Source: Malacoraja senta (taxonomy: Eukaryota). From it: DNA of 64,000 nt. Of this stretch, positions 1-64,000 are shown in pieces. The translations under genes and the position numbers were made by a program. Position 1 is the first letter of the stretch. Each line of letters opens with the position of its first letter. Location of the stretch: positions 2,420,001 to 2,484,000 of the forward strand of contig CM075990.1 of the NCBI GenBank assembly GCA_038087875.1, read 5' to 3'. The notes under the pieces are model-generated. The model searched no databases. It saw only the letters and a list, made by a program, of their open reading frames with translations, and had not been told where the DNA came from.

Positions 1-455
1 CAAAGAGGTCCTTCTGCAGTTGTATGCTGAGAGAATGGAGCAGCTGGGCTTGTACACTCTGGAGTTTAGAAGGATGAGATGGGATCACATTGAAACATAT
101 AAGATTGTTAAGGGCTTGGACACGCTAGAGGCAGGAAACATGTTCCCGATGTTGGGGGAGTCCAGAACCAGGGGCCACAGTTTAAGAATAAGGAGTAAGC
201 CATTTAGAACGGAGAAGAGGAAACACTTTTTCTCACAGAGAGTGGTGAGTCTGTGGAATTCTCTGCCTCAGAGGGCGGTGGAGGCAGGTTCTCTGGATGC
301 TTTCAAGAGAGAGCTAGATAGGGCTCTTAAAAATAGCGGAGTCAGGGGATATGGGGTGAAGGCAGGAACGGGGTACTGATTGGGGATGATCAGCCATGAT
401 CACATTGAATGGCTCGAAGGGCCGAATGGCCTACTCCTGCACCTATTGTCTATTG
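1..455 (+). mobile_element. CR1-clade LINE (HER1-like) 3' end
   Basis: ORF 20..379 has the CR1 ORF2 C-terminus (LGLYTLEFRRMR..., SRTRGHSL, FFSQRVVSLWNSLP), followed by the 3'UTR and a CTATTGT-type tail. Confidence 0.9.
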
Positions 456-516
456 TCATGTGATAGGAGCAGAATTAGGCCATTCGGCCCATGTACTCTG
501 CCATTCAATCATCAGT

Positions 517-572
517 TATCTATCAATCCATCTATCAATCCATCTATCTAGCCATCCATCCATCCATCCATC
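517..572 (+). repeat. (TCCA/TCTA)n microsatellite
   Basis: Directly visible tetranucleotide repeat. Confidence 0.9.
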
Positions 573-717
573 CCAACACCTCACTCCTATCCTCATCCTC
601 CTGCTTTTTCCGATAATCCCTGACATTCCCATAACTTGTGTAGAAAAGACACAGTGTGGAAACAGGCTCTTCGTCCCACCGAGTCCCCGCCGACCAGCGA
701 TTACCACGCTGGGCTGT

Positions 718-1180
718 CATGGTGGCGCAGCGGTAGAGTTGCTGCCTTACAGCGAAAGCAGCGCCGGAGACCTGGGTTCGATCCTGACTACGGGTGCTGT
801 CTGTACGGAGTTTGTACGTTCTCCCCGTGATCTGCGTGGGTTTTCTCATGCTTCGGTTTCCTCCCACTCCAAAGAGTGGGTTGATAAAAATGCTGGAGAA
901 ACTCAGCGGGTGAGGCAGCATCTATTGAGCGAAGGAGTAGGTGACGCCTCGAGTAGAGACCCTTCTCTACGACCACATCTTAACCCAGACCCGTTATCAC
1001 AGCCACGTTTGCTTTCTCTACGACCAAAGAGTGGGTTTGTAGGTTAATTGGCTTGGTAAATGTAAAAATTGTCCCTAGTGGGTGTAGGATAGTGTTAATG
1101 TGCGGGGATCGCTGGTCGGCGCGGACCCGGTCGGCTGTAGGGCCTGTTTCCGCGCTGTATCTGTAAACATATCTCTAAAC
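718..1180 (+). mobile_element. tRNA-derived V-SINE (HE1-like), interrupted by a Penelope pLTR fragment; representative of dozens of copies in the window
   Basis: A-box GGTGGCGCAGCGG, B-box GGTTCGATCC, V-domain GGAGTTTGTACGTTCTCCCCG...GGTTTCCTCCCAC, CR1-like 3' end GGGCCTGTTTCC...TCTCTAAAC. Confidence 0.85.
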
Positions 1181-1255
1181 CCCGTACACTAGCACGATCC
1201 TACACTAGGGACAATTTACAAATTTTACTGATGCCAATAAACCTTCAAACCTGTG

Positions 1256-1925
1256 TCGGAAGGAACTGCAGATGCTGGTCTACACCGAGGATAGACACAA
1301 AATGCTGGAATAACTCAGCGGGTCAGGCAGCATCTCTGGATAAAAGAAATAGGTGGTGTTTCGGTCTGAAAAAATCATACCGCTGGGGTGTAAGCTGCCC
1401 AAGAAAAATATGAGGTACTGTTCCTCCAAGGATAGAAAGGTCGGTATAGGAATGGGAGAGGGAGTTAAAGTGTTTGGCAACCGAGAAATAATGTAGGCCA
1501 AGTCGGACTGAGCGGAGGTGTTCCGTGAAACGATCACCGAGCCTGCGCTTGGTCTCTCTGATATATAGAAGTCCACACCTGGACAGCGGATGCAGCAGAT
1601 GAGGTTGGAGGAGGTGCAATAGAACCTCTGCCTAACCTGAAAGGACTGTTGGGGTCCTTGGACAGAGTTGAGGGGAGAGGTAAAGGGACAGGTGTTGCAT
1701 CTCCTGCAATTGCAGGAGAAATTACCTGGGGAGGGGATGGTTTGGGTGGGACGGGACGAGTGAACCAGAGAGTTGCGGAGGGAATGGTCTCTGCAGAAAG
1801 CGGAAATGGGTGGAGATGGGAAGATGTGACAAGAGGTGGTATCCCGTTGGAGGTGGCAAAAATGTCGGGGGATTATGTGCTGCATGCGACGGCTGGTGGG
1901 GTGGAAGGTGAAGACTAGGGGGATT
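1256..1925 (-). mobile_element. Penelope-like element 3' fragment (GIY-YIG region and pLTR), frameshifted
   Basis: ORFs 1280..1939 and 1323..1619 match the C-terminus of the 966-aa Penelope ORF at 28745 (PLVFTFHP, CRRCNTCPF, LYIRETKRRLGDRF). Confidence 0.85.
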
Positions 1926-2045
1926 CTGTGTCGGTGCAAGATGTTGCTGAGTGATGCCGAGGGCTACCTGCAGGTGGCAGCACCTGCAATGCAGTGGCAC
2001 CACTCCCTGAACATTGCCAGCAGAGTGGAGGGTCATCGGAGATTT

Positions 2046-2758
2046 TGTTGTGGTTGCTGAGACTCAAAATTAACTCAAGCGATGCGGAGAATTCTCCACG
2101 AAGTTCAAACCTTTATTTGCAAATTAAGGCTGGCACACTCAAAGAGCAAATCACTTGAGAGTTCACTCCAATCTAAGAGTTGTCCCTTTTTATGGCATGT
2201 TTAACTCTGTATGTCCTACCCCTGGTGCATTTCCATATCCAATCACGCGGTCATTCCTTTATCGATAACCAATCACTTGCATTTACTTTTCTCCTCCTTC
2301 CCCAGTAATTTTCCAATCCGTAATCCACCCTTGTTTAAACTACATGGCTTCCCCTTATTTCTCTTAGCTAGGGCTTGATACAGAGTCACAACGGTCATAA
2401 AATTGTCACAATTGATTTATGCTGTGCTAAGCTAGCAGAACCCAATGTTTACTTGCCTATCTTAGGCCCCCTTTATCTCTCTTAGTCATCTCAGCTAGGG
2501 GTGTTACAAAGTTACAAAGGTCATATAACTGTCACAACTAATTTATGCTAAGTGTTGAGCTAGCTTCGAGGGGAGAACCCAAACACCTCCCCCCTCAATT
2601 TATATAAACAAAACACACAAAGGCGAGCAAATGTCTTAACTCAACATAAACATAAACAAGCTAATACAAAGGATAATAGATAAAGGATAATATTTAAGTA
2701 TCTCAAGTATTACAAACACCAAGAATATAAAATATAAAGATAATATACTCCTATATAA
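2046..2758 (-). repeat. ERV 3' LTR (left boundary approximate)
   Basis: Begins immediately after the PPT. Minus-strand AATAAA near 2111-2117, TATA-like CATAAAAAG near 2190, CCAAT boxes near 2240 and 2270. Confidence 0.75.
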
Positions 2759-2787
2759 TTCCCCCCTTTGAGACCTAATCGGTCTCA
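2759..2787 (-). promoter_or_regulatory. Polypurine tract with preceding hairpin
   Basis: Minus strand reads GAGACC-GATTA-GGTCTC-AAAGGGGGGAA, abutting the LTR. Confidence 0.8.
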
Positions 2788-2949
2788 CAGAAAATGAAAA
2801 CCACAAGCTGCACATATCAGCATCAAATCAAACTACTAGCCCCCAAAATCAGGGTCCTCATATTTGTAATGTTCAGCCTCACGTTGTTCGTTCTCTGGAA
2901 TCCTGGGTAACTGGGCCAAAAACCCATCCCCATTATGCTGGGGTGGGAA

Positions 2950-3385
2950 AAAAAAGAGCCGGCTATCCTTACAGACTATTGTTCAATATTCCTCTGGTGT
3001 GTTTTGCATGTCATCGTAGTATTCTATCAGCGGGGTCTGCTTCTCTAGGAGACCAGAATTACCTTAATCCTGGAGGGGGAGCTGCTTTTCAGTGGCTCTT
3101 ACTAGGAGAGACAGGGAAAAAACAACATAGCACAAAAATAACCACTATCAGCGCTGCTCCAATAGTCATGCCCAACTTAGCCAACTATGCTCCCCAACCT
3201 CCTAACATATTTTCCAGCCAATCAATGAATTTATGTTCAAAACCCACATTCTGCTTAAGGTCTTTTCTCCGATTCTTCAACTTATCCATTGCTTTAGTGA
3301 ATGACCTCTCCGGGCTGGTGTTGTTAGGTATGAAGGTGCAGCAATGTTCCCCAAACAGGACACACACACACACCCTTATTTCTGA
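2950..3385 (-). pseudogene. env: env TM-subunit remnant (SU, fusion peptide and ISD missing)
   Basis: CVLFGEHCC (CX6CC), then TFIPNNT, a heptad region and a hydrophobic stretch (AALIVVIFVLCC); premature stops. Confidence 0.85.
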
Positions 3386-4140
3386 CCTCATTTACAACAG
3401 CCTCAGAGTCACCAGTGTCTCCAAAAACCTCACTCACTATCTGGTTAAAGCTCTGCTCTTCCCTTACATCTTTGTCCTCCTGTTCACTTACCTCAGGGTT
3501 ATTATCGAGCCATACCTGTGGGACAGCCCTCGTGCAATGATTGAGATGGTACCATGTGGATCGACCTACTACCTGAACAGCGGTGGGCGCGGCCTTAGTT
3601 ACCGTGAATGGTCCTTCCCTGTTTGCGCATTCCACTTCCTTCGGAAGGCTCGTACACAAACCTTATCTCCGGGTTTAATGGGTCCTTCCTCCGGGTTCTT
3701 TTGCTTTTCCTGTGCATGAATAGACATGTGTATCATAGTTAACTGTTGCATATACTGCTTAAGTTCTACATCTAACTGCTCCAAACTTGGCCCCTTGTAG
3801 GGACTTCTCCATTTTGGCGTCAGCATGGGTCTGCCAGTAAGCATCTCATGTGGTGTCAAATGAGTTATTCGATTAGTTTGCATGCGACAGCTCATCAGTG
3901 CCAATGGCAGGGCATCAATCCAATTCAACTTGTAGTCGCACAAATCTTATTTAGCTTAGCCTTCAAAGTCCCATTAATTCTTTCCATCATGCCCTGTGAC
4001 TGAGGGTGGTACACACACCCAACCCTTTGTTTCACTCTCAGGGCCTGTAGCACCAGCTTGACTACTCTCTGAATAAAACCTGATCCATTGTCGGAGCTAA
4101 TTTCTGTAGGTATGCCAAACCTTGGGATTACTTCATTCAT

Positions 4141-5688
4141 AGAAACATAGAAACATAGAAAATAGGTGCAGGAGGAGGCCATTCGGTCCTTCGAACAAGC
4201 ACCGCCATTCATTGTGCTCATGGTTGTTCGTCCCCTATCAATAACCCGTGCCTGCCTTCTCCCCATATCCCTTGATTCCACTAGCCCCTAGAGCTCTATC
4301 TAACTCTCTCTTAAATCCATCCAGTGATTTGGCCTCCACTGCCCTCTGTGGCAGGGAATTCCACAAATTCACAACTCTCTGGGTGAAAAGTTTTTTCTCA
4401 CCTCAGTCTTAAATGACCTCCCCTTTATTCTAAGACTGTGGCCCCTGGTTCTGGACTCGCCCAACATTGGGAACATTTTTCCTGCATCTAGCATTACTTG
4501 GTCAATAAACTTACTTACTTACTTTTCAATCTTTCCTCATATGACAGTCCCGCCATCCCAGGGATCAATCTCGTGAACCTACGCTGCACTGCCTCAATCA
4601 CAAGGATGTCCTTCCTCAAATTAGGAGACCAAAACAGTACGCAATACTCCAGATGTGGTCTTACCAGAGCCCTATACAACTGCAGAAGAACCTCTTTACT
4701 CCTATACTGAAATCCTCTTATTATGAAGGCCAACATTCCATTAGCTCTCTTCACTGCCTGCTGTACCTGCACGCCAACTTTCAGAGACTGGTGTACAAAG
4801 ACACCCAGGTCTCGCTTCACCTCCTCCTTACCTAACCTAACCCCATTGGGATAATAATCTGCCCCCTTGTTTTTGCCGCCAAAGTGGATAACCTCACATT
4901 TATCTATATTATACTGCATTTGCCACACATCTGCCCACTCACTCAACCTGTCCAGGTCACCCGGCAACCTACTAACATCCTCTTCACAGTTCACACTGCC
5001 ACCCAGCTTTGTGTCATCTGCAAACTTGCTAGTGTTGCTCCTAATTCCCTCTTCCAAATCATTAATATATATGGTAAACAGTTGCCCCAACACCGAGCCT
5101 TGCGGCACTCCACTCGCCACTGCCTGCCATTCTGAAAAGGACCAGTTCAGTCCTACTCTTTGCTTCCGGTCTGCAACCAATTTTCTATCCATGTCAACAC
5201 CCTAACTCCAATACCATGTGCTCTAATTTTAGTCACCAGTCTCCCGTGCGGGACCTTATCAAAGGCTTTCTGAAAGTCTAGATACACTACATCCACTGGC
5301 ACCCCTTCATCCATTTTACTTGTCACATCCTCAAAAAATTCCAGAAGATTAGTCAAGCATAATTTCCCTTTCATAAATCCATGTTGACTTGGACTAATCA
5401 TTTTACTGCTATCCAAATGCCCCATTATTACCTCTTTAATAATTGACTCCAGCATCTTTCCCACCACCGAAGTCAGGCTAACTGGTCTGTAATTCCCCGT
5501 TTTCTCTCTCGTTCATTTCTTGATAAGTGGGATAACATTAGCTATCCTCCAATCCACAGGAACTGATCCTGAATCTATTGAACATTGGAAAATGATCACC
5601 AATGCGTCCACTATTTCTAGAGCAACCCTGGGATGCAGACCATCCGGCCCAGGGGATTTATCATCCTTCAGTCCCATTAGCTTACCCA
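4141..5688 (-). mobile_element. HER1-like CR1 LINE, 5'-truncated, inserted in ERV integrase
   Basis: ORFs with DFQKAFDKV, GVPQGSVLG and KFADD; (AGAAACAT)n tail. 6-bp TSD ATTCAT (4135-4140, 5689-5694); removal restores VTFLMNEVIPRFGIP. Confidence 0.93.
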
Positions 5689-6051
5689 ATTCATCAGAAA
5701 CGTTACTACAGTCCCTGCACCTAAATCTTTGGAAGGTACTGCCTCCACCCACCTGCTAAATCTATCGATCATTACTAGCATGTACCTTATCCCTCTTACC
5801 GTGTTGATCATATCCACATAGTCGTTCACCAGGTGCCTAAATGGCCCTTCGGGCACAGGAATGTGACCTATAGGCGTTGTTATTCCCTTTCTAACATTGC
5901 TTTGAGCACATACATCACACTGTGACAAAATGTGGTCTACCGAAGCCTGTAAATAGGTTGACCAAAACCCATCCTTTTTTACCTTTCTTATTACTTCCCC
6001 CCCTTGCGCAATGGTGTAACCCATGCCCTTCTGAAATAAGAATGGTCAGCA

Positions 6052-6855
6052 CCACATCCGGTGGCGCTGTAAGCTGGCTGCCTCCGCCTTCAGTCTGGTA
6101 TCTTTTTTTATTTTTTTAATGTTTTAAGTATGTTTTTTTTGTTGTTGTTGTTGTTTTATGTGGGGGAAGAGGGTATGGTAAGGGGGAAACCGTCCTTCAG
6201 TCGCTTCCTGGAGAGGATGCGACTATTATTCGAGTCTCGTCCTCGCCCTCCCCCCCCCCAGGGCCTACCTACTGGATTGGTGCGGCCTTTCCTGCCGGGA
6301 CCAACCAGAGCTCCAGCAGCGGCGGCGCAGCGCTGGATACATCGCAGAGCGGGCGATGCCTCACCTGGGATTGCCGTTTGGAGGCCTGCTGCATTGACAT
6401 CGCGGAGCTGTGGTTCGCGGAGCTCCCAACGCAGGCGGCGCTGACCAACATCGCGGAGTCCTGCGACCCTTTGTCGGGGGTGGCCAGCGTGAATCTCCGC
6501 CCAGCTCGGCCTGTGGATTTAGAGGTCCGGGCCGCTGAGGATGTTCCCCCGTTCGACGTCGGGGTTCCATCATTCCCGGCGAGAGGGACTGAACATCGGG
6601 CCGCCCGTGGCGGTGACTACGGGGTGCTCGGGAGCCCCCGACCACGGGTGAACATCTGGGAAGATCAGCGAGGAGGTGGACTGGACTTTGGTTCCTTCGC
6701 TCACAGTGGGGAACTTTGGTGCCGCTGTGGGGATGTTGTGTCGTGGACTTCTGTGTTTTGTGCTTTTTTACATTTCTATGACTGTAAGGAAAATTGCATT
6801 TTGTTGTCTCTTATGAGACAATGACAATAAATTGAATCCAATCCAAATCCAATCC
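6052..6855 (+). mobile_element. GC-rich non-autonomous retroposon (family shared with 24800-25618), inserted in ERV pol
   Basis: Ends in AATAAA plus (AATCC)n. Shares blocks such as CCATCATTCC..GGCGAGAGGG..ACATCGGGCCGCC with the 24.8-kb copy. Removal restores PTPLLTILISEGHG. Confidence 0.75.
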
Positions 6856-7946
6856 AATGGTGTGGGTGCTACCAACAATCCTTCTTCAGTAGTCCACATG
6901 CCCTCCAAGTTCTGCTTAGCTCCCCTTTGTCTCCCCATTGTTTGCTCTGCTAAGGTTGCCTTACCTTGCATTTCAATTATGTCCTCCTCTGTGGGTTCCA
7001 GATCCAAGCTTACTTGAGATGCAGCGACAGCTAGTCGGCATCCAGATGCTGTTCTGGCTGCTTCGTAATAGTGTTAAAAGCTGTTTCCGCCTCATCATTC
7101 CATTGCAAAACATTTCTCAGGCTTGTGTGTCCTGCTTCCTTCATTATTTTCCTTAATGGCATCACAATTTCAGCACACTCTCCACTCCAGCCTGAACTGT
7201 ATCCTGCCATTCCCAAAAACATCATCTTCTGTCCTACTGTCTGAGGTTTGGGAGCTTTAATTATTGCCTCAATTTGATCCAGTGCTATAGCCTTTACTCC
7301 TATGCATATTAATCATCCTAAATATTCTACCTGCTGCTTACAAAACTGCAGCTTCTTCCTGGATACCTTATGGCCTCCGCACGCCAGTCTTTCCAAGAGA
7401 GAGTCAAAGTGTCTCGCTCACATTGCTCCTCAGTTGCAGAGCAAACCAACAAATCATCCACATATTGTATTAATTCTAAGGGTATGCCTTCCAAATCTGC
7501 CTTTAATATCTGATTGAAGACATGGGACGAGTGTTTGAATCCCTGCAGCATCCTAGTGTAGGTGTATGGAGTACCCCGAGAGGTAAAAGCAAACAAATAC
7601 TGACATTGCTCTGCTAAGGGTACACTGAAAAACGCCGAACAAAGATGTACTACTGAAAAGTAAGCTGCCTCTGTTGGAACATTAGTCAGCAGTGTATGTG
7701 GATTTGGGACGACCGCTGGCCAATCTCTCACCACCTCGTTTACCGTTTACAGATCATGTACTAGTCTCCACTTGGACTTGTCTGCTTTCAAGACCGGTAA
7801 TAATGGGGTGTTGCAGGGACTACTTGTCCCACCTCCAGCAGACCCTGCATAGTTGGTGCTGTACCTTCCTCCGCCTCTAGCTTCAGGGGGTGCTGTGGTC
7901 TCCGGGGCGGAATTGCTCCCTGCTTTAATCCTATTTCCACTGGACT

Positions 7947-8714
7947 CCAAGCACCAAGTTCCTGGGAGTACACATCACAGATGATCAGACATGGTCCACC
8001 AACACCATCTCCCTAGTCAAGAAAGCACAGCAACGCCTCCACTTCCTTCGACGGATGAGGAGAGCCGACCTCCCCCCTTCTGCCCTCACAACTTTTTACA
8101 GGGGTGCCATTGAGAGCATTCTTACCAGCAGTCTCTCAGTCTGGTATGGCAGTTGCTCTGCTGCTGACCAGAAGGCCCTACAGAGAGTGGTGAGGACAGC
8201 GGAGAAGATCACTAGATCACCCCAACCAGCAATCCAGGACTTATACCCATCTCGCTGTCGCAAGAGAGCAACCAATATCATCAAAGACACCACCCACCCA
8301 GCACACAAACTGTTCACCCTCCTACCATCCGGCAAGCGCTACCGCAGCATGCGGAGCAAAACCACAAGATTCAAAAACAGCTTTTTCCCTCAGGCCATCA
8401 GACTTCTCAACACACTAAAGAAAATTCCATGAACATTACACAAAGACCAACTGACTGTCAAATTAACTTTAACCCAATGTCTGCAGTATGCTACTTGCAC
8501 AGTATGCTATATTGCACCTTTTATTAATGAATATTTTATATAATGTATATGTCCATTGTCTATTTTTATTGGTACACTGTCTGTCTGTGTTATAAATATT
8601 ACTTGCACATTGGAGTATGGAGAAACGCAATTTCAATCCTCTGTGTAACTACTTGTTACATTATTTGAATTGACAATAAAATTACTATTAAAAAAATAAA
8701 AAATAAAAAAAATT
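7947..8714 (+). mobile_element. Rex1/Babar-type LINE 3' fragment inserted in ERV pol
   Basis: ORF 8055..8432 (FYRGAIESILT, LPSGKRYRS, SFFPQAIRLLN); AATAAA plus A-rich tail. 3-bp ACT duplication; removal restores KSASPVEI. Confidence 0.85.
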
Positions 8715-9807
8715 ACTAGCGGATTTTACCTTTCCGACATCTGTGTCGTGTTGCGACCACAGAATCGGGGGCAGCCTATCTAACCCTTCCTCCTTTGTCT
8801 GTCCCTCTCTTTTCGTCATCAAAGGAAGATGTTGCCGGGAGGGGGGGTAATTTCGACCTCTTTCAACGTTCCCATCATATCTATATTCACCACTGTCTTG
8901 ATATAATTATTATTTCCTGATTTCTATACCTGTGGTGTAATTTTTTCCCAACTATTAAAATAGTACCTACTTGTTTCACCAGGGGCCCCAAGTCTCTGGA
9001 CTGGTGTAGGTGTATTGAGTACAAGCAATATTACAAGCAATGTCACATGGGGAGCAGCTCCTGGCTCCCTATACCACTTTTCCAAAAATACGTTCCATCT
9101 AATTTGCAAGGCTGCCCCTTGTTTTCCAATCATTATTGCTTCTGCCTTTAGGTGGTGCGGGCCACATGCCTCTACACACCACATTCCCCTATTGTCTGCA
9201 TCGTGATCTTCGGCAAAAATCACTGTACACTGTAATTCAGATTTGGGCTGAGCTGCTTCGGGCAGTATGGCCAGTACGCCCTTCTTCCACATTTCCCACG
9301 TTTCCCAAATTTGATCTTCTGTATGTCCTATCCAAAAGACATTAGCGTTTCTAACTTCCTGCATTATCATTTGTGCACTTGTCCTGTTCACGCTCAAACC
9401 ATTTCTAGTACGTCCCAATTTTAATTGTCTCAACAGAGCATCTCTACCTAACAAATGAATGGGGGTCCCTTTAGACACCAATACCGGCAATACTATTTCT
9501 TTATTACTCATTTCTAAACTTACCGGAACCGCGTTAACTGTGTTTTTCCTGAGAACCCTATAGTTTTAACAAATTTTCCTGACGTGGGAAGGTGGGAGGC
9601 ATAGTGTGGTTGCACACAAGTGTATGTAGCTCCCGTATGTATCATCAGGGGTGTTAACCGCACCCCCCCCCCCCCCCCCCCCGCTCCAAAATTACCTGAA
9701 TCATAGGTTCTTCTTCTGCCTCTCGTGTTATCATTGGGTAATGTCTCTTCCCATCCGGGTTCTCTGGGCACCCCCTAGTATCTAGCACAGGGGTTCACAG
9801 GTCTAGC

Positions 9808-10900
9808 GGGAGAGTCTAGGACCAGAGGTCATAACCTCAGAAATCACGGAGGAACCTTTAGAAAGATGAGGAGGAATTTATTTCGTCAGTGGGTGGTGAA
9901 TCTGTGGAACTCATTGCCACAGAAGGCTGTGGAGGACATCAATGAATATTTTTAAGGTGGAGATTGACAGATTCTTGATTAGTGCGGGTGTGAGATGTTA
10001 TGGGGAGAAGGCAGGAGAATGGGGTTGAGAGGGAAAGATAGACCAATCATGATTGAATGGCGGAGTAGACTTGATGGGCCGAATGGTCTAGTTCTGCATC
10101 CTATCCTTTATGAGCTTATGAGAGCAGGCAGGCTAGTGATATAGATACAGAGAAACAGCGTGGAAACAGGCCCTTCGGCCCGCGCTGCCCAACGTTCACC
10201 CCATACACTAGCACTATCCCACACGCTAGCGACAATTTATAATTTTTTTAACTCAAAGCCAATTAATGTACAAACCAGCACGTCTTTGGAGTGCGGGATG
10301 AAACCGGGGCACCCGGAGAAAACCCACGCAGTCACAGTGAGAACGTGCAAACTCCCTACAGACAGCACTCGAGGTCCGGGTCGAATCTGGGTCTCCAGCT
10401 TCTTGTGTCTATCTTCGGTTTAAACCAGCATCTGCAGTTCCTTCCCACCTAAACTCTTAGATCCCGCTGCTCTACAACACTCCCCAGGGCCCTGCCGTAC
10501 ACTGTGAAGGTCCTGCCCTGGTTTGACTTCCTAAAATTTAACACCTCACACTTCTCCATCATGGTCTGGTTTGGCTCAGCCACCAAGCACGACATCCGGA
10601 GGCTGCAGCGAATCGTCCGATCAGCGGAGAAGGTTATTGGCTGCAACCTTCTCCCCCATTGATGAACTGCACACTGCAAGGGCCAGGAAGCGACGGGTAA
10701 GATCATCTCTGACCCCTCTCACCCTGGCCACAAACCCTTTGCATCACTTCTCTCTGGAAGGCGACTCCGGACTGTCAAACCCGCCACAGCCAGACATAAA
10801 ATCAGGTTTTTACCCACGAGCAGTAGCTCTACTGAATAACCAAAAGTCTGTAGCCTCCTTTTGCTCTGGTATTTAATTTCATTCACATGTTTAAACTATA
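9808..10900 (+). repeat. Duplicated composite block (HER1 tail + SINE + Rex1 fragment), paralogous to 14505-15597
   Basis: Both copies share the same element order and unique junctions (e.g. CTATCCTTTATGAGCTTATGAGAGCAGGCAGGCTAGTGAT). Confidence 0.92.
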
Positions 10901-11044
10901 ACCGCGTTAACTGTGTTTTTCCCGAGAACCCTACAGTTTAAACAAATTTCCCTGACGTGGGAAGGTGGGAGGCATACTGTGGTTGCACACAAGTGTATGT
11001 GGCTCCCGTATCTATCATCAGCATAGGGGTTCACAGGTCCAGCC

Positions 11045-12935
11045 GGGCCTGTCGGGGCTAGCCTGGGTTAAAGTATCGTTCACCTTCCATTGGTCCCTGT
11101 TGGTATAGGCTGGGCCACTGACGGTGTGGGCAGTCCCTCCTCAGGTGCCCTACCTGTTCACATCCCCAGCACGCCTTATCCATTACCTGTCTCCTTACTA
11201 GCCTTCCTCGACCACCTCCTTGAGATCCCTCCCTCCCTTGGGGACCCCAGTCCTGTCTTGGCTTATATCCAGATTTATTTCGTTCCTGATAGGGCATTTG
11301 AGGAAACGCTCCCCCAAAGACATTTATTATCAGCATGGGATTTTCCGGCCCCTGTCTGGCTCCGTCACAGGACTCACTGTATGTCGGTGCGTCACTTATT
11401 TCAGTCGTTCCAACCAGGTCTGTTGTTACTGACAACATAGTCTTTCCTTTTTCACGCTCTTTCTTTTCGAGCTCTTCAAGTTGCATTTGCATCACTTTCC
11501 TCTGCACCTCTTCCTGCTGATCTGCAAGTCTTTTTCTATCTCTGTGATATTTTTTGACCGCATGGACCAAATGATCCCTGAACTGGTGGTGGGATATAGA
11601 TGACAATCCCACCACCTCCTCCAGTCTGGACTTGAATTGAGGAGGCATGGCATCCACAACAGCGGTCCGGAACATAGTGTTCATTAACTGGTTGCCCTCT
11701 ATTTCTTGTTCAGTTTCGAGTCTCCACCTTTTCAGCTGGTTCTCCAGATAGGCTGCTGGATTCTCTGCCTCCCCCAGTGGATCTCCCCTCAATGCCTTGG
11801 GGTCCACCTTAAGAGGGTAACAGTGTCTGAGGGCCTTCCATACCCTCTGCCTGACTGGGTCAAAGGGTGTGCCATTGACCATTGCATTATTCACCACATT
11901 TTTTATACCAGCCTTCTCCAGGAGTTCTGTCAGTTTAGTGGTTCCTATCACTTTCACCAACAGTGCCTTCAAATCTCCCATAGCCAACAACCATCCCGCG
12001 TTCTCCTCCTCAAAGGTCCTAATCCATGTTCCAGCCCTTTTAGCCCTTCCAGGTCCTGGGTCCCCCAAGCGATATACTGTGTCTATACCGTTCTTTTTAA
12101 AAGCAATGGCATAATTTTATTCCTCTGTTCCTGTTCCGCTTCTTCTACCTGTATCCCATTCCAATCCTTCTTGGAGTGCCTTCTTTCTCATTCTAATCTC
12201 TATTTCTTGCTTCTCAGTTATTCTAGCCTTCCTTTGCAATTCCTTCACCTTTCTTTTAAAATCTTACGCTAAACCTCATCCCTTATTTCCCTTGCATCCC
12301 CCCTATCGCTTCCCGATTCTGTTTCCTCCTCACTGCCTTGCCCTTCTGTCAGTGACAACTTGTCCATCAGTTTCCAGTCCTGTCTATCACGCTCCTTGCT
12401 CCCCCCCCCCACCTTCTGCTGAATAGGATGCCTCAAAATCCCTCTTTTCTCAGGTCCTGCAGCCTCCTGACATCCACTTCTAATTCCCTTGTTTCCATCT
12501 CATCATCCCAACTTGCAACCTCTGATTCTATCTCAACTATTCCCTTTACCAAGGGACACTGCTTTGTACCATCCGGGCCTGGATAGGGAGGGGGATGCCC
12601 AGGATCTCTCAAGCTTGGATATAAGATCGACGTTTTCCTTGGAGTTCCTGGCTTTCATCCTGCATATCGGTTCTCTCACCCTCTTCCTTTGTCATATTTA
12701 CCACCTGATATTCTTTCCTCAACCTCTCTCCTTCTGTTCTAAACAACTTAAGTACGTCTAACTCCTTTTCTCCTTTTTTTCGCGTTTCCAACTTATCTTT
12801 GAACCTATAATTCTTAATTAACACTTCCATCCCGTCGCACATATTTATATCGAAAGTGCCTTCCTTGGGCCACTTCATCACAATTTCTCCGTTCTTTTTT
12901 CCCATTTCTCAGAGTGCTTTGTAATGTCCTCTTTT
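11045..12935 (-). pseudogene. gag: gag (MA, CA, NC with CCHC finger), frameshifted; its 3' end with the stop codon survives at ~9775-9807
   Basis: WPKEGTFD matrix motif (ORF 12609..12905); 336-aa CA/NC ORF with CWGCEQVGHLRRDC. Confidence 0.9.
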
Positions 12936-13262
12936 GATACAGAGAACTTTTTACTTAGTAGTTTCACTGCAGTTACCTTATTCATTGTATTATCTTGTTC
13001 GGTGCACTTTATCAATCAGTCCAATCGTAGTTCTTATTCTATTCCGTCCCGTTCCTGTAGTTACTATACTATCCTATACACTGTTTCTAAGAATTTTTAG
13101 CAGGGAACCAGATCAACCTACTACGAAGGACCTCAGTGTTCCTGGGAGCTTCTTCGGGGGGGATCAGTCTCAAAGGGTCTGACTAGTGCACATTTCTCTC
13201 CCCATCTGATCCCGGTGAACCTGCGGCCACTTACTCAGTCGTTGGTTGATGGTCCCAGCGAA

Positions 13263-13280
13263 ATCCCAGCTGGCTTGCCA
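13263..13280 (-). promoter_or_regulatory. Primer-binding site, tRNA-Arg(ACG)-like
   Basis: Minus strand TGGCAAGCCAGCTGGGAT versus the complement of the vertebrate tRNA-Arg(ACG) 3' end, TGGCGAGCCAGCCAGGAG (14/18). Lies 2 nt from an LTR-terminal CA. Confidence 0.7.
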
Positions 13281-13282
13281 TA

Positions 13283-14148
13283 TGATTATGTTTGCACCTT
13301 AAAAAACTGACAAAATACAATGAATTAAAGTAAACCATACAAGCTTTTACTTTTTACGTCAAACGGGAGTGGCCGGAGATGATACAGTCTGGAAGAATTC
13401 AGTGATACTTCTGGTTCCCCAAAATACCACTTTAATTAATAAAAATCCTGGGGTCTTTTATACAAAAATAGTCACATATGCAGAATATCAGGGGCATTAG
13501 GTAGTTTGTTTTTCTATGCCAACTCATGGCTATCCCATTGTCAGTTAGTTCCCCTTTCAGCCTCTCTTATCTGATTGACCTCTTTCAACCAGAAAGCTTG
13601 TCTGAAAAAGCCATAAAATCTGGTCGGGAGGCCCGTCAAAGCATCACGGTGCAGCCCTGTCGTTTTCATAGTTATTTTCCATATACAAAGGCGTCCCTTT
13701 GTAATTTCCAAACCTTCCCTTGACTGACAAGACCGTTCTGTTTACTAGAATCTTTGGTTCTGTGGGGACCAGTATAAAGAATTTGCAAGCTGCCTTGCAG
13801 GCAGTATTGTTAGCTAGGGCAATTCTCTGGGAGACTGCTTTGTCGGGCCATTCATATAGGCATTGCACTTAATTATGGCCAGGTGGAGTGGGAGGATTGA
13901 GGCTTGCAGTGTGGGTATCGTTGTCTTTAAGTTATGAAAGTCTTCTTGTTGAAATGAGAGAGTTAAGTTGAAAAGGATTAATCTGCTAGGAATGGGCGGG
14001 CATAATTCACAGTGGGATGGTCCAATTCCCTGTCAGTCAGGATCCTGGGCGCTGTGATTGGACATTGATCCAGATTGTGATTAGTCAGACTCTCTGTCAT
14101 TCAAAGTCTTGCCACTGATTGCTGGTGCAGAATTCCCAAATAATTAAT
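13283..14148 (-). repeat. ERV 5' LTR (right boundary approximate, overlapped by HER1)
   Basis: Ends in CA next to the PBS. Minus-strand TATAAAAG near 13455-13462 and AGTAAA poly(A)-signal variants near 13346-13357. Confidence 0.7.
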
Positions 14149-14149
14149 T

Positions 14150-14820
14150 TGCAAGTGGAATCGGTAGTAAGAAAGGCAAATACATTTATTTCGAGAGGAC
14201 TAGAAAACAAAAAACAGGGATGTAATGCTGAGACTTTGTAAGGTGCTGATCAGACTGCGTTTGGAGTATTGTGAGCAGTTTTGGGCCCCATATCTGAGGA
14301 AGGATGTGCAGGCTCTGGGAAGGATCCAGAGGAGGTTTATGAGAATGATCCCAGGAATGAGTAGGTTAACAAATGATGAGCCTTTGACGGCACTGGGCCT
14401 GAACTCGCTGGAGTTTAGAAGGATGAGGGGAAGACCTATTTGAAACTTACCGAATAGTGAAATGCCTGGATAGAGTGGATGTGGAGAGGATGTTTCCACT
14501 AGTGGGGGAGTCTAAGACCAGAGGTCATAACCTCACAAATCAAGGAGGAACCTTTAGAAAGATGAGGAGGAATTTATTTCGTCAGTGGGTGGTGAATCTG
14601 TGGAACACATTGCCACAGAAGGCTGTGGAGGCCATCAATGAATATTTTTAAGGCGGAGATTGACAGATTTTTGATTAGTGCGGGTGTCAGATGTTATGGG
14701 GAGAAGGCAGAAGAATGGGGTTGAGAAGGAAAGATAGATCAGTCATGATTGAATGGCGGAGTAGACTTTTTGGGCCGAATAATCTAGTTCTGCATCCTAT
14801 CCTTTATGAGCTTATGAGAG
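14150..14820 (+). mobile_element. HER1-like CR1 LINE 3' fragment
   Basis: LEYCEQFWAPYLRKD and KTRGH motifs; 3'UTR. Confidence 0.88.
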
Positions 14821-16315
14821 CAGGCAGGCTAGTGATATAGATACAGAGAAACAGCGTGGAAACAGGCCTTTCGGCCCGCGCTGCCCAACGTTCACCCCGT
14901 ACACTAGCACTATCCTACACGCTAGCGACAATTTATAATTTTTTTAACTCAAAGCCAATTAATGTACAAACCTGCACGTCTTTGGAGTGCGGGGGGGGAC
15001 CGGGGCACCTGGAGAAAACCCACGCAGTCACAGTGAGAACTTGCAAACCCCATACAGACAGCACTCGAGGTCAGGATCGAACCTGGGCCTCCAGCTTCTT
15101 GTGTCTATCTTTGGTTTAAACCAGCATCTGCAGTTCCTTCCCACCTAAACTCTTAGATCCCTCTGCTCTACAACACTCCCCAGGGCCCTGCCGTACACTC
15201 TGAAGGTCCTGCCCTGCTTTGACTTCCTAAAATGCAACACCTCACACTTCTCCGTCGTGGTCTGGTTTGGCTCAGCCACCAAGCATGACATCCGGAGGCT
15301 GCAGCGAATCGTCCGATCAGCTGAGATGGTTAATGGCTGCAACCTTCTCCCCCATTGACGAACTGCACACTGCAAGAGCCAGGAAGTGAGCGGGTAAGAT
15401 CATCTCTGACCCCTCTCACCTTGGCCACAAACCTTTTGAATCACTTCTCTCTGGAAGGCGACTCCGGACTGTCAAATCCGCCACAGCCAGACATAAAAAC
15501 AGCTTTTTTCCACGAGCAGTCGCTCTACTGAACAACCAAAAGTCTGTAGCCTCCTTTTGCTCTGGTATTTGATTTCATTCACATGTTTAAACTATAATGT
15601 TTTATTCTTAATGTGTAATGTTTTATGTCATTCTTAACTCACTCTATGTCGTGTTGTTACTTGCGAGCGGAGCACCAAGGCAAATTCCTTGTATGTGTAC
15701 ATACTTGGCCAATAAACGTATTCATTCATTCATTCATTCATCTGCATTAAACTCCATTCACCATTCCTCAGCCCACCAGCCCGACTGATCAAGATCCGGC
15801 TGTAATTTTTGATAACCATCTTTGCCATCTACAACACCACCAACTTCAGTGGCGTCTACAAGTTTATAACATGCCATCTGCATTCTCATCCAAGCCATTG
15901 ACGCCAACCACAACCGGCAATGGATTCAGCATCGATCCCTGAGGCACCCGACTCGTCACACATTTTCAGTGTCCTATAAATAAGTCCCGCGCCACGGAGA
16001 GTGAGGAGGGCTGTCGAGAGGTGGAGGGGGCGCTGAGAACATAGGGATGGGGCGAGTGCGATGGTGGGGGCCTGGCAGGGGGCCGCGTGTTGCCATGTGT
16101 AGCGGTATACCTGGTTCGCCGCTGCGAGATGAAATGAAGATTGTTCGATTAACTTTTTGTAACTTTATCGGCACCAGAAACTTGGCAACTCTTTATCTTC
16201 TGCCTGAGTGAGGTCTGCTTAATTTAGTTTTGTTTAGTTTAATTTAGCGAAACAACGCGGAAACAGGCCCTTCAGCCCACCGAGCCCGCACCGACCAGCG
16301 ATCCCTGCACATTAA

Positions 16316-17758
16316 GAGCCATGGAGAGGATCATCAAGGAGCACATCACCAAGGCAACTGGCTCGATGATGGATCCATTGCAGTTTGCTTACCAGGCTGG
16401 CAGGGGTGTCGATGACGCAAAAATATTCATCTTAAACACCATTCATAAGCATCTGGAAATTCCCAAGACCACAGCCAGACTTCTGTTTGCAGACTTCTCA
16501 TCAGCATTCAACACCATGCAGCCACATATTTTGGCTGAGAAGCTCATCACCCGCTTCCACCTCAACCACCAACTTATTCTGTGGATTATAGACTTCCTCA
16601 CCAACAGATCACAGAGGGTGTTGGTGAACCATATCTTGTCCGACACCCTCTTCACCTTCACTGGCTCTCCACAAGGCTGTGTCCTCTCCCCACTTCTCTT
16701 CATTCTCTACACTGATGACTGCAGATCCACCCAGCCAAACTGCCACTTTGTAAAATTTGCTGATGACACAGTCCTCCTGTCTCTGCTTCCCAGCCATACA
16801 CAACATCACAGCTCAGCCCTGCAGGACTTTATAGTATGGTGTGAAAAGTCTTGTCTTGAGCTAAATATAAGCAAAACCAAGGACATGATTGTGACCTTTT
16901 CCCCCCAACAGAGACAGATGGCTGAGGCAGCCACCACTATCATCCAGCAGGAGCCAGTGGAGATAGTGGAGGTATACAAATACCTGGGAACAGCCTTCGA
17001 CAACCTGCTAAGGTTTTCCTCTAACACAGAGGAAATCCTTAAAAAGTGCCATCAGAGACAGTACCTACTCAGGAAGCTGAAGTCATTTGGGATTAACAAA
17101 GACATTCTCACCACATTCTACTACGCATTCATTGAAAATGTAATAACTTTCTCTTTCACTAGCTGGTTCCACTCCATCACCCTGCAAAACAGAAACCGCC
17201 TGTTGAATGTGGTCAAGGTCTGCTCAAAAATCATTGAGCAGCCCGTCCGAACTCTCGCTGCTCTATGCGACCAACAGTCTGGGAGGTTGACACGCAGGAT
17301 TCTTCAGGACCCCTCTCACATCCTGTTTCCTGAGTTTGAGTGGCTCCCCTCAGGACGCAGACTTCGCTGTCCGGGTTGCCGGACACAGAGGAGGAAGGCA
17401 ACCTTCATCCCCAGGGCTGTCCTGCTTTTTAATGCTGATCACTGACTCGAACATGTGAAGTGAAATGGCCTTCTATATGCACTTTCTGGTTGAAGCAGTA
17501 AGGAAGCACCTTAGAGGATGTTACTATGTGTTGAAGATTATTACTATGTGTTGAATGTAGATGTGCTGTGTGTGTTGTGTGATTGTGCAGTGTGTCTGTG
17601 AGATGCGTGTGTTGGTTGATTGTGCAGTATGCGTGCTGCTTATGTTTGTTGATTGTGTCTCTTTTTTTTAGAAGCTACTGTAATGCGCCCTTTTAAATTG
17701 CCCCTCGGGGACGAATAAAGTGCTTTGACTTGACTTGACTTGACTTGACTTGACTTAA
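16316..17758 (+). mobile_element. Rex1/Babar-type LINE, 5'-truncated, 374-aa uninterrupted RT ORF (16321-17445), inserted in a SINE
   Basis: [41 protein letters not shown] plus (TGACT)n tail; TTAA on both flanks within the split SINE. Confidence 0.9.
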
Positions 17759-18978
17759 CACTATCCTACACACACTAGGGACAATTTACATTTGTACCAA
17801 GCCAATTAGCCTACAAACCTGCATGTTTTTGGCGTGTGGGAGGAAACCGAAGATCTTGGAGAAAACCCTTGCAGGTCACGGGGAGAACGTACAAACTCCG
17901 TACAGACATCGGCCGCAGTTACGTTCGAACCCGGGTCTCTGGCACTGTAGGGCAGCAACTCTACCGCTGCGCCACCGTGCCGTGTGATTTTACTGGATTG
18001 GATGCAAAAACAAAGAATTTCACAGTGCCTTATGCTGACACACTGGTGTGGTGGCTGCTGGCATCACCGATCCACCTACCATGCCACACTTAGATAGGTT
18101 TCTAATGTCACTCCTGCTGTCTCAACATGTTCAACCTAAACCTTGACCACAGCTGACATTGTGATGCCTTCCCCTTAATATTTATGAGTTTGCGGTAGCT
18201 GACCACACAACTATGAAATATTTAGTCATGTCAGGCCGATCCTACTGTTCCCACAATTGACCCTCAATAAACTGATAACTATCTCGCTATTCTTTAATAA
18301 GTCATAGAGTGATACAGTGTGGAAACAGGCCCTTCGGCCCAACTTGCCCACACCGGCCAACATGTCCCAGCTACACTAGTCCCACCTGCCTGTGTTTGGT
18401 CCATACCCCTCCAAACCTGTCCTATCCATGTACCTGTCTAACTGTTTCTTAAACATTGGGATAGTCCCTGCCTCAACTACCTCTTCTGGCAGCTTGTTCC
18501 ATACACCAGCCGTTCTTTGTGTGGAAAAGTTACCCCTCAGATTCCTATTCAATCTTTTCCCCTTCACCTTAAACCTATGTCCTCTGAGAATGTAGGTTCC
18601 AGACCTGCTTGTTCAACTCTTTACTTACTATTACCTCTTCTGATGGAAGAGCACCTTTTCAAAAGTTAAGAGTGTTTTATTGTCATATGTCCCAAACAGA
18701 ACAATGAAATTCTTACTTGCAGCAGCACGACAGAATATGTGAACATAGTACACTGTGAATAATATAATAAACAAAATGAAATTCAGTATAGACACTAAAA
18801 GCTGGAGTAACTCAGCGGGACAAGCAGCATCTTTGGAGAGAAGGAATGGGCGACGTTTCGAGTTGAGACCCTTCTTCAGACTCGACCCGAAACATCACCA
18901 ATCCTTCTCTCCAGAGATGGTGCCTGTCCCGCTGAGTTACTCCAGCTTTTTGAGTCTACCTTCGGTTTAGATACATAG

Positions 18979-19182
18979 TGTAAAGAAGTGTTATCGACAT
19001 GTCGTAACTTTACATCTTTCATTCATACTGCAGCATTACATAGAGCACTAACTGTACGTGGTCTGTCACGGGAACTAGAGAGTGACATATGGGAGGGGAG
19101 GTTGTAATTATACTTGTGATATGGGGAGTGGTTAGTAGTGATGAGGTAACTATATTAAAGGCACATGCATACCTCATCTACA
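18979..19182. mobile_element. Probable solo LTR (204 bp)
   Basis: TGTA...TACA termini and a perfect 5-bp CATAG direct repeat on both sides. Confidence 0.6.
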
Positions 19183-19610
19183 CATAGATACATAGACAAT
19201 AGGTGCAGGAGTAGGCCATTTGGCTCTTCAAGCCAGCACCGCCATTCAATGTGATCATGGCTGATCATCCGCAATCAGTACCCCGTTCCTGCCTTCTCCC
19301 CATATCCCCTGACTCCACTAACCCTAAGAGCTCTATCTAACTCTCTTTTGAATGCAGCCAGTGAATCAGCCTCCACTGCATTCTGAGGCAGAGAATTCCA
19401 CAAATTCACAACTCTCTGGGTGAAAAAGTTTATCCTCCTCTCAGTTTTAAAAGGCCTACCCCTTATTCTTAAACTGCAGCCCCTGGTTCTGGACTCCCCC
19501 AGCATCGGGAACATGTTTCCTGCATCTAGCGTGTCCAATCCCTTAATAATTGTATGTTTCTATAAGATCCGCTCTCCTCCTTCTAAATTCCAGAGTATAC
19601 AAGCCCAGTG
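19183..19610 (-). mobile_element. HER1-like CR1 LINE 3' end
   Basis: ORF 19275..19538 is the CR1 ORF2 C-terminus. Confidence 0.88.
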
Positions 19611-20126
19611 AATCTCTCACCCTACCTCAAAACCTTTTTTAAATGAAAACTGTTCAATAGTACAGTGGTTTAATGTAGCTTTATTTTTTACATGTACCGA
19701 GGTAGAGTGAAAATTCATATTATATACAGATTATTTACAGATCAGTTCCTACCTCTGCCCAGAACAGAAAGAGTCTGAAGGGTCCAGACCTTAAAGGTCA
19801 CCTATCCAGAGATGCTGCCTGACCCGCTGAGTTAAACCGGCACTTTGTATCATATATACAACAGGTAATGGAAAGAGAAAAACACCAGGGGTGTGAATAT
19901 GGAGTTACAGTGCATAACATTACAATTGGAGCGACACGGTGGCACATCCATAGAGTTGCTACCTTACAACGCTTACAGCGCCAGAGATGCGTGTTTAATC
20001 CTGACGACAGGTGCAGTCTGTACGGAGTTTGTACGTTCTCCCCGTGACCATATGGGTTTTCTCCGAGATCTTCGGTTTCCTCCCACACTCCAAAGGTTAA
20101 TTGGCATGGTATACATGTAAAACTGT

Positions 20127-20326
20127 NNNNNNNNNNNNNNNNNNNNNNNNNNNNNNNNNNNNNNNNNNNNNNNNNNNNNNNNNNNNNNNNNNNNNNNNNN
20201 NNNNNNNNNNNNNNNNNNNNNNNNNNNNNNNNNNNNNNNNNNNNNNNNNNNNNNNNNNNNNNNNNNNNNNNNNNNNNNNNNNNNNNNNNNNNNNNNNNNN
20301 NNNNNNNNNNNNNNNNNNNNNNNNNN
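20127..20326. other. Assembly gap (200 N)
   Basis: Run of N. Confidence 1.
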
Positions 20327-20470
20327 CGTCTCCTCAGTCGCCCAAAGAGTCGTAGCGTCTTTCTGGTCGCCGCTGGATTTTCAACATGTTGAAAATGTTC
20401 GGCAACCTGCAACGACCGATGATGGGTGATGGCAGTCGCTGAAAAAGTCACGTAAGTGGGACAGGCCCAT
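20327..20470. mobile_element. Harbinger-type MITE right half (same family as 57179-57521), cut by the gap
   Basis: Ends in GTAAGTGGGACAGGCCCA; internal sequence matches the 57.2-kb copy. Confidence 0.75.
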
Positions 20471-22039
20471 AAGCTAAACTATCTTAGGAACAGCATCTCA
20501 TATTTCGCTTGGGCAGCTTACAACCCAGCGGTGTTTTGAAGAAGGGTCTCAACCCGAAACGTCACCCATTCCTTCTCTCCAGAGGTGCTGCCAGTCTCGC
20601 TGTTACTCCAGCTTTTTATGTCTGTCAGCAGTATTAATATTGATTTCTCTAACTTCAAGTAACACTTGCAGTTCCTCCCTCTCCGTCCCTCCCCCACCTT
20701 AGTCGCCGTGCAACTTTCACTGTCACCCTGTTGAGTTTCACTGTCTGTATAACTCATTTCACCTAGCCCACAGCCAACAATGAACCATTGTGAGCCCCAC
20801 CTTTCATTGATTATCGTGACTTTTTTGCATATCTTTCATTCATTTGTTCTATATCACTTTATATTGCCGTCTATATCGCTCATTTCCCTTTCCCCTGAAT
20901 CTCACATGGAAGAAGGGTCTCGACCCAAAACATCACCTCTTCTTTTTCTCCAGAGGTGCTGCCTGACCCGCTGAGTTACTCCAGCACTTTGTGTCTATCT
21001 TCAGTGAAACAAGTAGCTTTTCAGTTCAGCTGTTCATAAGCTTTTTGTGTCTACCTTCAGTTACTGCCTGGGATATCTACTTATTTTTTCTTTGGTTTTT
21101 AAATTGAATTCAACTTCTTAACTTCCTCAGTGGGGATGTGCACTCCCATTTTGTGATTTACTAACTAGGTCCAGTAACAAAGCTAACATACTTGAAAAAA
21201 CAGGGAACTGCAGATGCTGGAATCATGAGCGAAACACAAAGAGACTGGAGTAACTCAGTGGGTCAGCTAGCATCTCTGGGGTGACTAGCTTTAATATGTA
21301 TGGAGCAAGTTTTTCACTGAGAAGGTAGTGGTTGTCTGAAACGCCTTGTCATGGTGGTGGTGGTGGTGGTGAAAGCTGATATGATAGTGGCATTTAAGCT
21401 TTTAGATAGGCACATGGATATGTAGGGAAAACATAGAAAATAGGTGTAGGCCATTCGGCCTTTCGAGTCAGCACCGCCATTCAATATGATCATGGCTAAT
21501 CATCTAAAAACAGTACCCCATTCCAGCTTTTTCCCCATATCCCTTGATTCCTTTGGCCCCAAGAGCTAAATCTAACTCTCTCTTGAAAGCATCCAGTGAA
21601 TTGGCCTCCACTGCCTTCTGTGGCAGAGAATTCCACAGATTCACAACTCTCTGGGTGAAAAAGTTGTTCCTCATCTCAGTCCTAAATGGCCTACCCCTTA
21701 TTCTTAAACTGTGACCCCCTGGTTCTGGACTCCCCCCAACATCGGGCACATAGAATTTGTGTATCGGTGATCATGGTCGACCAGGACTCGGTGGGCCAAA
21801 GGGCCTGTTTCCATGCTATATCTCTAAACTAAGCTAAACTATAAGGGCTGTTGTTCAGGCTGGAGGCCTGTAACACGTGAGGTGTCACAGGGATTGGTGC
21901 TGGATACACTCTTGTTCCTTATTGACATTCATGACTTGGATGTGAATGGAGGTGGCGTGGTTAGTAAGTTCACTAACATTAGTAGTATAGAAGTGGAGAT
22001 TGAAGAAGATTATCGAAGATTATCAAAGATTACAACAGG

Positions 22040-22360
22040 CAGTCACAGTGGCGCAGCGGTAGAGTTGCTGCCTCACAGCGAATGCAGCGCCAGGGAACCG
22101 GCTTCAATCCCGATTACGGGTGCTGTCTGTACGGAGTATCTACCTTCTCCCCGTGACCTGCATGGGTTTTCTCCGAGATCTTCGGTTTCCTCCCACATTC
22201 CAAAGACGTACAGGTTTGTAGGTTAATTGGCTCGGTAAATGTAAAAATTGTCCCTAGTGGGTGTAGGATAGTGTTAATGTGCGGGGATCGCTGGTCGGCG
22301 CGGACCTGGTGGGCCGAAGGGCCTGTTTCCGTGCTGTATCTCTAAACTAAACTAAACTAA
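22040..22360 (+). mobile_element. Full-length HE1-like V-SINE inserted in a CR1 fragment
   Basis: tRNA head, V-domain and (CTAAA)n tail; ACAGG direct repeats; the empty site is visible in the paralogue near 45236. Confidence 0.88.
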
Positions 22361-24799
22361 ACAGGATCTAGATGAACTGGGTAAATGAGCCAAGGGACGG
22401 TAGATGGAATTTAACTCAGATAAGCATGAGGTGCTGCATTTTGGTAATTTAAACTAGGGCAGGACTTCCGTCGTAAATAGAAGAGCCATTGAGATTGTTG
22501 CACAATAGAGAGATGGTCGGCACGGTGGCACAGCGGTAGAGATACTGTCTTGCAGCGCCAGAGATCCAGGTTCGATCCTGATTACGGGTGCTTGTCTGTA
22601 AAGAGTTTGTACATTCTCCCCGAGATCTTAGGCTTCCTCCCACACTCCAATGAAGTACAGGTTTCTGCATCTTTCTAGCCTGTCCAATCCCTTAATAAAT
22701 GTATATGTATGCAGGGACATAGATCATGTGCAGGCAGAGGAGATGTGTTTAACTTGGCATCATGTTCGGCACAGACTTTGTGGGCCGAAGAGACTGTTTT
22801 TGTGCTGCACAATTCTATGTTCTGTGTACAAAATGCACTGCCATTACTCGCCTGGGTTACTCTAACAGCAATGTGACTAAACCTGCAAAATCTTCCACCA
22901 AGGAGGACAAGGACAGCAGAAGGCACGGTGGCACAGCGGTAGAGTTGCTGCCTTCTAGCGCCAGAGACCCGGGTTCGATCCTGACTACAGGTGCTGTCTG
23001 TACGGAGTTTCTCCGTTCACCCTGTGACAGTGTGGGTTTTCTCCGGGCACTCCGGTTTCCTCCCACACTCCAAAGACGTGCAGGTTTTGTAGGTCAATTG
23101 TCTTCTGTGGATTGTCCCTAGTGTGTTGGATGGAACTACTGCACGGGTGATCGCTGGTTGGCGTGGACTCAGTGGGCCGAAGGACCTGTTTCCATGCTAT
23201 ATCTCCAAAGTCTAAAGCGTAAAGTCAGGCTCAGAAGATCAACACCAAGACTGGCTGTCATTGAGGATTCTTGTTCTGCAGAAAGACTGGAGAAGCTGGA
23301 CCCTTCATCAGTCTGAAGAAGGGTCTCGATCCGAAACGTCACCTATTCCTTCGCTCCATAGATGCTGCCTCACCCGTTGAGTTTCTCCAGCATTTCTTGT
23401 CTACCTTCGATTTGTCCAGCATCTGCAGTTCCTTCTTAAATACTTAAACCAGATGAGCATTTTTACACTCTGCTGACAAAAATCCTGATATATAATCCAA
23501 TTATATTACCTGTGCCATTTTTTTAAATTCAAGTTCGATTTTGGGTTTCGGCCCGAAACGTTGCCTATTTCCTTCGCTCCATAGATGCTGCTGCACCCGC
23601 TGAGTTTCTCCAGCATTTTTGTGTACCTTCGATTTTTATTCAAATGCTGAGTTACTCCAGCACTTTGTGTCTTTTTTGTTGTAAACCGGCACCTGCAGTT
23701 CCTTGTGTCTCCCCTTTGCACTGCGGCTTGTATGGGGATGTGAATTGATAAAGGCAGGAGTTATGAAACACTTGCCCCGGGGGACACCATGGTGACAGGG
23801 AGCCGGAGGGGATGCAGTTTGACCTCAATGTGTAAAATGCTGTCTAGAGTCATTTCAAATCAGTTTATATGTTGGTCCACGGAATTGATTGCAATGGTTT
23901 TAAAGGGTTAGATCTGTTCATGCCTCGGGGCGAGAAAGAAACAAAACACAGTGTTTGACTAATCTGGCATGAAAAGTCAATGCTACCACAAGCTGGCTGC
24001 TGCTGTTTGCAGCGATGCGCTGCAAGGCTTGTTTGTTTACAGGGGTGTTGTGGCTGTCCGGGGCAAAGACTGCAGGAGCGGGGGATAGCGCCGGGGTTGG
24101 CCGGCAGAGGGTGCAGCGACACCGGGCTCGCCCGCAGCCCCGCTCCCTTCGCTCGGAGCTCCGGTACCTTTCCCACCCAACGCGACTTTTCTGTTCCTAT
24201 CTTTCTTTTAACAAGAAAAAAAAGGGATTCCCTCCTCCCTCACGGTATTAATTCCAAGGGTCTCCACCTGAAACTTCACCCATCTATTTTCTCCAGAGAT
24301 GCTGGCTGATCCGTTCAGTTACTCCAGCGTTTTGTGTCTAACTTCATTCCAAGGATTAGTTTCAATGTCCTACTGATTAAATATTTCTGATTGTATGTCT
24401 GGTTGTCACTTCCCCCTCATCTACCAATACACCATTCTACATTTCCTTGCGCATCGTCCACTTTGATCTGTGTTTTCACACCTTACCCTTCCATACCTCC
24501 TTCACCCCTGACATTCAGTCTGAAGAAGGGTCTTGACCCGAAACGTCACCCATTCCCACCCTTCTCTCCTGAGATGCTGCCTGACCCGTTGAGTCACTCC
24601 AGCATTTTGTGTCTCTCTTCGTTCCAAGGATAGGCTCAAAAAGCTGGACTAACACAAGGATTCCAAGGATCCTGGTCTCCTTAGAGCATTGGGCAAGGAC
24701 TGAGTTGGGTCTAACCCAAGAATTCACAGAGCAGAGAGAGGCCATTTGGCCCATCGTGCTGCTGTATGCCCTTTACTAGATCTGACCGTGGTGTGACGA

Positions 24800-25618
24800 G
24801 TGGTGGCGCCATAGAGTGTGGCAGCTGTTAATTTTTCACACCTTTTTAACATTTTTAGTTTGTTAAAAGTTTTGTTCTGGAGGCTTTTTAGTCTTTTTTA
24901 TGTGTGGGGGAAGGGGGAAACCATTTTTTCCAGTCGCTACCTGGTCGAGGATGCGTCCTTTCTCCGAGCCGCATCTTCGCCACCTCCACCTGTATTTGGA
25001 TTGGCGCGGCCTTTCCTGCCGGAGACCGCCCAGAGCTTCGAGCTGCAGCTTCAGCGGCGGCGCAGCACTGAGGTACCATCGCGGAGCGGGCGATGCCTTA
25101 CCCGGGTCGCCGTGTTGGAGCTCCGGAGTGCTGGGACCGCCGACTTCAACAACGTGGAGCTGTGGGGTCTGCGGAGCGTCCAGCCGTGGCGGCGCTGACT
25201 TTAAACACCGCGGAGCCTGGGATCTTTTGCCGAGATCGCCAGTGTTGGAGCTCCGACCAGTGCGGCCTGTGGACTTCGGAAGCCGCGGTCTCCAGTAGCA
25301 AGCGGCCATTTCGGAACTCCAAGAGTGTTCTTCCGACGCCGGAGTTCCATCATTCCGGCGAGAGGGCCTGAAACATCGGGCCGCCGCAGCGGCGACTGCG
25401 GAGGCCTCAATAGGCCCCGACCACGGGTGAACATAGAGGAAGTGGACTGGACTTTGCTGCCTTCCCTCACAGTGGGAACCATTGCGGGGGGATGTTTTTA
25501 TGTTTAATGTTAAATTCTTTAATGTTGTGTTTATTTTATTGGTTTTGCTGCAATGGCAACTCAAATTTCACTGCACCAATTGGTGTATGTCACAATAAAT
25601 GTCCTTTGCCCTTTGTCC
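24800..25618 (+). mobile_element. GC-rich non-autonomous retroposon, second copy
   Basis: Collinear with 6052-6855; ends in CAATAAA plus a short tandem tail. Confidence 0.72.
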
Positions 25619-26559
25619 AGTGCATCTCAGTCACAAGTTCTCGGCCCACGTCTACCTCTAAAGGTAAATGAATTCCACAAGTCAGGGCAGTGTCACTATA
25701 CATGTAAACATCGCAGTCTGAATGTCAAATCTTTGGATATTTACTTTAATTTAATTAATTTAGTTTAGTTTAGTTTGTATTGAGTGAGGTACAGTGAAAA
25801 GCTTTTGTTGTGTGCAAAATAGTCCGCAGAAATACTTAGTCTTCCTTTGTTTGAAACATGACCTGAGGTCTTGAAGTGAAAGGATTACGGCCTCCTCCAA
25901 TGTCAGAGTGAGATCCAACTCAAATTGGAGGAATAGCACCTCATATTTCTCTTTGGGCAGCTCACACCCCAGTTGCATGAATAATGATGTCTCTAACTTC
26001 GTAACCCTTGCTTTGCCTCTTCTCCATCCCTCCCCATCCTAGTTCTTTGACTAGATTCAATGTCCTCCTGATTAAATATTACAGATTTTGTGCCTAGTTG
26101 TCACCTTCCCCTCAGCTAACAATGTACCAGTTTACATTTCCTTGTTAATCGTCCCCTTTGATCTGTGTTTTCACACCTTGGTCTTCCATATGTCTATGTC
26201 GACCGTCTCCCCTGACTGATAAACAGCCAACAATGGTAGTTTAAACCCAGCGGTATGAACATTGACCTCCAATTTCAGATAGTCCTTGCTTTCTCCCTCC
26301 TTCCCCTCCCCTTCCCAGCTCTCCCACAGCCTACTGTCTTCGCCTCTACTTTTCTTTCCCCTCCCCTCCCCGACATCAGTCTGAAGAAGGGTCTCGACCC
26401 AAAACATTGCCTATTCCTTCTCTCCATAGATGCTGCCTCACCCGCTGTGTTTCTCCAGCGTTTTTGTCTACCTAACAATGGCCTGTTTGCTTTATCATTG
26501 TAACTTTTCTGCACATCTTTCATTCATTGTTCTATACCTCTCTACATCATCGTCTATAT

Positions 26560-26946
26560 CAAAGATCCTATAGCAGAGCAAGATCCTGCTAAATGCAATG
26601 GGCTGACGTGTAGTACGCAACGGAACAGAACGTGGGCCTTTTTTTCATCCATTTCCGTAACCGGACCCGACCCGACTCGCAGTGTAATCAACGTTGCGGA
26701 GGAACAGTTTGTGTTAATAAATTTAAATTCTGAAAATGAGGAGAAGATTTTTACCAAATAACTTTTATTTTTACGAGGATGTTTCCGTAACCGGCTTCCG
26801 TCTCCGACTTAGTATCCTATGGGATCTTTGGTGCGGAGACGGAAGCCGGTTACGGAAATGGGGCCGAAAATTACCCATGAATCTGCCCATGACCGTACTA
26901 CGTCTTTTTCGTCGAGTGGTCTATCTTGCTCGCTATAGAATCTTTG
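26560..26946. mobile_element. hAT-type MITE
   Basis: TIR CAAAGATCCTATAGC...GCTATAGAATCTTTG; 8-bp TSD GTCTATAT/GTCTCTAT (7/8). Confidence 0.85.
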
Positions 26947-28599
26947 GTCTCTATCTCTCGTTTCCCTTTCCCGTGACTTTCAGTCTGAAGAAGGGTGTCG
27001 ACCCGAAACGTCACCCATTCCTTCTCTCCAGAGATGCTGCCTGTCCCGCTGAATTACTCCAGTATTTTGCATCTATCTTCTGAGACAAATGCGTAATGGA
27101 AGGGAGAATCGAACATTACAGAAATGAATTAGGCAGATGTGGCCCTTGTGGCTAAGGGGATCAGGGGGTATGGAGAGAAGGCAGGTACGGGATACTGAGT
27201 TGGATGATCAGCCATGATCATATTGAATGGCGGTGCAGGCTCGAAGGGCCGAATGGCCTACTCCTGCACCTATTTTCTATGTATCTATAACTCCCTTGCA
27301 GAAGAAATGTCCTTTGAAGCTTGCACATTTCGCGGCCAAAAAATGTTTCCCAAAAATAAACTTTATTCAGAATAAAAAATATATACAGGTCTGTCCTTGG
27401 GTTGTTAGCCACCCAAGTGTTTGTATTCAAGTTACCCAAGTTATGAGAGGTCATCTCATTGCAGTTCGCAACACTGGTGGAGTGGGGACTCGGTGGGCCG
27501 AAGGGCCGGTTTCCACGCTGTATCTCTAAACTAAACCTCTGGAAGGTTTAGTAGCCTCGTGCACTCCAAGAGAACGGGAGCATTTCAGAAATACACTCTT
27601 AAGTAGTTTTATAATTAGAGAACAAAGAAGGTCGCAGGCAGGGGGTTAGGGGTGGGGTGTGACACGAGAACAATAAAGGACCGCTGGGAAACTAATGAGT
27701 ACTTTTGTAACTCAGCACCAGATGGTTTAATTTAGTTTTAGTTGCGAGATACAGAAACAGGCCCTTCGGCCCACCGAATCCCCGCACATTCACACTATCC
27801 TATACACTAAGGACAATTTTACGTTCATACCCAAGCCAATTAACCTGCAAACCTGTACGTCTTTTGGAGTGTGGGAGGAAACCGAAGATCTCAGAGAAAA
27901 CCCACGCAGGTCATGGGGAGAATGTGCAAACTCTGGACAGACAGCACCCATAGTCAAGGAATTCTGTCCCTGATTTGTGTATTGGTCTTTATAACTTATT
28001 TTTTTTAATTCTGATTATATGTTTCCTATAAATCTCTGTAAGGTGTCCTTGAGACCTCGGTATAAGGCGCCCATAAATAAAATTCATTATTATTATTATT
28101 ATAGTCGGGATCGAACCCGGGTCTCTGGCGCTGCAAGGCAGCTACTCTACTGCTGCGCCACGAGGCAACTTTTTGCGAACTTTGTGTATTGTATACATAA
28201 ACAAAGAATTTCACTGGCTAGCTACATGTGACAACTGAGTATTATTGAACCATTGAACCATTAGTTGCTGTGAAGATGTCTCACGGACTGCAGAGTCTAG
28301 GACCAGAAAACTCTGAGAACAAAGATAGAGAGATCAGGAAGGTACAGATTCCTTACCACACACCCAAAGGTTCAGGCAGTGACTTTGTACCAAACAGACT
28401 AGTTTGGTTTAGTTTAGCTTAGAGATACAGCGAGAAAAGTGGTGAACTCTGGCTGGCCCATCACGGGTACTGACCTCCCCACCATCGAAGGGATCTAGTG
28501 TTAAAGAAGGAACTGCAGATGCTGGAAAATCGAAGGTACACAAAAATGCTGGAGAAACTCAGCGGGTGCAGCAGCATCTATGGAGCGAAGGAAATAGGC

Positions 28600-28627
28600 A
28601 ACGTTTCGGGCCGAAACCCTTCTTCAG
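28600..28627 (-). ncRNA. Minimal hammerhead-ribozyme-like core in left pLTR
   Basis: CUGAAGA-A-GGG-UUUCGG-CCC-GAAAC-GUU; minimal hammerheads are a known feature of Penelope pLTRs. Confidence 0.6.
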
Positions 28628-28744
28628 ACTGATAGGGGGTGGGGAGAAGAAAGGAAAAAAAGAAAAAGGCGGAGGAGGAGCCCGAGGGCTGGGGGAGGGG
28701 AGGAGACAACCAGAGGGCTGATGAAGGGGAGGGGACAGCAAGGG

Positions 28745-31645
28745 CTAGCAGAATTGGGAGAATTCAATGTTCAAGCCCCCAGGATGTAGACTGCCCAAGC
28801 GGAATATGAGGTGCATTTCCTCCAATTTACGGTGTTGCTCGCTGTGGCCATGGAGGAGACCCAGGACAGAGAGGTCAGATACGGAATGGGAGGGGGAGTT
28901 GAAGTGCTGAGCCACCGGGAGGTCAGGTTGGTTATTGCGGACCGACCGGAGGTGTTCGGCGAAACGATCGCCAAGCCTCTGCTTGGTCTCACCGATGTAG
29001 ATCAGCTGGCATCTAGAGCAGCGGCTGTAATAGATGAGGTTGGAGGAGATGCAGGTGAACCTCTGTCGCACCTGGAACGACTGCTTGGGTCCTTGAATGG
29101 AGTCGAGGGGGGAGGTGAAGGGACAAGTGTTGCATCTCTTGCGGTTGCAAGGGAAAGTACCAGGGGAGGGGGTCGTATGGGAGGGAAGGGAAGAATTGAC
29201 AAGGGAGTTACGGAGGGAGCAGTCTTTGCGGAAGGCAGACATGGGGGGAGATGGGAAGATGTGGCGAGTGGTGGGGTCACGTTGGAGGTGGCGAAACTGA
29301 CGGAGGATCACTTGTTGTATGTGACGGCTGGTGGGGTGAAAGGTGAGGACTAGGGGGACTCTGCCCTTGTTGTGAGTGGGGGGATGGGGAGAGAGAGCAG
29401 TGTTGCGGGGTATGGCAGAGACCCTGGTGCGAGCCTCATCTATGGTGGAGGAGGGGAACCCCCGTTCCCTGAAGAATGAGGACATTTCAGATGCCCTGGT
29501 GTGGAACGCCTCATCCTGGGAGCAGATGCGGCGTAGACGGAGGAATTGGGAGTGGGGGATGGAGTCCTTACAGGAAGCAGGGTGGGAAGAAGTGTAGTCC
29601 AGATAGCCATGGGAGTCGGTGGGTTTGTAGTGGATGTCGGTAAGAAGTCTATCACCTGCGATGGAGATAGTGAGGTCAAGGAATGGTAGGGAAGTGTCGG
29701 AAATGGTCCAGGTGTATTTGAGTGCCGGATGGAAGTTGGTGGTGAAGCGGATGAAGTCAGTCAGTTGTGTGTGGGTGCAGGATGTGGCACCAAAACAATC
29801 ATCGATGTAGCGGAGGTAGAGGTCGAGGATGGGGCCCTGGTACGCATTGAACAAGGATTGTTCTACGTACCCGACAAAGAGGCAGGCGTAGCTGGGGCCC
29901 ATGCGTGTGCCCATAGCTACGCCTTGTATTTGGAGGAAATGGGAGGAGTCAAATGAAAAGTTATTAAGTGTAAGGACCAGCTCCGCTAGGCGGAGGAGGG
30001 TGTCAGTGGCCGGGTATAGATTGCTTCTACGGTCGAGGAAAAAACGGAGGGCTTCGAGACCATCCTGGTGGGGGATGGAGGTGTACAATGACTGGACGTC
30101 CATGGTGAAGATGAGGGGGTGAGGGCCTAGAGAGTGGAATGCGCGGAGATGACAGAGAGTGTCTGAGGTGTCTTGAACATAGGTAGGGAGGGATTTAACC
30201 AAGGGGGATAGGATGGAGTCGAGGTAGGTGGAGATGAGTTCGGTGGGGCAAGAACAGGCAGAGACAATGGGTCTACCGGGACAGTCAGGTTTGTGGATTT
30301 TGGGGAGAAGGTAAAAGCGGGCTGTGCGGGGCTGGGGAACGATGAGGTCGGAGGCTCGGTCGGGCAGGGCGTGGGAGTGGATGAAGTCGATGATGGTGCT
30401 GGAGATGGTGGCATGGTGCTCGTCAGTGGGGTCATGGTCCAGGGGTAAGTAGGAGGAGGTGTCCGAGAGTTGGCGCGTGGCCTCAGCTTTGTAGAGATCG
30501 ACGCGCCAGACTACCACGGCACCTCCCTTGTCGGCGGGTTTGATAACCCAATCTAGGTCGTTGCGGAGTGAGTCGATGGCAGTGCGTTCAGGGGGGGAGA
30601 GATTGGAGTGAGACAGGGGAGTGGAGAAGTTGAGGCGGTTGATGTCACGGCGGCAGTTTTGAATGAAGAGTTCTAAAGCCGGAAGGCTACGAGGGGGGTT
30701 CCATGAGGATGGGGTGCGTTGGAGACGGGAAAAGGAGTCATCAGTGGGGAGCGAGGACTCCTTCCCATGGAAGTGAGCTGTGAGGCGGAGGCGACGGTAG
30801 AAGCGTTCCAAGTCATGGAGGGCACGGAACTCATTGAGGTGGGGACGGAGGGGGACAAAGGTAAGACCTCTGCTGAGGACAGGCCGTTCGATGTCGGAGA
30901 GGGGGAGGTCGGGGTGGATGGTGAACACCCGGCAGGGATGGGGGTTGGGGCCGGAGGACGGCAGGTGGGTGGAATGGGGACGAGGCGATGTGTGGTGGGG
31001 GGGTGGTGGGTGGTCAGGGGGTGGGGGGGTGAGAGGGCTGTGGTGTGGGTGTGGAAGAGAAGTGGTCCCATAGTTGGAGAGGGATGGGGAAGAATCAGTG
31101 GAACTAACACTGAGATAACCAGGGCTAGGCAGACTAGCGCTAGGACCCAGTGGAGTCAAACCCAGGAGAGTGGGAGTGAGCAGCGTGGAGGCTTCAGGCC
31201 CAGTACAGAGTCCAGTTTGCAGGTGAGGCGACGGCTGCGGGCTGCCGGAGGGCGTTGCAGTGGCGAGGGTCGGCGGACCCGATGGTCGGGGTCCGTGGGC
31301 AGTGGAGTCGGGGTCCACGGGCGATGCTTGGGAGGTCCCGGCAGGCGGATGGTCGGTGGGGCGGCGCGGTTCGACCAGCCCGGTGAGGCGATGGGGTGAG
31401 TAGGGTGCTGTGCGGCGGCCATGTTCGGGGAGCCCCGGTCCGGCGGTCATGTAGAGTAGGCCCGGTCCGGCGGCGATGCTGGATGGGCCCGGTTCGCCGA
31501 ACACCTCCGGTCGGTCCGCAATAACCAACCTGACCTCCCGGTGGCTCAGCACTTCAACTCCCCCTCCCATTCCGTATCTGACCTCTCTGTCCTGGGTCTC
31601 CTCCATGGCCACAGCGAGCAAAGCCGTAAATTGGAGGAAATGCAC
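28745..31645 (-). CDS. Penelope RT/GIY-YIG endonuclease ORF (first ~50 codons are read from the inverted pLTR; true start uncertain)
   Basis: IKPADKGGAVV, LPKIHK, GRPIVS, QGVAMG, YLRYIDD, Cys linker CNRKRCNTC, NLIY..RCSRC..YIGETK; no stop or frameshift over 966 codons. Confidence 0.88.
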   Translation of the reverse strand: MHFLQFTALLAVAMEETQDREVRYGMGGGVEVLSHREVRLVIADRPEVFGEPGPSSIAAGPGLLYMTAGPGLPEHGRRTAPYSPHRLTGLVEPRRPTDHPPAGTSQASPVDPDSTAHGPRPSGPPTLATATPSGSPQPSPHLQTGLCTGPEASTLLTPTLLGLTPLGPSASLPSPGYLSVSSTDSSPSLSNYGTTSLPHPHHSPLTPPPPDHPPPPHHTSPRPHSTHLPSSGPNPHPCRVFTIHPDLPLSDIERPVLSRGLTFVPLRPHLNEFRALHDLERFYRRLRLTAHFHGKESSLPTDDSFSRLQRTPSSWNPPRSLPALELFIQNCRRDINRLNFSTPLSHSNLSPPERTAIDSLRNDLDWVIKPADKGGAVVVWRVDLYKAEATRQLSDTSSYLPLDHDPTDEHHATISSTIIDFIHSHALPDRASDLIVPQPRTARFYLLPKIHKPDCPGRPIVSACSCPTELISTYLDSILSPLVKSLPTYVQDTSDTLCHLRAFHSLGPHPLIFTMDVQSLYTSIPHQDGLEALRFFLDRRSNLYPATDTLLRLAELVLTLNNFSFDSSHFLQIQGVAMGTRMGPSYACLFVGYVEQSLFNAYQGPILDLYLRYIDDCFGATSCTHTQLTDFIRFTTNFHPALKYTWTISDTSLPFLDLTISIAGDRLLTDIHYKPTDSHGYLDYTSSHPASCKDSIPHSQFLRLRRICSQDEAFHTRASEMSSFFRERGFPSSTIDEARTRVSAIPRNTALSPHPPTHNKGRVPLVLTFHPTSRHIQQVILRQFRHLQRDPTTRHIFPSPPMSAFRKDCSLRNSLVNSSLPSHTTPSPGTFPCNRKRCNTCPFTSPLDSIQGPKQSFQVRQRFTCISSNLIYYSRCSRCQLIYIGETKQRLGDRFAEHLRSVRNNQPDLPVAQHFNSPSHSVSDLSVLGLLHGHSEQHRKLEEMHLIFRLGSLHPGGLNIEFSQFC

Positions 31646-31828
31646 CTCATATTCCGCTTGGGCAGTCTACATCCTGTGGGCATGAACATTGAATTCTCCC
31701 AATTCTGCTAGCCCTTGCTGTCCCCTCCCCTTCATCAGCCCTCTGGTTGTCTCCTCCCCTCCCCCAGCCCTCGGGCTCCTCCTCCGCCTTTTTCCTTTTT
31801 TCCTTTCTTCTCCCCACCCCCTATCAGT

Positions 31829-31856
31829 CTGAAGAAGGGTTTCGGCCCGAAACGTT
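31829..31856 (+). ncRNA. Minimal hammerhead-ribozyme-like core in right (inverted) pLTR
   Basis: CTGAAGAAGGGTTTCGGCCCGAAACGTT. Confidence 0.6.
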
Positions 31857-32125
31857 GCCTATTTCCTTCGCTCCATAGATGCTGCTGCACCCGCTGAGTT
31901 TCTCCAGCATTTTTGTGTACCTTCGATTTTCCAGCATCTGCAGTTCCTTCTTTAACACTGTGTTTACCAATTCTGTTGCGCTGCTGAAAGTACGAACTTA
32001 ATTGTTCTGTCTGGGATCACTCTTGACTCGTGGCCCACCGAGTCCACGCCAACCAACGATCACCCCCAGCGGTAGTTCTATCCTACACTATAGGGACAAT
32101 TTACAGAGGCCAATTAACCTACAAA

Positions 32126-32321
32126 ACCGGCCCCATAGCAGAAGCGTCCACGTCGCGGGGCTGGAAACTGGACGTATCCCGAGCTAATTCTGCTACCACC
32201 ATCATCTATTGCAACAAGTGACGGCTCCCACTGATTGTCGCCGGAAGCTTGCGCCTTTTCAGGATGGACGATGACAGCGAGGGCAACATTTGGAACATGG
32301 AGGATGGGCACGAAAGAAGAA
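32126..32321 (+). mobile_element. Short LINE 3' fragment with (GAA)n tail (Vingi/RTE-like) inserted in a SINE
   Basis: Ends in CACGAAAGAAGAAG; flanked by the ACCT(A/G)CAAA repeat. A similar (GAA)-tailed insert lies at ~54260-54380. Confidence 0.5.
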
Positions 32322-32804
32322 GACCTGCAAACCCGCACATCTTTAGAATGTGGGAGGAAACCAGAGCACCCGGAGAAGACCCACGCGGTCACTGGGAGAA
32401 CGTGCAAACTCTGTACAGACTGCACCCGTGGTCAGGATCGAACCCGGGTCTCTGACGCTGTAAGGTTCCAACTCTACCGCTGCTCCACCGTGCCGGCCTC
32501 AGGTATATTGACGTAGTTTCACTGAAGTTGGCCGTAACGTATACACTGCTTCACTGGCTGAACATCGGGGCTTGTAAATAAATACTGTTCACCCACACCA
32601 GGTCTGCACACTCACAGTTCGTGTGGATCATTTAATACCCTGTATAGTTAACCTCTGGGGATGTATAGAACAAGGTCCCATCCCGAGAGGTCACCTGTCT
32701 ATTTCCTCCACAGATGCTGCCTGACCCATTGAGTTCCTCCAGCAATTTGTGTTTCCAGCATCTGCAGCACCTTATTCCTCCAAAATGCAATATTCCCTCC
32801 TTGA

Positions 32805-33357
32805 AGGGCCTGTCCCACGGGCATGCGACTCCATGCGGCAAGCGCGACCTAACCGCAAGCGGGGGCCGTGCGGGGGCCGCGCGGAGGTCGCGGGGCCGGT
32901 CCCACTTCGATCGCCGGAGCCGTATGGAATTGTGCGGAGCTGGTCCCGACATCGCGCGGGGCTCCGAAAAACTGACACTGTTCAAAGATTCCGCGCGGCA
33001 AACGGCCTGCCGCCCCGCAGCCGCATCGAAGCCGTGCGCGTCGCATCGACGGCCGTGCGCACCGCCTCGACGCCGGACGCAGCCGCCACGGGGCCGTGCG
33101 CACCGCCTCGATGCCGGACGCAGCCGCAGCCGCATCGAGGCCGTGCACACCGCCTCAACGGCCGTGTGCACCACCTCGCCGCCGTACGCGCCGTCTTGAC
33201 GTCACTCGACCTCCGCACGGTTTGGTAGCGCTTGCCGCATGCAGCCGCATGCTGGTGGGACCGGCCTTGTACGGGGATCACTCGACCTCCGCGCGGCCCC
33301 TGCTTCCGGTTAGGTCGTGCTTGCCACATGGAGTCGCATGCCCGTGGGACAGGCCCT
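32805..33357. mobile_element. PIF/Harbinger-type MITE, GC-rich with internal tandem repeats
   Basis: Long TIR AGGGCCTGTCCCACGGGCATGCGACTCCATG...; TGA/TAA flanks. Confidence 0.8.
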
Positions 33358-33369
33358 TAAAAAGACTAA

Positions 33370-33801
33370 AGGGCCTGTCCCACTTTCACGAGTTATTCAC
33401 GAATTCTCCCGAGTTTTCCCCTTGATACAAACTCGCAGAATGTTCGTAACGAGTCCGTAGGAGGTCGTAGGAGTTCGTAGATATTTTGTAGCAGCTCGTT
33501 ATGCCGGCCGTAGGTACTTGGGGCATCAGGTAAGTCGGGACGTTTTTTTCAGCCCGATAAAAAATGTCCACGAGTAAAAAAATGGTCGGGATGAAAAAAA
33601 TTGCAACTTTTTACTCGTAAGGAGGGCATCGAAATAGTCGTGGGAATTCATAGACATACTCGTAGGAGTTCGTAGGAGTTTGTGAACAAAGTCGTGCAAG
33701 CTCGTAGGAGTTCGTAGATTACCACCATCTTGATTTTTTTTTTTAGGTCCTTTAAACTTGGCAGAGGTTTTGAATTAAGTCGTGAAAGTGGGACAGGCCC
33801 T
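33370..33801. mobile_element. PIF/Harbinger-type MITE (second subfamily)
   Basis: TIR AGGGCCTGTCCCACTTTCACGA...TCGTGAAAGTGGGACAGGCCCT; TAA/TTA flanks; internal CGTAGGAGTT repeats. Confidence 0.8.
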
Positions 33802-34913
33802 TTAGAATTGGCAGAAGATACCAACACTTTTCATCTGAACAGCTCTTCAGCAGCACAGTGGCACAGCAGTAGACCTGTTGCCTCACAGCGCCAAAGACCC
33901 AGGTTCAATCCTGACAATGGGTGCTCTTTGTGTGGAGTTTGCACGTTCTCCCCGTAACCGTGTGGGTTTACTCCATTAGCTCCGGTTTCCTCCCATATCC
34001 CAAACATGTGCAAATTTGTAGGTTAATTGACTTCTGTAAACTACAGTGGTTGCGGAAGTGGGATAACATAGAACTAGTGTGAACGGTTGATCAATGGTGT
34101 GCATGGGCTCGGTGGGCTGAAGGGCCTGTTATCATGCTGTATCTCTAAACTAAACTAAACTAAACTAAACTAGTCTGTTTTGTATAATCACTGCCGGAGC
34201 CTAGCTATAGGAAGGATGTTTTTAAATTGGAAAGGGTGAAGGAAAGGATTCACCAGGATTATACCTGGGTTTGCAGGCTAGAGTTATAGAGAGAAGTTGG
34301 ATGGACTAGACCTTGAGTTTAGAAGGATGAGAGGAAGGACATTACTGAGGTGGACAATGGATGAAATGAACGCTCACAGCGTTTTTCCTGGGCTAGAGGA
34401 TTCTAAAACTAGAGGCCAATAGGCTGAACGAGAGAGGGACAAGATTGAAGAGAGACCTCAGGAGCAACTTATTCACTTAGATTGTAGCCTATATCCCTCG
34501 CATGTGACATAAAAAGCTTATCACTGTATATTGGTACAGGTGACAATAAACTAAACTAAACTCAACTCAACTCAACTAAACATTGCTCAAGTTACAGCTC
34601 AATTCAAGACAAGTTGGTTTTGATGTCCTTTCTTAAATGCAGGCACTGTGTATATCAGGAACATGATGTCAGGTGTAGGAAGGAACTACAGGTGCTGGTT
34701 TACACCGAAGATAGACTCAAAATGCTGGAGTAACTCAGTGGGACAGGCAGCTTATCTGGAGAGAAGGAATGGGTGACGTCTCGTGTCGAGACCATTCTTC
34801 AGTGAAGGTTCAGAAAAGAGATGCTGGATGGCACAAGGCCTGTACTTGCTGGAGTTTAGAAGAATGAGGGGGGACCTCATTGAAATGTACAGAATAGTGA
34901 AAGGCTTGGATAG

Positions 34914-35311
34914 TGTAATGGCAAATATCCAACTTTTCCAGTGTCCTCTTTTGCATTACCATAACACAGGTAAGTAGGAGTGATCTTACGCAGAACAAAT
35001 AGAACAGATCTTACAGTCATTATTTCCAGTTTAATTGATTGTTTATTGAAGTAGTTGTACAAACAAAGAGATGAACGTACCACGCTTTCCTTATTCTGCA
35101 TACAAGTAGCTGGCTGTTCTCCCTGGTCTGGTGAAAGGTATGCGCTCCATCCCTGTGTCTGCCTCTTCCTGTCCCCTATACCCATATATACACGCCACTC
35201 TGTGCATCTAATGACCACCCCAAGTGCCCAAAAATAATACTGCAAGATATATCTAGACAAAATAATATAATATGCCAACAGTAACTAGCCTAGACATAAA
35301 TGGCTCCTACA
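34914..35311 (-). mobile_element. Possible solo LTR inserted in a HER1 fragment
   Basis: TGTA...TACA termini; splits the HER1 sequence GGATAG|AGTGGA; minus-strand AATAAA near 35043; TSD degenerate (GATAG/CATGG). Confidence 0.5.
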
Positions 35312-36799
35312 CATGGAGTGGAAGTGGAGATGATGTTTCCATTAGTGGGAGAGTCTAGGACTAGTCATAACCTCAGAATTAAAGGACGTTCTTTTAGGAA
35401 AGAGATGAGGAGGAATTTCTTTAGCCAGAGGGTGGTAAATCTGTGGAATTCTTTGCCACAGAAGGCTGTGGGGACCAGTGGATATTTTTAAGGCAGAGAT
35501 AGATAGATTCTTGATTACTACAGCTGTCAGGTGTTATGGGGAGAAGACAGGAGAATGGGGTTAGTAGGGGGAGATAGATCAGCCATGATTGAATGGCAGA
35601 GTAGACTTGGTGGGCCAATGGCCTAATTCTGCTCCTATCACATGATCTTATGATCTTATAATGCTGCCTGTCTCGCTGAGTTACTCCAGCATTTCATATC
35701 TATCTACATGATATGCGAAGGACTCATAACACCAACATATTGGCCAGTTCAAAGGACCATAAGGACAATGAGTATTGTGACAGAAAGGATGAGTGTGGAT
35801 CTGGTGTCAAATGGATCAAGGACTCATGGTCAATTTGCTGGACCATGGGGCAAAGATCAGACAGGTGAAGAGGTCACAGATCAGGCGTTGGAAAGGTCAA
35901 ACACCAGGGTCAGGTGGTACAAGGGTCAAGAGGTCATGGGTCAAGTGTCTGCCCAGTCCTAATATCCTTGGACTTTTAGCATCAAGAGCGCAGAGTCCTT
36001 CTTCCCTGTGGCTATCAAACTGGACAACTCATCCCACTTCTGTCGTGGGGTAGACTGACTCCCCTTCCCCTCCCCCCTCCCCCCCTCCACAATTCTTTGC
36101 ACATCCACAATCCTTTCCACTCGTCACTTTAATTTCATGTTTCATGTATCTTGTGGTTTATGACTGTTGGCAGATCAATTTCCCTCCTGAGATAAATAAC
36201 GTGATATCGTATCGTATTATATAGCAATCCCTTGGGCCTTGGCTGAATTAACAATGCCTGTTATTTGAACCAAAGGTTAAAGTTGCAACCTATGACAGCT
36301 GACAATGGTATTGAGAAAAACTTAGAGACAACTTTAAGCCTTTCAGGTGATAGCAAGACAAGGCCGCAGTGATGTGTAGATTAGACTCCTCTTGCTCGTC
36401 CACCATCATAAAGAAGGGTCCAGACCCAAAATGTCGTCATGTCCACTTTCCTACACAGATCTTGCTTGACTCATTGGGTTCCTCCAGCACATTGTGTTTC
36501 TTGCTCGAGATCCCGGCATCTGCGGTCATGTTGCGTCTGTGACTCTCTTGTTCTACGTTTCTCGGACCCCGCCTCAAGCGTGATATGAACTCTTCCCTTC
36601 CATCCTTAATTATCAGGACTTGAGGAAGGGTCAAGGGTCAAGGGTCAAGAGTGTTTCATTGTCATAGGTGCTGACAACAGAACAATAAAATTAGGCATCA
36701 CGGCGGCGCAGCGGTAGAGTTGCTGCCTCACAGCGCCAGAGACCCGGGTTTGATTCTGACTATGGGTGCTGTCTGTACGGAGTTTGTACGTTCTCCACG

Positions 36800-37340
36800 T
36801 TGGTCTCCTAATCTAAGGAAATACATTCTTGCCATAGAGGGAGTACAGAGAAGGTTCACCAGACTGATTCCTGGGATGTCAGGACTTTCATATGAAGAAA
36901 GACTGGATAGACTCGGCTTGTACTCGCTAGAATGTAGAAGATTGAGGGGGGATCTTATAGAAACGTACAAAATTCTTAAGGGGTTGGACAGGCTAGATGC
37001 AGGAAGATTGTTCCCGATGTTGGGGAAGTCCAGGACAAGAAGTCCAGGACAAGGGGGAAGTCGTTTAGGACCGAGATGAGAAAAACATTTTTCACACAGA
37101 GAGTGGTGAATCTCTGGAACTCTCTGCCACAGAGGGTAGTTGAGGCCAGTTCATTGGCTATATTTAAGAGGGAGTTAGAAGTGGCCCTTGTGGCTAAAGG
37201 TATCAGGGGGTATGGAGAGAAGGCAGGTACAGGATACTGAGTTGGATGATCAGCCATGATCATATTGAATGGCGGTGCAGGCTCGAACGGCCGAATGGCC
37301 TACTCCTGCACCTATTTTCTATGTTTCTATGTTTCTATGT
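36800..37340 (+). mobile_element. HER1-like CR1 3' end nested in an HE1 SINE
   Basis: WSPNLRKYILAIEGVQRRFT...; (TTTCTATG)n tail; the SINE resumes at 37340. Confidence 0.88.
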
Positions 37341-38429
37341 GACCGTGTGGGTTTTCTCCGGGTGCTCCGGTTTCCTTTCCCACTCTAAAGATGTCCTGGT
37401 TTCTAGGTTAATTGGCTTTGGAAAAATTGTAAATTTTCCCTCGTGTGTAGGATCGTGCTAGTGTATGGGGTGATCACTAGTCGGCATTGGACTACGTGGG
37501 CCGAAGGACCTGTTTCCCAACTGTATCTTTAAACTAAGCAAAACTCTAAACTAAGCAAACTTCCAGCTCACACGGAGTTTGAAAACATCTGGAAATAACC
37601 ATATAACCATATAACAATTACAGCACGGAAACAGGCCATCTCGACTCTTCTAGTCCGTGCCGAACACGTATTCTCCCCTAGTCCCATATACCTGCGCTCA
37701 GACCATAAATATAACCAAATATAACCAAATAAAATAAATTGGTGTTGTATCAACTGGTTGGCGTGGACTCGGTGGAACGAAGGTCCTGTTTCCGTGCTGT
37801 ATCTCTACAGTCTACAGTCTAATGGCCAGTAACTGCAATGGACTGGCCAGTGTTCAACACTTTTTGTAATCTGCTTCATTCATGGGCGTTCTAGTTGCCG
37901 ACCCAGGCTGTGATGGAACCAGTGAATACGTTCTCCATCGCATTCGGTGTGAAGTGTGGGCTTCCTCTCACCCTGCCCTTTCATTCCTTCAGGTGATCCC
38001 AACGTTTAGGAAACAGTTAGACAGGTACATGGATAGGGCACGATTAGAGGGATATGGGCCAAACGCAGGCAGGTGGGACTAGTGCAGCTGGGACATGTTG
38101 GCCGGTGTGGGTAAATTGGGCCGAAGGGCCTGTTTCCACGCTGTATCACTCTTTGACTTTATGACTCTATGTATAATGGTGGACTCTGGCCGATCAGTCC
38201 ATTCTAATCTTATGTGGAATGAAGTTGCTGAAGAATTCCACTGAGAAACCAAACAAATCCCAGAGCCAACCAAGCCTGTTCCACACAATGACCTTATCGG
38301 CTTTGTGTGCTATCTAATCTGTATCAAGCTAAATCACCCACCTGTTTTGTTTTTATTCTTACCATTTACCTGGAGCTCAGTCCACGTTCTGGAAATAGCA
38401 TTCAATGTTAGTGGACTGTGTTGGGATTT

Positions 38430-39200
38430 GTCATAGTGTGATACTGTGTGGAATCAGGCCCTTCGGCCCAACTTGCCCAACATGTCCCAGCTAGTCCCAC
38501 CTGCCCAGGTTTGGTCCATATCCCTCCAAACCAGCCCTATCCATGTACCTGTCTAACTGTTTCTTAAATGTTGGGGTAGTCCCAGCCTCAACTACCTCCT
38601 CTGGCAGCTTGTTCCATACACCCACCACCCTTTGTGTGAAAATGTTACCCCTCTTAGAAAATGATTCCTATTAAATCTTTTCCCCTTCACCTTAAACCTA
38701 TGTCCTCTGGTCCCTGATTCACCCACTCCGGGCAAGAGACTCTGTGCATTTACCCGATCTATTCCTCTCATGATTTTATGCACCTCAATAAGATATCCCT
38801 CCTCATCCTCCAGCGCTCCAAGTAATAGAGTCCCAGCCTACTCAACCTCTCCCTGTAGCTCAGACCCTCTAGGCCTGGCAACATCCTTGTAAATCTTTTC
38901 TCTACCCTTTCCAGCTTGACAACATCTTTTCTATAACACGGTGCCCAGAACGGAACACAATACTCCAAATGCGGCCTCACCAACGTCTTGTACAACTGCA
39001 ACATGACCTCCCAACTTCTCTACTCAATACTCTAACTGATGAAGGCCAATGTGCCAAAAGCCTTTTTGACCACCCGAACTACCTGCAACTCCACCCTCAA
39101 GGAACCTTACACCTGCACTCCTCGATCCCACTCCCCAGAGCCCCACCATATACAGTGTAGGTCCTTCCCACGTTAGACTTCCCAAAATGCAACACATTTC
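38430..39200 (-). mobile_element. CR1 LINE 3' fragment (second subfamily)
   Basis: LYKTLVRPHLEYCVPFWAP and TRGHRFKV motifs. Confidence 0.85.
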
Positions 39201-40069
39201 TCTGCAGTAGATCCACCAGGTGTTGGCTTATGATTGTCACGTGTACTGAAATACAGTGGAAAAGGTTTTTTTCTTGTGTGCATACCTTGAAGATTAGACC
39301 ATACAATGGTAGGAGATTGTCTCCTTGTGATTGATCCCGTCAGCCTAACCAGGCCTCATTCATTCATGTGTATAACATCATGAGAGGAATACATTGGGTA
39401 GATGCACGGAGTCTCTTGCCCAGGGTAGGGGAATCGAGTTCTCTAGCTAGGAGTCCTATCCCCTCTGTAATGTCCCCTTCTCTCATCTCCACCAACTCCT
39501 CCTCCAATTCCACCTCTTTAAAGGAAGAACCATCCTGACCTGATGGTCTGGCCATTTCCTCCACAAATACTTTGTGTCCTTTTGTGTAAACTAGCAACTG
39601 CAGTTCATTGTTTCTTCTTTTGTTGACGTCTGTACACAACACTATTTGGTGTCTTTCCTAGGTAAACCAGCATCTGCAGTACTTCTATATTTTGCCTTAC
39701 AGAGCTAGAGACCCGGGTTCGATCCTGACTACGAGTGCTGTCTGTACGGAGTTTGTACGTTCTCCTCGTGACTGCATGGATTTTCACCGGGTGCTCCGGT
39801 TTCCTCCTACACTCCAGGAGAAATCTAGGTTAATTTGGCTTCTGTAAAATTGTCCCGAACGTGTAGGATTGTGTTAGTGTACGGGGATCGCTGGTCGGCG
39901 CAGGCCTGTTTCCACGCTGTATTCCTAAACTAAATTAGTTTTATGTATTATGGATGGCTTGATTGCAATCATGTATAGTCTTTTCATAGCACGCAACAAA
40001 AAAGCTTTTCACTGTACTGCAGTACACGTGACAATAAACTAAACTAAACTGAGCATTGGCCACTGCCAG

Positions 40070-40474
40070 CAAAGATCCTATAGTGGAGCAAGATCGACCA
40101 CTCCTTCTAAATGCAATGGGCTGACGTTTAGTACGCAACGGAGCGCAACGTGGGCCTTTTTTCCATCCATTTCAGTAACCCGACCCGACCCGACCCGACC
40201 CGACATGCAGTGTAATCAACGTTGCGGGGGGACAGCTTGTGTTAATAAATTAAAATTCTGAAAATGAGGAGAAGATTTTTACCAACTAACTTTTATTTTT
40301 TTTAGGATGTTTCCGTAACTGGCTTCCGTCTCCGCACTATTATCCTATGGGATCTTTGGTGTGGAGACGGAAGCCGGTTACGGAAATGGGGCCGAAAATT
40401 ACCCATGGATCTGCCCATGTCCGTACTATGTCTTTTTCGTCGAGTGGTCTATCTTGCTCGCTATAGGATCTTTG
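40070..40474. mobile_element. hAT-type MITE (same family as 26560)
   Basis: TIR CAAAGATCCTATAG...CTATAGGATCTTTG; perfect 8-bp TSD ACTGCCAG. Confidence 0.92.
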
Positions 40475-41987
40475 ACTGCCAGTGTCTCATCCATTCAAAG
40501 GGCTTGGGAACAGTGTGCTGTGGCTTCCCTGCATAACAATAAATGTTTTCTTTAGACTTTAGAGACACAGCGTGGAAACAGGCCCTTCAGCCCACCGAAA
40601 GCTGCCAGCAGGGACAGGCAGCATCTCTGGAGGGAAGGAATGGGTGACGTTTCGTGCCGAGACCCTTCTTCAGACTGAGTGTCAGGGGTGAGGGAGATAT
40701 GGAAGGGTAAGGTGTGAAAACACAGATCAAAGTGGACGATGCTCAAGGAAATGTAGAATGGTGTATTGGTAGATGAGGGGGGAGTGACAACCAGACATAC
40801 AATCAGCAATGATAAAAGGAACATTGTTAGCTGTTTTTCTAGGTGAGAACGAGAAGCTGGTGCGACTTGGGCAGGGAGGGATGGAGAGAGAGGGAATGCA
40901 GGGGTTACTTGAGGTTACAGAGGGCTGGATTGTAACGCTGGGAGTTAGCTCAGTCAGCTTGTCTCCACTTTCATATCTACAACAGCCTGTAACTGGTTGG
41001 GTACTTTACAATTTCAGACCTTTGGAGTGGAGTGACATTGGGCGATGAAAGGCGGTTCATTAAATGAAAGATTTAGACGATGCTCGAGGAGCCCATTCGT
41101 CTCCCTGGACCAGCTTTTGTGAGCAAGCTTTTCCATGGCGAGTGTGTCGAGGGCCACGGAGAAAAGCACCAAAATCATTACGTTAATGGATGCTGGCTCG
41201 ATTAAGTTCAGTCGCTCTTTGAAACTTGCAAAGTAATTTTTCAACTTTTGTCGTCAGCTTTCTCACCGCTTTCAACCCGTCCTTGACTATCAATGTCTCC
41301 GCAGTGCCTCACCATTGATTTGATGTGATGTAATCTTTGCGGAGCAACTGAATTTACTGCAGTCCAAACAGGGCAAGATTAAAGTGTGAATGATTTATTA
41401 AATTCTGGATCTAAATAAAACTTGGCACACGTTGAATCAGTTTTAATTGCTACCAACAATTTGAATCACTGCTCCCCTTCTCCTTACAGATGAAGTGATA
41501 ACTCCCCTTTGTTCCACCGCTTCTCCGGCTGAGATTGACGAGCCGAGGGTTTAACACTGTAAGTGCCGGGGCAACAGAAAGGTTTACATCCTAGCAGAGC
41601 GAGATGTCTGTCGGAGAACACATAAGTTCATGTTCATAAGTGATAGGAGAAGAATTAGGCCATTCAGCCCGTCAAGTCTACTCCGCCATTCAATCATGAC
41701 TGATCTATCTCTCCCTCCTAACCCAATTCTCCTGCCTTCTCCCCGTAACCCCTGAAGCCAGTACTAATCAAAAATCTATCCATCTGCCTTAAAAATATCC
41801 ATTGACTTTGCCTCCACAGACGTCTTTGGCGATGAATTCCACAGATTCACTCACCACCCTCTGACTAGAGAAATTCCTCCTCATCTCCTTCCTAAAGGAA
41901 CATCCTTTAATTCTGAGGCTATGACCTCTGGTCCTAGAGTGGAAACATCCTCTCCACATCCACTCTATCCAGGACTTTCACTATTCA

Positions 41988-42801
41988 GACTGATCCGCTG
42001 CAGACTGCAGGAGTACGTGCTGAGGGACGCACTGAAGCTCGGTGCAGCCAACGCCAAGGCTCTGTGGGGGAGGACCGCAATCTAGGGTCCTTCCGCTGCT
42101 GGACATTAGGGGGGCAGGGTACGGTGGGGACACCCCTCAAAGGGAAGGAATATCACCTTAGTGGGCCATAGGGATGGATGGCATGGGTGTAAGGGTGTTT
42201 TGTGTAAAGACAGATAAGAACAATACTGAGTATGACAATATGGAAATTATGGACATGAATGTATGTTTGCACAGTTTTTGTTTCAGTTTAGTTTGGTTTA
42301 GAGATACAGCGTGGAAACAGGCCCTTCGGCCCACCGAGTCCGCACTGACCAGCAATCCCCGCACACCAGCTCTATCCTACACACACTAAGGACAATAAAA
42401 TATTTTAACAAAGCCAATTAATCTGTACATCTTTGGAGTGTGGGCGGAAAAGCGAAGATCTCAGAGAAAACCTACGCGGTCAGGGGGAGAACGTACAAAC
42501 AAGCACCTGTAGTCAGGATCGATCCTGGGTCTCTGGCGCTGCAAGGCAGCAACTCGACCGCATTGTTTTGTACACATTGGCACATTGAGGGGCAGGGTGT
42601 GGTGGAGAACACCGCTCAGACAACGGGTGCTTTCATTGGGCGCATGGTATAATGATAGTTTCGGGAACATTACTAAACATAACACTAATGAATGTATGTC
42701 TAGGTGCTGAGAATGTGGGAAGATTTTTGGCACTGTTCTTGGTTTGTATGTATTTTTTGTTATTATTCTCAATAAAGTTTACAGTATTTTTGGGAAAAAA
42801 A
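41988..42801 (+). mobile_element. L1/Tx1-like LINE 3' end (SINE inserted at ~42280-42565)
   Basis: Reads LIRCRLQEYVLRDALKLGAANAKALWGRTAI*, resembling a Tx1 ORF2 end; T-rich 3'UTR, AATAAA and an A-run. Confidence 0.55.
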
Positions 42802-43421
42802 GAATAAGTTCGCCTTCAAATTATTCGGCCAGAATGTCAAATAACTTGTGAAACCGACAAAAAATAAGTGGGAGAATCCAAGGTACTTTTGTGTCCCTGC
42901 TCTGCCAGTCTTGTCAAAGACCTCCATCAGTAAAAAGGACACAAATTCATTCAATTAGAGATGTGGATTAACCTCAAGGAAACCATTTGTATCTCTGGCC
43001 CAAGGGGGCGGTGCGGTGGGGCAGCGGTAGAGTTGCTGCCTCACAGCGCCAGAGACCCGGGTTCGATTCTGACTACGGGTGCTGTCTGTATGGAGTTTGT
43101 ACGTTCTCCCCGTGACCTGCGTGGGTTTTCTCCAGATTCCTCCCACACTCCAAAGACATACAGGTTTGTAGGTTAATTGGCTTAGGTAAAATTATAAATT
43201 GTCCCCAACATGTAGGATAGTGCTAGTGATTGCTGGGTGATCGCTGGTCGGCGCGGCCTCGGTGGGCTGAAGGGCCTGTTTCCATGCTGTATCTCTAAAC
43301 TAAAATTAGCGGTGAGTAAGCCTTTAGAGGATACTAGACTAAGTGGGACCCATTGGGTCCCAGCTTCACATGGGATTGCTGGTCCCCCAATGTAATATTC
43401 CAGCTCTCCACCAATTCCAAT

Positions 43422-43539
43422 ATACACACACACTCACACACACACAGACTCACTCACACACACACACACATGCACACACACATACACACACACTCACACA
43501 CACAAACACACACACACAGGCTCACACACACACACACAT

Positions 43540-43584
<45 letters not shown>

Positions 43585-43686
43585 CAGGCTCACACACACA
43601 CACACAGACTCACACACACACGCAGACACACACACATACACACACACACACACACATACATACACACTCACACACTCACATACACA

Positions 43687-43723
<37 letters not shown>

Positions 43724-43770
43724 TCACATTCACATATACAGTCACACTCACACACACTGATGCACACACC
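43422..43770 (+). repeat. Imperfect (CA)n microsatellite, ~350 bp
   Basis: Directly visible. Confidence 0.97.
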
Positions 43771-43980
43771 ATTTATATGACAGTAAACTTTCTTGAATCT
43801 ACTCACACGGCTGAGCGCAGCCTCTCCACTGTGGGGCTTCCGCAGTCAGCGGTACTTCCGCAATCAGCGTGACCTCTGCACTTACCGGAAATTACGCTAT
43901 CAGTGGGACCTCTGCATCACCGGAAATGACGCAATCAGTCCACTAAGCGGAAGTCACGAAATGAGCGGGACTTTTAGACT

Positions 43981-44154
43981 AAATACAGTCGGACCTAATA
44001 AAGCATTTATTCCTTCCAAACACAGTCGGACCTAAAAAAGCATTTATTCCTTCCAAACTCAGTTGGACCTAATAAAGCATTTATTCCTTCCAAACACAGT
44101 TGGATCTAATAAAGCATTTATTCTTTCCAAACATATGCGGATCTAATAAAGCAT
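43981..44154 (+). repeat. 37-bp minisatellite, ~4.7 copies
   Basis: Unit AAACACAGTCGGACCTAATAAAGCATTTATTCCTTCC. Confidence 0.92.
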
Positions 44155-47100
44155 TGCAGTTTCAAGGACAGGCAGGGCAGCAGGCCAATCAACTCATGGC
44201 ATTATCATTGCATTTCATTTAATTTCCAATTAAGCATTGCACTTTCAAGCACAGGCAGGGCAGCAGTCCAAACAACTCATGACATTGTCATTAAGGGCTA
44301 ACAAATCATTTATTGCAAGTACATTGCAGACTCACAGTTCAGTTGATTCACAGCTTAGAATGACAGTCGTGGCCTCTCCCTCGCGATCTTGCATAGTGAC
44401 TGACTCATGTCCAGGCATCCGGGGTTTTATAGTCCTGCCCCAACCGGAAGGGGCATTACCTTCATCGCAGTGATTGACAGGCGAGAGGACCAATCAGCTG
44501 ATCTCAAGGATTTTTAAATACCCATAACTTTTTTATTGTTCATCGATGGGAAGAATCCTCGGGGCTGGCTCAGCGGAGGTGGAGTGTGAGTAAGATGGCC
44601 AAAAATCACAGCGTTACAGGGTAGCGTTTTTTCTAAGATCAATATACAGCACAGACAGGAAGTGGTCAAGATGAGACTTTTAATTATATAGATTCCGATA
44701 GACAGGATATACAGTACTTGGATTTGGAAAAGCGCGGACTGATATCCAGCATGGCATTGCTTGTGGGAAATCGTGTCTCATGAATTTGATTGAGTTTTTA
44801 GAAGAGGTGACAAAGAAGATTGATGAGGGTAGTGCTGTAAGCATTGTCTACCTGGACTTTAGCAAAGCCTTTTGCAAAGTACCGCATGTAGGCTGGCCTG
44901 AAAGGTTGGATCACATGTGACCAAAACTAACTTGAAGTTTAATTTAGTTTAGTTTAAAGTTTATTGTCACGTGTAAAACTTTTGTTGGGTGCTAACCAGT
45001 CAGCGGAAAGACGGTACATGATTACAATCGAGCCATTTACAGTGAAATAAATGCACGATAAGGGAATATCATTTAGTGGAAGGTAGAGCAAGTCAAGTCT
45101 GATCAATGATAGTCCGAGGGTCACCAATGAGGTAGACAGGAGTTTAGGACTGCTCTCTAGTTGTGGTAGGAGACAGAGGGCAATGGTACATGGTGGATGG
45201 TATAGGAACAGTGAAGAAGATTACCAAAGATTACAACAGGATCTAGATGAACTGGGGAAATGAGCCAAGGAATGGTAGATGGAATTTAACTCAGACAAGC
45301 GTGAGGTGCTGCATTTTGGGAAGTTAAACTAGGGCAGGACTTCCATCGTAAATAGAAGAGCCATTGAGATTGTTGCAGAATAGAGAGATGGTCGGCACGG
45401 TGGTGCAGAGGTAGAGCTACTGTCTTACAGCGCCAGAGATCCAGGTTCGATCCTGATTACGGGTGCTTGTCTGTACAGAGTTTGTAGATTCTCCCTGAGA
45501 TCTTAGGTTTCCTCCCACATTCCAAAGTACAGGTTTGTAGGTTAATTGGCTTGGTATAGATGTAAAATTGTCCCTAATGTCTGTAGGGAAGTGTTAATGT
45601 GCGGGGATCGCTGGTCGGTGCGGACTCAGTGGGGCGAAGGGCCTGTTTCCGTGCTGTATATCTAAACTAAACTAAACTAAACTAAACTGATGGGTACGAG
45701 AATGATCCCAGGAATGAGTGGGTTAACATATGATGAGCGTTTGACGGCACTTGGCTTTAATCGCTGGAGTTTAGAAGGATGAGGAGGGACCTCATTGAAA
45801 CTTACTGAATACTGAAAGGCCTGGATAGAGTTAGAGTTACAGTTACAGTTTAGTTTATTGTCACGTGTGCCGAGGTTGAGTGAAAGGATTTTGTTGCGTG
45901 CTATCCACTCAGCAGAAAGACAATACGTGATTGCAATCGAGCCATTCACAGTGTACAGACACATGACAATAGAATGACGTTTATTGCAAGGTAAAGCCAG
46001 CAAAGTTCAATCAAGGATAGTCTGAGGGTCACCAATGAGGTAGATAGTAGTTCAAGACTGCTCTCTGGTTGGAGTAGGATGATTCAGTTGCCTGATAACA
46101 GCTGGGAAGGAACTGTCCCTGAATCTCCCCCCCTCCCTAGAAGGGTCTTGACCCAAAATGTCGCCTATTCCTTTTCTCCATAGATGCTGCCTCACCCGCT
46201 GAGTTTCTTGAGCATTTTTTGTCTACCCTGAATCTGCAGGTGTACGTATTCACACTTCTATGCCTTTTGCCTGATGGGAGAGGAGAGAAGACGGGAGTGG
46301 CCAGGGCGCGACTTGTCCTTTGATTATGCTGCTGGCCTTGCCGAGGCAGCATGAGGTATAAATAGAGTCAAAAAAAGGAGGTTGGTTTGTGTGATGGTCT
46401 GGGCTGCATCCACAATTTGCTGCAATTTCTTGCAGTCTTGGATGGAGCTGTTCCCAAACCAAGCAGTGATGCATCCTGATAAAAATGTTGTCTACGGCGC
46501 ATCTATAGAAGTTGGTGAGAGTTGTAGGGGACATGTCGAACTTCCTCAGCCTTCTAAGGAAATAGAGGCATTGGGGTGTTTTCTTGGTCGTTGCTTCAAT
46601 ATGGGTGGTCCAGGAGAAGTTGTTGGTGAGTTGTTGGAGAAGTGGATGTGGAGAGGATGTTTCCGCTAGTGGGAGAGTCTTGGACCAGAGGTCATAGCCT
46701 CAGAATAAAAGGGAGTTTCTTTTGGAAGGAGATGAGGAGGAATTTCTTTAGTCAGAGGGTGGTGAATCTGTGAAATTTATTGCCACAGAAGTCTATGGAT
46801 ATTTTTGAGGCAGAGATAGATAGATTCTTGATTAGTACAGGTGTCAGGGGTTCTCCCCTCTCCCATTGATCAAAAGGTATAGAAGTGTGAATACGCACAC
46901 CTCCAGATTCAGAGACAGTTTCTTCCCAGCTGTTATCAGGCAACTGAATCATCCTACCACAACTAGGGAGCAGTCCTGAGATACTATCTACTTCAATGGA
47001 GTCTCTCAGACTATTTTTGATCGGACTTTACTTGCTTTATCTTGCACTAAACATTATTCACGTTATTCCCTTATCATGTATCTATACACTGTAAATGACT

Positions 47101-49189
47101 CGATTGTAATCACGTATTGTCTGACTGGTTGGCACGCAACAAAGCTTTTCACTGTACCTCGGTACACGTGGCAATAAACTAAACTAAACAAAACTAAGCT
47201 GCCCTGTCCTCCCATGGACCTTAGTTACGATCAGATCAAACATCTCGTGACTCAGAGGCAGCGTTCCAGAGTTTCGTTTAGTTTAGTTTGGAGATGCAAC
47301 ATGGAATCTGGCCCTATGGTTCACCGAGTCTGAGCCGACCAGTGACCACCGTACACCAGTAGTATTCTACACACCAAGGACAATTTACAACCCAGGCCAA
47401 TTAACCTCCAAATGTACGTCTTTTGAATGTGGCAGGAAACCGGAGCACCCGGAGGAAACCCACGCAGGTCATGGGGAGAATGTACAAACTCCTTAGACAC
47501 AGCACCCGTAGTCAGGATCAGACCCGGGTCTCTGGCGATGTAAGGCAGCAACTCTACCGCTGTGCCACCCTGTTCTCAAAGAATTATAAAAACCCCATGT
47601 GATTTTTAAATAAAAAGGGATTTGAATAACAGTTCAAAAATTGTAAAACGCCACAAAGTAACAGTTTGCAAAATATGCTTAGTTTAGTTTAGTTTAGAGA
47701 TACAGTGTGGAAACAGGCCCTTCGGCCCACCGGGTCCGCGCCGACCAGTGATCCCCGCACATTAACACTATCCTACACCCACTAGGGACAATTTTTACAT
47801 TTACCAAGCCAATTAACCTACAAACCGAAGATCTCGGAGAAAACTCACGCAGATCACGGGGAAAACATACAAACTCCGTACAGACAGCACCCTTAGTCGG
47901 GATCGAACCCGGGTCTCTGGCGCTGCATTCGCTGTAAGGCAGCAACTCTACCGCTGCGCCACCGTGACCGATTAAAAGAGAAATGGGATACAGGAGACAC
48001 ACAGAACCGCAGATGCTCTCTGGAGAAGGTCCCGTCCTAAAACATCACCTATCCATGTTCTCCACAGATGCTCCGCGACCCGCTGAGTTACTCCACCACT
48101 TTGTCTTTCTTTAACGGAATATAGGATTGGGTAACACTTGGCTGTAATCGAGCTACAATGAGCATGTGCAGGAAGGAACAGCAGACGCTGGTTTACACCG
48201 AAGATAGACACAAAATGCTGGAGTAACTCAATGGGTCAGACTGCATCTCTGGAGAGAAGGAATGGGTGATGTTTTGGGGTCGAGACCCTTCATCACACTG
48301 AGAGTCAGGGGAAAGTGAAATGAGAGATAGAGAGGTGTTATTAAAACAAACAAATGAAAGATATGCACAAAAAGTAAAGACGATAAAGGAAACAGGCCAA
48401 TTATTGTATTTGTCCCTATTTCAGTCAGTTGTGATCTATTCACTAACAATGAAAACACAATGTTTTTAAGAAGGGTTCCGAAACGTTGGCTATCTCCTTC
48501 GCTCCATAGATGTTGCTGCACCCGCTGAGTTTCTCCAGCATTTTTGTGTACCTAATGAAAACACAATGGTAGGTAGACAAAAATGCTGGAGAAACTTAGC
48601 GGGTGAGGCAGCATCTATGGAGCGAAAGAATAGGTGACCCAAGGGTCGACACCTGAAAACGTCACCTATTCCTTCGCTCCATAGATGCTGCCTCACTCAC
48701 TGAATTTATCCAGTATTTTTTGTCTACCTTCGATTTTTCCAGAATCTGCAGTTCTTTCTTAAACAAAACACAATGGTATGTAAGTCCCTATACCTCCTCT
48801 CTCAACATTTCCAAGAGAGACAGAGGTTCCTGTACACCTCGTCTAACCTCATCTACTGCATCTGGTGTTCCCGATGTGGCCTCCTGCACATCGGCGAGAC
48901 CAAGCGTAGACTTTCGCCAAAAAACTGGAACTCGGTCCGCCAAGGCTTGCAGGATCTCCCGGTTGCTAAGCTTTTTAACTGCCCTTCCAATTCCCACACT
49001 AACCTCCTCCATTGCTAGAATGGAATGAATACTTTATTGTCACATGTGACAAGGCACAGTGAAATTCTTTGCTTGCACACCCAAGGTATGCAATTAGTTG
49101 CCACATAAAGGGTACTGATAAAGGTACAAAGTACGCCCTCGCCGGCTCCTCCTTTGTTCTCCCCCCTCCCCTGTCCCTCTCCGTCTCCC

Positions 49190-50610
49190 TGCTACAGATC
49201 AGATCAGTGTGTCCATATACCATATATATACACATAAATAAACAGATAAAGTGCAATAGGCTGTTATAGTTCAGAGTTGGTTGTGTTTAATAGCCTGATG
49301 GCTGTGGGGAAGTAGCTGTTCCTGAACCTGGATGTTGCAGATTTCAGGCACCTTCTACCTGATGGCAGAAGAGAGATGAGTGTATGGCCAGGATGGTGAG
49401 GGTCCTTGATGATACTGCCAGCCTTTTTGAGGCAGCGACTGCGATAGATCCCCTCGATGGTAGGGGGGTCAGAGCCGATGATGGTCTGGGCAGTGTTTAC
49501 AACTTTTTGCAGCCTTTTCTGCTCCTGGATGCTCAAGTTGCCGAACCAAGCCACGATGCAACCGGTCAGCGTGCTCTCTGCTGTGCACCTATAGAAGTTC
49601 GAGAGAGTCCTCCTTGACATACCGACTCATCGTAATCTTCTCAGGAAGTAGAGGCGATGATGTGTTTTCTTTATGATTGCATTAGTGTTCTGGGACCAGG
49701 AGATATCTTCGGAAATATGCACGTCCAGGAATTTGAAATTCTTGTGCCTTTCCACCATCGACCCGTTGATATAAACGGGATTGTGGGTCTCTATCCTACC
49801 TCTTCCGAAGTCCACAATCAGTTCCTTGGTTTTGCTGGTGTGGAGATCCAGGTTATTGTGCTGGCCCCATTTGGTCAATCGGTCGATTTCACTTCTATAC
49901 TCTGCCTCGTCCCCATCAGTGATATGTCCCACAATAATGGTGTCGTCGGCGAACTTGATGATGGAGTTCGCACTATGTCCAGCTACGTAGTCATGAGTAT
50001 AGAGTGAGTACAGCAGGGGGCTGAGCACGCAGCCTTGAGGTGCTCCCGTGCTGATTGTTATCGAGGATGACACATTTCCACCAATACGGACAGACTGTGG
50101 TCTGTGGATGAGGAAGTCGAGGATCCAATTGCAGAGGGATGCGCAGAGACCCAGTTCTGAGAGCTTGGTAACCATCTTGGAGGGGATGATAGTATTAAAT
50201 GCCGAGCTGTAGTCAATGAATAACAGCCTGACATATGAGTTTTTGTTGTCCAAGTGGTCCAGAGCGGAGTGGAGAGCCAGTGAGATCGTATCCACCGTTG
50301 ATCTGTTGTGGCGGTAAGCAAACTGCAGTGGATCCAGTTCCTTGTCGAGGTAGGAGTTGATATGTGCCATGATCAGCCTCTCAAAGCACTTCATCACCAC
50401 AGACATTAGTGCCACTGGTCGATAGTAATTGAGGCACGTCACCTTGCTCCTTCTTAGGCACCGGTATTATTGATGCCCTTTTAAAGCAGGTGGGAACATC
50501 AGACCTCAGAACTGAGAGGTTGAAAATGTCCGTAGAAACTCCAGCCAGTTGGTCCGCACAGGTTTTTAGAACACAGCCAGGTATACCATCAGGCCCAGGC
50601 GCTTTCTGAA
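49190..50610 (-). mobile_element. Rex1/Babar-type LINE fragment
   Basis: [39 protein letters not shown]; one stop at ~49627. Confidence 0.9.
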
Positions 50611-50864
50611 CTGCAGATGCTGATTTAGTTTAGTTTAGTTTAGAGATCCAGCGCGGAAACAGGCTCTTCAGCCCACCGACTCCGCACCGACCAGTGATCC
50701 CCGCATATTAACACTATCCTACACACTAGGGATAATTTACATTTATACCAAGCCAATTAACCTACAAACCTGTACATCTTTGGAGTGTGGGAGGAAACCG
50801 AAGATCTTGGAGAAAACCCACGCAGGTCACATGGAGAAAGTACAAACTCCGAACAGACTGCACC

Positions 50865-51930
50865 TAGAAACTTAGAAACATGAAAACATAGAAACATAGA
50901 AACACAGAAACATAGAAAATAGTGCAGGAGTAGGCCATTTGGTCCTTCGAACAAGCACCGCCATTCAATATGATTGACATTGATCAACCAAAAGCAGTGC
51001 CTCGTTCCTGCTTTCTCCCCATATACCTTGATTCAGTTAGTCCCAAGAGCTAAATCGAACTCTCTCTTGAAAATATCCAGTGAATAGTCTCCACTGCCTT
51101 CTGTGGCAGAAAATTCCACAGATTCACGACTCTCTGTGTGAATCTTTTTTTCCTCATCTCGGTCCAAAATGGCCTACCCCTTATTCTTAAACTGTGACTC
51201 TTGGTTCTGGACTCCCCCAACATCGGGAACATTTTTCCTGCATCTAGCCTGTCCAATCCCTTAATAATTTTATATGTTTCTTTAAAATACCCTCTCATCC
51301 TAAATTCCAGTGAATATAAGGCCAGCCGACCCATTCTTTCATCATATGTCAGTACCACCATCCCGGGAATTAACCTGGTGAACCTACGCTGCACTCCCTT
51401 AATAGCAATAATGTCCTTCCTCAAATTAGAACAAAACTGCACACAATACTCCAGGTGCGGTCTCACCAGGGCCCTGTACAACTGCAGTAGGACCTCCTTG
51501 CTCCTAAACTCAAATCCTCTCACTATGGCCAAAATGCCATTAGCTTTCTTCACTGCCTGCTGTACCTGCATGCTTACTTTCAGTGACTGATGTACAAGCA
51601 CACCCAGGTCTCATTGCACCTCCCCTCTTCCTTATCTGACACCATTCATATAATAATCTGCCTTCCTGTTCTTGCCACCAAAGTGGATAACCTCACATCC
51701 ATCCCCATTATACTGCATCTGCCATGCATCTGCCCACTCACCCAACCTATCCAAGTCACTCTGCAGCCTCATAGCATCCTCCTTGCAGCTCACACTGCCA
51801 CCCAGTATTGTGTCATCTGCAAACTTGGAGATGTTACATTTAATTCCCTCATCTAAATCGTTAATATATATTGTAAATAACTGGGGTCCCAGCACTGAGC
51901 CTTGCAGCACCCAACTAGTCACTGCAGTGA
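50865..51930 (-). mobile_element. HER1-like CR1 LINE fragment
   Basis: QGSVLGP, KFADD, RPHLEYCVQF; (AGAAACAT)n tail. Confidence 0.9.
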
Positions 51931-54900
51931 CTTGAACAGACAAACACCCGTAGTCAGGATCGAACCCTGGTCTGTGGCTCTGTGAGGCAGCAACTCTACC
52001 GCTACGCCACCGTGCCACGCTAGTTATGGGGAGAGATTAGATGGGTTTGTTTGTGAAGGAGGCATTTGAACCCTTGAATCGCTGAGGCAATTTGGACTAT
52101 GGACCAAGTTCACACGTTCATAAGTGACAGGAGCAGAATGAGGGTAGTCGGCCCATCTGTCTTTCTCCCTCAACCTAATTCTTCTGCCTTCTCTCTGTAA
52201 CCTTTGACACCCCTTCCAAATCAAGATTTTCTCAATCTACACTTTTAAAATACATGATGATTTGACCTCCATAGCAGTCTGAAGCAATGAATTCCACAGA
52301 TTCATCACCTTCTGTTGAAGAAATTCCTCCTCATCTCCTTTCTAAAGGTACATCCTTTTACTCTGTGGCCTCTTGACCTACGCTTTCCCACTACTGGAAA
52401 CATCCTCTCCACGTCCACTCTATCCAGGCCTAACATAACTCGGAAAGTCTGAATGAGGTCGTCCCCCCCCCTCGTCCTTCTGAACCCCAGCGGGCACAGG
52501 CCCAGTGCCGTCAAACGCTCATCGTACGGTAACCCACTTCATCCCCGAGGGTCGTCCCGTGCAGACCCATGCTGGAGATGCGACACGGTAATCTCACATC
52601 CGAATCCGTGTTGAACGCATGAGATGCGGCACAGATCTGTTCTCCTGAGCCCTGCGCACTTTGGCAGAGAGTACAGAGAGTACAGCGCAGCAGAGAACTT
52701 CACGCAAGTGAGCGAAGCCTATTCACTGCTGTCAAAACAGATGGCAGCAAATGGCACAAAATCATACAGGCATGATGTCAGTTCATAGCATCTTGTCGAC
52801 ATACTTGATTTAATCATCTCGCAGCCGATTCCGCTTGTGAACCCATATGGTCGCGGAGCCAAATGAACCTCTTAGATTGCATTTACAATCTGGCACTTTA
52901 ATCATTGCGAACAGTGATAAAAGAGCAGAGTCTTGGCACAGGGAACGCAGGCAGCGATATAAAGGGAAAAGCTTTGAAACTTTTGACAGGTCTGAACAAA
53001 AGTGTGTGGCAGGCAGGTAGAGCACTCAAACTATTTGTCTCCTCAAAGAGAAACTTTTAACTGCGCTGTAACGCACTCTGATTCCCCCCCACAAGATTGC
53101 ATCATTTTGATTCCCCTTCATTTTATCACAGTATGGCTTTTTGATGGTATGATAATTCATTGCTGAGTTCTCATTTACCCCCTGCTGTGAGTTGTCTGCG
53201 CACTGCAATTTTTAAACCAGAGGGGGAAAATATTTTAAAGGCAGCCAGTGCCGTTACAGCAAGGATGGAAAGTGGCATTTATATATATTTTCCAATCTCA
53301 ATCTGTTTCTTTCCTGTTGCAGTAAGTTAAGAGTCATAGAGTGATACAGTGTGGAACAGGCCCTTTGGCCCAACTTGCCCATACCGGCCAACAATGGCCC
53401 AGCTACACTGGTCCCACCAGCCCGCGCTTGGTCCATGTCTCTCCAAACCTGTCATATCCATGTACCTGTCTAACTGTTTCTTAAACGTTGGGATAGTCCC
53501 AGCCCCAACTACCTCCTCTGGAAGCTTGTTCCATACACCCACTAGCCTTTGTGTGAAAAAGTTACCCCTCGGATTCCTATTAAATCTTTTCCCCTTCACC
53601 TTAACCCTACAGTATGTCCTCTGGTCCTCGATTCCCCTACTCTGGGCAAGAGATTCTGTGCATCTACCCGATCTATTCCTCTCGTGATTTTGAACACCTC
53701 AGTAAGATCGCCCCTCATCCTCCTGCGCTCCATGGAGTAGCGACCCTGCCTATTTCTGTAACCAGATGGGTTTCCTCTGGGTGCTCCGATTTCTTCCCCT
53801 CATCCCAAATTATGCGGGGTTTGAAGGTTAATTGGCTTCTGTAAATTGTCCCTAGTGTGTAGGATAGAGCTAGTGTACGGGTGATTGTTGGTGTGCGTGG
53901 ACTCGATGGGCCGAAGGGCCTGTTTCTGCGCTGTATCTCTAAACTAAACTAAACTAAACTAAAGTCACTGCCTGAGCCTAGCTACAGGAAAGATATTATT
54001 AAGTTGGAAAGGGTGAAAGAAAAGATTCACCAGGAATCACCAGGATCCACGGTGGCGCAGCGGTAGAATTGTTGCCTTACAACGCTTGCAGCACCGGCGA
54101 CACGGGTTCAATCCCGACTACGGGTGCTGTCTGTACGGAGTTTGTACATTCTCCCCATGACCTGCGTGGGTTTTCTCTGAGATCTTCGGTTTCCTCCCAC
54201 ACTCCAAAGACGTACCGGTAAGTAAATTAATTGGCTTGGTATAAGTGTAAATTGTCGCTCGTGTGGGGTGGGAGATTGCAACCTTCACGTGGTGCGCCCT
54301 GCACAATCAGATAAGATCAAATAGAACAAGTTGTCCTACAACTCTAGGCTGTGCACGCCATACGCAAGAAGAAGGAGAAGTCCCATAGTGTGTGAAGGAT
54401 TGTATTAATATGCGGGGATTGCTGGTTGGCGCGGACCCGGTCCGTAGGGCCCATTTCCGCGCTGTATCTCTAAACTAAACTAAACTATACGTGGGTTTAC
54501 AGGCTCGAGTTATAGGGTGAGGTTGGATAGGCTGGCCTATGAGCTTAGAAGGATGAAGGGTAAGCTTACTGATGTGTGCTAATGAATCTTTTTACCTGGG
54601 TAGAGGATTCTAAAACTAGAGGCCAATAGGCTTAATGAGAGAGGGGAGAGATTTAAGAGAAACCTCAGGAGCAACCTGTTCACTCAAGGTGGGGGGCTAG
54701 TTAGAGGTCACCTAAAATTGGAGAATTCAATGTTCACGCGTTGGGTTATAAGCTACCCAAGTGGAATATGAGTTGCTGCTCATCCAGTTTGCTTGTGACC
54801 TCACCCTGACATTGGAGGAGGCTCCACCAGGTCTGGATTCACCCGCAAAAGATATTTGGAGACATTAATGTTTAAAGTGTCGCCGAGGCGACAACTATCC

Positions 54901-55389
54901 TTTACCCCTTGAAATGCTGACGAATCCAAATGTTCTCCCCCTCAAACACCATCGTGTGTTGATGATCAATCACCAGACAGAATGACATTTCATCAATGGC
55001 AATGGGCTGGGTAACTCATGGACTTACAACAAACTTATGGGACGGAGACGCCAACATCAAAAGGGTGCGGAAGTAGTCACATGTGGAGAGACATGGAGAG
55101 TCCTTGATGTATTGATAACATGAGGGCCAACGTAGGTTTGTCATCTGTTGTACTGTACGAATATAGGAGTAAAGCTGTGAGGAGTGTGTAGGAAGGAACT
55201 GCAGATGCTGGTTTACACCAAAGACACACACAAAATGCTGGAGGAACTCAGTGGGTCAGGCAGCATCTCTGGAGAGAAGGAATGGGTGACGTTTGGGGGT
55301 GTTGAAGGAAGGTAAGACCTCATAGATATATAGGTGCAGGAGGAGTCCATTTGGCTCTTCCAGCCAGCACCGCCATTCAATATGATCAT

Positions 55390-55950
55390 AATAATAATAA
55401 TAATAATACATTTTATTTATATAGTGCTTTTCAAGGACTCAAAGTCGCTTTACATTGAGAGTCAAAAACAAAACAAAATAGAACAGTAAGACAGAGATGC
55501 AAAGGGGAGGGGGACATGGGACTAAGGGTATGCAGAGGTGAAGAGATGGGTCTTGAGGCGGGACTGGAAGATGGTGAGGGACTCAGAATTTCGGATCAGT
55601 TGTGGGAGGGAGTTCCAGAGCCTGGGAGCTGCCCTGGAGAAGGCTCTGTTTCCAAAAGTGCAGATGTTGGATTTCGGAATGGAGAGGAGATCGGCTGATG
55701 TGGATCTGAGGGACCGTGAGGGTTGGTAGGGGGATGAGGAGGTCAGTGAGATAAGGGGGGGGGCCAAGTGGTTGAGGGCTTTGTAGGTGAGGACCAGGAT
55801 TTTGTAGATGATCCGGTGGGAAATGGGAAGCCAGTGAAGTTCTTTGAGAACTGGGGTGATGTGGTGCCAGGATTTGGTGTGGGTAATGAGTCGGGCGGCT
55901 GCATTCTGGACCAGTTGGAGTCGGTTGATGTTGCTGGAATTAATGCCAAT
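55390..55950 (-). mobile_element. L2-clade LINE 3' fragment nested in a HER1 3'UTR
   Basis: LQLVQNAAARL, HITPVLKELHWLP, APRLWNSLP, LKTHLF; (ATT)n tail. Confidence 0.88.
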
Positions 55951-56606
55951 CATGGCTGATCATCCACAATCAGTACCCCATTCTTGCATTCTCCCCATAT
56001 CCCTTGATTCCGCTAGCCCTAAGAGCTCCATCTAACTCTCTTTTGAATGCATCCAGTGAATCGGCCTCCACTGCCCTCTGAGGCAGAGAATTCCACAAAT
56101 TCACAACTCTCTGTGTGAAAAAGTTTTTCCTCATCTCAGTTCTAAATGGCCTACCCCTTATTCTTAAACTGTGGCCCCTAGTTCTGGACTCCCCCAACAT
56201 TGGGAACATGTTTCCTGCATCTAGCCTGTCCAATCCCTTAATAATTTAAAATGTTTATATAAGATCCCCTCTCAACCTTCTTAATTCCAGTGAATACAAG
56301 CCCACCATCCCGGGAATTAACTTCGTGAACCTACGTTGCACTCCCTCAGTAGCAAGAATGACCTTCCGCAAATTAAGAGACCAAAACTGCACACAATACT
56401 TCAGGTGTAGTCTCACCAGGGCCCTGAACAACTGCAGAAGGACCTCATTGCTCCTATACTCAAATCCTCTTGTTATGAAGGCCAACATGCCATTAGCTTT
56501 CTTCACTGCCTGCTGTCCCTGCAGGCTTACTTTCAGTGACTGGAGTACAAGGACACCCAGGTCTTGTTGCACTTCCCCTTTTCCTAATCTGACACCATTC
56601 AGATAA
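55950..56606 (-). mobile_element. HER1-like CR1 LINE 3' fragment
   Basis: ORFs 55970..56233 and 56255..56572. Confidence 0.88.
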
Positions 56607-57178
56607 TGTGTAGTTTACACCCCAGCAGTATGAACATTGACTTCTCTAACTTCAGATAGTCCTTGCTATCTCTCTCCATCCCCTTCCCCTTCCCAGTTCT
56701 CCCACTAGTCTTACTGTCTCCGACTACATTCTATCTTTGTCCCGCCCCCTCCCCTGACATCAGTCTGAAGAAGGGTCTCGACCCGAAACGTCGCCCATTC
56801 CTTCCCTCCAGAGACGGTGCCTCACCCGCTGAGTTATTCCGGCATTTTGTGTCTACCATTCAGATAACAATCTGCCTTCTTGTTCTTGCCACCAAAGTAG
56901 AAAACCATTTTGAGGCAGCGACTCTTGTAGATCCCTTTGATGGTGGGTAATAATGAATACCGTCGAAAATATTTGTCGACGTCACTTATAAAATGCGCAG
57001 TCCAAGAGTGAGTTAAAATAAAGGCTGCCGCCATGAGTAAGTGTTGTCCTTCCTCATGTCCTGTTCATCTTGTTTTAGTCTTGCTGCAACAGTTTGTGAG
57101 CTACCTGTAACACTGGCTCCACCCAGAGCCTTGACGCACTCGGGACACCAAGGGACTGCATTTTTTGCATTATCCTCA

Positions 57179-57521
57179 TGGGCCTGTCCCACTTACGCAA
57201 CTTTTTCGGCGACTGCCGGCACCCGTCATCGGTCGTCGCAGGTCGGTGAAACGTTCAAACATGTTGAAAATCCAGCGGCGACCAGAAAGACGCTACGACT
57301 CTTTGGGCGACTGAGGAGACGACTCACGACCATACAGGCGACACCCCGGTCACATGTCGCAGGGTGAAGCCTGTATGGTCGTGAGTAGTCGCCCAAAGAG
57401 TCGTACCTTGTTCTGGTCGCCGCTGGATTTTCAACATGTTGAGAATTTTCGGCGACCTGCGCGACGACCGATGACGGGTGCCAGTAGTCGCCGAAAAAGC
57501 CGCGTAAGTGGGTCGGGCCCA
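57179..57521. mobile_element. PIF/Harbinger-type MITE, near-palindromic (third subfamily)
   Basis: TIR TGGGCCTGTCCCACTTACG...CGTAAGTGGGTCGGGCCCA; the arms pair over most of the length. Confidence 0.8.
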
Positions 57522-60169
57522 TGAGTCCACTCCAGGGTCACACGTAATCCATACCGGGCCTCTGGGGCAAAAATTGGCAACAGAAACAAAAATTCTTGCC
57601 AAAGATTTCCAGTCTTTTGTGAATGTGTTTGTGCACTGAGAGCACCTACACCAGGCACTGCCTTAAGATGGCGGCATCTATCATCAAGGGGCCGCTCCAT
57701 CCGAGACGTGGCCTCTTCTCACTGCTGCCGTCGGGCAGGAGGTACAGAAGCCTGAAATCCCTCACCACCAGCTTCAGGAATAGTTACTTTCTTACAACCA
57801 AACTGCTGAACCTCAGAGATACAGCATCGAAACAGGCCCTTCGGCCCACCGCATCCACGCCGACCAGCGATTTCCATACACGAGCACTATACTACACACA
57901 CCCTAGGGACAATGTACAATTTTTCCGAAGCCAATTATCCAACAAAGCTGTACGTACTTGGAGTGTGGGAGGAAACTGGAGCACCCGGAGAAAACACACG
58001 CGGTCACAGGGAGAACGTACAAACTCCATACAGACAGCACCCGTAGTTAGGATTGTACCGGGGTCTCTGGCGCTGTGAGGCAGCAACTCTACCGCTGCAT
58101 CATAGCTCTAGTAAACTCAAAATTATAAAGCCTGGTTAAAATATAATATGCCAGATGGAAGCATTAACATGCATGCATATTAATACAAATGCAAATTAAT
58201 ATAAATGCAAATGGACTTCAATGGACATTATTATCTACATGATGATACATATAGTGAGAGTCAGGTCATTGCTGATATCTAACTGTGGATGTTAAATGTG
58301 CCAAATTCACCAAACGAAATGTCACCCATTCATGTTCTCCAGGGATGCTGCCTGACATAGTGAGTTACTCCAACACTTTGCATCTTTCTTCATAAACCAG
58401 CATCTGCAGTTCCTTGTTTTGTACGTTGCACTGAACAATCTCCCTTCTGCCGTTTCCCACGGTTGTTCTTACAATGAAGAGAATATAACCTTTGGCAGAA
58501 GATTCGGTGCAAAGACTTCAGGATTTGACCAAGTAGACATCCGCAGTGGTATGAATATTGACTTCTCTAACTTCAAGTAACCCTTGCTTTCCCTCTCTCT
58601 CCATCCCTCCCCCTTCCTAGTTCTCCGACCAGTCTGACTGTCCCCCTGATTAAATTTTATCTCTGTATGCTTCGATCTCACCTTCGAGCTAACAATTATC
58701 TATTCTACTTTTTCCTTGACCTGCATCTCCTTGTTGAGCTCTCTCTCCCCTGACTCTCAGTCTGAAGAATGGTCTTGACCCGAAACGTCACCCATTCCTT
58801 TCATTCAGAGATGCTGCCTGTCCCACTGAGTTACTCCAGCATTTTATGTCTATCTTCATTGTAAACCAGCATTTGCAGTTCCTTCTTACACATTTTATTA
58901 GCTCTACACCACTGTATACTCCCATATAACCTACACCCCAGAGAGGTGAGAGTACTGCACTATGCAAGGTCCAAGAAACACTCAGAAACCATCTGAAGAA
59001 GGGTATCGACCTGAAAAGTCACGATTCCTTTTCTTCCAGGATGCTGCCTGATCTGCAGAGTAAATTTTGTGTCTATCTTCGATGTAAACCAGCATCTGCA
59101 GTTCCTTCCTACACCGACACAAGGAACTGCAGATGCTGGTTTAACAAAAATAGACACAATGTGTTGGTGTATCTCAGCATCTCTGGAGGGTTCAAAGAAA
59201 GAGCGTTCATGTCACGGCCCTGTTTCCACCAATCTGGAGGCTGCAGCGAATCGTCCGATCAGCAGAGAAGGTTATTGGCTGCAACCTTCCCTCCATTGAT
59301 GAATTGTACACTGCAAGGGCCAGGAAGTGAGCGGACAAGATCATCTCTGACCCCTCTCACCCTGGCCACAAACTCTTTGAATTACTTCCCTCTGGAAGGC
59401 GACTCCAGACTGTCAAAGCTGCCACAGCCAGACATCAAAACAGCTTTTATCCACGAGTAGTTGCTCTACTCAACAGCCAAAAATCTGTAGCTCCCTTTGA
59501 TCTGGTATTTTGTTGGTTCACATGGTGTTTTATCATTAATGTTTTATTATTATTAATGTTTAATGTTTTCTGAGTCATTCGTAACTGTCACTGTATGTCA
59601 TGTTTACTACTTGTGGGCGGAGCACCAAGGCAAATTCCTTGTATGTGAATACTTGGCCAATAAACGTACTTACTTACTTACTTACTTTCCGCCACCATGC
59701 ACAAGAAGCACAAGAAGCGCAAGACGCCATTGTATGCGGATGCCGAGAAGTGTGTCAGCTCTAGCTGAACAATTTCTAATCTTGTGATGTGGACTCGATA
59801 AGAAGAAGAAGCACCTCTGGAGAACATAGATAGGTGTAATTCAGTGAGCCCTGCTTCACTAGGAGAGAGTTCACCAGGAACTGAGGCTGCGAGAGATGGC
59901 AACCTCTCCTTGGGCCAGGGTGGACTGGTGTTTGCGAGACCAAGCTGTCAGCACAGTCACTGAAAATAAATGTTAGTCAACGTCTCTAAATGAGGTGGCG
60001 CAGAAGGCCTGAGCTACAGGGAGGTTGAGCAGGCTAGGACTCTATTCCTTGGAGTACAGGGGGATGAGGGGTGATCTTATAGAGATGTACAAAGCCGTGA
60101 GAGGAACAGATTAGATAAATGCACAGAGTTTCTTGCCCAGAGTAGTGGAATTGAGAACCAGAGGACACA

Positions 60170-61786
60170 CAGTGGCTTGCAAAAGTATTCATACCCCTTG
60201 AACTTTTCCACATTTTGTCACGTTACAACCACAAACGTAAATCTATTTTATTGGGATTTTATGTGATAGACCAACACAAAGTGGCGCATAATTGTGAAGT
60301 GGAAGGAAAATGATACATGGTTTTCAAATTTTTTTACTAATGAAAAACTGAAAAGTGTCGCGTGCAAAAATATTCAGCCCCCTTTACTCTGATACCCCTA
60401 AATAAAATCCAGTGCAACCAATTGCCTTCAGAAGTCACCTAATTAGTAAATAGAGTCCACTTGTGTGTAATCTAATCTCAGTATAAATACAGCTGTTCTG
60501 TGAAGGCCTCAGAGGTTTGTTAGAGAACATTAGTGAACAAACAGCATCATGAAGCCCAAGGAACACACCAGACAGGTCAGGGATAAAGTTATGGAGAAGT
60601 TTAAAGCAGGGTTAGGTTATAAACAAATATCCCAATCTTTGAACATCTCACGGAGCACTGTTCAATCCATCATCCGAAAATGGAAAGAGTATGGCACAAC
60701 TGCAAACCTACCAAGACATGGCCGTCCACCTAAACTGACAGGCCGGGCAAGGAGAGCATTGATCAGAGAAGCAGCCAAGAGGCCCATGGTAACTCTGGAG
60801 GAGCTGCAGAGATCCACAGCTCAGGTGGGAGAATCTGTCCACAGGACAACTATTAGTCGTGCACTCCACAAATTGGGCCTTTATGGAAGAGTGGCAAGAA
60901 GAAAGCCATTGTTGAAAAAAAGCCATAAGAAGTCCCGTTTGCAGTTTGCCACAAGCCATGTTGGGGACACAGCAAACATGTGGAGGAAGGTGCTCTGGTC
61001 AGATGAGACCAAAATTGAAGTTTTTGGCCTAAATGCAAAACGCTATGTGTGGCGGAAACCTAACACTGCACATCACCCTGAACACACCATCCCCACTGTG
61101 AAACATGGTGGTGGCAGCATCATGCTGTGGGGATGCTTTTCTTCAGCAGGGGCAGAGAAGCTGGTCAGAGTTGATGGGAAGATGGATGGAGCCAAATACA
61201 GGGCAATCTTGGAAGTAAACCTGTTAGAGTCTGCAAAAGACTTGAGACTGGGGCGGAGGTTCACCTTCCAGCAGGACAACGACCCTAAACATACAGCCAG
61301 AGCTACAATGGAATGGTTTAGATCAAAGCATATTCATGTGTTAGAATGGCCCAGTCAAAGTCCAGACCTAAATCCAATTGAGAATCTCTGGCAAGACTTG
61401 AAAATTGCTGTTCACAGACGCTCTCCATCCAATCTGACTGAGCTTGAGCTATTTTGCAAAGAAGAATGGGCAAAAATTTCAGTCTCTAGATGTGCAAAGT
61501 TGGTAGAGACATACCCCAAAAGACTTGCAGCTGTAATTGCAGCGAAAGGTGGTTCTACAAAGTATTGACTCAGGGGGGCTGAATACTTTTGCACGCCACA
61601 CTTTTCAGTTTTTTATTTGTAAAAAAATTTGAAAACCATGTATCATTTTCCTTCCACTTCACAATTATGCACCACTTTGTGTTGGTCTATCACATAAAAT
61701 CCCAATAAAATACATTTACGTTTGTGGTTGTAACGTGACAAAATCTGGAAAAGTTCAAGGGGTATGAAAACTTTTGCAAGCCACTG
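60170..61786 (+). mobile_element. Tc1/mariner IR/DR transposon (Passport-like), full length
   Basis: ~215-bp TIRs CAGTGGCTTGCAAAAG...CTTTTGCAAGCCACTG with outer and inner direct repeats. Right flank TA, left flank CA. Inserted in a CR1 fragment. Confidence 0.95.
60549..61568 (+). CDS. Intact 339-aa DD34E Tc1 transposase
   Basis: Paired-like HTH, GRPPK, WSDETK, QQDNDPKH-34-SPDLNPIE; upstream TATAAA near 60483. Confidence 0.93.
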   Translation: MKPKEHTRQVRDKVMEKFKAGLGYKQISQSLNISRSTVQSIIRKWKEYGTTANLPRHGRPPKLTGRARRALIREAAKRPMVTLEELQRSTAQVGESVHRTTISRALHKLGLYGRVARRKPLLKKSHKKSRLQFATSHVGDTANMWRKVLWSDETKIEVFGLNAKRYVWRKPNTAHHPEHTIPTVKHGGGSIMLWGCFSSAGAEKLVRVDGKMDGAKYRAILEVNLLESAKDLRLGRRFTFQQDNDPKHTARATMEWFRSKHIHVLEWPSQSPDLNPIENLWQDLKIAVHRRSPSNLTELELFCKEEWAKISVSRCAKLVETYPKRLAAVIAAKGGSTKY

Positions 61787-61909
61787 TAGTTGTAAGGTGA
61801 GGCTGGAAAGATTTAATAGGAACCTGAAGGGTAACTTTTTTACAGAAAGGTTGGTGGTTGTATGGAACAAACTGCCAGAGGAGGTAGTTGAGGCATTTAA
61901 GAAACATTT

Positions 61910-62590
61910 AGTCTATTGTCCATGGATAGACAATAGACAATACACAATAGACAATAGGTGCAGGAGTAGGCCATTCAGCCCTTCAAGCCAGCACCACCAT
62001 TCAATGTGATCATGGCTGATCATCCACAATCAGTACCCCGTTCCTGCCTTCTCCCCATATAACCTGAATCCGCAATCTTTAAGAGCCCTGTCTAGCTCTC
62101 TCTTGAAAGTATCCAGAGAACCTGCCTCCACCGCCCTCTGAGGCAGAGAATTCCACAGACTCACAACTCTCTGTGTGAAAAAGTGTTTCCTCATCTCCGT
62201 CCTAAATGACTTACCCCTTATTCTTAAACTGTGGCCCCTGGTTCTGGATTCCCCCAACATCGGGAACATGTTTCCTGCCTCTAGCGTGTCCAAACCTCTG
62301 TTTAAGAATAAGAAGTAAGCCATTTGGAACGGAGACGAGGAAACACTTTTTCTCACAGAGAGTGGTGAGTCTGTGGAATTCTCTGCCTCAGAGGGAGGTG
62401 GAGGCAGGTTCTCTGGATGCTTTCAAGAGAGAACTAGATAGGGCTCTTAAAAATAGCAGAGTCAGGGGATATGGGGAAAAGGCAGGAACGGGGTACTGAT
62501 TGGCGATGATCAGCCATAATCACATTGAATGGCGGTGCTGGCTCGAAGGGCCAAATGGCCTACTCCTGCACCTATTGTCTATTGTCTATT
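61910..62590. repeat. Two HER1 3' ends in inverted (fold-back) arrangement
   Basis: Minus copy ~61910-62296 is joined directly to plus copy ~62297-62590; ORFs 62030..62356(-) and 62206..62499(+) end in the same C-terminus. Confidence 0.85.
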
Positions 62591-63171
62591 TTCTATCCTT
62601 TTGTAAATCTGTATGTTATCTACATTGATCTCGCTTTCTTAACATTTGTTGTTACATCTCCAAATATTTCCTCTTTCTAAGTTCTTGCTGAGTTCACGTT
62701 GAGAATGATGGTCATGTTTGACGCTACCTTTGGGACAAAATATTCTTACAATAAAAAGCATTTTACCGGGATGCATCACAGCACGGTTTGGTAGCAACTC
62801 CATCTAAGACGGCAAGAAATTGCAGAGTGTTGCGGACGCAGCCCAGGCCATCTCGCAAACCAACCTCCCTTCCACTGAATCCTTTGACACCTCACGCTGC
62901 CTCGGCAAGGCCAGCAGCATAATCAAGGACCAGTCGCACTCCCTCCACTCCCCTCTCCCATCAGGCAAGAGGTAAAGAAGCATGAGAACGCACACCTCCA
63001 GATTCAGGGACAGTTTCTTCCCAGCTTGGGAGTTATGCATCCCAGTTTATGCCCTTCATCCTGTATCTGTACCCTGTGGATGGCTTACTGTAAGTGTAAT
63101 AATTATGAAGAGACTTTCCGCTGACTGGATAGCACACAACAAATAAATTAAACTAAACTAATCTATACTAT

Positions 63172-63575
63172 CATCGGCAGTTACTCGAAACGAGTATGAC
63201 TGTCCTCTCATGGAGGATGCCTGTGCGTGACTTTGTTTAACGTGGGGAGACTGGTGCACAGACAGCCACCCCACGGTCCTTGACAGATCTGGGTCAGGAT
63301 CCAGTGGCATGGAGTCCAAGATGACCGGAGACCCTTTTCTGCTGCAGCCTTCATCCGCCTTCCCAGCCGTCGTGACGCTCCACTAAGGTCAGCCATCGTC
63401 CTCCGCCTGTTCCACCGTTGAGGTCTTGGTTGGATTGCTCTTTGTCAGAGACCTCCCCCTCGACCTTACCGCCGTGGGTGGCCCTACCAGGAGCATAACT
63501 CCAGACGACATCGCTCTCAGGATCTCAGGTCCACACAAGCTTATCCGCCACGACAAGGTGACAATCCACGGAGAG
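63172..63575 (-). mobile_element. Non-autonomous RTE/Expander-derived element
   Basis: Minus-strand start GGATTGTCACCTTGTCGTGG resembles RTE/Expander 5'UTRs; no RT coding; short GAT-type tail. Confidence 0.55.
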
Positions 63576-64000
63576 ACATCCTCCACATCATCCTGCAATG
63601 GTGTGACCAGTATTGCCTGCAATTCTCCAAATGCAGCCGAACCAAAGTCCTATCGAGCTGCCAATAGAGTTTAGTTTAGATAGAGACATAGCATGGAATC
63701 TTTATCTCTAACTGAACTAAACTAAACAATGTGCTTTTATAGAGTGACTATAAATAATGAATTGGTGAAGTAAATGTATTGTTGCTTGTAAGAAGTCTTG
63801 TAAAACAACATTTGTCACTTAGCTACTGAAGGAGATACAAAGGCAGATTGTTGGCCAGAGATGGTCAAAGAAGCATTTTTAAAGAGGTCAAAGAGGTTGT
63901 AGAAGACTGGGGCTTGGCAGACATACATTAGAGATACAACATGGAAACAGGCCCTTCAGCCCACCGAGTCCATGCTGGCCATCGATCACCAGTGCACACA

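What the first reader, a model, noticed from the sequence alone, without database searches (positions are those of the whole stretch)
8950..9340. CNPase-like 2H-phosphoesterase domain between protease and RT in the ERV pol
Seen: after the protease-ending LLGRD, ORF 8924..9511 runs ~170 more residues before the RT entry motif (LWSQHDTDVG). This segment holds two in-frame HxT-type motifs 61 codons apart: ELQCTVIF (9224-9232; Q=CAG, one base from His) and APHVTLLV (9041-9049), with IGKQGAALQI between them. Established: paired HxT motifs define 2H phosphoesterases (CNPase has LHCT...AH[I/V]TL). Viral 2H enzymes such as coronavirus NS2 and the rotavirus VP3 C-terminal domain destroy 2-5A to block OAS/RNase L, and 2H domains have been noted in some fish retroviral polyproteins. 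Inference: this elasmobranch retrovirus carried an extra enzyme in Pol, possibly an antagonist of nucleotide-based innate immunity. This copy is probably dead.
Basis: partly seen in the sequence, partly recalled or inferred. Interest (0 to 1): 0.72.

Follow-up and report, generated by a model that had tools for sequence, protein, structure and literature searches.

The report
CNPase-like enzyme in fish retroviral Pol
A broken endogenous retrovirus, likely from a ray or shark, carries between its protease and reverse transcriptase a conserved domain predicted to fold like the enzyme CNPase; such domains are already reported in fish retroviruses, and intact ones likely open cyclic-phosphate RNA ends rather than destroy the immune messenger 2-5A.

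Summary
Real, but a known kind. The minus-strand ORF holds QCT (9224-9232) and HVT (9041-9049), 61 codons apart. Among 46 natural homologues, His stands at motif 1 in 40 of 43 and at motif 2 in 39 of 39, between protease and RT. A model of the nearest stingray homologue (pLDDT 93.8) matches mouse CNPase at Z 16.1, far above the 2-5A cleavers ns2 (8.1), VP3 (7.4) and AKAP18 (7.3); its closest viral matches include walleye retroviruses. Two reviews already cite 2H/CNPase domains in fish retroviruses (PMC9503650, PMC4977317), and this scan found the same thing three times on other DNA. A predicted CNPase-type alpha7 helix, which in CNPase blocks the side that 2'-5' substrates use, argues against 2-5A cleavage. 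A Gln conserved at the protease junction (14 of 17) suggests release by the viral protease. This copy is dead: Gln at the first catalytic position, frame breaks after motif 2, a stop, insertions. I found no activity test in ten literature searches.

The parts
9032..9358 (-). 2H phosphoesterase domain, in-frame part (N-terminal strand to the end of the motif 2 strand)
   Evidence: Homology; model pLDDT mostly 70-90 over residues 11-110; top fold matches are 2H enzymes, CNPase first
8837..9031 (-). 2H domain, C-terminal part, disrupted in this copy (frame breaks after motif 2, in-frame stop at 8924-8926)
   Evidence: tblastn with stingray homologues finds the post-motif helix in another frame at 8944-9006; stop position; model pLDDT under 50 at residues 113-136
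9215..9232 (-). Motif 1 (QCTVIF): Gln at the catalytic position, aromatic residue at +5
   Evidence: His in 40 of 43 homologues, Tyr/Phe at +5 in 45 of 46
9038..9049 (-). Motif 2 (HVTL), intact
   Evidence: His in 39 of 39 homologues
9101..9130 (-). Conserved G-x-x-G-A strand between the motifs
   Evidence: G147, G150 and A152 are among the most conserved columns
9371..9373 (-). Conserved Gln in the protease/2H linker, a candidate P2 residue of a protease cleavage site (inferred)
   Evidence: Gln in 14 of 17 homologues at this column; WDSV Gag and Pol sites have Gln at P2 (PMC3185560)
9400..9734 (-). Retroviral aspartyl protease, in three frames (broken)
   Evidence: tblastn with P0002, whose residues 8-103 are Pfam RVP
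8715..8831 (-). Linker and RT entry (LWSQHDTDVG at 8733-8762), followed by an insertion of about 770 bp
7067..7946 (-). Reverse transcriptase, in several frames with stops
   Evidence: Pfam RVT_1 E 2.5e-12; tblastn; stops at 7749 and 7315
11058..12116 (-). gag ORF with one CCHC zinc knuckle
   Evidence: Pfam zf-CCHC E 0.0012, just under the cut-off
5677..6045 (-). Integrase fragment
   Evidence: Pfam rve E 0.0017, under the cut-off

Best explanation
The segment is a dead copy of a two-histidine phosphoesterase domain that sits between protease and RT in a family of fish retroviruses, is predicted to fold like CNPase, and in intact viruses likely hydrolyses 2',3'-cyclic phosphate RNA ends to 2'-phosphate and free 3'-OH. 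Shown: position in Pol, conserved catalytic motifs, co-divergence with RT, the breaks in this copy. Predicted: CNPase fold with an alpha7-like helix and the two substrate-binding aromatics. Inferred: it is packaged as part of Gag-Pro-Pol, cut from the protease at a P2-Gln site, and works beside RT, healing nuclease-cut ends of primer tRNA or viral RNA so that they can be extended or escape decay. Confidence that it is a 2H domain is about 0.97, in CNPase-type chemistry about 0.7; the figure below is for the whole mechanism.
For: His 40/43 and 39/39, both in 34 of 36. Stingray homologue model pLDDT 93.8, pTM 0.87; Foldseek: every one of the 41 rows listed among the 50 matches at E<=0.001 is a CNPase or goldfish RICH structure, best E 7.2e-7; VIA Z 16.1, rmsd 3.1, 163 of 168 residues, next row 9.6. 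ESM features point to tRNA-ligase CPDase clusters (score 0.90, a lead only). Helix 115-126 starts 11 residues after His104; in CNPase the beta5-alpha7 loop is residues 319-321 after His309, unique to CNPases (PMC4643303, passages). Tyr/Phe at His1+5 in 45 of 46, the place of CNPase Phe235, and Tyr/Phe on the first strand in 35 of 36, likely the place of Tyr168. [quoted passage not shown] 2H and RT identities co-vary in 9 proteins (rho 0.70, Mantel p 0.0008). Gln-hydrophobic in the protease/2H linker in 14 of 17 against a background of 0.28.
Against: No activity has been measured and a shared fold shows no function. No sequence-level link to CNPase: Pfam gave no CNPase hit for any protein scanned and PDB sequence searches gave none; structural identity is only 11-16%. 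The alpha7 and Tyr168 equivalences come from spacing and aligned ranges; I did not see a residue-level superposition. CNPase Arg307 (His2-2) is not kept: the column is mostly Val/Ala/Leu. The window's own model is weak (pLDDT 72; Foldseek best E 6e-3; VIA Z 7.9, tied with other 2H enzymes). The 2H/RT linker shows a Gln site in only 8 of 16 (background 0.35), so release from RT is not shown. Most retroviruses replicate without such a domain (own knowledge), so a need for primer healing is not evident. The domain diverges faster (median identity 0.33) than protease (0.55) or RT (0.62), which would also fit a host conflict.
Confidence: 0.5

Rival explanations
1. Same CNPase-type chemistry, but used to dampen immunity: it removes 2',3'-cyclic phosphate RNA ends or 2',3'-cyclic nucleotides that act as danger signals.
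For: PMC8406329 (passages) states that cyclic-phosphate-ended RNAs stimulate RIG-I/MDA5, NLRP3 and TLR8. Faster divergence than protease or RT. All fold evidence fits equally.
Against: A domain made at Pol levels and packaged with RT is placed better for a replication step than for clearing a cell-wide signal (inference). Those sensing data are from mammals.
Confidence: 0.2
2. One reading: the domain cleaves 2-5A (or cGAMP) and blocks OAS/RNase L (or cGAS/STING).
For: Viral 2H enzymes do this (PMC8406329); ns2, VP3, Acb1 and a poxvirus cGAMP PDE are all structural matches at Z 6.3-8.1. Elephant shark has an OAS (PMC6307210, passage). One homologue has weak LigT-family Pfam hits (E 0.013 and 0.023, under cut-off).
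Against: CNPase scores Z 16.1 against 8.1 or less for these enzymes. In CNPase the side used by 2'-5' substrates is blocked by alpha7 (PMC5283653, passage), and the model has a helix there by spacing. The named hosts are one ray and nine teleost genera; that teleosts lack OAS is my recollection, which searches did not confirm.
Confidence: 0.15
3. The domain is a non-catalytic spacer or RNA-binding module of Pol.
For: Low overall identity among members; Arg307 equivalent absent.
Against: Both His and both Thr/Ser positions are kept across sequences only 26-67% identical.
Confidence: 0.1
4. The motifs are chance matches in decayed DNA.
For: No Pfam or PDB sequence hit for the window ORF.
Against: 32 homologues at E<=0.001, His at motif 1 although the seed has Gln, confident 2H fold.
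Confidence: 0.01

Closest known systems
2H domains of fish retroviruses, including walleye dermal sarcoma virus (Mazumder et al. 2002, not held; seen only as cited in PMC9503650)
   Same: Same fold in the same virus group: the three best BFVD matches (TM 0.78-0.87 over the query, E 5e-12 to 2e-9) are Q2VF30 (unnamed in the output; recalled as a salmon retrovirus, unchecked), WEHV1 Q9WHI8 and WDSV A4GTG3.
   Different: Only 12-20% identical to those; host here likely a cartilaginous fish; this copy is dead. BFVD labels the two walleye entries 'Envelope polyprotein'; I read them as Pro-Pol from their length (1317 and 1159 aa), which is an inference.
CNPase-encoding epsilon-like ERVs of ray-finned fish (Basta et al. 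2009, not held; seen only as cited in PMC4977317)
   Same: CNPase-like coding sequence inside epsilon-like fish ERVs; my homologues come from nine teleost genera.
   Different: The review calls it an occasional additional ORF; here it is an in-frame part of Pol between protease and RT that co-diverges with RT. I could not read the original to see whether it says the same.
Vertebrate CNPase catalytic domain (PDB 2xmi; goldfish RICH 2i3e)
   Same: Best fold match (Z 16.1); two HxT motifs; aromatic at His1+5; predicted alpha7-like helix.
   Different: About 12% identity; about 45 residues shorter, motifs 61 apart against 79 (His230/His309); no N-terminal PNK-like domain; no Arg307 equivalent.
2',5'-phosphoesterases: MHV ns2, rotavirus VP3-CTD, AKAP7/AKAP18
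   Same: 2H fold and motifs; viral occurrence.
   Different: Z 6.5-8.1 only; they belong to the eukaryotic-viral LigT group and, by PMC5283653 and PMC4643303, alpha7 is unique to CNPases.

Membership tests
2H phosphoesterase superfamily | Two H-hydrophobic-S/T-hydrophobic motifs (family level) | tested here: met
   His 40/43 and 39/39; Thr/Ser at +2 in 41/43 and 36/39
2H phosphoesterase superfamily | Both catalytic His present in this genomic copy | tested here: not met
   Motif 1 has Gln. In mouse CNPase H230Q lowers kcat from 940 to 24 per s (PMC4643303 Table 1)
2H phosphoesterase superfamily | Two-lobed 2H fold | tested here: met
   Predicted models only: the first 21 VIA rows for both models are 2H enzymes or, by title, proteins of unstated family; Foldseek
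CNPase-type 2H enzymes | Helix alpha7 after the second motif strand | tested here: met
   Predicted helix 115-126 after His104 with invariant Gly (37/37); 163 of 168 residues align to 2xmi. Equivalence inferred from spacing; this part is out of frame in the window's copy
CNPase-type 2H enzymes | Substrate-binding aromatics Phe235 and Tyr168 | tested here: met
   Tyr/Phe at His1+5 in 45/46; Tyr/Phe on first strand in 35/36; the Tyr168 match is inferred from range ends
CNPase-type 2H enzymes | Arg307 two residues before the second His | tested here: not met
   Column mostly Val, Ala, Leu, Met, Ile (35 of 40)
Vertebrate CNPase gene family | N-terminal PNK-like (P-loop) domain | tested here: not met
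   A retroviral protease stands there instead
CNPase-type 2H enzymes | Hydrolysis of 2',3'-cyclic phosphate to 2'-phosphate | not testable with these tools
   Needs an assay
2',5'-phosphoesterases (ns2, VP3, AKAP7) | Closest affinity to the eukaryotic-viral LigT group, active site open on the 2'-5' side | tested here: not met
   Z 6.5-8.1 against 16.1 for CNPase; alpha7-like helix predicted
2',5'-phosphoesterases (ns2, VP3, AKAP7) | Cleavage of 2-5A | not testable with these tools
   Needs an assay
Fish retroviruses with a 2H domain in Pol | Order protease - 2H - RT in one polyprotein, fold match to WDSV/WEHV | tested here: met
   Domain envelopes lie between RVP and RVT_1 in P0008, P0009, P0036, P0038, P0039, P0040, P0042, P0043, P0045, P0047; BFVD; same order in the window
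Epsilon-like ERVs | Placement in an RT tree with reference epsilonretroviruses | not tested
   No reference RT sequences were fetched; the label rests and the single zinc knuckle

The most novel reading that the evidence does not exclude
A whole lineage of fish retroviruses, from rays to teleosts, packages its own RNA-end-healing enzyme, cut from the protease at a P2-Gln site, that turns nuclease-cut tRNA or viral RNA ends into 3'-OH ends that RT can extend: a retroviral counter to antiviral RNases built into Pol, and the closest known relative of the catalytic domain of CNPase, whose own physiological substrate is unknown.
Probability: 0.2. Interest if true: 0.65.

Novelty: new member of a known kind. 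Interest (0 to 1): 0.27.

Why it matters
The locus itself is a decayed copy of a domain noted in fish retroviruses since 2002. What would matter is the activity, for which my searches found no test: an extra conserved enzyme in Pol is rare, and this one is far closer to CNPase than to any other solved 2H enzyme, so its substrate could also inform the open question of what CNPase does in vivo.

Tried and rejected
Pfam on the window ORF: 0 families; on 45 further proteins no CNPase family. PDB sequence searches with the ORF and two alignments: only chance hits, proteases or RT. No own genome is held, so paralogues in this genome could not be counted; tblastn found no second 2H copy in the window. 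The two primary papers (PMC137960, PMC2748043) are not held; their text and supplements may already state position, range or a proposed function. Searches for an activity test or fuller description found only the two reviews. Searches for OAS/RNase L in teleosts and sharks (passages) did not confirm absence in teleosts. A Gln cleavage site between 2H and RT was looked for and is not above background in a convincing way (8 of 16 against 0.35). P0037 was left out of the motif counts because the domain was not located in it (1 of 47). No complex prediction, read mapping or tree with reference viruses was run.

Full report
Observation. The ORF lies on the minus strand, 9565 to 8924. The ORF does not reach RT: it leaves the homologous frame just after motif 2, stops at 8924-8926, and the RT entry motif is in another frame at 8733-8762. 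Such a motif pair arose in 45 of 20,000 shuffles.

Context. tblastn with homologues and Pfam place gag (11058-12116), protease (9400-9734), this segment, RT (7067-8831, interrupted) and integrase fragments in order on the minus strand, all broken by frame changes, stops and insertions. No own genome is held.

Relatives. The nearest named proteins are two from the stingray Hypanus sabinus, 53-59% identical, with LHCA/PHVT and LHCT/PHVP at the motifs. A full HMMER scan with the inter-domain segment gave 32 hits and a profile search of longer proteins 11 more; named hosts are nine teleost genera. Of 47 fetched proteins the domain was located in 46. His stands at motif 1 in 40 of 43 that cover it, at motif 2 in 39 of 39, at both in 34 of 36. 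Motif 2 is favoured by the seed; motif 1 is not, as the seed has Gln there. The rows are not independent (two pairs share a cluster). In ten proteins that hold both Pfam RVP and RVT_1 the domain lies between them. In nine long proteins 2H and RT identities co-vary (rho 0.70, Mantel p 0.0008), with median identities 0.33 (2H), 0.55 (protease), 0.62 (RT): the domain is an old, inherited part of Pol, not a recent capture.

Fold. Sequence methods do not see the family: no CNPase hit in Pfam or among PDB sequences; one homologue has sub-threshold LigT hits. The AlphaFold model of the natural stingray domain is confident (pLDDT 93.8). All 41 Foldseek rows listed are CNPase or goldfish RICH (best E 7.2e-7). 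VIA gives mouse CNPase Z 16.1 (rmsd 3.1, 163 aligned), then 9.6, 9.0, 8.5, MHV ns2 8.1, Acb1 7.7, VP3 7.4, AKAP18 7.3, poxvirus cGAMP PDE 6.3. In BFVD the three best matches are large proteins, two of them from WEHV1 and WDSV (TM 0.78-0.87). The window's own ORF folds only to residue 112 and matches CNPase first but weakly (Foldseek E 6e-3; Z 7.9, tied with other 2H enzymes). ESM features agree as a lead.

Mechanism. Published passages say that helix alpha7 is unique to CNPases and blocks the side that 2'-5' substrates use (PMC5283653; PMC4643303). The model has a helix starting 11 residues after the second His, with an invariant Gly (37 of 37), and the family keeps an aromatic at His1+5 (45 of 46; CNPase Phe235) and on the first strand (35 of 36; likely Tyr168). 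The Arg307 position is not kept. These equivalences rest on spacing, not on a residue-level superposition. I therefore commit to CNPase-type chemistry, 2',3'-cyclic phosphate to 2'-phosphate plus 3'-OH (about 0.7), and to RNA end healing beside RT as its likeliest use (0.5); CNPase can stand in for the yeast tRNA-ligase CPDase (PMC5434554). A Gln in the protease/2H linker (14 of 17 by column; 14 of 17 without alignment against 0.28 background) fits the P2-Gln rule of WDSV protease; the 2H/RT side is unclear (8 of 16 against 0.35). Rivals: the same chemistry used against immune sensing (0.2), 2-5A or cGAMP cleavage (0.15; elephant shark has OAS; teleost loss of OAS is recalled and was not confirmed), non-catalytic (0.1). 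This copy cannot be expected to work: Gln at the first His (H230Q lowers CNPase kcat from 940 to 24 per s), the post-motif helix out of frame, a stop.

What is known. PMC9503650 (passages) lists 2H domains in fish retroviruses and WDSV, citing Mazumder 2002; PMC4977317 (passages) reports CNPase coding in epsilon-like ERVs of ray-finned fish, citing Basta 2009. Neither original is held, so they and their supplements may already contain more. Other papers seen: PMC8406329, PMC6307210, PMC5283653, PMC5434554, PMC4643303, PMC11281423, PMC9965902 as passages; PMC3185560 as passages and section 12. Ten searches showed no test of the retroviral domain's activity, within a library that lacks most subscription journals. 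Three earlier notes of this scan describe the same domain in other cartilaginous-fish DNA; they are not independent evidence.

Verdict. Observation confirmed, interpretation partly supported. New member of a known kind; interest 0.27. The open and testable part is the enzyme's substrate.

Noticed in passing
window 9803-10901 and 14499-15597: A 1.1-kb stretch from upstream of the provirus is repeated (94% identical) inside the protease gene, next to a 122-bp duplication of the protease N-terminal part (9527-9648 and 10900-11021, 94%); looks like a local rearrangement after integration.
   Followed up: partly
window 7947-8714: An insertion of about 770 bp splits the start of RT; it holds a + strand ORF at 7929-8432 that looks like the end of a LINE (by eye, not searched).
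   Followed up: no
window about 13250-13480, minus strand: A TATA-like box, then a CA followed closely by a TGG-initial stretch upstream of gag: likely the end of the 5' LTR and the primer-binding site (by eye). No matching 3' LTR was seen in the self-comparison.
   Followed up: no
window 6120-6824: A GC-rich insertion between RT and integrase fragments, 69% like 24908-25484; probably another repeat element.
   Followed up: no
P0003 (Hypanus sabinus): Named 'E3 ubiquitin-protein ligase Siah1 isoform X1' by its source, but its sequence is retroviral protease, 2H domain and RT start: a likely annotation artefact.
   Followed up: partly
BFVD Q9WHI8 and A4GTG3: Labelled 'Envelope polyprotein' though they carry the 2H domain and have Pro-Pol lengths: labels likely wrong.
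   Followed up: no
P0046 (Prochilodus magdalenae, 856 aa): Holds the 2H domain at 529-717 with both motifs but no Pfam protease or RT hit; could be a gene-model fusion or a domain in a new setting.
   Followed up: no
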